From Antedon mediterranea (Eukaryota; Animalia; Echinodermata): a stretch of DNA of 64,000 nucleotides. Below, piece after piece: positions 1-64,000 of the stretch. The stretch's first letter is position 1. Each line of letters begins with the position of its first letter. A model generated the notes under the pieces. The model did no database searches, was not told where the DNA came from, and saw only the letters and a list, made by a program, of their open reading frames with translations. The position numbers and the translations under genes were made by a program. Location: assembly GCF_964355755.1 (NCBI RefSeq), contig NC_092670.1:35824388-35888387 (forward strand), given 5' to 3'.

Positions 1-2355
1 GAAAAAAATATTGATTTCGCTTATAAAAAAATCAAAATAAGTTTACTATTTTTTCGAACTCATCGGCTCAGAAATTAGGCCGGTAGAGCTAACTCATACA
101 TATGCATGATATGTTAATGAGCATCCACACAGCAGAGATCTGATCTAACAATGGACGATGCACGTTGTATGTACAACAACACCACCAGAGATCGACGCGA
201 TTCGACTGTGGGTTTCCCTGGCCTGATCGTATAAATATGTAAAGCTTAGCTGTTAATTTGTCGGTAAGTAGGCCTAGACGGTTATTTTAAATATAATAAT
301 ATATATAACGCAATAATAACAGGAAGGTAAATTAATTAACTTAGCCTGGGATTTTTTCAGTTCAGGGCTAGGCCTAGAATAATTAATACATGCTGCTGCA
401 TATTACTAGGCTAGTAGCAAGCCGACTGTGACAATCGGGTCCCTGCAGAAGATGCCCAGCTAGCTAGGCCCTATACATTGTACTCTTCATAGACTGGCCT
501 AGGCTATATGCCATCAATCTTAGCTACATTCCGAAAATACAGCCAGCTTGCTGTACCATATATATTTACAGTTGAAGCTTGTTTAACTAATTTTTATGAT
601 AAAAATAAAACAAACATTTTTCAGGGAAAATGGTTGCAATACAAGCCTGAAATTGAGAACCTTCCAGCAGCACTGTACAAGTAGACAGAGGGGAAAAGCC
701 AGCTTAGCCATTTTACAACACAAACAAATGTTCTCTGTACTGTAGTAAGTCAAATATTTATTTTCTCTTTTTATAAGTTATAACATTATAAGTAATGTGT
801 TTTAATTACCATAGAAAGGTAGTATACTTATTTGACTATGTCAAAGTAAGCAATTTCACTAGCCCAATTTTGCACTAAATATGCATGATCTATTTTTTCC
901 AGATTTTCATACTTTGCTTTTACTTTTTTTAAAGACGTTGAGCTGATGAAGACTAGAACAGAGGTCACCCAAAGACAACAATGATAGACTCGGTATTGGA
1001 ATATGATTGGATATTGCAGGAAAAATATTTCTGACTCTCCTGCTGCATTCGGCCAATATGTTCTTGTCCAGCTTGTAAAATATTGTATAATTTTTTTTTA
1101 TTATATGTACAGTATATTATTTTGTAAACATAACATTCAATAAATAAATAAAAAACTACTACAACAGTACACAGGATAAATTCTTCAAATTTACTTACAC
1201 TTCACAATTTTACTGTAAATATTACAGTGCAAAAGGAGTTAATAAAATATATATATACAGTATATCTTATTGAATTCCTGTATTGTTTTTTGTGTCAATT
1301 TGTCTACTAATTATCAATGTGTTGATTGTGCCAGTAATTACGACAGCTGTAGTCTTCTAAGATCGCTCACATCCATTACAAAGTGTCATTTTAATAGTAA
1401 GAAACGTTTCAATAAATTGTGAATGTTGCCACTGTACGATACATTTTATGTTTCTCACTACTTGCTCTTATTGTTCAATCAATCAACCTAAAAAAAAAAG
1501 AAATTTGTGTCAAAATATCTGCATAAAATGTTAATGTTACTTTGAACCTATTGCATTTGATACAGAAAATATTTTTAAAATATTGCATCAGTAAAACATC
1601 CAAAACAATATTTAGGCCTAGATTTTCTTTTTTTTTTTATTTTCACTGCCGAATAGATAGTTGAAATCTTTAAAAATTAAACCAATTCATCATGATTAAA
1701 ACAAAAATACATCCCTTCTGGTGGTGGTCTACTGTAGCCCTAACTAGCAGTGTACTGCCTAGGCCTACTACACTCTACTTCTAGAGAAAGAAGTAGGCAG
1801 CAGTTAGGCTACTCGAGACTGCCAGTGCTAGTAGTAGTAGTAGTAGACTAGTAGTACAGTAGCAGCAAATTCGGGCCTAGGGCCTAGGCCTAGCTAGGCC
1901 TCTCATGTTAGCGAAACAAAAACTCACCTAAATGAATAAGATTCAACATCAAAGTTACCAACTGTAATTCTAACTTAGCATTCTGCTAGCTATAGTTTTC
2001 GTGTTTTCTTCAAGATTCGTCTCGCATCACTACTCGACTCTCTCGCACGCATGCATTGCTCTCGTTGTTGGCGGTTGATTTGGAAAGCATCATCATCCAC
2101 ACGATGTATCCATACAATATGAATATTTATGAGCTAACTCAGGTCAAGGGTTAAATTAAACCGGAACACATTTGTCTTCCAGACAAATAGCTTCCGGTTG
2201 GTTAATTTTTGCATTAAATTTCGATTTTCCCGTGTAAAAAATTATTTTTTTCAATCCAAATTGAGGTCAAAGTGAATAACTTTTATGTGCAATAAAAATG
2301 GCCTATTCAACAAAAAGATTGAAAAAAAAAATTTTTTCAGGGGGACAATACATCT
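1..2355. mobile_element. Non-autonomous Kolobok-type DNA transposon, copy 1 (left end just outside window)
   Basis: Ends GGGGGACAATACATCT followed by TTAA (2356-2359). Nearly identical to 52727-56977 apart from the hAT insert there. Lies in the LOX-A intron after coding exon 6. No long ORF. Confidence 0.85.
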
Positions 2356-2442
2356 TTAAAATACACATTTCATTTTTAAAGTAAACGAGTTCACATTATG
2401 TATATGTTTATTCTGCTGAAATCCATGATCATGTTCTTTTAC

Positions 2443-6440
<3,998 letters not shown>

Positions 6441-6612
6441 GCTAAAGATTAAGCTAGTTATAATTAGGCCAATATGTATTTAACCACGCGTACACTCCAC
6501 AAGGTTTGATTAACAATGTTTCAATTATACATTTCAATTTTTGTTTTCGTTTTGATGTAACATTATTTTAAGATCATTAGCTATTATTAGTATTATTTAA
6601 AAAAGAAAAAAA

Positions 6613-6982
6613 GAAGGCATATTCTCCCTTAGTCACATATGTAATAGACACATCGTATTTGTTATTTATATATTAAATGCTTTTACGACATATAAAAAAA
6701 AAAGAAAAAAAAATGGTAATTAAAAACGTTTTACTTTACTCTATACATGTACTATTTTCCCGACAGTTATATTCAAAAGAATAAGAATTTAAATGGAGAA
6801 GGCATATTCTCCCTTAGTCACATATGTAATAGACACATCGTATTTGTTATTTATATATTAAATGCTTTTACGACATATAAAAAAAAAAGAAAAAAAAATG
6901 GTAATTAAAAACGTTTTACTTTACTCTATACATGTACTATTTTCCCGACAGTTATATTCAAAAGAATAAGAATTTAAATGGA
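6613..6982. repeat. Perfect 185-bp tandem duplication in the LOX-A 5' UTR intron
   Basis: 6613-6797 is repeated at 6798-6982. An older, diverged copy of about 6480-6660 lies at about 7150-7360. Confidence 0.9.
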
Positions 6983-7554
6983 ATAATTCTGGGTTTTTAT
7001 ATCAACAAATTGGTAATGGAAATGTGAAAGAGATCACATGTATAAAAGTGGAATGCAGTACTAGTAGAAATCATTTAAGAAAAGTTAAAAACATAAAGCA
7101 ATGGAAAATGTGATAATATGTAAAGAAATGAATACAGGCGGAACAATCTAACCACTCGTACACTCCTCCAGGTATTAACTATCTTTCAGTCTTTTCGGAA
7201 AACATGGGAGATTGTGAATTGATCTTTTATCGACTCGTCCCACTTCATTTCGTTTTGATGTAACATTATTTTAAAATATACATTTGCTACATTGTATTAT
7301 GAAAAAAGAAAAATGAGAAGGCATATTCTCTCTTAGTCACATAGACATATCGTATTTGTGATTTGTGAATAAATGCTCTCCTACAGGTATTAGTTTGGCT
7401 AATTTTAGATCATTATAATAATGTCTAAAAACAAGGAATTGTAAAAATCTACTGATCATAGGCAAATATCGTGTAGCGATCATACGTATTTTGGCGTGAA
7501 TTTCGAGTGCTAACATTACAAATTCCAATATTATAAATGTTAAATTGCACTTAC

Positions 7555-7720
7555 CTTAACTAACTTTAAATAAAGATTACACGGAGAGTGAGGTAACTGT
7601 TCACAGTACCCGGTATCCAATGTAATAAACAAAACGCAACGTTGGCTTGGATTATCAATTATTTCGATACTAAGAATTCACTGATAATGTAAAGACCAAC
7701 TTTGGAATGGAATATATATA
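7555..7720 (-). promoter_or_regulatory. Putative TATA promoter and non-coding first exon of LOX-A
   Basis: TATATATA at 7720-7713, Inr-like TCAGT near 7684, and donor AAG/GTAAGT at 7555. The ATG exon starts one base after an acceptor (TTTAG/cATG). Confidence 0.55.
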
Positions 7721-8334
7721 GGGTTTAACGGTTCATTAAACAAGAATAACTTTGGAATTAATATAACGTTTCGTTCGTTCCCCTAACGGGGTTTTATTTC
7801 CACAATATTTAGGCCTCTGGCCCTTATATCTTACATACAAATCATACAATAATATTTTCTGGTTGGGTAAGTATTTCAGTAAGTATATACATATTTTAAT
7901 GATTAGGCCTATTTTGTGGATTTTATATCATCGTCATCATCATATTATGTTTAAGATCACCTACAGTGACGGGAAAAAAAAAATTAAAACAGTTACAAAG
8001 GCAAAAGACCATTTTTATACCATCCAACAAACTTTCTTCCAAACAATAAAAACCAAAGGTTTGTCAACAATGTAGAAAACTAAATAACATTTAATTTATT
8101 TCTCCTATTTTGCCTTTTACTGGAATATTTTAACTGTTTAATATGGTTTAAAATGATTTTGTACACTACCTATTTTAAAATATCTCATTTTTAACAGGTC
8201 TATAAATGTGTATATTCATGATCTATGTTTGAAATCACGTAAAATAAATAAAGGAATTTCTTGGTGGAATGGTCTCTAGCTCTCGTGGTTCTTTTTTTTC
8301 TAAACTGAAAAGAATATATTTACTGCCAAATATT

Positions 8335-11300
8335 TCGATTTCTTTGAAGAGATTATATACGTAGCGAAACTTGTTCAATAAACAATAATAACTTTGAATT
8401 CACATAGCGCGATTCATAGGCTATTTTTAATTTTCTACGAAACTACCCTGTTATTATTGTTTTGAGCAGAGTTTTATAATAGTACGGTATGCGATATTAT
8501 AATACACATTCAGTTTGATAGCTGGGTGACTGCGTTTTGTTTCTTTATTTTCAGAAATTGCTCTTTTAGCTACCAAACGATTTTCAGCCCGGAAGGTATA
8601 CCGGTATTTGTTCATTTGTATTTTGGACAAAAATATAATATTATGTTATAACTGGTAAATAAATAGAATATTTTGTAACTTCGCTTGAGTTATACTCTAA
8701 TGAGTAGGTCTATAAAATAAAAATTATCGAATTTATCCGATAATTATCCAATATGAATGAAATCATTACCGGTTTTTTTTTTTTACTAATGTATACTGGC
8801 AATTCGGTTCTGATCAACTCACTACTGGACATCTTTTAGTTGGTGATTAATTTCACAATGATCTTTAAATGAATTATGTCTATTGTCTATAGTATACATT
8901 TTTTTATGAAACAAACAGTGACATTGAAACTAATTTTTGACCATTGGTCAAGAAAATGACCATATCAATATCTCGGCAACCACTGATCAGAAATTTATAC
9001 TTTTAGTATCAAATTAGTTGCAACGTATTTGCTCTAATACAATAAAAATACACAAAATGTTAGAAAACACCTTATTTTGACATTCAACTTATATAACTTG
9101 TTCAAACATTTTTGCGCAGAGCACATTTACATTTATAATAACTGACGAATATTGTCGTGCCTATAATATCAAAATACACTCGTATTGATAAAACTCTTTA
9201 ATGAACTAGTGCTAAAAGTTAACTGAGACTCTATATGAACACTGATCAAGAAAATTGTCATATAAATATTTAGCAAACAGGTAATAGTTTTGTCTCAACT
9301 AACTAGGAATATTTTTATGTTTATATTTACTTACGAAATAACGAACGAGATATAACAAAAGTGGAGCCTTTTCACATGATATATTTAAACGCGTTGCACA
9401 CGATACACTCGGTACACTTCAGGCCCGACATTCGTTTTACAGGGGTGTTCAAATTTGGAAGCCTTTGATAGACCAACCTATTACTTCCTCCTCACCGTGT
9501 TGGGATTGAGTAAGGATATTTTGACGATATGGACCTATAGTTTGCCTGAAACTAAGTAAAAATTGTATAAAAGTTCAGGCTTGGAATCATTGTATGAAAC
9601 ATTAAATAGATATTTGAATCTGAAATATGCACTGGCTCGAGCCAATTTCAATGATAAGGGCGGTTCAACGAGAAAGGTCTTCAGCACCACCTCAGTCCCA
9701 CCATGGTTGGGGCTGAGGCGTGTACGACACGTACAACAATTTTCTTCTGCCATAAGTGCGCACCTACTCTTCCGAAAGACCTTATACAAGAAGACTTGTT
9801 CTACCACAAGAACCATGGTCGATGAGGAGAACATTGAACCCTTGGAACATTGAACCCGTGCAGATTATGGTTTTCGGTTGCCTTTGCCTTAATCGTTCTG
9901 CCACTCGACAAATATGTATGTGTTTATTTATAATGTTGTAGTATCAAACAAGGACTGAAGAATTAAGACCCAAGCGTCAAGTATTTCTCGTAAACGCAGA
10001 TTTTCTCCTCATTTATACTTATGTTCACACACAACCTTTTGACATTTTGAGTAATTTTCATGGAAGGTAGCCTTGTAGGCCTAGCTATATAATTCTATTT
10101 CTTTAAACAGATTATAGACGTGCGCCAATTGTTAATTAAACAAAAATAACTTTGAATGCACATACCGCGATTCATAGGCTATATTTAATTTTCTACGAAA
10201 CGACCCTGTTATTTATTTTTAGAAGAGTTTTATAATAGTACGGTATGCGATAAAAACAGCCGCGTTGAAATAAACTATTATACCGATCCAGCATTTGCAC
10301 CACATCAGTCCCACCATGGTAGCAAACTGCTGTAGTATCAAACAAGGACTGAAGAATTAAGGTTTTCACGTAAAAGCGGATTTTCTGATAATTTATTTTC
10401 AAACACAAACGCCTTTTGTTTTCATGGAAGGTAGGCTAGGCCTAAATATAATTCGATTTCTTTAAACAGATTATAGAGGTACGCCAATTATTCATTAAAC
10501 AATAGCAACTTTGTTGAGGTATATTTGTATTTTGGACAAAAATATATTATGTTATTATGTTATTATTAAATAAATAGAATAGTTTGTAACTTGACTTGAG
10601 TTATACTCTAATGAGTAGGTCTACAAATAAAAATTTATCCGATATAATTGAAATCATTATCGGTTAATTTTTCTCGATTATTTTTTTGCTGCGGAAACAC
10701 GGCCTTCGTAATCTTAATTAGTTTATAATTATGATGTGATTGTTAAACTTCAATTTTGAATTTTTGATAGAATTGAAAGATTGTAGTAATACTAATGTTT
10801 ACAGGCAATTCATTTCTGATCAACTCACTACTGGACATCTTTTAGTTGGTGATTAATTTCACAATGATCTTTAAATGAATTTTGTCTATTGTCTATAGTA
10901 TACATCTTTTATGAAACAGTGACATTGAAATTAATTTTTGACCATTGGTCAAGTATTTCTCTTAAACGCAGATTTTCTCCTCATTTATACTTATGTTCAA
11001 ACACAACCTTTTGACATTTTGAGTAATTTCCATGGAAGGTAGCCTTATAGACGTGCGCCAATTGTTGATTAAAAAAAATAACTTTGAATGCACATACCGC
11101 GATTCATAGTCTATAGGTAATTTTCTACGAAACGACCCTGTTATTTATTTTTAGAAGAGTTTTTTAATAGTACGGTATGCGATAAAAACAGCTATTGAAA
11201 TAAACTATTATACCGATTCAGCATTTTGATGACTGGGTGACTGCGTTCTGTATTTTAGAAATTGCTAATTCTACACAACTATTTTAAGCCCGGAATGTGA

Positions 11301-12500
11301 TATTATTTTGGTATTTAAAGTTGCAGGCGCAAAAATATGGAACAATTTACCAATTAATATTAAATCGGCACCAACAATTACGTCCTTTAAGGCTAGATAC
11401 AAATCTCATTTCTTTTCATAAAAAACTGACATGTATTATATTTAATTAAGTTTCTCTTTTGTATATTTTGATTAAGACAGGACCACAATGTAAAACAGAT
11501 ACACTGTTATCTGATTGTTTTATCCTGTATAAATATATTATTTATTATTATTGTTATTATTATTATTATTATTTGTATTTTGGACAAAAATATATTATGT
11601 TATTAGGCCTAACTAGTGATTCGCACGTTTCACTAAAACTTTTAAACAGAACACTGTAACTTGACTTCAGTTATTAGCAATGAATACAATTTTGATGCAC
11701 CATATTTCATACAATACACTAGTTCTTGCAATATTGATGCTTTAGAAACGTTAACAAGATATTTGAATCTGAAATATGCACTCAAGCCAAATTCAATGAT
11801 AAGGGCGGTTTAATGATGGGTCTTCTTCACCACCTCAGTCCCACTATGGTTGCGGCTGAGGTGTGGACGACACCTACAACAATTTTCTTCTGCCATAAGG
11901 GTCTCTTCGTGCCGTGTCTTTAAGGCTTTTTGACACCGCCGGAGTAATCCCCTACTCTTCCGAAAGACCTTATCCGAGAAGATTTTTCTACCACAAAACC
12001 ATGATCGAGAGAGAGTCTTAATCCCTTGCATATTGTATGCTTATGGTTTCCGGTGCCCCTGCCCTAACCGCTCTGTCACTCGACATTATTTTCAGTTCTA
12101 AATAATTATGTGGTTATTTAAACTGCTGTAGTATCAACAAGGACTGAAGAATTAAGGTTTTCACGTAAAAGCGGATTTTCTGATAATTAATTTATATTTA
12201 TTTTCAAACACAAACGCCTTTTGTAGTAATTTTCATGGAAGGTAGGCTAGGCCTAAACATAATTCGACTTCTTTAAACAGATTATAGAGGTACGCCAATT
12301 ATTCATTAAACAATAGCAACTTTGTTGAATTCACATAGGCCTACCGGGCGGAATAACATGTTTTTAATATAGGATTTCGAGCAGAGAATAGTACGGTATT
12401 TTATATAAACAGCCGTTGAAATAAACTATTATACCCATTTAGCATTTGATGACTGGGTGACTGCGTTCTGGTTTTTTTAGAAATTGCTAATTTAAGATTT
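8335..12500. repeat. Mosaic of diverged local segmental duplications between LOX-B and LOX-A, including two old SINE heads
   Basis: Blocks recur near 8340, 10100, 10460, 11050 and 12270. 8790-8950 matches 10790-10950, and 9605-9910 matches 11755-12085, the latter pair containing degenerate SINE sequence. Confidence 0.75.
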
Positions 12501-12954
12501 TATTTCAAATTTTGAACTTTAAAAATTGCAACAAATTAATATTATTAATACATTGTGCTTTTTGTACGTTTTTCCTTTTTTTATATTTTTCACTTCAGTA
12601 AACAAAGAAGATAACAAACTCATCTTTGGGAAAATATTGGAGAAAATGTATTTTTTACCCACATCACAAAAATAGTTATGCATACTATTTTAAAGCTCTG
12701 TCTACACTATTAAACTGGTATGAAAAAAAAGTTTGATGTGCCTAAATATGGTAGTGATGTGATGTTATTGTGTCCATATATGGGTACATCACATAACGTT
12801 TGATAGTGTAGACAAACTTTTATTCAAGTGAAAACATAATCGAATGAAAAGTTCATTTTAACACTGAGCCTGATTTTTTTTTTAGACTCATGAACAAATA
12901 ATCGCAAATCGAACAATTACTAAATGGACTACATGTAGATTTTATCCACTTCAT

Positions 12955-13580
12955 ATTATACAAATATTAAATGTTCACTCGTGTAATTGTACAAATAATA
13001 GCATGAGGTGAATGATGAAAAGGTTATATTTCAACATTTACCAAATTCTATTATTTGTAGGCTACTATTAGGGCCTACACGAATATAAAACATTCATTAT
13101 TTGCTTTATATTTTTATATAACATCTAAATAGATTCCTGTCATTTGAATCAGATTTAATAAATTGTTGGCCTAGGCCTAGTAGGCCTACATTTTATTCAT
13201 ATTGAAGCAGTAACATTTGGTTTCTAATAAAATATTAAATATTATAGTTATTTTGATTTTATAAACACACCTAAAAGTAACTGAAGAGTTAATTATGCCA
13301 ACAAACGACCAAACAATCCTAGGCCTAGCAAAGGCTAAAACGCCTAGCCTAATAATAACAGGTTTAGTAGACCTAGCTAGACTAGAAAATATATCTCTTC
13401 AAGATGTACTGTACTCCCATCACCAGTCATAACATTCAATCTTCGCGGCGGAAGTACAAAATAGGTGGCGCTGTTGTATTTCAAAAGCAATAGTATTTGT
13501 TTACACGAAAAAAAGTACTATTAATGAACGACAGCACGCCATGTGATCCACAGTCGTCCAATCAAAATGACGGAATTTAT
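12955..13580 (-). mobile_element. Degenerate palindromic repeat (Crypton-like non-autonomous family) just downstream of the LOX-B stop
   Basis: Reverse-orientation relative of 30066-30358, with shared arms and the shared CCAATCAAAATGAC end. Family name is an inference. Confidence 0.55.
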
Positions 13581-13894
13581 TTAGGTGTTATATAATAATA
13601 TGAATTAGCATGATTATATACTGATAGCATTTGGGACTCCAGATGGATGTATAAAGGTATATTCAGTGTGTCTTCCATTGTTCCGTTCGTCAATAAGTTG
13701 TCCAACCTTCTTTAGTCCATCCCTAAATCTGAAAATGAGAATGATCACATGATCAATTACTTTGTTGAGTCTTGTATTGTGTTCTGTTTGTTGTTCCCTG
13801 TGCATAACGCGACAAGACGTTCTATTTATTTTCATCGTGTATTTTACATTGGTATTTTTATTGCATTGATAGATAATATCATAAATAAATAAAC

Positions 13895-14153
13895 TGAGAT
13901 CAAAAGATGGAAGTTGATTGGCCATGTGATGAAAATGGAAAACAATAGTCATGGTATTATTACATGGAAACCAGAAGGCAGGGAAGATTCAGACGACATA
14001 AAACAACATGGCGGAGGACAGAGCAAAATAAAAGAGAGAGAATACATAGGACGGAGGACATGGAACGAAGTAAAAGAAATCGCCGCCGATAGAACCAATT
14101 GGAAAAATGCCACTGCAGCCTTATGGGCCACGAGGCCCGAAGAGGTAAGGTAA
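13895..14153 (+). mobile_element. 3' fragment of an RTE-clade LINE in the last intron of LOX-B
   Basis: Frameshifted RWKLIGHV...TWKPEG...TWNEVKEIAADRTNWK...ALWATRPEE, followed by a GGTAA repeat tail. Confidence 0.75.
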
Positions 14154-15500
14154 AACAAAAAGAATGTATATATTCAACTCACTTTTTAACAGCCTCTGCT
14201 CCAACTGGATCGAATTGATATTCAGTTTCAAAATCTCCCAGCCCATTGGTTGCCTTTTTACTCAACAGATGTGTGACTTCCATTACGTCCAGTGTTCCTT
14301 TCTTGTCTGGCAGTGCATTAAGAATGTCGTCTTCTGTTTTGGGATTCTAACATTTAATAAATTAGGATATTTTGTCTGTTAAATGTAGTGCAATTCTCAA
14401 TATAATGATATAATAATTACGGAAGGAAGTCAATACATAGACGGCAACATTATTACCCAGTCAGTTGCAGCTTACTGGGTTCTTTATTCTTGCAGTTTTA
14501 TTTCTTTCTTTCATGTGGTGTTCACAGTAAATATTATGTTCATCATTAATGAAAATTTTTAGAAACATATTAGCAAAGATCTACTACCTTGTTTTTTGGT
14601 GGTTCTCCGTTTAGTGACGCTGGGTAGTGTGGAGGAAATGCGTATTCGTCATACAGTCCAAAGTTAACCGCTGCGTGCATCACGCTACTTATGAATATAA
14701 TAGACGTGATAGTCTGCGCAATCTCTTCATTAGTTGTGAAGGAACCATTTCCTGGTATGCCTTTAATGTCACATCCACCGTCATTTACGGGTAAAGACAG
14801 TACCTTGTGCCAGTCTTGCAATTCGTAATCATTCGCTATTTTATCAATTGTATCTGAAAATTAATTTTTAAAAAAGGTCTTTAAACTTAATTCATCGGAT
14901 AATCATTACCTAATTGGAACTTTTACATTGGAATAAATACATTTTCTGTTAACTGACGGTAGGGCTCCAAATAAATTATTGTTCGTTTAATGCTGTTTAT
15001 AGTGGTTAAGACAAGGGAAGGGCAATCGACTGATAGGCCTATACTCTATAATTGTTTAATTACCATGTATGCCTACCATAACGTCCGTTCACAACTGCGT
15101 TAACGTATACTGCTATTTCATTCCATAGCAATAGCCCATCATCTCTAAAGTGGTAATTGTGAAGTACTTCCGGGTCAATTAGACCCCTTGATTCAATTTC
15201 CTTTGGAAAGTTTCCATCAATATCCATTCGCCATGTTTTGAAACGGCGTTTTACGATTTCAAACATGCCGATACGTCCAATTGACATCGCGAGGTCAACC
15301 CAACCGCCTTCATTTACGAGGCTCGTTAATGCAAGACTGAAAGAAGAAATATATTATGATATATTGACATAGAAGCTGACGTGTTCAAATAAAGGTAGCC
15401 TAAGCGTGCATCTTTTACTGATTGTTTAATCCTGTATAAAGATGTTGCTAAATGAATAAATTTTGTTACATATATAAATAAATAAATAGCAATCATAGAA

Positions 15501-15662
15501 AGCTTGGTTCCCAGTATACTAGGACGCAACAAAAATACATAAGCGCAACACAAGTCAATGTCAATTGACAAGCGACAGTTGTCATACTTCATCGCTAGTG
15601 ATTGGTATAATCACTTGCGTTGCGCTGACGTCTTTTTGTTACGTCCTAGTGGGTGCCAAACT
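15501..15662. mobile_element. PIF/Harbinger-type MITE, family 2
   Basis: AGCTTGGTTCCCA(C)TAG...CTAGTGGGTGCCAAACT inverted ends with TAA at the right flank. Related copies at about 2795, 22500-22620, 36037-36176 and 62288-62437. Confidence 0.6.
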
Positions 15663-16901
15663 TAACAGACTTTAATAATTATAACCGAGCATGGACCAAC
15701 GATTGGTCCGAGTTACAACCTACGTAAGTGGATCGTTTGTGATCACCAGTAATTAACTGTCTCTCTCAAGCTTATTATTCATGTCGAGCCAAAAATTAGG
15801 AAGTTTGAAGAGTATATCTTCAATTACTGTGAAATCTGATCTATTGTGTCTATGGCGATGAAAACAAAGTTGGAGCCTACCAATGTAAAATATATTAAGA
15901 ATAGACACTATAACACGTATGGTGCACATTCGAGGCAAATTGACCGCTGAATTTGAAGAATGAGTTTTTACTGTAGGCATCAGCCATTCAGATGACACCT
16001 AAAGCCTGTGATGTTTTTTATTTTTAGCTTCCTAACCGTTTAGACGCATTATTTTTTAAAACATTTTTTTTCCATCTACCAAGAGGAGACTGTTTTTTTT
16101 AACACCATATTTAATGAGGGTGATCCATCCAGCAATTGCTGACCATTAGGGACCCTCAGGTTCACAAGACAAACATATACACAAGATGCTCTACATAAAT
16201 AGAGTCTTATGAATGAATGCTCTGAAAGATACTCGCCACTGTACATCATTGGACATGGTTAAAACCTTACTTACCTGTTGATGGACATTATATACATGAA
16301 ATGAGGAGCCATCAAACGGAAAAGAGGATGTGAGGGCGAAAGGCAGCTGTGTGTGGCAGCAGCTACACTTTCCATTAAAAGGTGAGTCATCCCAAGATGC
16401 GTCGCAGATTGATGGTATGACGCGTCAGCATTGTTGTACCACATCTTAGCTAACATCCACGTGTATTCGCTGTCTGTCGGAAGAAACACCTATAAAACAA
16501 TTATTGTTAAATATGAACACAAAGCCTTTGTGTCAAACAGTGGCGTTCTTTAGCTTTCACTACGTGCCAAAACAGCATTTGCAGTATGACTAGTCGATCG
16601 CGTCGTAGAAACTGATTTTACAAAGCAATAGGGCTAGACAAAGGCTAGCCCCAAGTCTGTATTTAATTTGCCTCTTTTTATGTTAGTTCACCAGTGCGCG
16701 GTTCAATATTTGTCTGGAAAATATGAACACAATCTGAGCTCGCTTGAAACGCCATATGTACACTACGAACATATTTATCTTTCTACTAATATTAAGTAGA
16801 AACGCACCCTAGACTAGAATAGGGCGTGAACGACTGTCTGTTGTTTTCTGTGCAAGTCCTTATAAGGCATACGCACTGATATGCAATTCGTGGTTTTCTA
16901 A

Positions 16902-17061
16902 GGCTCTGTCTACACTATCAAACAAGTTTGACAAAAAAGTGTGATGTGCTCAAATATGGTAGTGATATGCTCAAACATAGTAGTGATATGACATCATCAT
17001 GTCCATATTTGAGCACATCACATGATTTTGTCAAATAACGTTTGTTAGTGTAGACAGAGCT
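16902..17061. mobile_element. PIF/Harbinger-type MITE, family 1 (~160 bp)
   Basis: TIR (A/G)GCTCTGTCTACACTATCAAAC with TWA flanks. Further copies at about 12694-12818, 17890-18040 and 31021-31174. Confidence 0.8.
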
Positions 17062-19400
17062 TTAGGAAAGTTATTATTATTACCGGATTGTCGTCTGATT
17101 TGTCCTGGAAAAGTTGAATAGCAACTGGTAGTAAATCTTTTTCCTGGTTGGAAAAGAATAGCGCAATAGGACTACAAATCTACAAAGACAAAGTAAATCT
17201 CATTTTAGTAGGCCAATAACATCACAAAAAAACTTTTTAAATGGATAAAATGTCAGAAATAGTTTAGTGACTATCACATAAAATGTGTTGATGTTACCGT
17301 TTTAGATGGGTCCGTTGTCGGAAGTTCTTTTGTCATATCAAGATCCACTATAAAAAGTCGTTTCTTTTCAATAGCGCTCTCTATTGTCAAACCTTCCAAA
17401 AGGTTGCTGAGCATGTCGTTTGTCACACCGAATCTAATGATATTAAAAAAATATATTGAAGGAGAATAAACACTAGTAAAGTAAAGTTGTGATACACCAA
17501 GTGTTTTCAAAATACAAGAAATCGATTGAAAACACATACTTTCTTTACTTAATTCATTACGTAGGCGTAAGTCTAAAATTCTTCTTTATTGTATCAAACA
17601 ATTAATCAATACAAAAGGTAGCCAAGATATAGCCGGAGCTAATCAAGCTTGGTACCTTTTACTTAAGCTACGAGATTAACAAATAAATAACAGAACTTAA
17701 AGGAAAATAAACATTTGATAACGTCAAAAACAAAACAAAACATTTTGAATAATAAATAAATAACATAACATAACATAAAATGCTGTACTACACTGTACTG
17801 TAATAAACAACACCATATTCAATAGATAATATCTGATGGATTAGCAATATATAAAACATTGTAAATTATAGAGCAAGAAATTAAAAATTAATCAAACTAG
17901 TTTGACAAAAAAACAGTGTGATGTGCTCAAATATGGTAGTCACATTCTCAAATATGACAGTTACATCATCATGTCCATACAGTATATGGCCACATCACAT
18001 GTTTTATTGTCACATATAGTTTGATAGTGTAGACAGAGCTTAATGGAACCGTTCAGAAAGACTGGCTATGCGTTTTCTTGTTGTTTAGACATTTCGACTA
18101 GCAAATGAAATGCATTTTTTCCGAATTTGAATATATTCAAAGATTATGATTACGAAGTATTCTTAATGTTTATGTGATCGTGTCAGACATCCACGACTCA
18201 TTTTTAATTCTAAAAATAAATACTATAGGAATACTTTTCTGGTATGCGAGTACAAAGCTGTATCAACAATGGATTACAGCCTGTTAATCTTTGCTTTCTA
18301 AATTCAAAATCAGATTTCCAACGATTTACTCTCTGTAAAGAGAAGATAAATTAGCAATGTCTTCTTATTTTTTATTTTAATTTCGGCAAGCACATTTATA
18401 CAAACATGACAATACAAAAATAGCTAGAATGCACCAAGAAGTGGCAAAAGAGGCCAACAGCTTCTGTCGCCAATTAGGCGTGCCACTCCAACAAACAAGT
18501 GACCTAAACGTACAGAAACCAATATAAATATATAACAAAAGTATAATGGTTCTACAATCATTCTTTAAAATGTGTCTGAAAGAACCACCTGTTAAGCACA
18601 ACCATGTACCTCAATTAAAATCTATACAATAACAATTATTTACGGTTGGTTCATTGTAGTGGCCTCTGTAGACATTTTTAAGATCGTCGAGATCTTTCCA
18701 ACGGCGAGATATCTGCTCAATTATTGCTGAGTCAACTTGGTCAATCACCGTTTCAGTGCCAAGTACCAGCTGAAATGGTAATTATAATGGAAATGTCAAT
18801 GATGGATACAATACAGAAACACAACGGCACAGTGTTGTCACAAGTTACCATTGAAAACAAAACAACTTATTTTAAAAAGCACGCGCGCGGAAGGGTTATG
18901 AGTGAGATCTATCTTGGACAACGTGCAACTTCGGTCGCTGGTTTAAAAAGCCAAATTTATTGTGAATATACTGATGGTAATGTATAATAACACGTGTGTA
19001 TATGCTCACCTGGTAAGACAAAGAGAATTTCTCAGAATCTGGTAATATTTTCACCTGTAAACAAAATAAAAGTTACCTTACTGGGGACAGTACAAGTTGT
19101 ACCGCTGTACCGCTGAGTAATATTTACTGTCGGGTTCGGCACACACATGAAACTTAAAAGCTACCGTAAACACATATGAATATGAAAAAACAGAAATTAC
19201 CATGAGGTATCGTTATGTTTGTGTCATGAATATTGCAAGTGGCAGTGTGCATACACAAGTGTCATTAATGATGCATTAAATTATGATTTATTTTATTTAT
19301 TTTTTTTACCATATTTAATGAGGGTAAATTGCTGATCAATAGGGATCCTATCAAAAGACAAACATATACACAAGATGCTCTACATAAACAAAGTCTTAGG

Positions 19401-19514
19401 GAGTGGAGTTGTAATTTTGTCCGTAGAAAAAAATTCTGACATGTGACAGGACTTGAACCCAGGACCCTTGGAGTGGTAGCCAAGCATCATAACCACCAAG
19501 CCACAACTCCACTC
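19401..19514 (-). repeat. 114-bp unit with 12-bp inverted ends enclosing a tRNA-like sequence
   Basis: GAGTGGAGTTGT...ACAACTCCACTC ends. The minus strand has A-box TGGCTTGGTGG, a Gly(ACC)-like anticodon arm and B-box GGTTCAAGTCC, but no proper acceptor stem. Confidence 0.65.
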
Positions 19515-21340
19515 AATTTCACAATAAAGGTAGGCCTAGGCCTAACTATGGTTTAATTGTTGTTCTCAAACCAAACTTGAATTATTTGGCTAGGTCGTTT
19601 TGTACAGACATCTTTACCTGACATGGCATCCCTTCCTCTACTGGTGCAAAAGCGTAAGTTTTCTTCTTTTCCTCTAACTCCTTCTTTCGTTGTTCAGGAA
19701 ATTTGTCGTATTGAGGTAACTCGCTGTCATGTTCTTGGAATTTTGTCCTACTGCCAGGTTTGATCCAGCCATTTATCGGAAAAACATACACCCCGTCGTC
19801 ATGCTTTATCTTGATCCACTCTACAAACCATTTATCAAAGCTGTTCTCTGCCCTCTGTAACTCAATCTATGAAAAGTACCCAAGCTCATCCAAACTGTCG
19901 ACCGGATATTCACTGATACTACCGGCTTTGATGTCATCTTGTTTCCAGTTTAAATTCAGGCGGATTTCCTGTGAACGTTTATTAATGGCACTTACAAGAA
20001 TGATAAATATATTTTCATCCTTCTCCGTCCCCTGATGATCACCAGTTTTGATCTCAATGAAATGACCCGGGCGTTGAAACATCGACGTAGTGGCTCCCAT
20101 GCTGAAATTAATATTATTTATATTCTGTATTATATTGTAAAGTTTTTGATGATTTAAGTGTTAGACTCTAAATAATATGATATCTGGTAGGTGTAATTTT
20201 AAGTTAGTGATTTTCAATTACTTCTACTGCTTATTAAAGTTCCACTCCCTACGTTTTTTTTAGATCTATTTTAATGCCACAAACTACATTTAATTTAAAA
20301 TAAATACTATATTGCGATAACCTTTTTCGTCTTTATACTGTTAAAAATGTAATATGCATTGCGCGCGGATTGATATTTTCGTTTTTCTTCTGTGGTTCAA
20401 CTTTCGCTCGATCGATCGTGAAGGCCAAAAACAAAATGTAAGAATTATTGTAACTTTTCAGCGAAAATACCAGGTTTCACCCAATCTGTATTAATGGCAA
20501 AAACAGAAAGACAATTAATGCAGCAACCGTCAGGCTTGGAATGTTTAGCTAGAGTACCAGCTATGCATACAAAACTAAGCTTGCTATGCTATGCCTAAAG
20601 ACCGTCGACGGGAGCTGGGAATTCACCGCGAGCTACTTAGGTAGTGCATTGTTTCTCTCTTTTTATCATACTTTACCATAAAACGTACATTTAAGACAGG
20701 AATGACCTGGTTTAATGTTTTTTTAAGTAATACAGTATATGCATTATTTTTACAAAACCTCAACAATTGTAGGGAATAGGTCTTTTAATTTAACCATTTT
20801 GATTCACTATAATGGTACATGCCTTGTAAGTTTTTTTTCACGAAATTGTATAAAATAGAATCACTTATCGCTTATAAACAACAAACTATCATTACATCCT
20901 GATAAAACTGAATCTAAAAGAAAACTTAAGAATGTTCTTCTTTTGCTGTTATGTTTTTCAAAGACTTCAAACCACTCAAAATAAAGTTGCTAGATTTATA
21001 TTTAGAATTTCATTGAAACTTTAGAAGTTTTTCTCTCGGGTGTGAACTCGAACCCATAACCTTATGGAGTTTGTGTCCGAAATCAGTAGGAAGACATTTT
21101 CTGCTAAAATAACAATGTAGCTTTTAATATTTCATCACAAATTTCTAAATTTAAGTAAACATTTAAAAAAGGTTATTTTGTGGTTCCTAAGAATATCTAC
21201 AACTACGGTAGTTTTTCTCCACAAAAAATGTATTCAAAATGGGATCACACTAAACTACGGAAACGATGCAGATAAAAAAACCGTACAATTAGAATTGATT
21301 ATTAATACTTAGTAAATAGCCATACAGAATCATAGTATAC

Positions 21341-21442
21341 CTTCAAATAGTTCAACAAAAAATGTATTCTTCTTCTGTCTTCTTCTTCTGTCTTCTTCTA
21401 GTCTGGTTGTTGTACAACTGAAGGTTATCCGACTTTTTTATA
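21341..21442 (-). promoter_or_regulatory. Putative TATA promoter and non-coding first exon of LOX-B
   Basis: TATAAAAA starting at 21442, TCAGTT at 21421-21416, and donor AAG/GTATAC at 21341. TATA-Inr spacing is short. Confidence 0.4.
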
Positions 21443-22619
21443 CTAAATATGTTAACGTTATCTATCTATCTATCTATGCGACATTTATATAGCGCTTTGG
21501 GTGTTTGTTGATGATTAAACTAGACTCTGAACAGCAAATAGGTTAATCAAAGACAACCCGTTAATGACAATAAAATAAAAATTAACGAAAATTATTCAGA
21601 CACCACCGCACTGTTCCCCTGCAATTTAATGCGCAAAGCCTGCATGGAAAGTACGTTATCGAAAATGTTTCTTTTTTTATCTTGATATAGTCGCCAACAA
21701 ACAATGTTTACACTGTCTGAAGTGGCTTGCTTGAGCTATGACTTTTAGATTTTCACATCGACTATATCGACTGATACATTTTTATCATATGCGAATGCGG
21801 AAATACAACTAGCACATTGACCGCTTGTTCAGTGGCATTATCATGTTCGCTCTCTCCCCTCGAGTCGAGTTCGATTGGACGTATGCCGTTATACAATATC
21901 ACTCTTGCAAATGGTTACCACATTTATGGTGGAGAATGATGTCTCGATGATTTTTTTTTAAATGTAGTAAAGCCCATTTCAAATAATAAATTATATTAAC
22001 AAACTGTGAATTATTGATGTTTTCAATAAAGAGTTAATACTAAGATTATGGCCTGATTCGTATCACTAAAGACATCAGCCTTCGTTCAGGAAATTAAGGA
22101 TCTAGGGCCAGCTACCCACATAGCCGACCTAAGCCCGTGTCTTACTACCACTGGCCCATCGATGGAATAGCTCCACGAGTGCTACTAGAGATTACAAGGT
22201 CAGATCCCAAGTTCTTTACAACGTTCACTTGCACGTCAACGTTAATGTCCACTTAATCTAAACGTTTATTTATGTCGACGAGTAACAGTCCTACTACCCA
22301 TGTGGACGTGAACTTCGAAAAATAAAGCGTGTTTTTTAGGTAGCCTACTACAGGCACATGTTGATCATTAATTAGAAGAGACGCATCCGTAATAATTATA
22401 CAGTGCTTAATGTGAGAGGGATTACGATGCACAGTGCATTTTATGACGCAACAAACGAGTTCAGTGGTGTGAAAACATAACATCGAACGCATGACGTGTG
22501 ATGCTCAACTTCAACAATGCGGTGAATTCGCCGCTTCATGACTCCATATGTTCAACTTGTTCAAGCTTTTCTTGAATACGATTATTGAATATTACATACA
22601 TCAATGGGAACCAAACTTA

Positions 22620-22852
22620 AAGGGAACTAACTCTTTACAGTAAAAATTCCATTGTAAATCTAAACACAGACAGAAATTCTTTTCAATATCTGCAGTAAAT
22701 GCATCCTCTATCAATAATTTTAAAACACATCTTGAAACACACTGGAAAACCAACAACCTTAAGTTTTAACCAAGATGTTCAAAGAGGGACTCATAAACCT
22801 TAACAGGTTTATAGTCTAAAAGTCAAGGTACCGTAAGGTAATTCAAGGTAAA
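22620..22852 (+). mobile_element. Degenerate 3' end of a CR1-type LINE
   Basis: AVNASSINNFKTHLETHW motif followed by a (CAAGGTA)-like repeat tail. Confidence 0.5.
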
Positions 22853-23478
22853 GCTATTCACACTTGAAAATACATTATTGTTCTCTCTTTTTTTTTTTTT
22901 TTAATATTCTGATTTAGGCCTAACTTATAATACATTCTGTTAGCTTTTTGCTTATGCTAAACATATTGTAATTGCAAAGATACATCTTTTAACTAGGGTT
23001 TACCTAGGACTCAAAGACTAAAAAAAACTTACGAATTATTAAGAATAAAACCCACAAAGGGAAAATTGTTTTTTCTGTGTAAAATATTTTAAAATGAGAT
23101 AGATGATAATGATCATGTATAATAAAATTAAATATGTTATAACGATGTTTGGAAACAAAAGGGTTATTTTGACCAAAAGTCTTTGTATTAACTTTTTAAA
23201 CTTCTTTTTTAAGTGTATTATAGAAAAATATAAGACAAAAGGAGGTAATACGGAATTCAAAAATTTTAAAATGTTACCGATGAAGGATTTTATGAATTTA
23301 TATAATGACATGAAAGATAATATGAATGTGAATAAAAGTGGTGTTTACGCCAGAAAAGAGGAATAAAAAGAAATAAACTAAAATCTATTTGAGATTGGCT
23401 AAAAACTTGCTGAGCAAATTCTTATAGTCGACAGTTTGAAGTAGAAAGGTTCGATTTGCGATTATTGATTCATATAAT

Positions 23479-24062
23479 AACTAGAAAGCCATTCCGAGAG
23501 TGCATACCTCCGCCTACTGTAAAATTCTCCTACATAAGATTTCTCCGGGAAAAAAATTATATATATATATATTTGTGTGTGTCTTAATGCTGGTTGTGAT
23601 TTAGGCTAATTTCACTACAGGCATGTGTATGCGAGTTTTGGTGTAACGGTTATGTAACAAGCCTTTCAATTAACAATAGCTTCAGTTGACTTAACAATAG
23701 AACAGCAACGCGAAAATCAAACGAGTGAATTTGAAAAGATATAGGTTTTTATAAAAATGAAATTTCAGTTTACTTGTTACTTTAAGACTGCTCGCCGGCT
23801 TTTGAAAAATTCTGTGCTATCTTTTAACACTAGCAGGTCTGAAAATTATACTAAAAAGTGGTCCAGGATTGAGACCATGGTCCCAAATGGTCCCAACATT
23901 TAATGGAATAGTTTTTGACCACATATCTATCTGTATATTCATTTTGGTAAAGATCTTTTAATTACTTTTTGAGTAATCCTGCTAACAAACAAACAGACAG
24001 ACAGACAGACAGACAAACAAACACACGCGATCGATTACATATACCTCCTTGGCGGAGGTAAA
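23479..24062 (-). mobile_element. Helentron/Helitron2-associated non-autonomous element (HINE, DINE-1-like)
   Basis: Subterminal inverted repeat TACCTCCGCC/GGCGGAGGTA, hairpin TACCTCCTTGGCGGAGGTA, (GACA)n microsatellite and CTAGTT end. The empty site is visible in the local duplicate at about 24165-24220. Confidence 0.8.
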
Positions 24063-25218
24063 TAATCATTTAACACATATATAACATTTACACAAGAATA
24101 CGAGTCCTTCTTCTAAGATTAAGCATCTTCTAAGAGTAAGCTTATTTATTCGAAAGTTGCGAGTGTTGATTCATATAATAATAATCATTAGACCTACATA
24201 TATAACATTTACACAAGAATATGGGTCTTCCTCTAAGATTAAGCTTGTTTATTCGAAAGACAGCAAGATTAGATATTGAAACTTGTCATTGTAACAAAAC
24301 CATTAATATGCCTACATATCAAACAGTGTATGATCTACCGTCTGAGCGAGTATAGACCTCTGACATACATATGACCACTTTAATGTAATGTTTATCATTA
24401 CATTATAGCAGTTCAAACGAAGTTTAAAGATTGGAAAGGTTACAGCCGATACACGTGAGCATGCGCACGTAACCCAGCAGAGTACAGTAGTATAGAAAGA
24501 ATCAGAAAAAAAATTATGCATGTAAAATAAAAAAAAAGTAATGGAATTGTATACGAGCCTCTGCATAATGAAAGTAACTGCAATATAATGTACGTAAACA
24601 TACGAAAATGACCATAATATGGTGTTGGTTTTTTTTGTAATATCACGAAATTGTGTAAAAACAATCAATATTGATTGAACGAGTTGTACTGCACATCAAT
24701 TTCGTGTCTAAATAAAGTTTATATATCACTAACGGATAAGCTCATTCTTACATAGGTAGGACTAATGTTAGGAACGGTCCTGTATAGGCCTAACTTAAAA
24801 CAAGACAGATGTAACTGTTATCAACTAAATTTATTATTATTACACACTATTTTATTTATTCATTTATCTTTATTTCGTTTAATTAGAAACAAATTCTGCT
24901 TTGTTCATATTTGTAGCAAGAAAAATACATACTCCCCTTAAACGGAATTCAACACTGACGTTAGGTGCATGGTCGTTGTTACTACTCATAATTCTGGCAG
25001 GACGTGTAAAATGATATGTTACACTTTGAAGATGCGCATAGAACAACATTTAATCAGATCCTATCGATATGGGTTCTGTCTTTATTCAAATGTTACTTAA
25101 AATGTTTTTTTAACATTAAATAACCAAACCAAACATCCTACTATTCTATTTAATTATTTTACTTTATATAACACCTATGATATGCTGTGATTCAACGAGA
25201 GTAGACGTGTTTGAAGGA

Positions 25219-25683
25219 GCTCTCGCTAGCCATACTAGCCAAACCGGCGTTTCAACTAACTGTAACACACCAAGCTGAACATACTTCATATTTCCCGCTG
25301 CAGATCAAATCACAGCGACACACCTTAAGCCTAGACTCTGACTTTTTTTTTTTCTTGGATCAATTTCGTACGGATTACCTATCAATAATCATCATTACTT
25401 TACACAGTTGAATTTATTTGTGCGTTTACATGGACTATATACCAACACTTTGCCGAGGAAAGTAAGCTATCGCTAGCCAAGCTAAACCAGCGATTAAAAC
25501 ACGCCAAGCTGAACAACTCATATTTCCCGCTGAGGGTAAGCTCATAACGGCACAACTTAAACATACCTCTGTCTATTTAGTATAATCTAGAACGGATTAC
25601 CCATTAATAATCATCATTGATTTACACAGTTGAATTTGTGTGTAGTTATTTATGGACAATACCCCCATTTTACTGAGGAATGT
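25219..25683 (+). repeat. Two diverged ~220-245-bp monomers in the LINE 5' UTR
   Basis: 25219-25465 and 25466-25683 share TCGCTAGCCA, CCAAGCTGAACA, CATATTTCCCGCTG, CGGATTACC and TTTACACAGTTGAATTT. Confidence 0.8.
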
Positions 25684-25712
25684 TTCATAAAATAGTGAAT
25701 GGTCTATAGCAG

Positions 25713-26555
25713 ATGGCTATTAACAATTGGAATACCCAAGACTACTATAAAATGATTGTCAGTATAATTATAAATACCATTGTTCTCGTACCAATTGCAT
25801 TCAAGCTACTTATTATAGCCGGCGATATAGAAACAAATCCGGGTCCTATAGAAACCAGACAAACAACAATTAAAGAATCAATGGGAATGGAACCTTCATT
25901 GAAAGATGTTTTGAAACAACTTAACGATATGAATACAGTTTTAAACGATAAAATGGATAGGATAGCTTCTGATTTCGCTTCAATTAAAGGAGATATGTCG
26001 AAAGGATTTGACAGGCTAACTAAAAAAATAACTGATTTGGAAGAAGAAAATATAAGACTAAAAAACACAAACAAAGTTATAACTACACAACTAGATAAAC
26101 TAGAAGCTGAAAGTCGTCGTAATAACATCATTATTTATGATATCCCTGAAGATGATAGAAATGAAACGTGGCTTGACTGCGAACGAAAGGTAAAGGATTA
26201 TATAACAACAAATTTAGAAATCGAAGAGGTCGCTTTCGAGAGAGCGCATAGATTGCACAGCAAAAGTAACCCACGACCAATCATAGCAAAACTTACTAGC
26301 TACAAACAAAAAGATGAAATAATGTCCAAAAATAGAGCACTCAAAAGGAAAATGACTGGAAATAAATCAAAAATTAACATGGGTGAAGATTATACTTTCA
26401 GAGTCCGTAAAATTAGAAAAGGCCTACAACCAAGGATACAACAAGCAATCAAAAACAACGATCGTTTTCGGCTCAGATATGATAAGCTGTTTATAGGCGA
26501 CGAAGTATATACATTCAACGTAGAAGACAACAAAATCATAAACCTCACAAAATAG
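25713..26555 (+). CDS. LINE ORF1p (coiled coil + RRM-type domain) with N-terminal 2A-like peptide
   Basis: 280 aa. LLIIAGDIETNPGP at aa 32-45, a heptad region, then SRRNNIIIYDIPE, ERAHRL, PRPIIAKL, GEDYT and YDKLFI motifs of L1/Tx1-type ORF1 proteins. Confidence 0.9.
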   Translation: MAINNWNTQDYYKMIVSIIINTIVLVPIAFKLLIIAGDIETNPGPIETRQTTIKESMGMEPSLKDVLKQLNDMNTVLNDKMDRIASDFASIKGDMSKGFDRLTKKITDLEEENIRLKNTNKVITTQLDKLEAESRRNNIIIYDIPEDDRNETWLDCERKVKDYITTNLEIEEVAFERAHRLHSKSNPRPIIAKLTSYKQKDEIMSKNRALKRKMTGNKSKINMGEDYTFRVRKIRKGLQPRIQQAIKNNDRFRLRYDKLFIGDEVYTFNVEDNKIINLTK

Positions 26556-29500
26556 GGTTTTGGCCGTGGTCCTAATGAAGAACAATCTGAACCATCTTTG
26601 AAAGTCACTAAACACATTGATTGTATTTCTTGGAATATTAATGGTATTAATAACAAATTCGCTGATTCTGACTTTATTGAGTATGTTAACAAATTTGACA
26701 TAATTTGTTTTAGTGAAACATGGGATAAATATCGGAACGATTACAATATTAAAGGTTTTACTTGCATATCAAAATTACCAGATAAAACAAGTCGACATGG
26801 AAGAAATAGTGGAGGCGTAATGGTATATTATAAATTAAATCTCGTCGTTGAAGAACTGCCAAGTGCATCGAATAACATTATTTGGTTAAGGATTACTCTA
26901 TCCCCAACCGACACTGTTGTAATCGGTTTTTTGTATAGACCACCAAGTACATCCAGTTACGCGACAACTGACTTTTTTGACATTTTATCTAACGAATATT
27001 TGCATTACAGCTCCCAAATATCAGACATAGTATATGTAGTTGGCGACTTTAATGGTAGAACTGGTTCGGAGGACGATTACATATCTGCTGACGAAAATGA
27101 CACATGGAACAATAATCTTTTTCTGGAAGACAACATCCGGATTGAAAGTAGAACGAATTCTGATTGTATACTAAATTGCTACGGTAAAGATATATTAGAA
27201 TTTTGCAAAGAAACTGGTATGCGAATCACAAATGGTAGAATTGATAAAGAATCATCCAGTGGTTTTACATTTATCAGTTCACAAGGTAAAAGTGTATGTG
27301 ATTACCTTCTTACTAACTCAAACAACTTTAAACTAATATCTTATTTAAGAATTGATGACCGTGTTGAATCGGATCATATGCCAATTGCCTTTAGTATTCA
27401 ATTCAAAGACAAAGAACACACCAAAATGATTGTCAATGAAGATGACACGTTTACCCAGAGTACGTTCAAATGGTCCAACAGTTACATTAATGCATCCAAA
27501 GTCAGATGGGAACATGATATCATTGAAACTATTGATAATGATTTTATGAATGCTATCTCTCAAAATAAAATTGATGAGGCAGTTTCACATTTATGTAAAA
27601 TTTTTGAATACGTATGTAAAGGAATTAAGTATACACAAACAAGTAAATCTTCAACTTCTACAAAACGAAACGAATGGTTTGATAAAGATTGTAAGAACCT
27701 TAAAATGCAGGTTAAACAATCATTAAAGAGATTTAGAATTATGCGCACTCAACCTTTTTTAAATAATTATATTCAGATAAAAAAGCAATATAAATCGCTA
27801 TTAAAATGCAAAAAAAATAACTTTCATAAAAGAATACGCAAACAAATTATCGATTCACTCAATATAAAGGATAGCAAAACGTTTTGGATGAAGTTGAAGA
27901 CAAAACAGAAATTATCTTGCGAACTTTCTATTAATCAATGTTATATTCATTTTAAGAACCTATTTAAAAACGATGAGTCTATAGGTAGCGCTGAGTTGCC
28001 AAAAATCACAGAATGCCAACAGAATGAAGACGATGATTATTTAGACCACGACATAACGTTGGATGAAATAAAAAAAGCATTTAATTCTCAAAATAGTGGA
28101 AAAGCTCCCGGCATTGATGGAATGAATTTTGAATTTTTGCTAAACGCCCCCAACATTATTTTTGATATTTTAAAAATTCTTTTTAACGCCATATTTTTAG
28201 TTGAAAAATTTCCCAAACAATGGGCAACAAGCTTAATCGTTCCAATTTTTAAAAATGGAGATAAAAACAAACCTGAAAATTATAGAGGTATTTCTTTAAT
28301 TCCAATCCTAGGAAAAATATTTTTAAATATTCTTAATTCTAGGTTAACACAATTTACAAATAGTAAAAAGTTAATTCATGAGGAACAAGCAGGCTTTCGT
28401 AAGGGATATAGAACGACAGATAATATATTCATTTTAGATACCCTCATCTCTAAATACTTAGATAAAAAGCGGGGTAGGATTTTTGTTTGTTTTGTTGATC
28501 TTAAACGTGCCTTTGACTCTATAAATCATACACTTTTACTACATAAGTTGAAATGTATCGGTGTTTCAGGCAGAATGTTACACATAATAAATTCCTTATA
28601 CCAAAACTTATCTGCTCATGTTAAAATTGGCAACAAACTTAGTCCATCTTTTAATTGTTCGATTGGAGTACAACAAGGTTCTCCGTTGTCGTCTTTACTC
28701 TTTAATATTTACATTAATGATTTGAGTGGTATACTTAATCAGGTAAACGATTTCATTCAAATTGGAGATTGTCATATGAATCATCTTCTTTATGCAGATG
28801 ACTTAGTGCTTGTTAGTGATACGGTGAAAGGTCTCCAAAAATTAATAAATAAACTTGAACTTTATTGTGATACTTGGAAACTTACTGTAAACACTACAAA
28901 ATCCAAAATTATGGTTTTTAAAAATGGCCGCAATTTAAGGAACATTGAAAAATGGAAGTATAAAAATATTCAATTAAAAATTGTTAATTCGTATAATTAT
29001 CTTGGTGTTATTTTTAGTTCAAATGGTGCATGGAACAACTCAATGCAACATAATCAACAAAAAGCAAATCAAAGTTTATTCTGCTTAAAATCATTCATTT
29101 ATCGTAACTTATCTTTTCTTCCAATTAATACATGGAACCATATCTTTGATGTGAAAATACTTCCTATTTTAACGTATGGAAGCGAAATCTGGGGAATGTC
29201 AGATAGCACAAACATTATAGAAAAAACACATACTAAATTTTGTAGATATTTATTGCAAGTTGGAAAAAATGCACCAAATGCCGCGGTTACTTCTGAGTTA
29301 GGTAGATTACCACTTTCTGTGGATTGTTTAGTTACAGTTATAAGATTTTGGTTACACATTATTACTTTAGATCATGACAGATTCATTTTTAAGTGTTATG
29401 AGTTTCAACTTAGAAAAGTTAACCGTAATGAGAATTGTTGGGCACAACAGGTTAAACACTTACTCTTTTCTACTGGTTTTGGTTATATATGGTTACAACA

Positions 29501-29987
29501 ATATGTTAATAGTAAAGGTTTATTTTTTAGAGAATTTAAGTTGCGCTTATGTGATATTGAAAAACAAAAATGCATTCAAAAATTTAGTTTACATAATAAG
29601 TTAAGGCTCTTTTCTCTTTATAAAAAAGAAATATGTTTAAGTTATCACTTGACCAACATCATTAATTTTAAACAAAGAAGATTATTAACTAAGTTACGTT
29701 TAGGGATATTAGAGCTAGAAATTGAAAAGGGCAGATGGGAGGGTGTAGAAAGATATAAGAGAACGTGTAAATTATGTAAAAAGAACATTGTTGAGGATGA
29801 ATATCATTTTATTTTGCAATGCACATTTTACAATGATTTAAGAAAAAGTTTTATTCCAAGATTTATTCGTGTTTTTCCTTCTATTAATAAGCTTTGTTTA
29901 TTACTTTCCAACACAAATTTTACTTATAATTTAGGAAAATACGTCTACTTTGCTTTTGAAAGAAGAAACCATTATCTTAAGTTATAG
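26556..29987 (+). CDS. LINE ORF2p: APE endonuclease + reverse transcriptase + C-terminal Cys/His knuckle
   Basis: Open from the base after the ORF1 TAG. Motifs SWNING, SETW, GDFNGR, SDHMP; GKAPGIDG, NYRGISL, QAGFRKG, FVDLKRAFDS, GVQQGSPLS, LLYADD, YLGV; CKLC...EDEYHFILQC. First ATG is at 26820, inside the endonuclease. Confidence 0.95.
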   Translation, partial: GFGRGPNEEQSEPSLKVTKHIDCISWNINGINNKFADSDFIEYVNKFDIICFSETWDKYRNDYNIKGFTCISKLPDKTSRHGRNSGGVMVYYKLNLVVEELPSASNNIIWLRITLSPTDTVVIGFLYRPPSTSSYATTDFFDILSNEYLHYSSQISDIVYVVGDFNGRTGSEDDYISADENDTWNNNLFLEDNIRIESRTNSDCILNCYGKDILEFCKETGMRITNGRIDKESSSGFTFISSQGKSVCDYLLTNSNNFKLISYLRIDDRVESDHMPIAFSIQFKDKEHTKMIVNEDDTFTQSTFKWSNSYINASKVRWEHDIIETIDNDFMNAISQNKIDEAVSHLCKIFEYVCKGIKYTQTSKSSTSTKRNEWFDKDCKNLKMQVKQSLKRFRIMRTQPFLNNYIQIKKQYKSLLKCKKNNFHKRIRKQIIDSLNIKDSKTFWMKLKTKQKLSCELSINQCYIHFKNLFKNDESIGSAELPKITECQQNEDDDYLDHDITLDEIKKAFNSQNSGKAPGIDGMNFEFLLNAPNIIFDILKILFNAIFLVEKFPKQWATSLIVPIFKNGDKNKPENYRGISLIPILGKIFLNILNSRLTQFTNSKKLIHEEQAGFRKGYRTTDNIFILDTLISKYLDKKRGRIFVCFVDLKRAFDSINHTLLLHKLKCIGVSGRMLHIINSLYQNLSAHVKIGNKLSPSFNCSIGVQQGSPLSSLLFNIYINDLSGILNQVNDFIQIGDCHMNHLLYADDLVLVSDTVKGLQKLINKLELYCDTWKLTVNTTKSKIMVFKNGRNLRNIEKWKYKNIQLKIVNSYNYLGVIFSSNGAWNNSMQHNQQKANQSLFCLKSFIYRNLSFLPINTWNHIFDVKILPILTYGSEIWGMSDSTNIIEKTHTKFCRYLLQVGKNAPNAAVTSELGRLPLSVDCLVTVIRFWLHIITLDHDRFIFKCYEFQLRKVNRNENCWAQQVKHLLFSTGFGYIWLQQYVNSKGLFFREFKLRLCDIEKQKCIQKFSLHNKLRLFSLYKKEICLSYHLTNIINFKQRRLLTKLRLGILELEIEKGRWEGVERYKRTCKLCKKNIVEDEYHFILQCTFYNDLRKSFIPRFIRVFPSINKLCLLLSNTNFTYNLGKYVYFAFERRNHYLKL

Positions 29988-30065
29988 TTATTTTTTTATT
30001 TGTTTGTATTAGGGCCAAAGGCCAATATACTTTGAACCAATAAATTCCCTGAAAAGGGAAAGAAG

Positions 30066-30358
30066 ATATAAATTCCTGTCATTTGATTGGACGAATGTGG
30101 GTCACATGGCGTGCAATAGTACGCACTATTCAACGATCGTTAAATAGTACTTTTTGAAACATTTTTGTTTGTTATTTAGATGTTATATAAAACAAATAAT
30201 GAATGTTTTGTATTCGTGTAATGGTACAAATAATGGCACTTGGTGAATGATGAAAGGTTATATCAACTCGGCTTTGCCTCGTTGATATAACCTTTCATCA
30301 TTCACCTCGTGCCATTATTTGTACCATTGCACTCATAAACATTCATTATTTGTATAAT
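30066..30358 (+). mobile_element. Palindromic repeat element (Crypton-like non-autonomous) with ~75-bp inverted arms
   Basis: Arms at about 30190-30267 and 30281-30357 around the loop TCGGCTTTGCCTC. Family name is an inference. Confidence 0.65.
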
Positions 30359-30687
30359 ATTATAACATTTAAAAAAAAACCAATATAAATTTTGTTTAGT
30401 ATTATGCTATACAATTTTTTCAACTGAATTATTCTACAATCTAACATAATAATTATACACATTATTATTATGCCTAACTTTAATAAACTATAACATGAAT
30501 GAATAATATTGTATTAGAAATATGTAAATACAACTTCGACAAACTAGTGAAAATGTTAATGTATATTATTATTAAACAGCCAGACAAAAATTCTAATAAC
30601 TATAAGGAATGGAATAGGAATAGGAATGCATTTTATATAACGATTGTTATTTGAATCAGCTCGTCTTGTTTTATTTTAATAAATGCA

Positions 30688-33600
30688 TTATATGCTGATG
30701 GCATTTGGTATCTCTGTTGGGTGCAGATACGTGTATTTCTCATATCTGTCATTGTTCCGTTCATTGATAGTTTTCCCATGATTCTTTAGTCCATCTTTAA
30801 ATCTGAAAGTAAATAAAACATATTTAATATAATATGTTCGATAATAATAATAAAAAAACCAGACCAAACATTGGCTGTAATTTAATGTTTAGTAGTAACA
30901 CATTCTGTAATGTCTACCAATATTTGTTTTATTAATTTAATAACCGTAAAGGCGAATGAGTTAATTTGGGGAACTGCATAATTCTTCAATAGTATTAATT
31001 GAGTATTGCAGTAATGTAAATCTCTGTCTACACAATCAAACAAGCTTTACAAGTGTGATGTGCCCAAATATGGTAGTGATGTGCCCAGATATGGTAGTGA
31101 TATGACATCATCGTATCTATATAGGGTCACATCACATTTTTTGAAACACAAAGTTTTATAGTAAAGACAGAGCTTAAAGTAAGAACTATTGTAACAACAT
31201 TTTCCCCGCTCGGTTATTGTTATCTATTGCGGAACTTTAACTTAAAAGTGAAAAAACCCACACAGAACAGTTTATTACAGTACTTAGGTACTTACTTTTT
31301 AGCAGCTTCGGTCCCAACTGGATCAAACAGATAGTCAACCTCAAAGTCGCCTAGCCCATTGGTTCCTTTCTCGCTCAGCACTTTCGTAACTTCCATGATG
31401 TCCAACGTCGCTTGCTTGTCTGGCAGTGCTTCCAGAATATCATCTTCTGTTTTAGGATCCTAAGATATAAATCATTGGAGAATATAAGAAAGAGAACTGT
31501 TAAATTGAATTATTATTATTATCTAGAAGGAAAAACATTCCGTTAGGAGGCATATATATTAATCTTGCTTATACCTTGTTTTTAGGTGGTTGTCCTTCGA
31601 TTTTCGCTGGGTAGTGTGGAGGAAATCCATAGTTATCGTACTGTCCAAAGTTTACCGCTGCGTGCATCACACTACTGTTGAATATAATAGACGTAACAGT
31701 CTCTGCAATTTCTTGTGGATTTTTAAAGGAATCATCTCCCGGTATGCTTTGTATGTTACAACCCCCGTCAGTTACAGGAGATGACAGTGCTTTGCGCCAT
31801 CCTTGCAACTCGTGATCTTTTGATATTTTGTCAGATGTATCTGAAATAGATTTGAACAAGTTTGCGAAATTAAGTTTTCCGTTGTTGTTTGTAATAAATT
31901 TATGAATGTATCTGGTAAACGTAAACTTGAGCCTCTAAAAATTTACCTAAAGTATTGAGAAATGGCAGTGAGTGTAGGGAGTCTAAAATCAATGTTAATT
32001 AATAGCATAAAGATACGAAATAACACGGCCTAAGTTATTATTTTCTTGAGATTTCGGGAGAGGGCGGAGAAATCGTGGTAAAAAAAGTACAGTCCGTGGT
32101 AAAATGAAACAAAAGGACTTCAACAACAACCACATGCCGCATGTGCCAGCCTATGCAAAGTACTACTGCCAATATTACACAAACACGCTATTTGTCGCTT
32201 TTTTAGTCTGTTGTCGGGGAACTCTACAGGAAGTTGCGAATCCTGTTACTGTTAATACAAAATGAAACCTACTCATGCATAACTCGTATGCGCAGTCATA
32301 TTTCTGTAATGCCTTATATGCGTCGATGATTAATTCACAATAAAAATATGTTTTCAAACAATTGTCTTAAATTTCATAAAAATCGAGCGACGAAAAGTTT
32401 ATTTTTTCTACGACCGTAGTTTTAAGTATGTTAAAAGTAGTTGTATTGTCTTCGTCTATCTCAGAATTAAAGAATTGAATGTAGGCCTACGTTCGTACAG
32501 TCCGTACGTTCTTAATCTAAAAAAGTTTACCTCAAATCAACTTTCCTTTTGTTTGTTTTTGTTTTATCTTTATACTGGGTGACCTCTTCAGTCAAAGACT
32601 GATCTCCCAGATGGCCCAGTTGGTGTTCAGTGGCTGTGATGTACTAATACACCGGGGTAACCGCCAACTCGTCTCGAAAGATGTACTAGGTTCTTTAAAG
32701 TGCACACGGGCAAGTTGTGTACACTGGACCTACGGTTTATAGTCCTTATCCGAGAAGACTCGTTCTACCACCAGAACCATGGAGTGAGTGAGCCTCGAAC
32801 CCCTGCCGATGTTATGGCTACGTGATTACGGTTCCACTGTCTTAACCGCTCGGCCACTCACTCACTAAACTCCCACTCACTCACTCCTATTGTTACTGTA
32901 ACCTACTAGGATTGACATACACGGATCATGACAATAATACTAATATATTGTATATACGTATTAAACTTATTATATTACACACGTTAAATGAATTAAACAA
33001 ACTAAACCTACCGTAACATTTATGTACAACTGCATTAACGTATTCAGATATTGCATGCCACATCAACAGACCATCGTCTCTGAAGTGATAATTAGGAAGT
33101 ACGCCCGGGTCACTTACACCTCGAGATTCAAGTTCTTTTGGAAAGTTTCCATCAATATCCATTCGCCATGTTTTGAAACGACGTTTTACGATCTCAAACA
33201 TGCCGATGCGACCAATTGCCATTACTAGGTCAACCCAACCGCCTTCATTTACAAGTGACTCGATAGCAAGTCTGAAATAAATATAATGTTCATAAATATT
33301 CTAAGCATTGAAAGCCTTTCTAAAAAAAACTATAGGCAGTAACATAAATCGTTAAGGATGAATATACAATTTATATATTTCCAACGTTTAAAAATACATA
33401 CTTGTTTATGGCAATTAGGTATAAGAAATGGGGTGCCATTAGTCGGAAGAGGGGATGTGAAGGCGACATAAAACTGTGTGTGGCAGCAGCTATACTTTCC
33501 ACCAAAAGATGCGTCATTCCAAGATGTGACGCAGATTGATGGTATGACGCGTCAGCGTTGTTGAACCACATCTTAGCCAACATCCACGTGTATTCGTGGT

Positions 33601-36600
33601 CTGAAGAAAGGAACACCTGTAAAAAATATCTTGTTAATGAGATCAATCATTTACCGCACACAAATTCACATATCTTATGTGTGAAGTCTGGCGCTTAAGT
33701 TTAAGAGGAAGCTTTCAATTTGCTAAGACCACTGACGACCTTTGACCTACGCATTGATGTGTCGTCTGGACATAGAACCACCAATAGTATGTACACAATG
33801 AAATATAAAACCATATCGAAATCTCCCAAACACATACTGACCACACAATGTCACGGACTCTACAAAATGTGTCACATAACACATATAATAAATGTCTTAA
33901 GAAAATAGGATAATGATACTTATATATATACAATTACCGGATTGTCATCGGATTTGTCTTGAAAAAGTTGAATAGCAACAGGCATCAGTTTTGCATCATT
34001 TTGAAGATAAAACAGGGCGATGGGACTGCAAACCTAAAACGAACATTTATTGCTAAGCAGTTAAAATATTTGACATAAATATAAACGTTTTATTATTACA
34101 TTGTTTTGTTTATTACTGTGTAATTACATTATCATTTTATCCATCTATTGATATAGACCTAAAGCAAAGATAGGTCGCAGTTGGATAGGCCTACACCCTC
34201 TTTTTAATCATTTGTTAGCCTCCAATATGCTCACAAACTTAAAACCACAACCTATTTTAATTCAGTGAGTTCACAGTGATGTGACAAGTTTTAAGCTGTC
34301 GTGCCTATTTAGCTATATAGGGGGCACTAGGTCACGAATTGATTACGCTAGTTGCTTAATCTATTATTTGATATTTTTTAATAATTAATATGGTATAATA
34401 TATATAGCATAATTTACCGTTTTTAATGGATCCGTGGTTGGAAGATCTTTCAACAATTTATAATCAACAATGAAAAGTCGTTTCTTTTCAATAGCACTCT
34501 CTATCGTTAATCCCTCCAACAAGTCGCCAAGCATTTCATTTGTTACACCGAAGCTATAATTATAATAATCATCATAATGTTATTTATTGATATAATTATT
34601 TAATATGGATTTTTTTTCTTCAATCCATCATGTATGTAGGCCTAAGAATAATATTAATTGATAATTTTAATGTATAATGCACCAAATAAAACACTATTAA
34701 AGGCACATTCAATATGCCGATTAAGTGATTTTGTAAAAAAAAATAATTTCAAATTACAATAGTTTAAATGAGTTAGTAGAACGTAGAAAAACAATATATT
34801 TTTCATTTAGCAGCCTCTGTACATAAATACTTTAACTGAATAATGCAAAGATAGTATGATGAATAAGATGAATAATCCTGCTTATCTGAAGCAACAACAA
34901 AATCAATACATACAAAAATATAGCCACTATAAACAATTATACGATTTGAACATCTGCAGTTAAATAACTAACATAAAATGAAATGTTATTACTTTTCAGG
35001 TATATGTGTACAAAGCTGTATAACACCTGGATTACAGTCTACCAGTCGCTGCTTGCCAAATTCAACATCTGACCTCCAACGATGCATTCCCTATTGGTAT
35101 GTAAAGAAAAGGTTCGTTGTATAGATATTTTTATTGTTCATTTGTGTTTCTTTGTTCGAGTTATAAATGTTACTACAGTAGGATTACATTGGCAGTAGCT
35201 GATCTCGGGATTACTGTATTAGTACGGCTAGTAGGTCTATTAATTACACGTATATCTACTTTTGTACTTCGAGGAGAGTCAGCAATTCTTATAAGGAAGT
35301 AATAGAAGGTTGGTTTTAGAAGCATGCCTAAGTTATAAAAGATTGCTTGAGCCGACCCTGTCTTTCAATGGTTTACTGTTCGCCCCTTCCTTTAGGTGGA
35401 CATTAAGCAGTTGATCCTCACGTACAAGTATCCATTACTGCACGTTTCTATTTATTACTGATAACCATTTATTATAGAGAATCGTACGATACTTACTTTT
35501 GGTACAGGATATGATCCTTTGTAAAGGTTTCCTAGATCGTCGAGGCTTTCCCAGCGACCAGTTGTAAGACCTAGTATCGTTCCATCAATCTTATCCTTTA
35601 TTGCACTGGTCACAATTCCAAACTGAAATAATTGAATTAATCGGTCTAAGATAGACATTTCTCCCTTCACCGAATGAAATATCTTAACAATAATTATAGG
35701 TATATGAATTTTAAGTTAGACATTTTTCTCTTCACTCAATGAATTGAAACTATTATTAGAGGTATACGAAAATAACGTCCGGAAAAATGTATATTTGCTG
35801 TTTTACTAAAGTTAAATGAGCTGCTTACTTTATAGTTTCTACGGTTAGGTGTGAGAAGTATGCTTACTTGTATTTAAACATAAATTGTCCCATTCCATTG
35901 TGTACATTATATTGTTAGCCTTTGTATTTTGTTGCATTTACTATTTAACCAATTGTATGATCTCATTTGAAAGGTACCGTAAGTTTAGGTATTGGATTTG
36001 TAATACAGTAATTCTTACTGAAAACAATGCGTCTGAAGCTTGGTTTCCACGCATTGCAAGTGAGTTGACCATTCGCAATCGGTAGGCATTTCGGACAACC
36101 CATAGAGTCGTAATTGGTCAAATTACGTAAGTTGGGCTTACGTCCTTGCGTGGCGTACAAGTGGAAATTAAACTTTAGGATAGCTTCACGTAGCTATACG
36201 GTAGAATGGTGTTGAGTAGCCAAGTGAGTCATGCCTACACAATTTTTGTTTTCATTTGTCTTACCTCGTAATCATTGGAGAAACTTTCAGTATCTGGAAA
36301 TTCCTTCACCTGTAATTATAGTTTCAACCAAATTAAAAAAAAATATATAACAATAATTATAATAATCATGAATAATTTCATATAAATTAATGACTCTATT
36401 GAGTTTCTATAGTTTGATTAAGAAGTGTGTTTACGGACCTGACTTGGCAATCCATCACTTGCAGGAGCAAACGCGTAAGCTTTTCTCTTTTCTTCAAGTT
36501 CCTGTTTTCGTTGTTGAGGAAATCTGTCGAATTGTGGCAAGACGCTATCATGTTCCTGAAATTTCATCTTAATTTCAGGTTTGATCCAACGGTGCATTGG

Positions 36601-36915
36601 GAAAACATATTCCTTTTTGCATCCCTTTACTTTTATCCATTCTACATACCACTTATCAGCGCTACGCTTTGTCCGCCATAACTCAAGCTCAGCAATGTCT
36701 CCAAAGTCGGCGAGATCTTTGACGGGAAATTTATTAGTACTACCTGCTTTAAAGTCGTTGTGCCATTTGAGGTCCAGATGTATTTCTTGAGATCGTTTTC
36801 CAGCTGCATTCACAAGAAGGACGTAGATGTTTGCATCCGTACCCGCCCCCTGATGATCTCCAGTTTTCACTATTACTGTATATTTGCAAAGAAACTTTGA
36901 AATGAGACTTCCCAT
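30688..36915 (-). CDS. Lipoxygenase paralogue C, intact, ~665 aa
   Basis: Exons 36915-36439, 36309-36265, 35622-35497, 35090-34993, 34553-34418, 34033-33938, 33616-33402, 33271-33012, 31840-31575, 31459-31296 and 30802-30688 (1998 nt). Motifs WMLAKMW, HLGMTHL, HPLFRL, HAAVNFGQ and PNAISI*. Confidence 0.95.
32547..32865 (-). mobile_element. tRNA-derived SINE (Meta-domain-like body)
   Basis: A-box TGGCCGAGCGG, B-box GGTTCGAGGC, body GTCTTCTCGGATAAGGACTATAAACCG...GCACTTTAAAGAACC and an (AAAC)n tail. Nearly identical to 37924-38241. Confidence 0.88.
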
Positions 36916-37923
36916 ACTGAAATTAAAAGTGCACTTACTGTAGTTTCAGAAATCAATATGTGTTAATAGTCTAAATTCAGTGCCAATTGATAGACTTAAC
37001 TCTGAAGGTTGATTTGATTGTTTAAACTTTTGTTTACGCGAACTTTTTTTCGAAAGGTTTGAATCAAGGATAATGTAGGCCCTACTATAATATAGATACA
37101 TCCTTTATACAGTACCGTAATCGTAAGTCCAATAGTCTTTTACTGTCACCGATCCGTTAAAAACTGTTCAGTTAAACCATTTCTTTAAAAAAACCACAAC
37201 AATGGTTCTATTTTACAGGTATGATGGTATGTTAACTCTATTTCAAGGTAATTAGCCAAGGCACCTAACTAAAATACTTTAAGTAATTAATAGGAGCCAC
37301 TCTGGCGGAATTTGATTTTTCAGAATAGCGGCCGAAAATCGTAAATGAAAATTATATGTATTTGGTTGCAGAGGCAATCAAGGTCATTGAAACTGATTTT
37401 AAAAATTGCACATAATATTATATAGTCCACATTGCACAGATGGTGACCAAAATCCGAAATGGCTGTCAGTAAATTAGATTATTATATACCTTTGCTCACA
37501 TAAGTCATATAATATAAAAATGAAGTAGCAAATAATGTGTAATCGTTGTAATTTAAACCGATTTTAGACATATGATATATCCTACGTTTGGTCAAATATT
37601 GGACAGATGGTGGCAGTAAGTCAAACTGGCCGGATAGAAAAAAAATTGTAAGCATAGCTACAAACTTCATAAAAAGTTGTGAATAAATAATAAGGAACTC
37701 TGAGAGAAAATTAATGAGAAAAAAAAGCAAACATAATGTCATGTATTTCAGCGATCGTTCATTACAATGGCTAATATATGCCACAATGAACCGTAAGAGC
37801 AAGTCATTGATTTTATGACAGTAGAGGCCACTCAGAGGCCATTTTCAGAAGTCTTGCTTCTTGATTGGCTGCTTCCTGATTGGCTGAAACAATTTCTGAA
37901 TAATGAAAGTGATTGCAATATTA

Positions 37924-38241
37924 TGTTTGTTTGTTTGTTTTATCTTTATACTGGGTGACCTCTTCAGTCAAAGACTGATCTCCCAGAGGGCCCAGTTGGT
38001 GATCAGTGGCTGTGATGTACTAATACACCGGGGTAACCCCCTACTCGTCTCGAAAGATGTACTAGGTTCTTTAAAGTGCACACGAGCAAGTTGTGTATAC
38101 TGGACCTACGGTTTATAGTCCTTATCCGAGAAGACTCGTTCTACTATCAGAACCATGGAGTGAGTGAGCCTCGAACCCCTGCCGATGTTATGGCTACGTG
38201 ATTACGGTTCCACTGTCTTAACCGCTCGGTCACTCACTCAC
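37924..38241 (-). mobile_element. tRNA-derived SINE, second full copy
   Basis: Same family as 32547-32865, located in the 5' UTR intron of LOX-C. Confidence 0.88.
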
Positions 38242-38490
38242 TATAATGCAATAATTTTTACGTGAAACATACACAAATAACCATTATTTCGATTGGTCAC
38301 CATCAAAATATAGTATGCTCATTAAACTTACATACAGTAGGGTTAGGAACGGCTCTTAAAACAAAACAGATGTATAATCAATGCACAATATTTTATTCAT
38401 TAATTTATCTTTATTTGGTCTAAAATAGAAAAAAAAATAGTTCAACTTTGTAGCAAGAAACCAAACAAATCGACGAATAAGCGCACTTAC

Positions 38491-38555
38491 ACTAAATGCA
38501 TTACATCTCTAGGAAGATTTGTTAAAATCTGTAAAATTCAAAAGCAGTTTATATA
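38491..38555 (-). promoter_or_regulatory. Putative TATA promoter and short non-coding first exon of LOX-C
   Basis: TATATAAA at 38555-38548 and a GTAAGT donor after 38491. The ATG exon begins TTTCAG/tATG. Confidence 0.5.
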
Positions 38556-38840
38556 CCGGTAACGCTTTAACGATCGAGGGTAACAATTCAATACCGGTAC
38601 TGTACGTTATGTGTTCACTGATATTTCTGACAGGACGTGTACAATGTTAGTTATACACTTTGAAGAAGCCCATATAACACTCAAGCAGATTATATCGATA
38701 TAGGTCCTGACTTTTTTTATACAAATGTTATTTAAAACGTTTTAATGTTTTCTTTATATTATCATTGTAGGCCTATTATTTCAAAGATATTTTAAACCGT
38801 TTTAAATTTGTAGGGGTTTGCCTCTTTCATTTTAAACATT

Positions 38841-38951
38841 ATATACGGCCATACTACGTTGAAACACCGGTTCTCATCAGATCACCGAAGTTAAGCAACG
38901 TTGGGCCCGGTCTGGATGGGAGACAATCTAGAAATAGCGGCGGTGCTGTAT
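38841..38951 (+). pseudogene. Degenerate 5S rRNA copy, possibly the head of a 5S-derived SINE extending to ~39073
   Basis: TACGGCCATACTACGTTGAAACACCGGTTCTCATCAGATCACCGAAGTTAAGCAACG...GGATGGGAGAC...GTGCTGTA, with a deletion in the internal control region and no oligo-T terminator. Confidence 0.85.
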
Positions 38952-39304
38952 GGAGGGTCAAGTTAGGGGCGTCTGTATTCATATACACGCGGCCCTGGAT
39001 AAACTAATGTAGTGTATAGTCAAGCTAGAAATACCATGACTTCGCCCTACCTCAACGAACTAATCACCACCACAATAGTTGATTCTATAAGATGAAAATT
39101 TTAAAGTTATTGTACATTTTATAGTTCATTTAAAGAGAGATGAAAGAAATGTAAATTTAATTGAATTGATACCACAGAAGAATCAATAATCAACACAAAA
39201 TACTGTAGCAAATACATTCTTTAAAAAACGATTTGATTAACAGTAATTATTTAAAAAGAAATTTACCGCATTTACGGTTAGTTCGGATTTAAGAAATTTA
39301 TAAA

Positions 39305-39341
39305 ACTAGATGGTACGCTCGCTTCGCTCGCGTACCATCTA
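39305..39341. repeat. 13-bp-stem hairpin with CTAG ends, probable terminus of a Helitron-type element
   Basis: CTAGATGGTACGC-TCGCTTCGCTC-GCGTACCATCTAG. Confidence 0.5.
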
Positions 39342-42085
39342 GGTCGTGCCCACAGATGGTTCTCGAATACATAATAATTTCAGCGTTAAAAAACTGGCGA
39401 TTTCAAATGTACGTACCGCAGGACAATAATACATGTCGTTTACAGGAATGAATAAATAGACACTGTGATTTATGTACTCAACTAAAATTAGCACCCTATT
39501 ACTTCCGAAAGAGAAACTTGTCACAAATAAGACCAATTGTTTAAGTCAAATTTAAACAAACTTAATTTGTGTTTTGTATGTAACATTAGGGTTGAGGGAT
39601 GGGGTAGAGGATGGGTGCAAAGAGGAACAATGTTAAAATATATTTTTTATCCATTTAGTAACGAAATATTAATTGCTTTCATGTTTTACAAATAATATAC
39701 CACTAAACACAGTAAAACATTGCGATGTAATACTTTGTTGAAACTATCACCGTCCTAGTCGATTGAAATAGTACAGCACATGTAACGATACATCACTACG
39801 ACGTGTATATGTTTATAATATAATGTAAAACAATTTGTGAAAACCACCTCTATTCGGGGAAAATCATAAATTCGATTTAATCGTCAATAAATATTAAATT
39901 ATCTAACTCAACTTAATTAGTAGGCCTAATGGTTTTCAATTGTTTCTTAGAGCCAATTCATACTTAAGTTGGTTCCTACCCTACCCACCAAAGTTGTTCT
40001 GCGTTTAGGGCATGTGATGTACCGTAGGCCTATTCTCTACTGGTTTTACAACGCTACTCATGCCAGTGAGGGAAAGGTGATGATGTGGTTGGTTTAACTG
40101 CAATAATAAAGATTTGTACATACTATACGGCGAGTGAAAACGCTAGCTCATTATCCGTTTAAAAAAAATTATATCCAACCTCTGCAGCACAGATTGAAAA
40201 CAAAAATGGATCGAATTTCGAGTATAAAGTACTGTACTTGCCTTTAACGACGCCTGAGGGAATAGACACTTGTGAAACAGAGATTGGAATGTTCCATTCA
40301 TCGCAAATCAATACATTTGTATAATCGTATATCCAATCCAAATAGTATTTTTTTAAGAAAATCGGCCTGTCTTCAACATTATGATGCTGTACTCTAGCTG
40401 TTCAACCGGTTTTCAGCTATTAAAAACAATTATCGTGGGAGGAGATAGGAAAATGCGAAGCCTCCTCGCATTTTTGTGGCGGGTATTTTTCAAGATGGAC
40501 ATCCATTAGACAGTGTATACCACGATCGGAAAACACCCCTATTTGGGGCAAATCGTTGAACCTAAATTCGTTTTAATCGTCAATAACTAATTATCTAACT
40601 TAATTTAATTAGTAAACAGGGTTACATCAGGTGGTTAAAATCAGTACCGAAAGTACGAACCAACTTTATATAACATCGAGTAAAAATTCTAGAAGTAAGG
40701 CGCGATTTACCGAATTTTGCCCTTACGTAAATTTATATATAGATACTTATTAACCAAACATCCCACACTTCTATTCATTATTATACTATTATATTATAAT
40801 ATTTTATATAAAAAAACAATACATACACTGTAAAAACAGTGTTTAGCTGTTAAACATAAAATACACGTATCAACCCTAAACATGTTTAGCATTGTGTTTA
40901 ATTTTAAAACACATTTCTAAACATTTCATGTGTTTAGATTCTAAACACAGCCGTTTATACAACAATATTTCAATGTGTTTAGCTTTTTTAGAATAGGGTA
41001 TTGCAACGTTAACATTTTTTCTAAACACATTTCTAAGCACGTCTTTAAATTATGTTTAGAGAATTTACGTTTCAAATCTAAACACCACTGTGTTTAATAA
41101 CACACTTATTGTGTTTAATATTTGTTTGTGCTTACTAAAATTGGTGTTTAGAGGTGAAAGTGTTTGTATAAATTATGTTTAGAGAATTTACGTTTCAAAT
41201 CTGAACACCACTGTGTTTCATAACATTACTTATTGTGTTTAATATTTTTATTATGCTGGCATGCATTTGGAAATGTGTATTTTTGTATTTGTATTTTTTT
41301 ATGTATTCGATTTCGATTCGATTTACGGTACCAACATGTTGTTTTGGATCCATTTAGATACGTTTTATTATATTATAGTTTGATTAATAGAGTAAATTGA
41401 TGCATCGGTTTCGACCAAAATACACCACATTTCCCATCCTTTTACCACACGCGGTACATCACCCCCCCCCCCCACACACACACACTAAAAATGATTGATC
41501 ATGATGCATCAAAATACAGTTGATACCATTGATTCTCATGGTATATGATGATTTTGGCATGACCAATTTACAATTAAAAATATTAATTATTTACATAAAC
41601 ACATATTTCATAACTAATATAAACACTTTATGGCATTAAGATTATAATTTACGCTATAAATGTTTATAAAATAATAAAATACTGTATCTATATATACATA
41701 CAATAGCAACACCCCAAGGAACGACTGATTATGATTGATGAGGAGAAAACCCGCGAATCTAGTACGCGCCTTTTTAGCAGAAGCCGTTAAGTTGGATGGG
41801 AGTGGTGTCGGGAATGTGAAACAAACATCTTTCTAATTCTTAGCTTTACGTTGATTGAAGTAATCATATATTGCAGGTAAGTTATTTCACATTGTTTGTA
41901 TAATATGTATATAGTGATTATATTAAATTTGCCTTTTAGAATAATAGAGTTGCTTGCCGATGTCTTGTAGGCCTATAGCCGGTGTAAGATTTAAATGTGT
42001 CCGGTGTTTGAAAGTGTCCACTGGACAATTTTCAGCATTGAATAGTGTAATACCAGCTGTTGAAAATGGCTGCAACCACCCGGGC

Positions 42086-42421
42086 GCGATATTTCTTTTC
42101 GTACATAAGTTGGGGACCCCTCGTGAAACGTCACAAAATATTCATGAATATTCATTAATCATATCCATAAGGTGTGACGTAAGAATTCAGCTAACTACAA
42201 TTCGCTAATGCAAACGATTTCTGTCGAGCCGTCTGTGTAGTCGAGTGGATAAGACTATGGACTTTACATGTCGATGTATGGGGTTCGACTCCCATGAGCT
42301 ACTTCTTTTACTTTATAGTGAGAGAGAGATTATTTGGAGGGTTAGGTTTAGTTATATTTAGGAAGTAGTTCGGCTATCTTTCACATGGGGTCCCCAACTT
42401 ATGTACGAAAAAAAAAATCGC
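42086..42421. mobile_element. Mutator-type MITE (336 bp) carrying a tRNA-like Pol III promoter
   Basis: 9-bp TSD CACCCGGGC (42077-42085 and 42422-42430). TIR GCGAT...TTCGTACATAAGTTGGGGACCCC. Internal A-box TAGTCGAGTGG and B-box GGTTCGACTCC. Confidence 0.85.
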
Positions 42422-44287
42422 CACCCGGGCAGCTTTCATCGATAAAAAAGTAGGACCATCGACATCGACATCATATTAACCCCGTAAAAACTAGGGCACT
42501 GGACGTTCACCAACTCCCGTTAGGGTAATTATAATTCCTTAGAATACCAACTTGAATCGCAAAATATCAAGGCGATTGAAATAAATATTACTATTATTAT
42601 ATCTGGAGACATATAGTCTAATCAAATTAAATTGTTTGTTTTTGATTGAGTAATATACACAACCTGTTGTCAATTTGAAGTAAATCGACAACTTGAAAAA
42701 ATATATAGCCTACCGGTACTGTATTATTTCTAGGGAATGAATATCACTAAATCATATAGGCCTAGGGCCTACCTATTTTCGTTCTCTCGAAATATTATTT
42801 CATTGGAATTCGAATTACTAATTCGCGAGAGAACGAAATAATTTCCCTCGAAATTATTTCGTTCTCTCGATCATTCCTTGTCTCGAAGTAGTAATTCGTT
42901 TTTTATATTGTTCAGTTCTTGAAATCTTATTTTGTTCTCCCTAAATATATTTGTTCCCTCAAAATATTTTTCAGTTCTCAAAATATTATTTTGTAATATT
43001 CATAATACTGTTACTAATTTAATAATATTAACTGATAACAAAAGTGCTTTAAACAAGTAAGTTCGTCATTGTTAAAGTGAGTTCTTTTTCATTATATTTT
43101 TTTTCACAGCTGCCTGATTTTTTGTTTCATTTAATAAAACATTTAATTGGTTAGTCACAATATTTTTTTTGTTTCTAGAGATTTTACATTATTTATTTAT
43201 TTATCTAAAATACATTTGAAAAATATTGTTGATGCATATTACCAAAAAATATTTATTTTTTTATATTTTATATGGCAAAATAAACACCTTAATTGCGCAT
43301 CATAATTATTCGTTCACTCAAGGGTATTTCGGTTTTTTGTTTTTTTCGAATAATCTCTAAAAAAAAACGTCCACCTCACCTAAAGGACCACTTCTCATAA
43401 TTCCGTAACGACCACCTTTCGCAAATTACCACCTCTATTGAGGTGGTCACTTACGGGAGGTGTAGTCGGTAAAAGAAGTGGTCGTCTACGAGCGGTGGTA
43501 GTTTATGAAAAGCAGTCCGTTATGAGAGGTGGTTACCCCTTGAGGAGGTTGTCCATTGTGAGAAGCGGTCCCTTAACAGAGGTAGTCCCTTTTAAATATT
43601 AAAGGTGGTCGCTAACAAAGGTGGTTGCTTACGATCAGAGTGCTAAGTTTTGAAAGCCGATCACTTACGAGAGGTGGATAGACTGACGGCAAGTAGAGAA
43701 ATACATTTGCACATGATTTAGACATTTAGGTTTGTAAAATAGGCCTATATAATATTTTATTAGCTGGCGATATTAACTACATTAGCTGTGAGGCAATTTT
43801 CATTACTACATTACCTGTTGAGTTGTACATTAGTATAATGTTGATTTTTATTTAATAAATAAGCTGTTGGTGTTTCTACATCATTAGCTAGTTCTAGGTT
43901 TTATTATATGGGTGGATTTGACTTTTCTACACTAGCAGTTTTGAACAGGGCCTACTGTATTAGTTTAAAGGGAATGCTACAAGTTGTATTATTTTTTTTT
44001 ATCTATCGTTTTGTGTACTAAAGTGGCAGCATAATCAGTATTTATTTTTACCAGATGTCCAGCAAGGGTAATGTCCCAATTGGTAATTGCCATGCCAATT
44101 GTCAGGTCAACCTCAAAACAGCGGCTCTCGGGACTGGGAGAGTTGTATGATTTGTTTTTATTTATTTTTTTTTTTAATGCGCCTTGAGCACTCTTGAGTG
44201 GTATGTGCGCTATAAAAATCCTGTTATTATTATTTGTTATTATTATTTCACCTTTTAGTCGTGTTAACTGTCATCTGTCTGTCTTAC

Positions 44288-45095
44288 AGTAAAGTGATCT
44301 TTAATTGGAAGAGGACCAGTACAATTACTTGTTTTTTATCACATGATTATAAACTATTTATTCCTCTTGTCTGTGCTCATACAAAATAATAAAACGGTCG
44401 CTAATTGGAAGTGTCTTAAAGTAAAGTGATCTTTAATTGGAAGAGGACCAGTACAATTACTTGTTTTTTATCACATGATTATAAACTATTTCTTCTTCTT
44501 GTCTTTATTCATACAAAAATAATATAACGGTCACTGATTGGAAGTGTCTTAAACTGAAGTGATCTTTAATTGGAAGAGGACCAGTACATTTACTTAATTT
44601 TGTCACATAATTAAACTATTAATTATTCTTGCCTTTACTCATACCAATTAATAAAAATGGTCACTAATTAGAGGTGTCTTAAAGTAAAGTGATCTTTAAT
44701 TGGAAGCGGACCAGTCAGTACAGTTACTTAATTTTGTCACATAATTAAAACTATTAATTATTATTGTCTTTACTCATACCAATTAATAAAATGGTCGCTA
44801 ATTGGAGGTGTTTTAAGTAAAGTGGTCCTTTATTGAAAGAGGACCAGTACAATTACTTGTTTTTTGTCACATAATTAAAAACTATATATTCTTCTTGCTT
44901 TATTAATACTAAATAATATAATGGTCGCTAATTGGAGGTGTTTTAGGTAAAGTGATTTTTAATTGTAAGAGGACCACTTCATTTACTTGTTTTTGTCACA
45001 TACTTAACAATTATTTATTCTTCTTGTCTTTTCACATACCAAATAATATAATGGTCCCTAATTGGAGGTGTTTAGGCAAAGCGATCTTTAATTAG
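44288..45095. repeat. Tandem repeat, ~131-bp unit, ~6 copies
   Basis: Units begin AGTAAAGTGATCTTTAATTGGAAGAGGACCAGTAC near 44288, 44420, 44553, 44683, 44816, 44946 and 45075. Confidence 0.9.
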
Positions 45096-46387
45096 AAAAA
45101 AAAATTAGTTTGGCATCATTAAGTATTATTGGTTATTAAAAGAAGACAAGACAAGTGCAGGCGTGATAAAAACAACCACCTATCATAAAACGTATGATAC
45201 AGTATTTAATAGTGGACGCATTTCAATCCATGGGTCAGACATTATTAAACAATTAAATTGTTGAAAAACGCCCACGAACCCGTTGAAACATGCAACTGGA
45301 CACTATCCAATGCTGAAAAGGGTCCACCCGGACACTTTTGAAAGCTGGACACAATTCAATCTTACACCGGCCTAGTTTTGGCCAACGGTCGATAACAGCA
45401 GCAACGAGAGTATAGGCGAAAAGCAAAGAAATCGGAAAACTAGAAATCGCCCCTTCCACTATCGATATTATAACAATCTTTTTTTACTTTTAATACAGTT
45501 AATAATAGTCGAGAGGAAAAATTGAAAACAGCACTGTGGTCATGTTACTTGAGTTGCCAAAACAATATATCCTAACCTGTAGATTATTTGATAAAAATCC
45601 TAGAAAGTACTAAGTAGGAAACGGGGTAGGAAACCTTTCCATTTCTTCCCTGAGTGAATATTAGGAAATGGACTCAAAAAGTATTTACTTATTTTTTCTA
45701 GACTAGGCCATAGCTCCTTCATAGGCTATGATCATGTTAATGTCATTTACTATTAGTATTACTGTTATAATTTTATAGGAAAAAAGAAAGTAATTTAAAT
45801 ATTTTCATTTAGAATGAGGACAAGAATTAGGAGAGAGAAATCACTCAAGCATTACTATCCTCAATTTGCTAGAGTAAGCTGAATTCTTTGAGAATGAATC
45901 AGCTGCTGAATGATTGATCACTAAAAGGTCAAGGGTTGTTGCCACAAATATCTAGTGTATAGGATTGTGTAAAAATATATTGCAAATATACTGTATTTGT
46001 GAGGTAGGCCTATATGTTTATATTGGTTCTTTTTTTTCCAGCATGGATTTAATAGATGATAACAGTTCTGCTGAAGAAATCAAACCTTGTTTGATTGAGT
46101 GTGGAATCCCAGAAGATGATGCCAAAATAATTGAAGGTGAGAATCTAAAATCTAGTTTTATTTTTAGATATCACTAAGCTATTATATTTTGCTCTTTTAT
46201 TCTTTATTTAAAAAAAAAATTGAATGTTATAATTGTTTTAACATAGTCTGGTAAATTTCTTGTATATTTTCAGGATCTGACCACATATTATAATGGTAAT
46301 AGGCCTAACCTGTATTTAAAAAAAATTAAATAATGCATTGGAAAACAATAATTGTCGTTATATTATTATAGGCCTACAGTAAAACTG

Positions 46388-47272
46388 ACACTCCAAATAA
46401 ATAGACTATTGTCTCAAGGAAGTTCTAACTAGTCAGCCTCATGAGGTCTTAGGGCAACTGAAGGCTTCTAGTGGAGTGTAGTTGTTTCAATATGTCTTTT
46501 AAAAATAAAAAATAAATAATGTATGTTTATTTAAAAACAACAAAATTATACAATTAATAAAACATCAATAATAACAGTAGGCCTACACTCCAAATAAATA
46601 GACTATTGTCTCAATGAAGTTCTAACTAGACAGCCTCATGAGGTCTTAGGGCAACTGCAGGCTTTTAGTGGAGTGTAGTTGTTTCAATAAGTCTTTTAAA
46701 AATAAAAAATAAATAATGTATGTTTATTTAAAAACAACAAAATTATAAAATTAATAAAACATCAATAATAACAGTACACTCCAAATAAATAGACTATTGT
46801 CTCAATGAAGTTCTAACTAGTCAGCCTCATGAGGGCAACTGAAGGCTTCTAGTGGAGTGTAGTTGTTTCAATATGTTTTTTAAACTAAAAAATAAATAAT
46901 GTATGTTTATTCAAAAACAACAAAATTATACAATTATTAAAATATCAATAATAACAGTACACTTCAAATAAATAGACTATTGTCTCAATGAAGTTCTAAC
47001 TAGACAGCCTCATGAGGTCTTAGGGCAACTGAAGGCTTCTAGTGGAGTGTAGTTGTTTCAATATGTCTTTTTAAATTTAAAAATAAATAATGTATGTTTA
47101 TTTAAAATCAACAAAATTATACAATTATTAAAATATCAATAATAACAGTACACTCCAAATAAATAGACTATTGTCTCAATGAAGTTCTAACTAGACAGCC
47201 TCATGAGGTCTTAGGGCAACTGAAGGCTTCGAGTGGAGTGTAGTTGTTTCAATATGTCTTTTTAAAATAAAA
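46388..47272. repeat. Tandem repeat, ~190-bp unit, ~4.7 copies
   Basis: Units begin ACACTCCAAATAAATAGACTATTGTCTC near 46388, 46585, 46777, 46959 and 47150. Confidence 0.92.
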
Positions 47273-49296
47273 ATTAGTAAAAAAAAAATCAAACTGTTTC
47301 ATGTCAATAAACCTTGGAACAAGGCCTACCTCAATGGAAATAAGACTACAATGGTCATTAAGCTATCATGACTGATAATGGCATCAACAATTCAATATGC
47401 AATTTTATTGTTTCAAAATAATATTTCTTTTATTCTTCTTAGACATCTGATATGGATATTGAGCAACCATCTTTCTTTCTCTAGTGGAGAAGGAGAAGAT
47501 GAACATAATTTTTCCACTTTTAGCACTGAAACTGAACGTGCCCTACCAATATATTCATCTAGAGTCCGTGTATGGCTTGGTAACCGTATAGAAGATCCTT
47601 GAAAAAATTATTGAGGAGACATCCGAACTAATATTTTTTTAAAATTTTATCCCATTATTTATTGCAGGTAATTGGAGAATTTAAACAATGCTGTTTTGTA
47701 TACGGTTGTCAATAAATTAATAAACCAGATTATTTTTAATATTCATTACTTTTTCTCTTGCAGGAGGACATGGATCAAGACATAGAACCACCAAGGCAGA
47801 ATACCCCAGGGAAACGGATAGAATCATGCATTCTCTGCAATGAAAATGTTTTTAAAGTCAAAGGGCAGTTATCTGATGCTATATGTTGATTGGCAATTTA
47901 TTATGTTTTCGATTACATTATCCGACACAGTATCTCAAATATTAGATTTTTTAAATACTGGATTTTAAAGGATAAAATAATATTTTATTTCAATTCACAG
48001 CTTTCCATAATGTCAACACAATGTTGGAAGCTGTATATTAAACTCAACTGCTTTATTAATTGAACATTTTATAGTTTATATTAGTATACAGTTGTATTAT
48101 CATACAATGTATCTTTCATGTTATTATCAAAAGGTAATGTTTCAGTTTATATTGGTAGACATGAATAAATAATTTAAATGTTTTGATTAAAATATCACTT
48201 TCGTCCGTTGTGTTCTTAATGATGTCAATCTGATACGCATAAAGGCCAATAGGAGTTTAAGGTAACAACAAAATAAGTGATTATTGGCTATGAAAAAGTG
48301 TTAATGCAGAGCATGAAAACCCAGAGATATAAAGAATACAGTATATTCTTATAAAAAACCACAGCAAAAAACACCACATTTGTAAGCCCATGTTTGCTAA
48401 ATATTTCAAGTAAGCATGTATTCTTAATTGTCTACCACAGGAAATAAATTGCTAAGCTCGTCTATGCTAAACGCAAAACGGTCTAAACACTTGCATTTAA
48501 GCACAAATGATATTCCAAACACTATAGAGTTGAGACACTATATTTTCCAAGCACTTCTGTGCTAAACGCAAAACGGGCTAAACACTTGAAAGATAAGCAT
48601 ATTTTTCTTCTAAACACTACATCAAAAACACTACTATTTTCTAAACACAGAACGAGCTAAACACAGAAAGGGTTAAACACTTGAAAGATAAGCATATTTT
48701 TCTTCTAAATAACACTACATCAAAAACACTAAGAATTTCTAAACACAGAACGAGCTAAACACAGAAAAGGCTAAACACTTGAAAGATAAGCAAATTTTTC
48801 TTCTAAACACCAAAGTAAAAACACAAAACGAAACTAAACACATTAGTGCTAAACACTAAATAATCCTCCTAAGCACATAGAATGCTAAACATGTTTAGCA
48901 TTCTATGTGTCTCCAAAGTGACTACAAGAATTGTGTTTAGCATTGTGTTTATAGTTTTTACAGTGTACTTTGTTTAGTATTACGCTATACAATGTTTTAA
49001 TTGAATTATTTTACAATCTAATATAATAATAATAATAAACATAATATTATTATGACTAACTGTTATAAAATCTAACATGAATGAAGTTAGTTTATATTAT
49101 ATTACGGTAAATGTTTATTTATAATTAATATTATGTTAGACATTTTATATAAATCCAATTTTGACAAACTATGGACAATTGTATTGTAGCCTATACTATA
49201 ATGAAACAGCGGAGCAAAAATGCTAAGCTAGGAATACATTTTATATAACGATTGTTATTTGAATCGGCTCGTGATTGTTAAGACATAATAAATGCA

Positions 49297-52200
49297 TTAT
49301 ATGCTGATGGCATTAGGTATCTCTGTTGGGTGCAGATAAGTGTATTTCTCATATCTGTCATTGTTCCGTTCATTGATAGTTTTCCCATGATTCTTTAGTC
49401 CATCTCTAAATCTAAAAGTAAATAATACATGTAATGTTCAAATTTCCAATAATGTTTATTAAAAAGGCATACAATACGAGCACTATAGAATGAAATAATG
49501 TCCTTGTTTTTGTTACACCGGCGGAGATGAAAAAGTTTCAACAAAACAATGATTTAAGGTAATGCGTAATGGCAACACATTCTAATGTCTTACCACGGTG
49601 ATTGTATATAGTTATCCATTGCGGAACTTGTTTGAATTTAGCTGAAAACTGAAGAAAAAAAACATGACCTGATTGCAGTACTTACTTTTGAACAGCTTCG
49701 GTGCTAATTGGATCAAACTGATAGTCAACCTCAAAGTCACCTAGCCCATTGGTTCCTTTCTCGCTCAGCAGTTTTGTTACTTCCATTACGTCCAACGTTG
49801 CTTGCTTGTCTGGCAGTGCTTCCAGAATATCATCTTCTGTTTTCGGATCCTAATTATTGTATAGGAAAGAGAACTGTTATATTGAATTATTTAGCTAAAT
49901 ACGAAATAACAATTTAGATATATTAGGTTAGCTTACCTTGTTTTTAGGTGGTTGTCCTTCGATTGACGCCGGGTAGTGTGGAGGAAATCCATAGTTATCG
50001 TACTGTCCAAAGTTTACCGCTGCGTGCATCACACTACTGGTGAATACAATAGACGTTACAGTCTCTGCGATTTCTTTTGGATTTTTGAAGGAACCATCTC
50101 CCGGTACCCCTTGTATGTTACAACCTCCGTCAGTTACAGGTGAAGACAGTGCTTTGCGCCATCCTTGCAACTCGTGATCTTGTGATATTTTTTCAGATGT
50201 ATCTGAAATAGATTTTAATACGATTGCGAAATTAACATTTTAACACACATGGTTCTTTGAATCTTTATGAATGTATCTGGTAATCAAATGTACCTAAAGT
50301 ATGGAGTCTAAAATCAATGTTAATTAGTAGCATAAACCACGGAGAGCGCATAAACATTTAGTCTTTCACTCCCCTTTATAGGATGTTAGGAATCCGACTG
50401 GTAATATCGTAAATAAATAATTAATAACGAAACATACCCATGCATAAATCGTATGCGCAGTATTATTGCTATAATGACATGTATGCGTCGATTATTAATT
50501 GACAACAAGTATTTGTTGTTCGAGAATTTTCTTTAATTTCATCAAAATTTATTTTTACGACCGCCGTAGTACAACCGTAAGTATTATCGTCTCAGTGTTG
50601 TTTATCTTTTCAGCTTTTATTAATACTGTACTATGATTGTTATTATTACTCATAATAGGTGTGTGTGTGTGTGTTATATTGGTGGACACGTACCATGACA
50701 TAGTATTATTTATATACCATATATTATATGTTGATAACATTGTATAACATACCATAACATTTATGTACAACTTCATCAACGTATTCAGATATTGCATGCC
50801 ACATCAACAGACCATCGTCTCTGAAGTGATAATTAGGAAGAACGTCCGGGTCACTCACACCTCGAGATTCAAGTTCTTTTGGAAAGTTTCCATCAATATC
50901 CATTCTCCATGTTTTGAAACGACGTTTTACGATCTCAAACATGCCGGTGCGACCAATTGCCATTGTTCGATCAACCCAACCTCCTTCATTTACAAGTGAC
51001 TCGATAGCAAGTCTGAAATAGGAATAGAATTCATGAATATTATTCTAACCATTGAAATCGTTCAATGGTTCAATGGCAGCAGCTATACTTTCCATTACAA
51101 GATGCGTTGTCATTCAACGATGTGACGCAGATTGATGGTACGACGCGTCAAAGAGACATGCTTGTACAACAAAAATTTAGCATTTATACAATGACAAATT
51201 AAAATAGTAACGTTATATAGTTCGTAGTAATTTTCTGATCATTTCCAATACAATATCAAAATAAATTTTGAAAGTCATTAATATTATTATTATTTTTAAT
51301 TTAGAACTAAATAGCTCCTAAATCGACGTGCAACAATGCAAAGGATGAATAACATTTACACCTGTCTGTTGTATAAAAATACTTACTTGTTTATGGCAAT
51401 TAAGTATAAGAAATGGGATGCCATTAGACGGAAGAGGGGGTGTGAAGGCGACAGATAACTGTGTGTGGCAGCAACTATACTTTCCATCACAAGATGCGTC
51501 ATTCCAAGATGTGACGCAGATTGATGGTATGACGCGTCAGCGTTGTTGAACCACATCTTAGCAAACATCCACGTGTATTCGTGGTCTGAAGAAAGGAACA
51601 CCTGTAAAAAATATCTTGTTAATGAGATGGTTTAACACATGCATCAGTTATATATTTCATGCCAGTTTCAAATGTATTTATATTACTATAGACAATAAAA
51701 TAATATCAGTATAAGTGTTATCATTTACCACTCGCAAATATGTGAATGTGTATGTCTACCGCTTAGGTTTACGAGGAAGCAAAATTGTGTCGCGGAGTAG
51801 AATGAGGAACCTTCGTTGCCAACTGTGTTGGCCCTTTCAGAGCATCCCAATGTTCCTTTTTATGTTTTCCTTTTACGTGCATGCTGCAACGATGACTTGC
51901 CATTCATATTAAATAACGTTACAACCAATACTTGTTTCCTTGTATTTGTTTATCGGGCTCACATGTGTCAAAATGAGGAACAACTTCTGATGCGTACTAT
52001 AAAATTACTTCATGTACTTTGTCCACAGCTCGTCGGTCGTCGAAAATCGAAATTAAAGCTCACCAACTCATTTTATTAAGCGGACTCTAAAAAATGTGTC
52101 ACGCATAGGCCTACACAAGTCGGAAAATTTATGATAATTATACAATTACCGGATTGTCGTCGGATTTGTCTTGGAAAAGTTGAATAGCAACAGGCATCAG

Positions 52201-55200
52201 TTTTGCATCATTTTGAAGATAAAACAGGGCGAGGGGACTGCAAACCTAAAACAAAAAAATATCCCTTCGTTTTCTCAATTTTAAATTAAATATTTGACAA
52301 TATATACATATATATTCTTTTATCATTACTGCATTATTTTATTTCACCTTATCACACAAGACCTATCACTTCCAATTTTGAAAAGCAAAGTTAGGTCGTA
52401 GTACGCTAGGTTTACCCTACTTTCCATTCACTTTTAGCCCGCAATAGCTTACAAATATAATTATATTTACAACCAATATTATTTTTCTTTATTATACTGT
52501 ACTCTAACAACCAATGAGTTTGTCCTCACAGTCATGTGACGTGTTTTTGAAAACGTTTCGTATTCCTATAGCTCTATAGGGGGCGCTATAGATTACGAAT
52601 ACTGTATTTACTTTAAAGATGTATTGTCCCCCAAAAAATGAAAAAATAAAGATGAAAAAAATCAAATTTTGAATAGACCGTTTTGTAGTTAACATAAAGT
52701 TATTCACTTCCACCGAAAAAAAATCCGAAAAAATATTGATTTCGCTTATAAAAAAATCAAAATAAGTTTACCATTTTTTCGAACTCATCGGCTCAGAAAT
52801 TAGGCCGGTAGAGCTAACTCATACATATGCATGATATGTTAATGAGCATCCACACAGCAGAGATCTGATCTAACAATGGACGATGCACGTTGTATGTACA
52901 ACAACACCACCAGAGATCGACGCGATTCGACTGTGGGTTTCCCTGGCCTGATCGTATAAATATGTAAAGCTTAGCTGTTAATTTGTCGGTAAGTAGGCCT
53001 AGACGGTTATTTTAAATATAATAATATATATAACGCAATAATAACAGGAAGGTAAATTAATTAACTTAGCCTGGGATTTTTTCAGTTCAGGGCTAGGCCT
53101 AGAATAATTAATACATGCTGCTGCATATTACTAGGCTAGTAGCAAGCCGACTGTGACAATCGGGTCCCTGCAGAAGATGCCCAGCTAGCTAGGCCCTATA
53201 CATTGTACTCTTCATAGACTGGCCTAGGCTATATGCCATCAATCTTAGCTACATTCCGAAAATACAGCCAGCTTGCTGTACCATATATATTTACAGTTGA
53301 AGCTTGTTTAACTAATTTTTATGATAAAAATAAAACAAACATTTTTCAGGGAAAATGGTTGCAATACAAGCCTGAAATTGAGAACCTTCCAGCAGCACTG
53401 TACAAGTAGACAGAGGGGAAAAGCCAGCTTAGCCATTTTACAACACAAACAAATGTTCTCTGTACTGTAGTAAGTCAAATATTTATTTTCTCTTTTTATA
53501 AGTTATAACATTATAAGTAATGTGTTTTAATTACCATAGAAAGGTGGTATACTTATTTGACTATGTCAAAGTAAGCAATTTCACTAGCCCAATTTTGCAC
53601 TAAATATGCATGATCTATTTTTTCCAGATTTTCATACTTTGCTTTTACTTTTTTTAAAGACGTTGAGCTGATGAAGACTAGAACAGAGGTCACCCAAAGA
53701 CAACAATGATAGACTCGGTATTGGAATATGATTGGGTATTGCAGGAAAAATATTTCTGACTCTCCTGCTGCATTCGGCCAATATGTTCTTGTCCAGCTTG
53801 TAAAATATTGTATAATTTTTTTTATTATATGTACAGTATATTATTTTGTAAACATAACATTCAATAAATAAATAAAAAACTACTACAACAGTACACAGGA
53901 TAAATTCTTCAAATTTACTTACACTTCACAATTTTACTGTAAATATTACAGTGCAAAAGGAGTTAATAAAATATATATATACAGTATATCTTATTGAATT
54001 CCTGTATTTTGTGTCAATTTGTCTACTAATTATCAATGTGTTGATTGTGCCAGTAATTACGACAGCTGTAGTCTTCTAAGATCGCTCACATCCATTACAA
54101 AGTGTCATTTTAATAGTAAGAAACGTTTCAATAAATTGTGAATGTTGCCACTGTACGATACATTTTATGTTTCTCACTACTTGCTCTTATTGTTCAATCA
54201 ATCAACCTAAAAAAAAAAGAAATTTGTGTCAAAATATCTGCATAAAATGTTAATTTGAACCTATTGCATTTGATACAGAAAATATTTTTAAAATATTGCA
54301 TCAGTAAAACATCCAAAACAATATTTAGGCCTAGATTTTCTTTTTTTTTTAATTTTCACTGCCGAATAGATAGTTGAAATCTTTAAAAATTAAACCAATT
54401 CATCATGATTAAAACAAAAATACATCCCTTCTGGTGGTGGTCTACTGTAGCCCTAACTAGCAGTGTACTGCCTAGGCCTACTACACTCTACTTCTAGAGA
54501 AAGAAGTAGGCAGCAGTTAGGCTACTCGAGACTGCCAGTGCTAGTAGTAGTAGTAGTAGACTAGTAGTACAGTAGCAGCAAATTCGGGCCTAGGGCCTAG
54601 GCCTAGCTAGGCCTCTCCTGTTAGCGAAACAAAAACTCACCTAAATGAATAAGATTCAACATCAAAGTTACCAACTGTAATTCTAACTTAGCATTCTGCT
54701 AGCTATAGTTTTCGTGTTTTCTTCAAGATTCGTCTCGCATCACTACTCGACTCTCTCTCGCACGCATGCATTGCTCTCGTTGTTGGCTGTTGATTTGGAA
54801 AGCATCATCATCCACACGATCAGTGGTGGCGCCAGCGGGGGGGGGGGGGGGGGGGCTACGGGGGCTCTAGCCCCCTCGTCGGGGAGCCTAGCCCCCCCGT
54901 CGGGGAACACGGGTACTTTTTGTCGGGGAATATAATATACAGTAAAAAACGTTCGCGTTCACTTCATATAGCTTCAGCGCCTAGAAAACCACGACGTTCC
55001 ATTGACCGTGAGAGTACGTCAGAGGGCTATTATGCACTTTTATGCATTCATTATTGCCAGAGATCTAACTACTAAACAATAGCTAGTACGCACTTGTTTG
55101 GCGGTATCCATTTGTACGAATCGTTCACCGTTGGGTCGAGACGCGTGATATCATGTTCCATCCAGGGACCAAAATGTGTAATGTAGTTATTTTCCAGGCG

Positions 55201-58200
55201 AAGTTTACCGACGGTTACCGAAGGGAACACGGGTACTTTTTGTCGGGGAATATAATATACAGTAAAAAACGTTCGCGTTCACTTGGTAGCTTCAGCGCCT
55301 AGAAAACCGCGACGTCTCATTGACCGACCGTGAGAGTACGTCAGAGTGCTATTATGCAATTTATATGCATTCATTATTGCCAGCGATCTAACTTACTACT
55401 AAACATTAGCTAGGTACGCACTTGTCTGGCGGTATCCCTTTGTACGAATCGTTCAATGTTGGGTCGAGACGGGTGATATCAAGTTCCATCCAGGGACGTG
55501 ACCAAAATGTGTAATGTAGTTATTTTCCAGGCGAAGTTTACCGACGGTTCGGGTACTTTTTGTCGGGGAATATAATTCGTTCGCGTTCACTTCGTAGCTT
55601 CAGCGCCTAGAAAACCTCGACGTTTCATTGACCGTGAGAGTACGTCAGAGTGATATTATGCACTTTATATGCATTCATTATCGCCAGCGATCTAACTTAC
55701 TACTAAACAATAGCTATAGGTACGCACTTGTCTGGCGGTATCCCTTTGTACGAATCGTTCAACGTTGGGTCGTGATATCATGTTCCGTCCAGGGACCAAA
55801 ATGTGTACTGTAGTTATTTTCCAGGCGAAGTTTACCGACGGTTACGTCGTGTACTGTGTCGACGACGCTACACTACAGCAAAAACGAATTATGTTAATTG
55901 TTCGTATGTTCACCAATTTTTTAATTTACAAGTAACCTTCTGTACCGTGGGGCACCTAAAATAAATATTTCATCCATTACTAAACAAAAAAACATGCCAT
56001 TTTCGCTTAGCCAACATCTTATTATAGCTAAGTTATTAAATTTTCAATGTCCTGTATGTCATGAATTTCTCACCACTCGGAAGTCCAGATGGTACGCAGG
56101 CATACACTTGGGAGGAATAAACTTATTTCCCCGACTGAAAAGGTCTACGCTTGCGTTTTTTAAGCCTCTGGGCCTGATGTTTCCAAAGTATAAAATGCAG
56201 CTCTAGTTTTAAACATTTTCTTAGCTCAGCCCCAACAATAAAGCTGGTCATATTTCGAAGTACAAGAAGTGCATTTTCCGGGACCTAACATCTCTATTTT
56301 TCAAACATTTCTTAGCTCAGTCACAACCATGATAGGGACTTATATATTTTGTTTCATGTTTTGAAGTATAATAAGTCCAATTTCCAGGACCTCCAACTCT
56401 ATTTTTCTAAATTTTATTTGAACCTTTATTTTTTAAATTGAAAAATATGGATTGAAACAGTCATCGCGCACCGTTTTTTTGCACGCAGTATTTTATTTAT
56501 GCATTATAAAAAATGGAAAAAAATGGCTACCCTAAATCTGATTAAAATGACCTCAAATGACGCTAGAACGCGTTGCTTCCGGGGGCTTCGCCCCCTGGAC
56601 CCCACCGGGGGCCCTTGGCGGCCCCCTGTCCCCCAGCCTTGTGATGCTTGCTTCGCTCGCATAGCCCCCTCGTCGGGGAATGTAGCCCCCGCGTCGGTAA
56701 GATCCTGGCGCCACCCCTGCACACGATGTATCCATACAATATGAATATTTATGAGCTAACTCAGGTCAAGGGTTAAATTAAACCGGAACACATTTATCTT
56801 CCAGACAAATAGCTTCCGGTTTGTTAATTTTTGCATTAAATTTCGATTTTCCCGTGTAAAAAATTATTTTTTTCAATCCAAATTGAGGTCAAAGTGAATA
56901 ACTTTTATGTGCAATAAAAATGGCCTATTCAACAAAAAGATTGAAAAAAAAATTTTTTTCAGGGGGACAATACATCTTTAATATTTAATAAATAAAAAAA
57001 TTAAAACAATATTATTCATTTGCTTATTGTATTATTGAAAAATAATAAAACTATATCAAAAATAGATAGATTACGCTTCTTCATTTGCTATGAATATATT
57101 ATGTGATGTCATGGTATTCCGAAATAAAAAGACGAATGAGTGAAATATCGTGATACATGTATTTACCGTTTTCATTGGGTCCGTGGTTGGAAGATCTTTC
57201 AACAATTTATAATCAACAATGAAAAGTCGTTTCTTTTCAATAGCACTCTCTATCGTTAATCCCTCCAACAAGTCGCCAAGCATTTCATTTGTTACACCGA
57301 AGCTATAATTATAATAATCATCATAATGTTATTTATTTATACAATTATTCATTGTCGATTTTTTCCCTACAAACTTTTGACATACAAATTTGAATTATTA
57401 GGATTGCTACTATAATAACTGAAAAACCAATAATAGCAATCCATGTAGACATATATGTACTGTATGTAAATAATAATCACAATATTGGTAACGCATCAAT
57501 TATAATATAAGCTTCAATGATATAGAAAATGTTTCCAGCAAGCAAGCCGATTAATGCGATTTTGTGAAACATATTTCGAATTACAATATTTGTTCGCGTT
57601 TATCACTTCATGCAGCAGCATAACATACATGAAAAGGTTGATATATCAAAAAATATCATCATTTCCCAACTATATTTTTAGTCGCGTGGACGCCACTCAA
57701 TAGTTCACTATGTCGGTCTGTCGGTCTGTCGGTTTTTTGGTCTGTCTGTCGGTCCGGTATCACTATGCGTTTTATCGCTTTTCTGTACTTTTTGAACTGT
57801 TTTGATGTACATTACTTTTTGAAAGTTCATTTTTTCTGAGAGCACGCGACTTATGGCTGTTGGTCTTGTTAGATTGTAAAAATATCATCATTTCCCAACT
57901 ATATTTTTAGATTGTAGAGCAGGAATAATTATTCTGGCATTGTAGCTTTAATTAAACCTTCTCTAAAATCCTGATATTTTAAGCCACACAGACATAAAGA
58001 ATATAGGAATCATAAACGAGTATTCGATTTGAATCTGCGACTAAATTAACTACAACATAAAATGAATTGTTATTACTTTTCAGGTATATGTGTACAAAGC
58101 TGTATAACGCCTGGATTACAGTCTACCAGTCGCTGCTTGCCAAATTCAATATCTGACCTCCAACGATGCTTTCCCTATTGGTATGTAGAAGAAAAATATC

Positions 58201-61200
58201 TATTATATAGATAGTTTTTTTTTATAAATATTGTATGGGTCTCTCCCATCTTTATTCATTCATTAATGTATATGCATATATTTTGGTTTACAATAATTTA
58301 TTATTATATAATAAAATAAATTAATATTATAGGCCTAGATCAAGTTAAGGCACACACACAATTTTTTTCATAGTACTGTATACAAATATTGCACATACAT
58401 ACATTAAAATAAAATTTATATAGATAGGTTTATTACATGGTTTTATGTTCCTTTCGGATTAGAGGTTACCAGGATGTATAAATGGGCTTAACAATGTCAG
58501 ACTGCATTGGTAGTAGCTCATTATAGGATTATTTGAAGTACTCAGCTAGTGGCAAATAAGTCTTACGTTCATAGCAGGTTATAATGGCAATCGTGATGAC
58601 TGCTTTTGTACTTCGAAGAGAGTCAGGGGGTCCAATAATTATAAGAAAGAAGTATGAGGAGTATTCAGTATTCAGTTATTCATGGTCAAACACAGTAAAA
58701 TATTTACATGGTTTGAGATTATTTTTGTTTGTTCAAAGTTAAAAATTTCCATAAAAATATAAAAATGAATTAAAAAGGTTGAAATACAAATAAAACACAT
58801 AATTTAAAATGCTGAAAAAATGCATCGTTTAAATACAAAAGACAAGCAAGATTGGTGTGTGAAGAGGGTATAGCATACAATTATCAATAAAATTTCATTG
58901 AATTGCCTCATTGCAGTATGGAGAAACGAATTTCTCATCCTATTGGTTTTCCATCTTGGGTACACTAAACGCCCTGACTTACCAAAGACAATGTAATGAT
59001 GGAGAGGGTGATACTCATCCGCCGACATAATTATTTTTAATGTTTTACTTATGGCATTGTTGACAATATGTTTAGCGTTCTTACTATCTTTAGTTCCTAT
59101 TATTCTGTAAGCTGTTTTACTGATTTTCTCTACTGCCAGGAGGTGTATGATGCCTGATTTATAATAGGTTGCCTGAGCCGATACTGTCCTTAAATGATGT
59201 TTAAAACTGTTTGCTCCTCCTTTGGATGGGACATCCTGAGGATACATCACTGCATATTTATTTCCATTTATTGCTGGTAAACATATTGGAAACTATTACT
59301 GTACCAGTACTTACTTTTGGTACGGGATATGATCCTTTGTAAACGTTTCCTAGATCGTCGAGGCTATCCCAGCGACCACTTGTAAGACCTATTATCGTTC
59401 CATCAAGCTTGTCTTTGATTGCACCGGTCACAATTCCCCACTGAAATATTTTAATATTGATCAGATTAATCGGTTTAAATTCGGAATGTGTACGTTCACA
59501 CACTCAATATAGTTGAAAATTTTTTTTTATTTATTTTTTTATTTATTTCATATTTCATGGTACCAAAAACAAGACCGACGCAGCGCAAAATACACACACA
59601 AAATAAAAATAAAAATTAAATTCTGCAATTAACAATTCATTGTTCTAAGCAATTTAACAATGGAAAACAATTTATGGTAAATAAAGATAATAAAGATATA
59701 TTAAGTTGTCCCTATTGAACAGTTTGGTGATTAATCAACATTAAAAATACAAGAACGCTATAAATTACATAAATCTTCATTTTTCATGTTTTTTGGGGGG
59801 TAAAAACATCTTTAATAAGTTTGATTTATTTCAGTTTAAAAAAAAAACCATAAATACACAACTTTCATAATTCAATACACTACATACACAATACCCAAAT
59901 GTGAATATGTATAAACAAATAAAGCGATCAGATTTCGATCAGAATTGCCTAACATTTGTTTTCTAACTACCTATTTTGTCCGATATGTAACCACTTTTTC
60001 AAGTGCATACGGTATCTATTTAATCATTTTTTTGTGCAATATGCCATTCCATGTTTTGGAGATATTTTAGTTCGACTAGGAAGTATTTTAGTGTGACAGC
60101 TATATTTCTCCATTTACATCTATAAATATAGTATTTTCCAATCAAAATAATGAAATTTATTACAGAATCTTTTGGAAAACCCAATAAATATGTTTTGCAT
60201 TAAATTCTATTTTCATATTTCTATTGCTCAACCAGAATTGGACGTCTTTCCAAAATGATATTACTTTTTTGCATTTCCAAAAAAGATGTTGCAAACACTC
60301 CGGCTCTTCCTTACAAGTATCGCATAATTCAGAATCTTTAATTTTAAATTTATGTAGTAAAACATTTGTAGCCAAGAACATATTTAATATTTTTTACTGA
60401 AAATATCTCAGTCTTGTGTCTATTGTACTTTTGTATGTTAATTTATATAACACCTCCCAGTCGGCTATAGGTCCAAAGTCGTTTTCCCATTTGATACAGG
60501 TATGCGGAAGAACACTAATGCGATTAATTATTAAGCTAGATGCAAGTTTTGTTCCTAATTTTAAATCCGATGCTATAATTACTTCACTTTTTTGTTTTAA
60601 CATTATATCATAGTTCTTAGATTGCATGGTATCTCTCCATATTTTAGGAATAGCTACTATTAAACTATGGAATGTCAAAAAATCCACACGTGTATCATAT
60701 TTAATATGAAACTGTTCATAAGACAGCATACTTCCGTTATCATTAAGCAAATCTTTAACTACTGTTATACCACTATCATATAGCATTTTATAAAAACAAC
60801 GGGTCACCTTGTATTGTAATATGACTGTTATACCATAATATTTCATTGTGGAACGTTACAACCTCATTTATTTGCTTAAAATTAACAGAGTGCCAACATT
60901 TAATTACGTGAGATAAAAACAAATTGTCACTTATTCTATTGAGAATTGAGTCATTATGTGCTATATTACAATACCAAATCAAATTACCCCCAGCCGGGTA
61001 TAAAAACTCCCGCCATATGCCTTTCCAACGACCCCGGTTGTCTTCAAAACGACTCTACATGGACCATTTTAAGTCCCCCTTTTTCTATTGTGTTTATAAT
61101 TAGTTTTCTCTTTTTTTTATCCGGTTTGCGATTCCAAATGAAAGAGTACAGAATTTTATCTAATGTTTTAAAAAATGATATAGGTGGATTGGTTATCACA

Positions 61201-63514
61201 GTAAACAAGAAAGTAAGCATGGGCACTATTAGAGTCTTAATTATCGTTATCTTTCCAATTGGGGTGAGATTTCTTGCTGACCAAATGTTAGTAAGCGTTT
61301 TAATTTGATCAAGGTGAGGTAATAGGTTCAGAGTAAACAGATCCGAAGGATCGAGTGTAAATTTTACTCCGAGTAACCATATCGGACCTTTTGTCCAAGT
61401 AAGTTTTTTTAGTTTGTTATCCTCTTCAAATTTATTTAGTATATGTTTATCCGATCCCATACACATCACTTGTGTTTTATCTTGATTTATTTTTAATCCA
61501 GAAATATTGGCAAAATTTTCAAGAACTTTCATAGTACCCAAAATAGACTCTTTAGAACCATCGAGAATGACAACTGTATCGTCGGCATATTGCGTTAGTT
61601 TAATTTCTTGATTATTAATTGTAACACCTTTAATTGTTTGGTTGTGGCGAATATGAGAGGACAATATTTCGGCACACAATATAAATAAGTATGGAGAGAG
61701 AGGGCATCCTTGTCGGAGACCTCTTGATAGATTAAAAAAATTAGACGAATAACCATTATTAATCACACAGCTACAGGCGCCGGTATAAAACACATTTATC
61801 CATTTTCTAAAATCCTTCCCAAAATTATAATAAGATAAAACCTTATCTCAATATTTCCATTCTATTTTATCGAAGGCTTTTTCAAAATCCAAAGCAAGAA
61901 TCATACAATCTGTGTAATGTATAATATCCAAAACTAATCGGATGTTTTCACCGATTTATCTCCCGTTCATAAATCTGATCGGGATCTATTATTAAGGGGA
62001 AAACATTCTTAAGCCTTGTAGCTTCGCTTCGGTAGCATATTGCTGGTCATTCAGTAGTGAAACATTACATTTCCAGAACCCAGGTCCCTACCTTGTTTTG
62101 TAAGATTGAAAGATAAAGTGATTTTAGAGTGTTCAGTTTTATAACCCGGTTTTATATCAGTTTCAATTCAATTTTTTTTTGCATTTGACAAATCATATGA
62201 TGATTTCCTTTGACACTTATGTTTGTTTATTGTTTCAGTACTACACTAAAACTTCTTAGGAACTTTGACTGCAAACACTGTGTCTTAAGATTGGTTCCCA
62301 CTAGGATGAAACGCAAGGACGTAAATGCAACACAAGCTGACCGATGGCAGGCGACAGTATAATCATCGCTTGTGATGGTCAAAGAACTTGCGTTGCACTT
62401 ACGCTATTGCGTGGTGTCCATGTGAAAAACCTAGCTTTAGGGCAACTCCACGTAACTTCAGTTCACGAGAAATTTTAACAAGAGTGGGACATGCCTACAC
62501 TAATTGAACCTTTTTGAATTTTGTTAGAACTCTGTGTTTTGTTTCAAACGTCATGGGGAGAGCTTCTACATGGTTGGATAAAGTCATTTGTCTTACCTCG
62601 TAATCATTGGAGAAACTTTCAGTATCTGGAAATTCCTTCACCTGTAATTATAATTCAAATCAAATTAAGCGAAGATACAACAAACATTATGATAACAATA
62701 ATGACCATGAGTTAGTAGTTAGCGAAACTAACCTTTTTGACAGTTTCGCTAGCCTGCTCAGACAGAAGGTTAGCTTTTGGGGTTTTTAAAAAAAATAATT
62801 AATTCATAGATATCGAAACTAGATTAACATTTTTAATCATAATAATAGTAAACATGATTACGTTAAAAAATATATTTTCCTCTAATAAAATAAAGTACAC
62901 TATTGCGTTTATCCTAACAATTATTATAAGTATTGGAATTATACGTCCGAAAAGGTATATTAATTTTAGTAAATGGAAATTATTAACTATTTTTTTTTAG
63001 TTTCTAACGGTTTGGTGTGAGAAATATGTTTACGGACCTGACTTGGCAATCCATCGCCTGCAGGAGCAAACGCATATGTTTTTCTCTTTTCTTCAAGTTC
63101 CTGTTTTCTTTGTTGAGGAAATCTGTCGAATTGCGGCAAGACGCTATCATGTTCCTGAAATTTCATCTTAATTTCAGGTTTGATCCAACGGTGCATTGGA
63201 AAAACATATTCCTTGTTGCGTCCTTTTACCTTTATCCATTCTACATACCACTTATCAGCGCTACGCTTTGTCCGCCATAACTCAAGCTCAGCAATGTCTC
63301 CAAAATCGGCGAGATTTCTGACGGGAAATTCATTAGTACTACCAGCTTGAAAATCATTCTGCCATTTGACGTCCAGATGTATTTCTTGAGATCGTTTTCC
63401 ATCTGCATTCACAAGAAGGACGTAGATGTTTGCATCCGTACCCGCTCCCTGGTGATCACCAGTTTTTACTATTACGGTATACTCCGAACGAAACTTTGAC
63501 ACAATACTTCCCAT
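49297..63514 (-). CDS. Lipoxygenase paralogue D, intact, ~665 aa; closest to paralogue C
   Basis: Exons 63514-63038, 62641-62597, 59440-59315, 58174-58077, 57302-57167, 52245-52150, 51601-51387, 51012-50753, 50202-49937, 49849-49686 and 49411-49297 (1998 nt). All iron-ligand motifs are present. Confidence 0.95.
54821..56719. mobile_element. Non-autonomous hAT element (1899 bp) nested in Kolobok copy 2
   Basis: 8-bp TSD CACACGAT (54813-54820 and 56720-56727). TIR CAGTGGTGGCGCCAG/CTGGCGCCACCCCTG. The empty site is at about 2098-2105 in copy 1. Confidence 0.92.
54903..55845. repeat. Three ~300-325-bp tandem units inside the hAT element
   Basis: CGGGTACTTTTTGTCGGGGAATATAAT...GGCGAAGTTTACCGACGGTT recurs near 54910, 55230 and 55550. 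Confidence 0.9.
57676..57870 (+). mobile_element. Short Helentron-associated (HINE-like) element
   Basis: AGTCGCGTG...CACGCGACT subterminal inverted repeat, (GTCG/GTCT)n microsatellite and T-run insertion site, within one copy of a ~38-bp local duplication. Confidence 0.7.
58662..59137 (-). mobile_element. 5'-truncated Rex1/L2-group LINE 3' fragment
   Basis: HPLHH...SGRL...KTNRMRNSF motif, (CTGAATA)n tail and a possible AGGAG TSD. Absent from the paralogous LOX-C intron (about 35300). Confidence 0.7.
59519..62100 (-). mobile_element. 5'-truncated, frameshifted L1/Tx1-clade LINE
   Basis: RT motifs DFEKAFD, GLRQGCPLSPYLF and QYADD, C-terminal CDTC...HLFWKC, several frame breaks, and an A-rich tail at about 59519-59550. 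Confidence 0.88.
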
Positions 63515-64000
63515 ACTGAAATTAAAATTGATCAGAAATTAATATTTGTTAATAATCTACATTCAGCGATAATATATAGACATGAACAAACTGTGAAGGT
63601 TGATGTGATTATGTAAATCCTCTTTCACAGAGATTTGGACCAAGGCTAATGTATAATGATACATCCTTAATACAGTAATCTCAAGTCCAATTGTAGTCTT
63701 TTGCTGCCACCACCGACATTATGAAAACTAGTTCAGCCAAGTAATTTTCCAATAAAAAACAACATAATACTGTGTTTGTAATTCACATTATGTTATGGTA
63801 TTTTATTAATTTTATTTCCTGTTAATTAACCAAGGCACCCAACTAAAATAACGTTACAATTTTAAGCTAGAAGAGTTTCCGTCTTTGTTTGAATACGTTT
63901 CGGTATCTTTTATGTTTTATTTTTTCAACAATTACTTTTCAATAGTAATACAATTGTTTAATTTATTAATGATTAATATGTCAAGTGTGTTATTTTTAAC

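Follow-up and report, generated by a model that had tools for sequence, protein, structure and literature searches.

Directly past the UAG that ends its ORF1, a LINE in the genome of Antedon mediterranea carries a segment complementary to the element's own 3' UTR, 3.4 kb away. Sequence comparison shows how the frames are arranged and in which context the stop lies, and it shows that this complementarity exceeds chance, keeps its position and covaries across families; the duplex it would form is likely the downstream helix that leads to occasional readthrough and a rare ORF1-ORF2 fusion. Pairing of this kind had been proposed in a first-pass annotation of the window (the whole 64,000-nt stretch of DNA analysed), whose coordinates are all correct: the TAG stands at 26553-55, TTGGCC (26560-65) faces GGCCAA (30020-25), and GGTCCTAAT (26568-76) pairs with ATTAGGGCC (30008-16). 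The features of the element are collected in Table 1.

Table 1. Features of the LINE, in positions of the window.
Feature	Position	Strand	Remarks
Full-length RTEX-like LINE	25191..30064	+	family contigs start at 25191 and stop at 30064 (other runs); ends approximate
5' UTR	25218..25683	+	two diverged tandem copies, ~245 + ~220 nt
ORF1	25713..26555	+	280 aa from first ATG
2A-like (StopGo) motif GDIETNPGP	25821..25847	+	close to ORF1 N-terminus; from sequence
Single in-frame UAG followed by G	26553..26556	+	predicted readthrough site
ORF2 frame	26556..29987	+	1143 codons
Proximal pairing element	26560..26585	+	core 26560-26577, extension 26580-26585
Distal pairing element, 3' UTR	30000..30025	+	predicted duplex partner
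GGCC-AAA-GGCC hairpin	30013..30023	+	predicted fold; both arms used in long-range duplex
AATAAA	30039..30044	+	27 nt past start of hairpin motif; from sequence

The element is an APE-type LINE, with an endonuclease and a reverse transcriptase and with dispersed, mostly 5'-truncated copies. The family is multi-copy with many copies truncated at the 5' end, and summed contig depth, which does not equal copy number, climbs toward the LINE 3' end in all four runs. The tandem copies of the 5' UTR (25218-25463 and 25465-25683) are 70% identical. ORF1 is L1-ORF1p-like, featuring a coiled coil, an RRM and a C-terminal domain; a profile built from 10 ORF1s matches the LINE-1 ORF1p structures 2ykp/2yko (E 3e-19), and a single ORF1 protein gave no significant match in Pfam. 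A similar putative 2A-like motif is found in 17 of 80 ORF1s, every one in the window's clade. ORF2 contains an endonuclease (aa 24-274), a reverse transcriptase (aa 570-819) and a C-terminal Cys/His motif, with Pfam matches to PF03372 (E 1e-12) and PF00078 (E 1e-36); the structures of L1 ORF2p and R2 are matched with an E of about 1e-30. By eye, in a comparison limited to RTEX-2_NV, RTEX-3_NV and RTE-1 and with a tree that has no labelled references, the RTEX reverse transcriptase motifs fit better than those of RTE-1. Short tandem repeats lie 3' of AATAAA in many relatives; none was seen in the window's copy. A search of 24800-30500 against Rfam gave no match at gathering level and weak miRNA-like matches on an adjoining MITE hairpin, and scans of viral contigs for relatives returned none, or one unrelated-looking locus. 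Locus L001 is excluded from all counts.

ORF1 and ORF2 lie in one frame, separated by one UAG, with no AUG ahead of the endonuclease; the first ATG of the ORF2 frame, at 26820, falls within that domain. Among the 102 junctions visible in relatives, 80 have one in-frame stop following an open frame that is long or cut by the contig. These stops are TAG in 70 cases, TGA in 9 and TAA in 1, and AUG is absent upstream of the endonuclease in 68 of the 80. The context UAG-G is present at 59 of the 80 in-frame junctions versus 2 of 100 ORF2 terminators; 57 of the latter are TAA. Summed over elements, the frames between stop and endonuclease are open across 2954 codons (542 in the longest single element) where about 183 stops would be expected by composition, openness being part of the junction definition. 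In family L142 a sense codon (Phe, TTC) stands where the sister families L153, L149 and L144 have TAG; L142 is a natural ORF1-ORF2 fusion at genome level, which lends indirect support to a fusion product. Protein searches (10 and 150 matches, their lengths and ends viewed in part) brought up no full-length fused ORF1-ORF2 relative, and P0020 is a rearranged hybrid. In support of the first-pass interpretation, the junction bears the comparative marks of programmed readthrough: a single in-frame stop, a leaky context and no downstream start.

The same junction might be decoded by termination at the UAG followed by an ORF2 restart without AUG, in an L1-like or SART1-like coupling in which the duplex holds the ribosome. 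Termination-reinitiation in SART1 uses downstream structure, and an unconventional form has been proposed for L1 (PMC5972666, PMC3708506). Reinitiation is nonetheless improbable here. It would not require that most families share the frame, that the stop be biased to the leaky UAG-G, or that open linkers extend over hundreds of codons; the overlapping UAAUG of SART1 is absent, and the fused sister family L142 exists. At the amber site of hepatitis delta virus, A-to-I editing turns the stop into a Trp codon. That the duplex guides such editing in the LINE seems highly improbable, even though UAG and UGA, each one edit away, account for 79 of the 80 junctions: edited RNA would return to the genome as TGG, whereas TTC is the codon in the only fused family observed, and of 22 predicted duplexes only about half pair the U and A of the stop.

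The predicted duplex of the window's element amounts to 23 bp, in segments of 6 bp (26560-65/30020-25), 11 bp (26567-77/30007-17) and 6 bp (26580-85/30000-05), and is longer than the at least 15 bp first proposed. With a further short helix included, the post-stop 30-mer and the 3' UTR reach -33.3 kcal/mol, an energy attained by 0/3000 dinucleotide shuffles in three designs (means about -15, sd 3). The caveat that self-complementary GGCC could give a fortuitous match was not borne out, since with the GGCC palindromes fixed the same energy was reached by 0/3000 and 1/3000 shuffles. Among all 30-nt windows of the element, none pairs better with the 3' UTR than the one beginning exactly at 26556 (runner-up -20.2). 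When the post-stop 25-mer is compared with both strands of the whole 64-kb window, the 3' UTR comes first among non-self partners, though narrowly (-29.1 vs -27.6). Modelling places the 15-bp core in the predicted minimum-energy fold of 26400-30064 and suggests that binding would still be worth about -15 kcal/mol once local folds are opened; predicted global folds hold the helix for the window, for L015 and, in part, for L005, and lack it for L050. The best-supported differences among family contigs include none within the core of either pairing segment, which by itself proves nothing.

Across 59 in-frame relatives with tails, excess pairing is highest between the sequence directly past the stop and the first 150 nt of the 3' UTR. 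Windows starting 0-6 nt past the stop have an excess stability of -3.4 to -3.6 kcal/mol (SE 0.6), overlapping neighbours -1.2 to -1.5 kcal/mol, and at the remaining offsets from -60 to +120 the excess is within 0.75 of zero; on the target side, excess occurs only in the first 150 nt past ORF2 (-3.5, SE 0.7). No comparable post-stop peak was seen in 15 other elements. In 36 of the 59, pairing is better for the sense than for the antisense strand (p 0.02). The best contiguous helix fell in the tail in 21/59, against 12, 12, 4 and 5 for control windows; a 30-nt free duplex scan over entire elements gave noisy results and had its top site in the tail in 13/36. Taken individually, 22 of the 59 in-frame elements are significant (p<=0.05), compared with 3 for a control window. 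Some of the non-significant elements have tails that are cut or long and others lack an evident partner; the pairing does not appear to be universal among elements with an in-frame stop. Five testable elements with other ORF arrangements showed no pairing, too few to tie pairing to readthrough.

In 36 elements, the true pairings were better than all 100,000 permutations. Post-stop segment and 3' UTR covary in the window's clade (12 elements), where 2 of 200,000 permutations reached the true pairing; for a second clade (6 elements) the figure was 18/720. A group of six, whose conserved match lies 53 nt upstream of the ORF2 stop, showed no significant covariation (124/720) and was not counted. 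In independent sister pairs, an element's own tail was better in 21 of 29, worse in 6 and tied in 2 (sign p 0.006; Wilcoxon p 0.05), with a weaker result for a second window at +4 to +23 (18 vs 9, p 0.12). GGYC is conserved at +7 to +10 past the stop. Codon 3 past the stop is GGC or GGT in 26/26 clade members and never GGA or GGG, which make up 43% of the Gly codons in the ORF2s of those members, and +10 is C in 25 of the 26, though the residue varies. The core columns (n=108) hold 92 Watson-Crick pairs, 8 G-U, 1 A-C and 7 other; for ungapped columns outside the conserved core, p is about 0.06 (11,310/200,000 permutations). Other clades pair via unrelated sequences. The view that GGCC palindromes and a conserved Gly-Arg-Gly-Pro peptide mimic complementarity by chance may draw on the self-complementary GGCC, invariant in the window's clade, and on the 37 of 59 elements that are individually non-significant. 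However, it is largely refuted by the GGCC-fixed shuffles, the within-clade permutation, the restriction to GGC/GGT and the clades without GGCC that pair via other sequences, leaving it only a very slight probability.

Two competing local folds had been suggested in the first-pass annotation, of which one stands. The 3' UTR hairpin is predicted; the UAGGGUU/GGUCCUA hairpin, proposed to sequester the stop, was rejected at only -2.3 kcal/mol and a pair probability of 0.0003. The stop and the next 33 nt in relatives have no local fold (mean z 0.02; 3/80 below -2), and longer folds around the stop, calculated for the window, revealed no local stem-loop. A hairpin-related motif is found 5' of AATAAA in 17 loci. 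Because the 3' partner overlaps this conserved hairpin, terminal hairpin and long-range duplex are predicted to be mutually exclusive, and in three or four members of the second clade the partner likewise falls inside a predicted local 3' stem. The pairing might serve the particle or reverse transcription instead of decoding, keeping the 3' hairpin open or holding the 3' end near ribosomes that finish ORF1, which would let the proteins bind the RNA that encodes them. Occupation by the duplex of both arms of a motif present at the 3' end of 17 loci, the frequency of 3' stem-loops in LINEs dependent on their own 3' end (PMC3747384) and the second clade's stems are in keeping with this explanation. 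We judge it unlikely, as it does not account for the proximal partner's fixed place right past the stop, and the hairpin, whose role is putative, shows little covariation of its own.

The main rival explanation, itself compatible with stimulated readthrough, is that the pairing protects from nonsense-mediated decay by bringing the poly(A) tail beside the ORF1 stop, with readthrough a separate matter of stop context. Without folding, the ORF1 stop would have a 3.5-kb '3' UTR', and in human cells a poly(A) tail folded close to the stop suppresses decay (PMC2689704). In keeping with this, AATAAA follows the start of the hairpin motif, and the partner, at a distance of 17-27 nt in 12 of 12 members of the window's clade. 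In other clades, however, the partner is roughly 70-200 nt before AATAAA or possibly inside the ORF2 end, the fixed short distance of the proximal side from the stop suits an effect at ribosome entry, and protection should be needed just as much in the five elements with other ORF arrangements, none of which shows pairing, a weak point at this number. Decay protection as the purpose of the pairing is, on balance, a minor possibility.

The reading that we favour, with somewhat better than even confidence, is a tombusvirus-like long-distance stimulation of readthrough that also opens the 3' hairpin. The conserved helix core, starting 6-9 nt past the stop, would sit at the mRNA entrance of the ribosome and favour a near-cognate tRNA over termination. 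Since the 3' end supplies half of the helix, RNAs that lack it would yield ORF1p and little reverse transcriptase. A ribosome that passes the stop would open the duplex and release the 3' hairpin, to which the new enzyme could bind in cis and begin target-primed reverse transcription. More tentatively, and with rather less than even confidence, a broad LINE lineage may have arrived independently of RNA viruses at an end-to-junction RNA switch, in which an intact 3' end licenses readthrough, the ribosome reading on releases the hairpin and the new enzyme binds in cis.

How ORF2 is translated from the RNA of a two-gene LINE is an open question (PMC3708506), and so is the preference of LINEs for their own RNA. 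Here a large group of families offers a precise candidate, a short helix between ORF1 stop and 3' end that persists as its bases change, and under the readthrough reading an RNA cut at the 3' end should be silent for reverse transcriptase. It would also supply an annotation rule for such elements, in which ORF2 is usually called from an internal Met. If the switch is true, one mechanism would account for the ORF1p:ORF2p ratio, for cis-preference and for the passage of the RNA from translation to reverse transcription; the window's clade would add a putative 2A StopGo site, giving two recoding events on one RNA. The claim that no such system is described for LINEs agrees with the literature searched (without Repbase Reports, most subscription journals and bioRxiv supplements), where no account was found of post-stop/3' UTR pairing in a LINE or of long-distance readthrough control in a retrotransposon.

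Long-distance control of readthrough is established in plant RNA viruses. The closest likeness is to the PRTE-DRTE interaction, with its RNA switch, of the tombusvirus CIRV, in which a UAG-G ahead of the polymerase requires pairing over about 3.5 kb with the 3' end for readthrough (PMC3234231). Both systems have conserved, covarying complementarity between a post-stop segment and a 3' end kilobases apart, and the distal partner, embedded in an alternative 3' structure in CIRV, may be so in the LINE too, given a predicted overlap with the terminal hairpin; the logic of 3'-end checking with cis action favoured may be shared by analogy (PMC3234231). Unlike CIRV, the LINE is a retrotransposon of a cellular genome, known here from sequence, its helix is long (15-23 bp), and its proximal partner is linear and directly past the stop, where that of CIRV is a bulge in a large local stem-loop (PMC3234231). 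Placed in a dual-luciferase reporter, the element of CIRV was not functional (PMC3234231). Among retrotransposons, non-LTR Group 3 of Paramecium is a ciliate clade for which the available part of the account describes no stimulatory RNA element or 3' pairing (PMC5405496). SART1 and L1 are likewise LINEs that have to express ORF2 from a two-ORF RNA, and SART1 requires structure 3' of the ORF1 stop, but they rely on reinitiation after termination, at an AUG that overlaps the stop or lies downstream, on local structure and on separate proteins (PMC5972666, PMC3708506). RTEX-2_NV and RTEX-3_NV share the endonuclease and reverse transcriptase, with reverse transcriptase motifs that fit throughout by eye (PMC3708506), whereas some RTEX ORF1s are reported as esterase (PMC5408684), unlike the ORF1 of this element, which is L1-ORF1p-like and carries a 2A-like motif. 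Type III UAG-G contexts generally require downstream structure (PMC13517186), and at readthrough stops the stems start 7-12 nt downstream (PMC3159437). Gammaretroviruses (the MuLV gag-pol pseudoknot) and alphaviruses (extended 3' stems) share with the LINE the UAG-G, short spacer and helix, and type III readthrough viruses the fusion of a structural protein to a polymerase, predicted here (PMC13517186, PMC3159437). Their stimulators are local, within about 200 nt, whereas the second strand of the LINE's helix would come from the far 3' end (PMC13517186, PMC3159437).

The RTEX-like LINE in the window belongs to a multi-copy family whose depth, in contigs of four public runs, climbs towards the 3' end, and its reverse transcriptase is closer to RTEX references than to RTE-1 when compared by eye only. 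The ORF1 frame continues past one UAG for 1143 codons that hold the endonuclease and reverse transcriptase domains. The first ATG of this ORF2 frame (26820, codon 89) lies within the endonuclease, for which the Pfam match starts at residue 24. Close to its N-terminus, ORF1 carries a 2A-like StopGo motif in 17 of 80 elements (the window and 16 related loci), all from the window's clade; the main text of a 2A survey leaves RTEX unmentioned and describes a single ORF1-borne 2A (PMC3708506). The LINE appears to be inserted in a very high-copy MITE-like element, and contig loose ends before 30068 match sequence at ~25166-25177. After AATAAA, the window copy terminates in a short stem, where relatives carry short tandem repeats. 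Elsewhere in the window, each PLAT/LH2 exon is likely the opening exon of a gene in a tandem array of lipoxygenase-like genes, and the second LINE appears Tx1-like from its motifs. The host is an AT-rich eukaryote, and the exons near the LINE suggest that it is likely an animal.

Features of the window and their coordinates
Feature	Position	Strand	Remark
Full-length LINE	~25191-30064	+	ends approximate
ORF1, L1-ORF1p-like	25713-26555	+	profile match to 2ykp, E 3e-19
2A-like StopGo motif	25821-25847		putative
Post-stop/3' UTR duplex	26560-65/30020-25, 26567-77/30007-17, 26580-85/30000-05		predicted
6-bp stem with GAAA loop	30045-30060		
MITE-like element	25158-25190 and 30066-30383		
Related copy of MITE-like element	12953-13580		
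GATAT	25179-83 and 30065-69		possible 5-bp target duplication, uncertain
Three paralogous PLAT/LH2-domain exons	5907-6479, 36418-36945, 62987-63538	minus	
Fragments of second, unrelated LINE with RT domain	58804-61847	minus	

Relatives were drawn from metagenome contigs (80 loci, the best 80 of 477), genome contigs (24) and four genomes (49), with seven duplicate loci removed. Where a locus comes from a bacterial assembly, it is presumably eukaryotic DNA that was assembled along with the bacterium; in one such assembly, 50 strong matches to the window LINE group point to heavy eukaryotic contamination. The ORF1/ORF2 junction is visible in 102 loci, window included, and in 80 of these a single in-frame stop follows a long or contig-cut open frame. 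The stops are TAG (70), TGA (9) and TAA (1), and UAG-G occurs at 59 of the 80 in-frame junctions versus 2 of 100 ORF2 terminators of the same loci, among which a few duplicates without a visible junction may persist and 57 are TAA. No AUG precedes the endonuclease at 68 of the 80. Re-inspection yielded 3 extra in-frame cases, 8 in which ORF1 is set apart or uses a different frame, one ORF1-ORF2 fusion and several cut or decayed copies. That fusion, locus L142 on the reverse strand, is natural and stays open for 1487 codons; it encodes Phe at the position occupied by TAG in three sister families (L153, L149 and L144). Taken together, these junction features provide good comparative evidence for readthrough, which sequence data have likewise suggested in Group 3 LINEs of Paramecium (PMC5405496). 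The open linker that leads from the in-frame stop to the endonuclease can be very long (542, 301 and 186 codons in L093, L137 and L100).

The first-pass annotation had proposed that the segment after the ORF1 UAG pairs with the element's own 3' UTR, 3.4 kb away. Every base pair it listed is present, and the duplex is longer than described, at 23 bp. All duplex energies given here are predictions. The post-stop 30-mer is predicted to bind the 3' UTR at -33.3 kcal/mol, a value reached by 0 of 3000 shuffles under each of three designs; with the self-complementary GGCC, flagged earlier as a possible source of fortuitous matches, held fixed, 0 of 3000 and 1 of 3000 shuffles reach it. When every 30-nt window of the element is compared, the best partner for the 3' UTR is the one that begins directly behind the stop, and the next best is 13 kcal/mol weaker. 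The 15-bp core belongs to the minimum-energy structure predicted for a 3665-nt stretch, and once the cost of opening local folds is paid, the predicted net binding is about -15 kcal/mol. The local hairpin suggested to sequester the UAG is unsupported.

Pairing was compared, in 20-nt windows against own and shuffled tails (sequence after ORF2), in 59 in-frame elements with a tail of at least 60 nt. For windows that start 0, 3 or 6 nt beyond the stop, the own tail is the stronger partner by 3.4-3.6 kcal/mol. The excess falls to between -1.2 and -1.5 kcal/mol in the neighbours that overlap these windows and does not depart from zero by more than 0.75 at any other offset; no post-stop peak appears in 15 elements that lack the in-frame stop. 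On the target side, the excess is confined to the first 150 nt after ORF2. For the first 36 elements, none of 100,000 permutations scores as well as the true element-tail pairings. Because motifs are shared among kin, permutation tests were run within clades: for the 12 elements of the window's clade, 2 of 200,000 permutations reach the true pairing, and for the 6 elements of a second clade, 18 of 720 do. Among independent sister pairs, the own tail is better in 21, worse in 6 and tied in 2 (p 0.006); a second window gives p 0.12, and three control offsets give no effect. Individually, only 22 of the 59 elements reach p<=0.05 (control, 3 of 59), and the fixed 250-nt tail overlooks long UTRs and cut contigs, as with the partner of L011 at +669 and the candidate partner of L107 at +705. 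Some families have no evident partner. Outside the core, the result for ungapped columns is only marginal (p ~0.06), and controls scored high in a contiguous-helix scan.

Post-stop segments and their tail partners in the window element and related loci
Locus	Post-stop	Tail	Remark
Window	GGUCCUAAU	AUUAGGGCC	pairs retained
L005	GACCCACAAU	AUUGUGGGUC	letters differ, pairs retained
L012	GGCCCGU	ACGGGCC	letters differ, pairs retained
L015	GGCCCAG	CUGGGCC	letters differ, pairs retained
L050	GCACCAAAUUG	CAAUUUGGUGC	clade without GGCC
L028	GUGUGCCGUUCG	UGAACGGCACAC	clade without GGCC
L137	GGGGAAGGUC	GAUCUUCCCC	clade without GGCC

Clades without GGCC pair through different sequences. The constraint acts on RNA: the third post-stop codon is GGC or GGT in all 26 members of the window's clade, and among core mismatches G-U (8) outnumbers A-C (1). 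In a group of six loci (L121, L143, L145, L146, L148 and L152), the codons GCC AAA ACC are kept ~53 nt before the ORF2 stop and are complementary to the group's own post-stop segment; the distal partner may thus lie inside ORF2, and covariation for this match is non-significant.

In the window's clade, the duplex occupies both arms of a small predicted hairpin 17-27 nt upstream of AATAAA, a position at which LINEs requiring their own 3' end are described as often having a stem-loop (PMC3747384). If this hairpin were the enzyme binding site, mutual exclusion of duplex and hairpin would make a switch. A conserved long hairpin lies downstream of the pairing site in the 3' UTRs of another clade (L024, L026, L039, L041, L048 and L050), and in some members a basal stem takes in the pairing site; this is a second candidate switch.

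The conserved core begins 6-9 nt past the stop, near the 7-12 nt spacers reported for viral readthrough stems (PMC3159437). UAG-G contexts are described as generally requiring downstream structure (PMC13517186), and in the tombusvirus CIRV, readthrough is reported to require a 3.5-kb pairing with the 3' end, in competition with a replication structure (PMC3234231). From this spacing, context and precedent, it seems rather more probable than otherwise that the duplex stimulates readthrough and makes production of the enzyme depend on the 3' end being intact. No post-stop/3' UTR pairing in a LINE was found in the literature covered, which left aside Repbase Reports and most subscription papers. 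A device of this kind is already known in tombusviruses, of which CIRV is the closest precedent; the tombusvirus element has a local stem-loop whereas the LINE has none, and because of this absence the LINE device falls outside the tombusvirus family.
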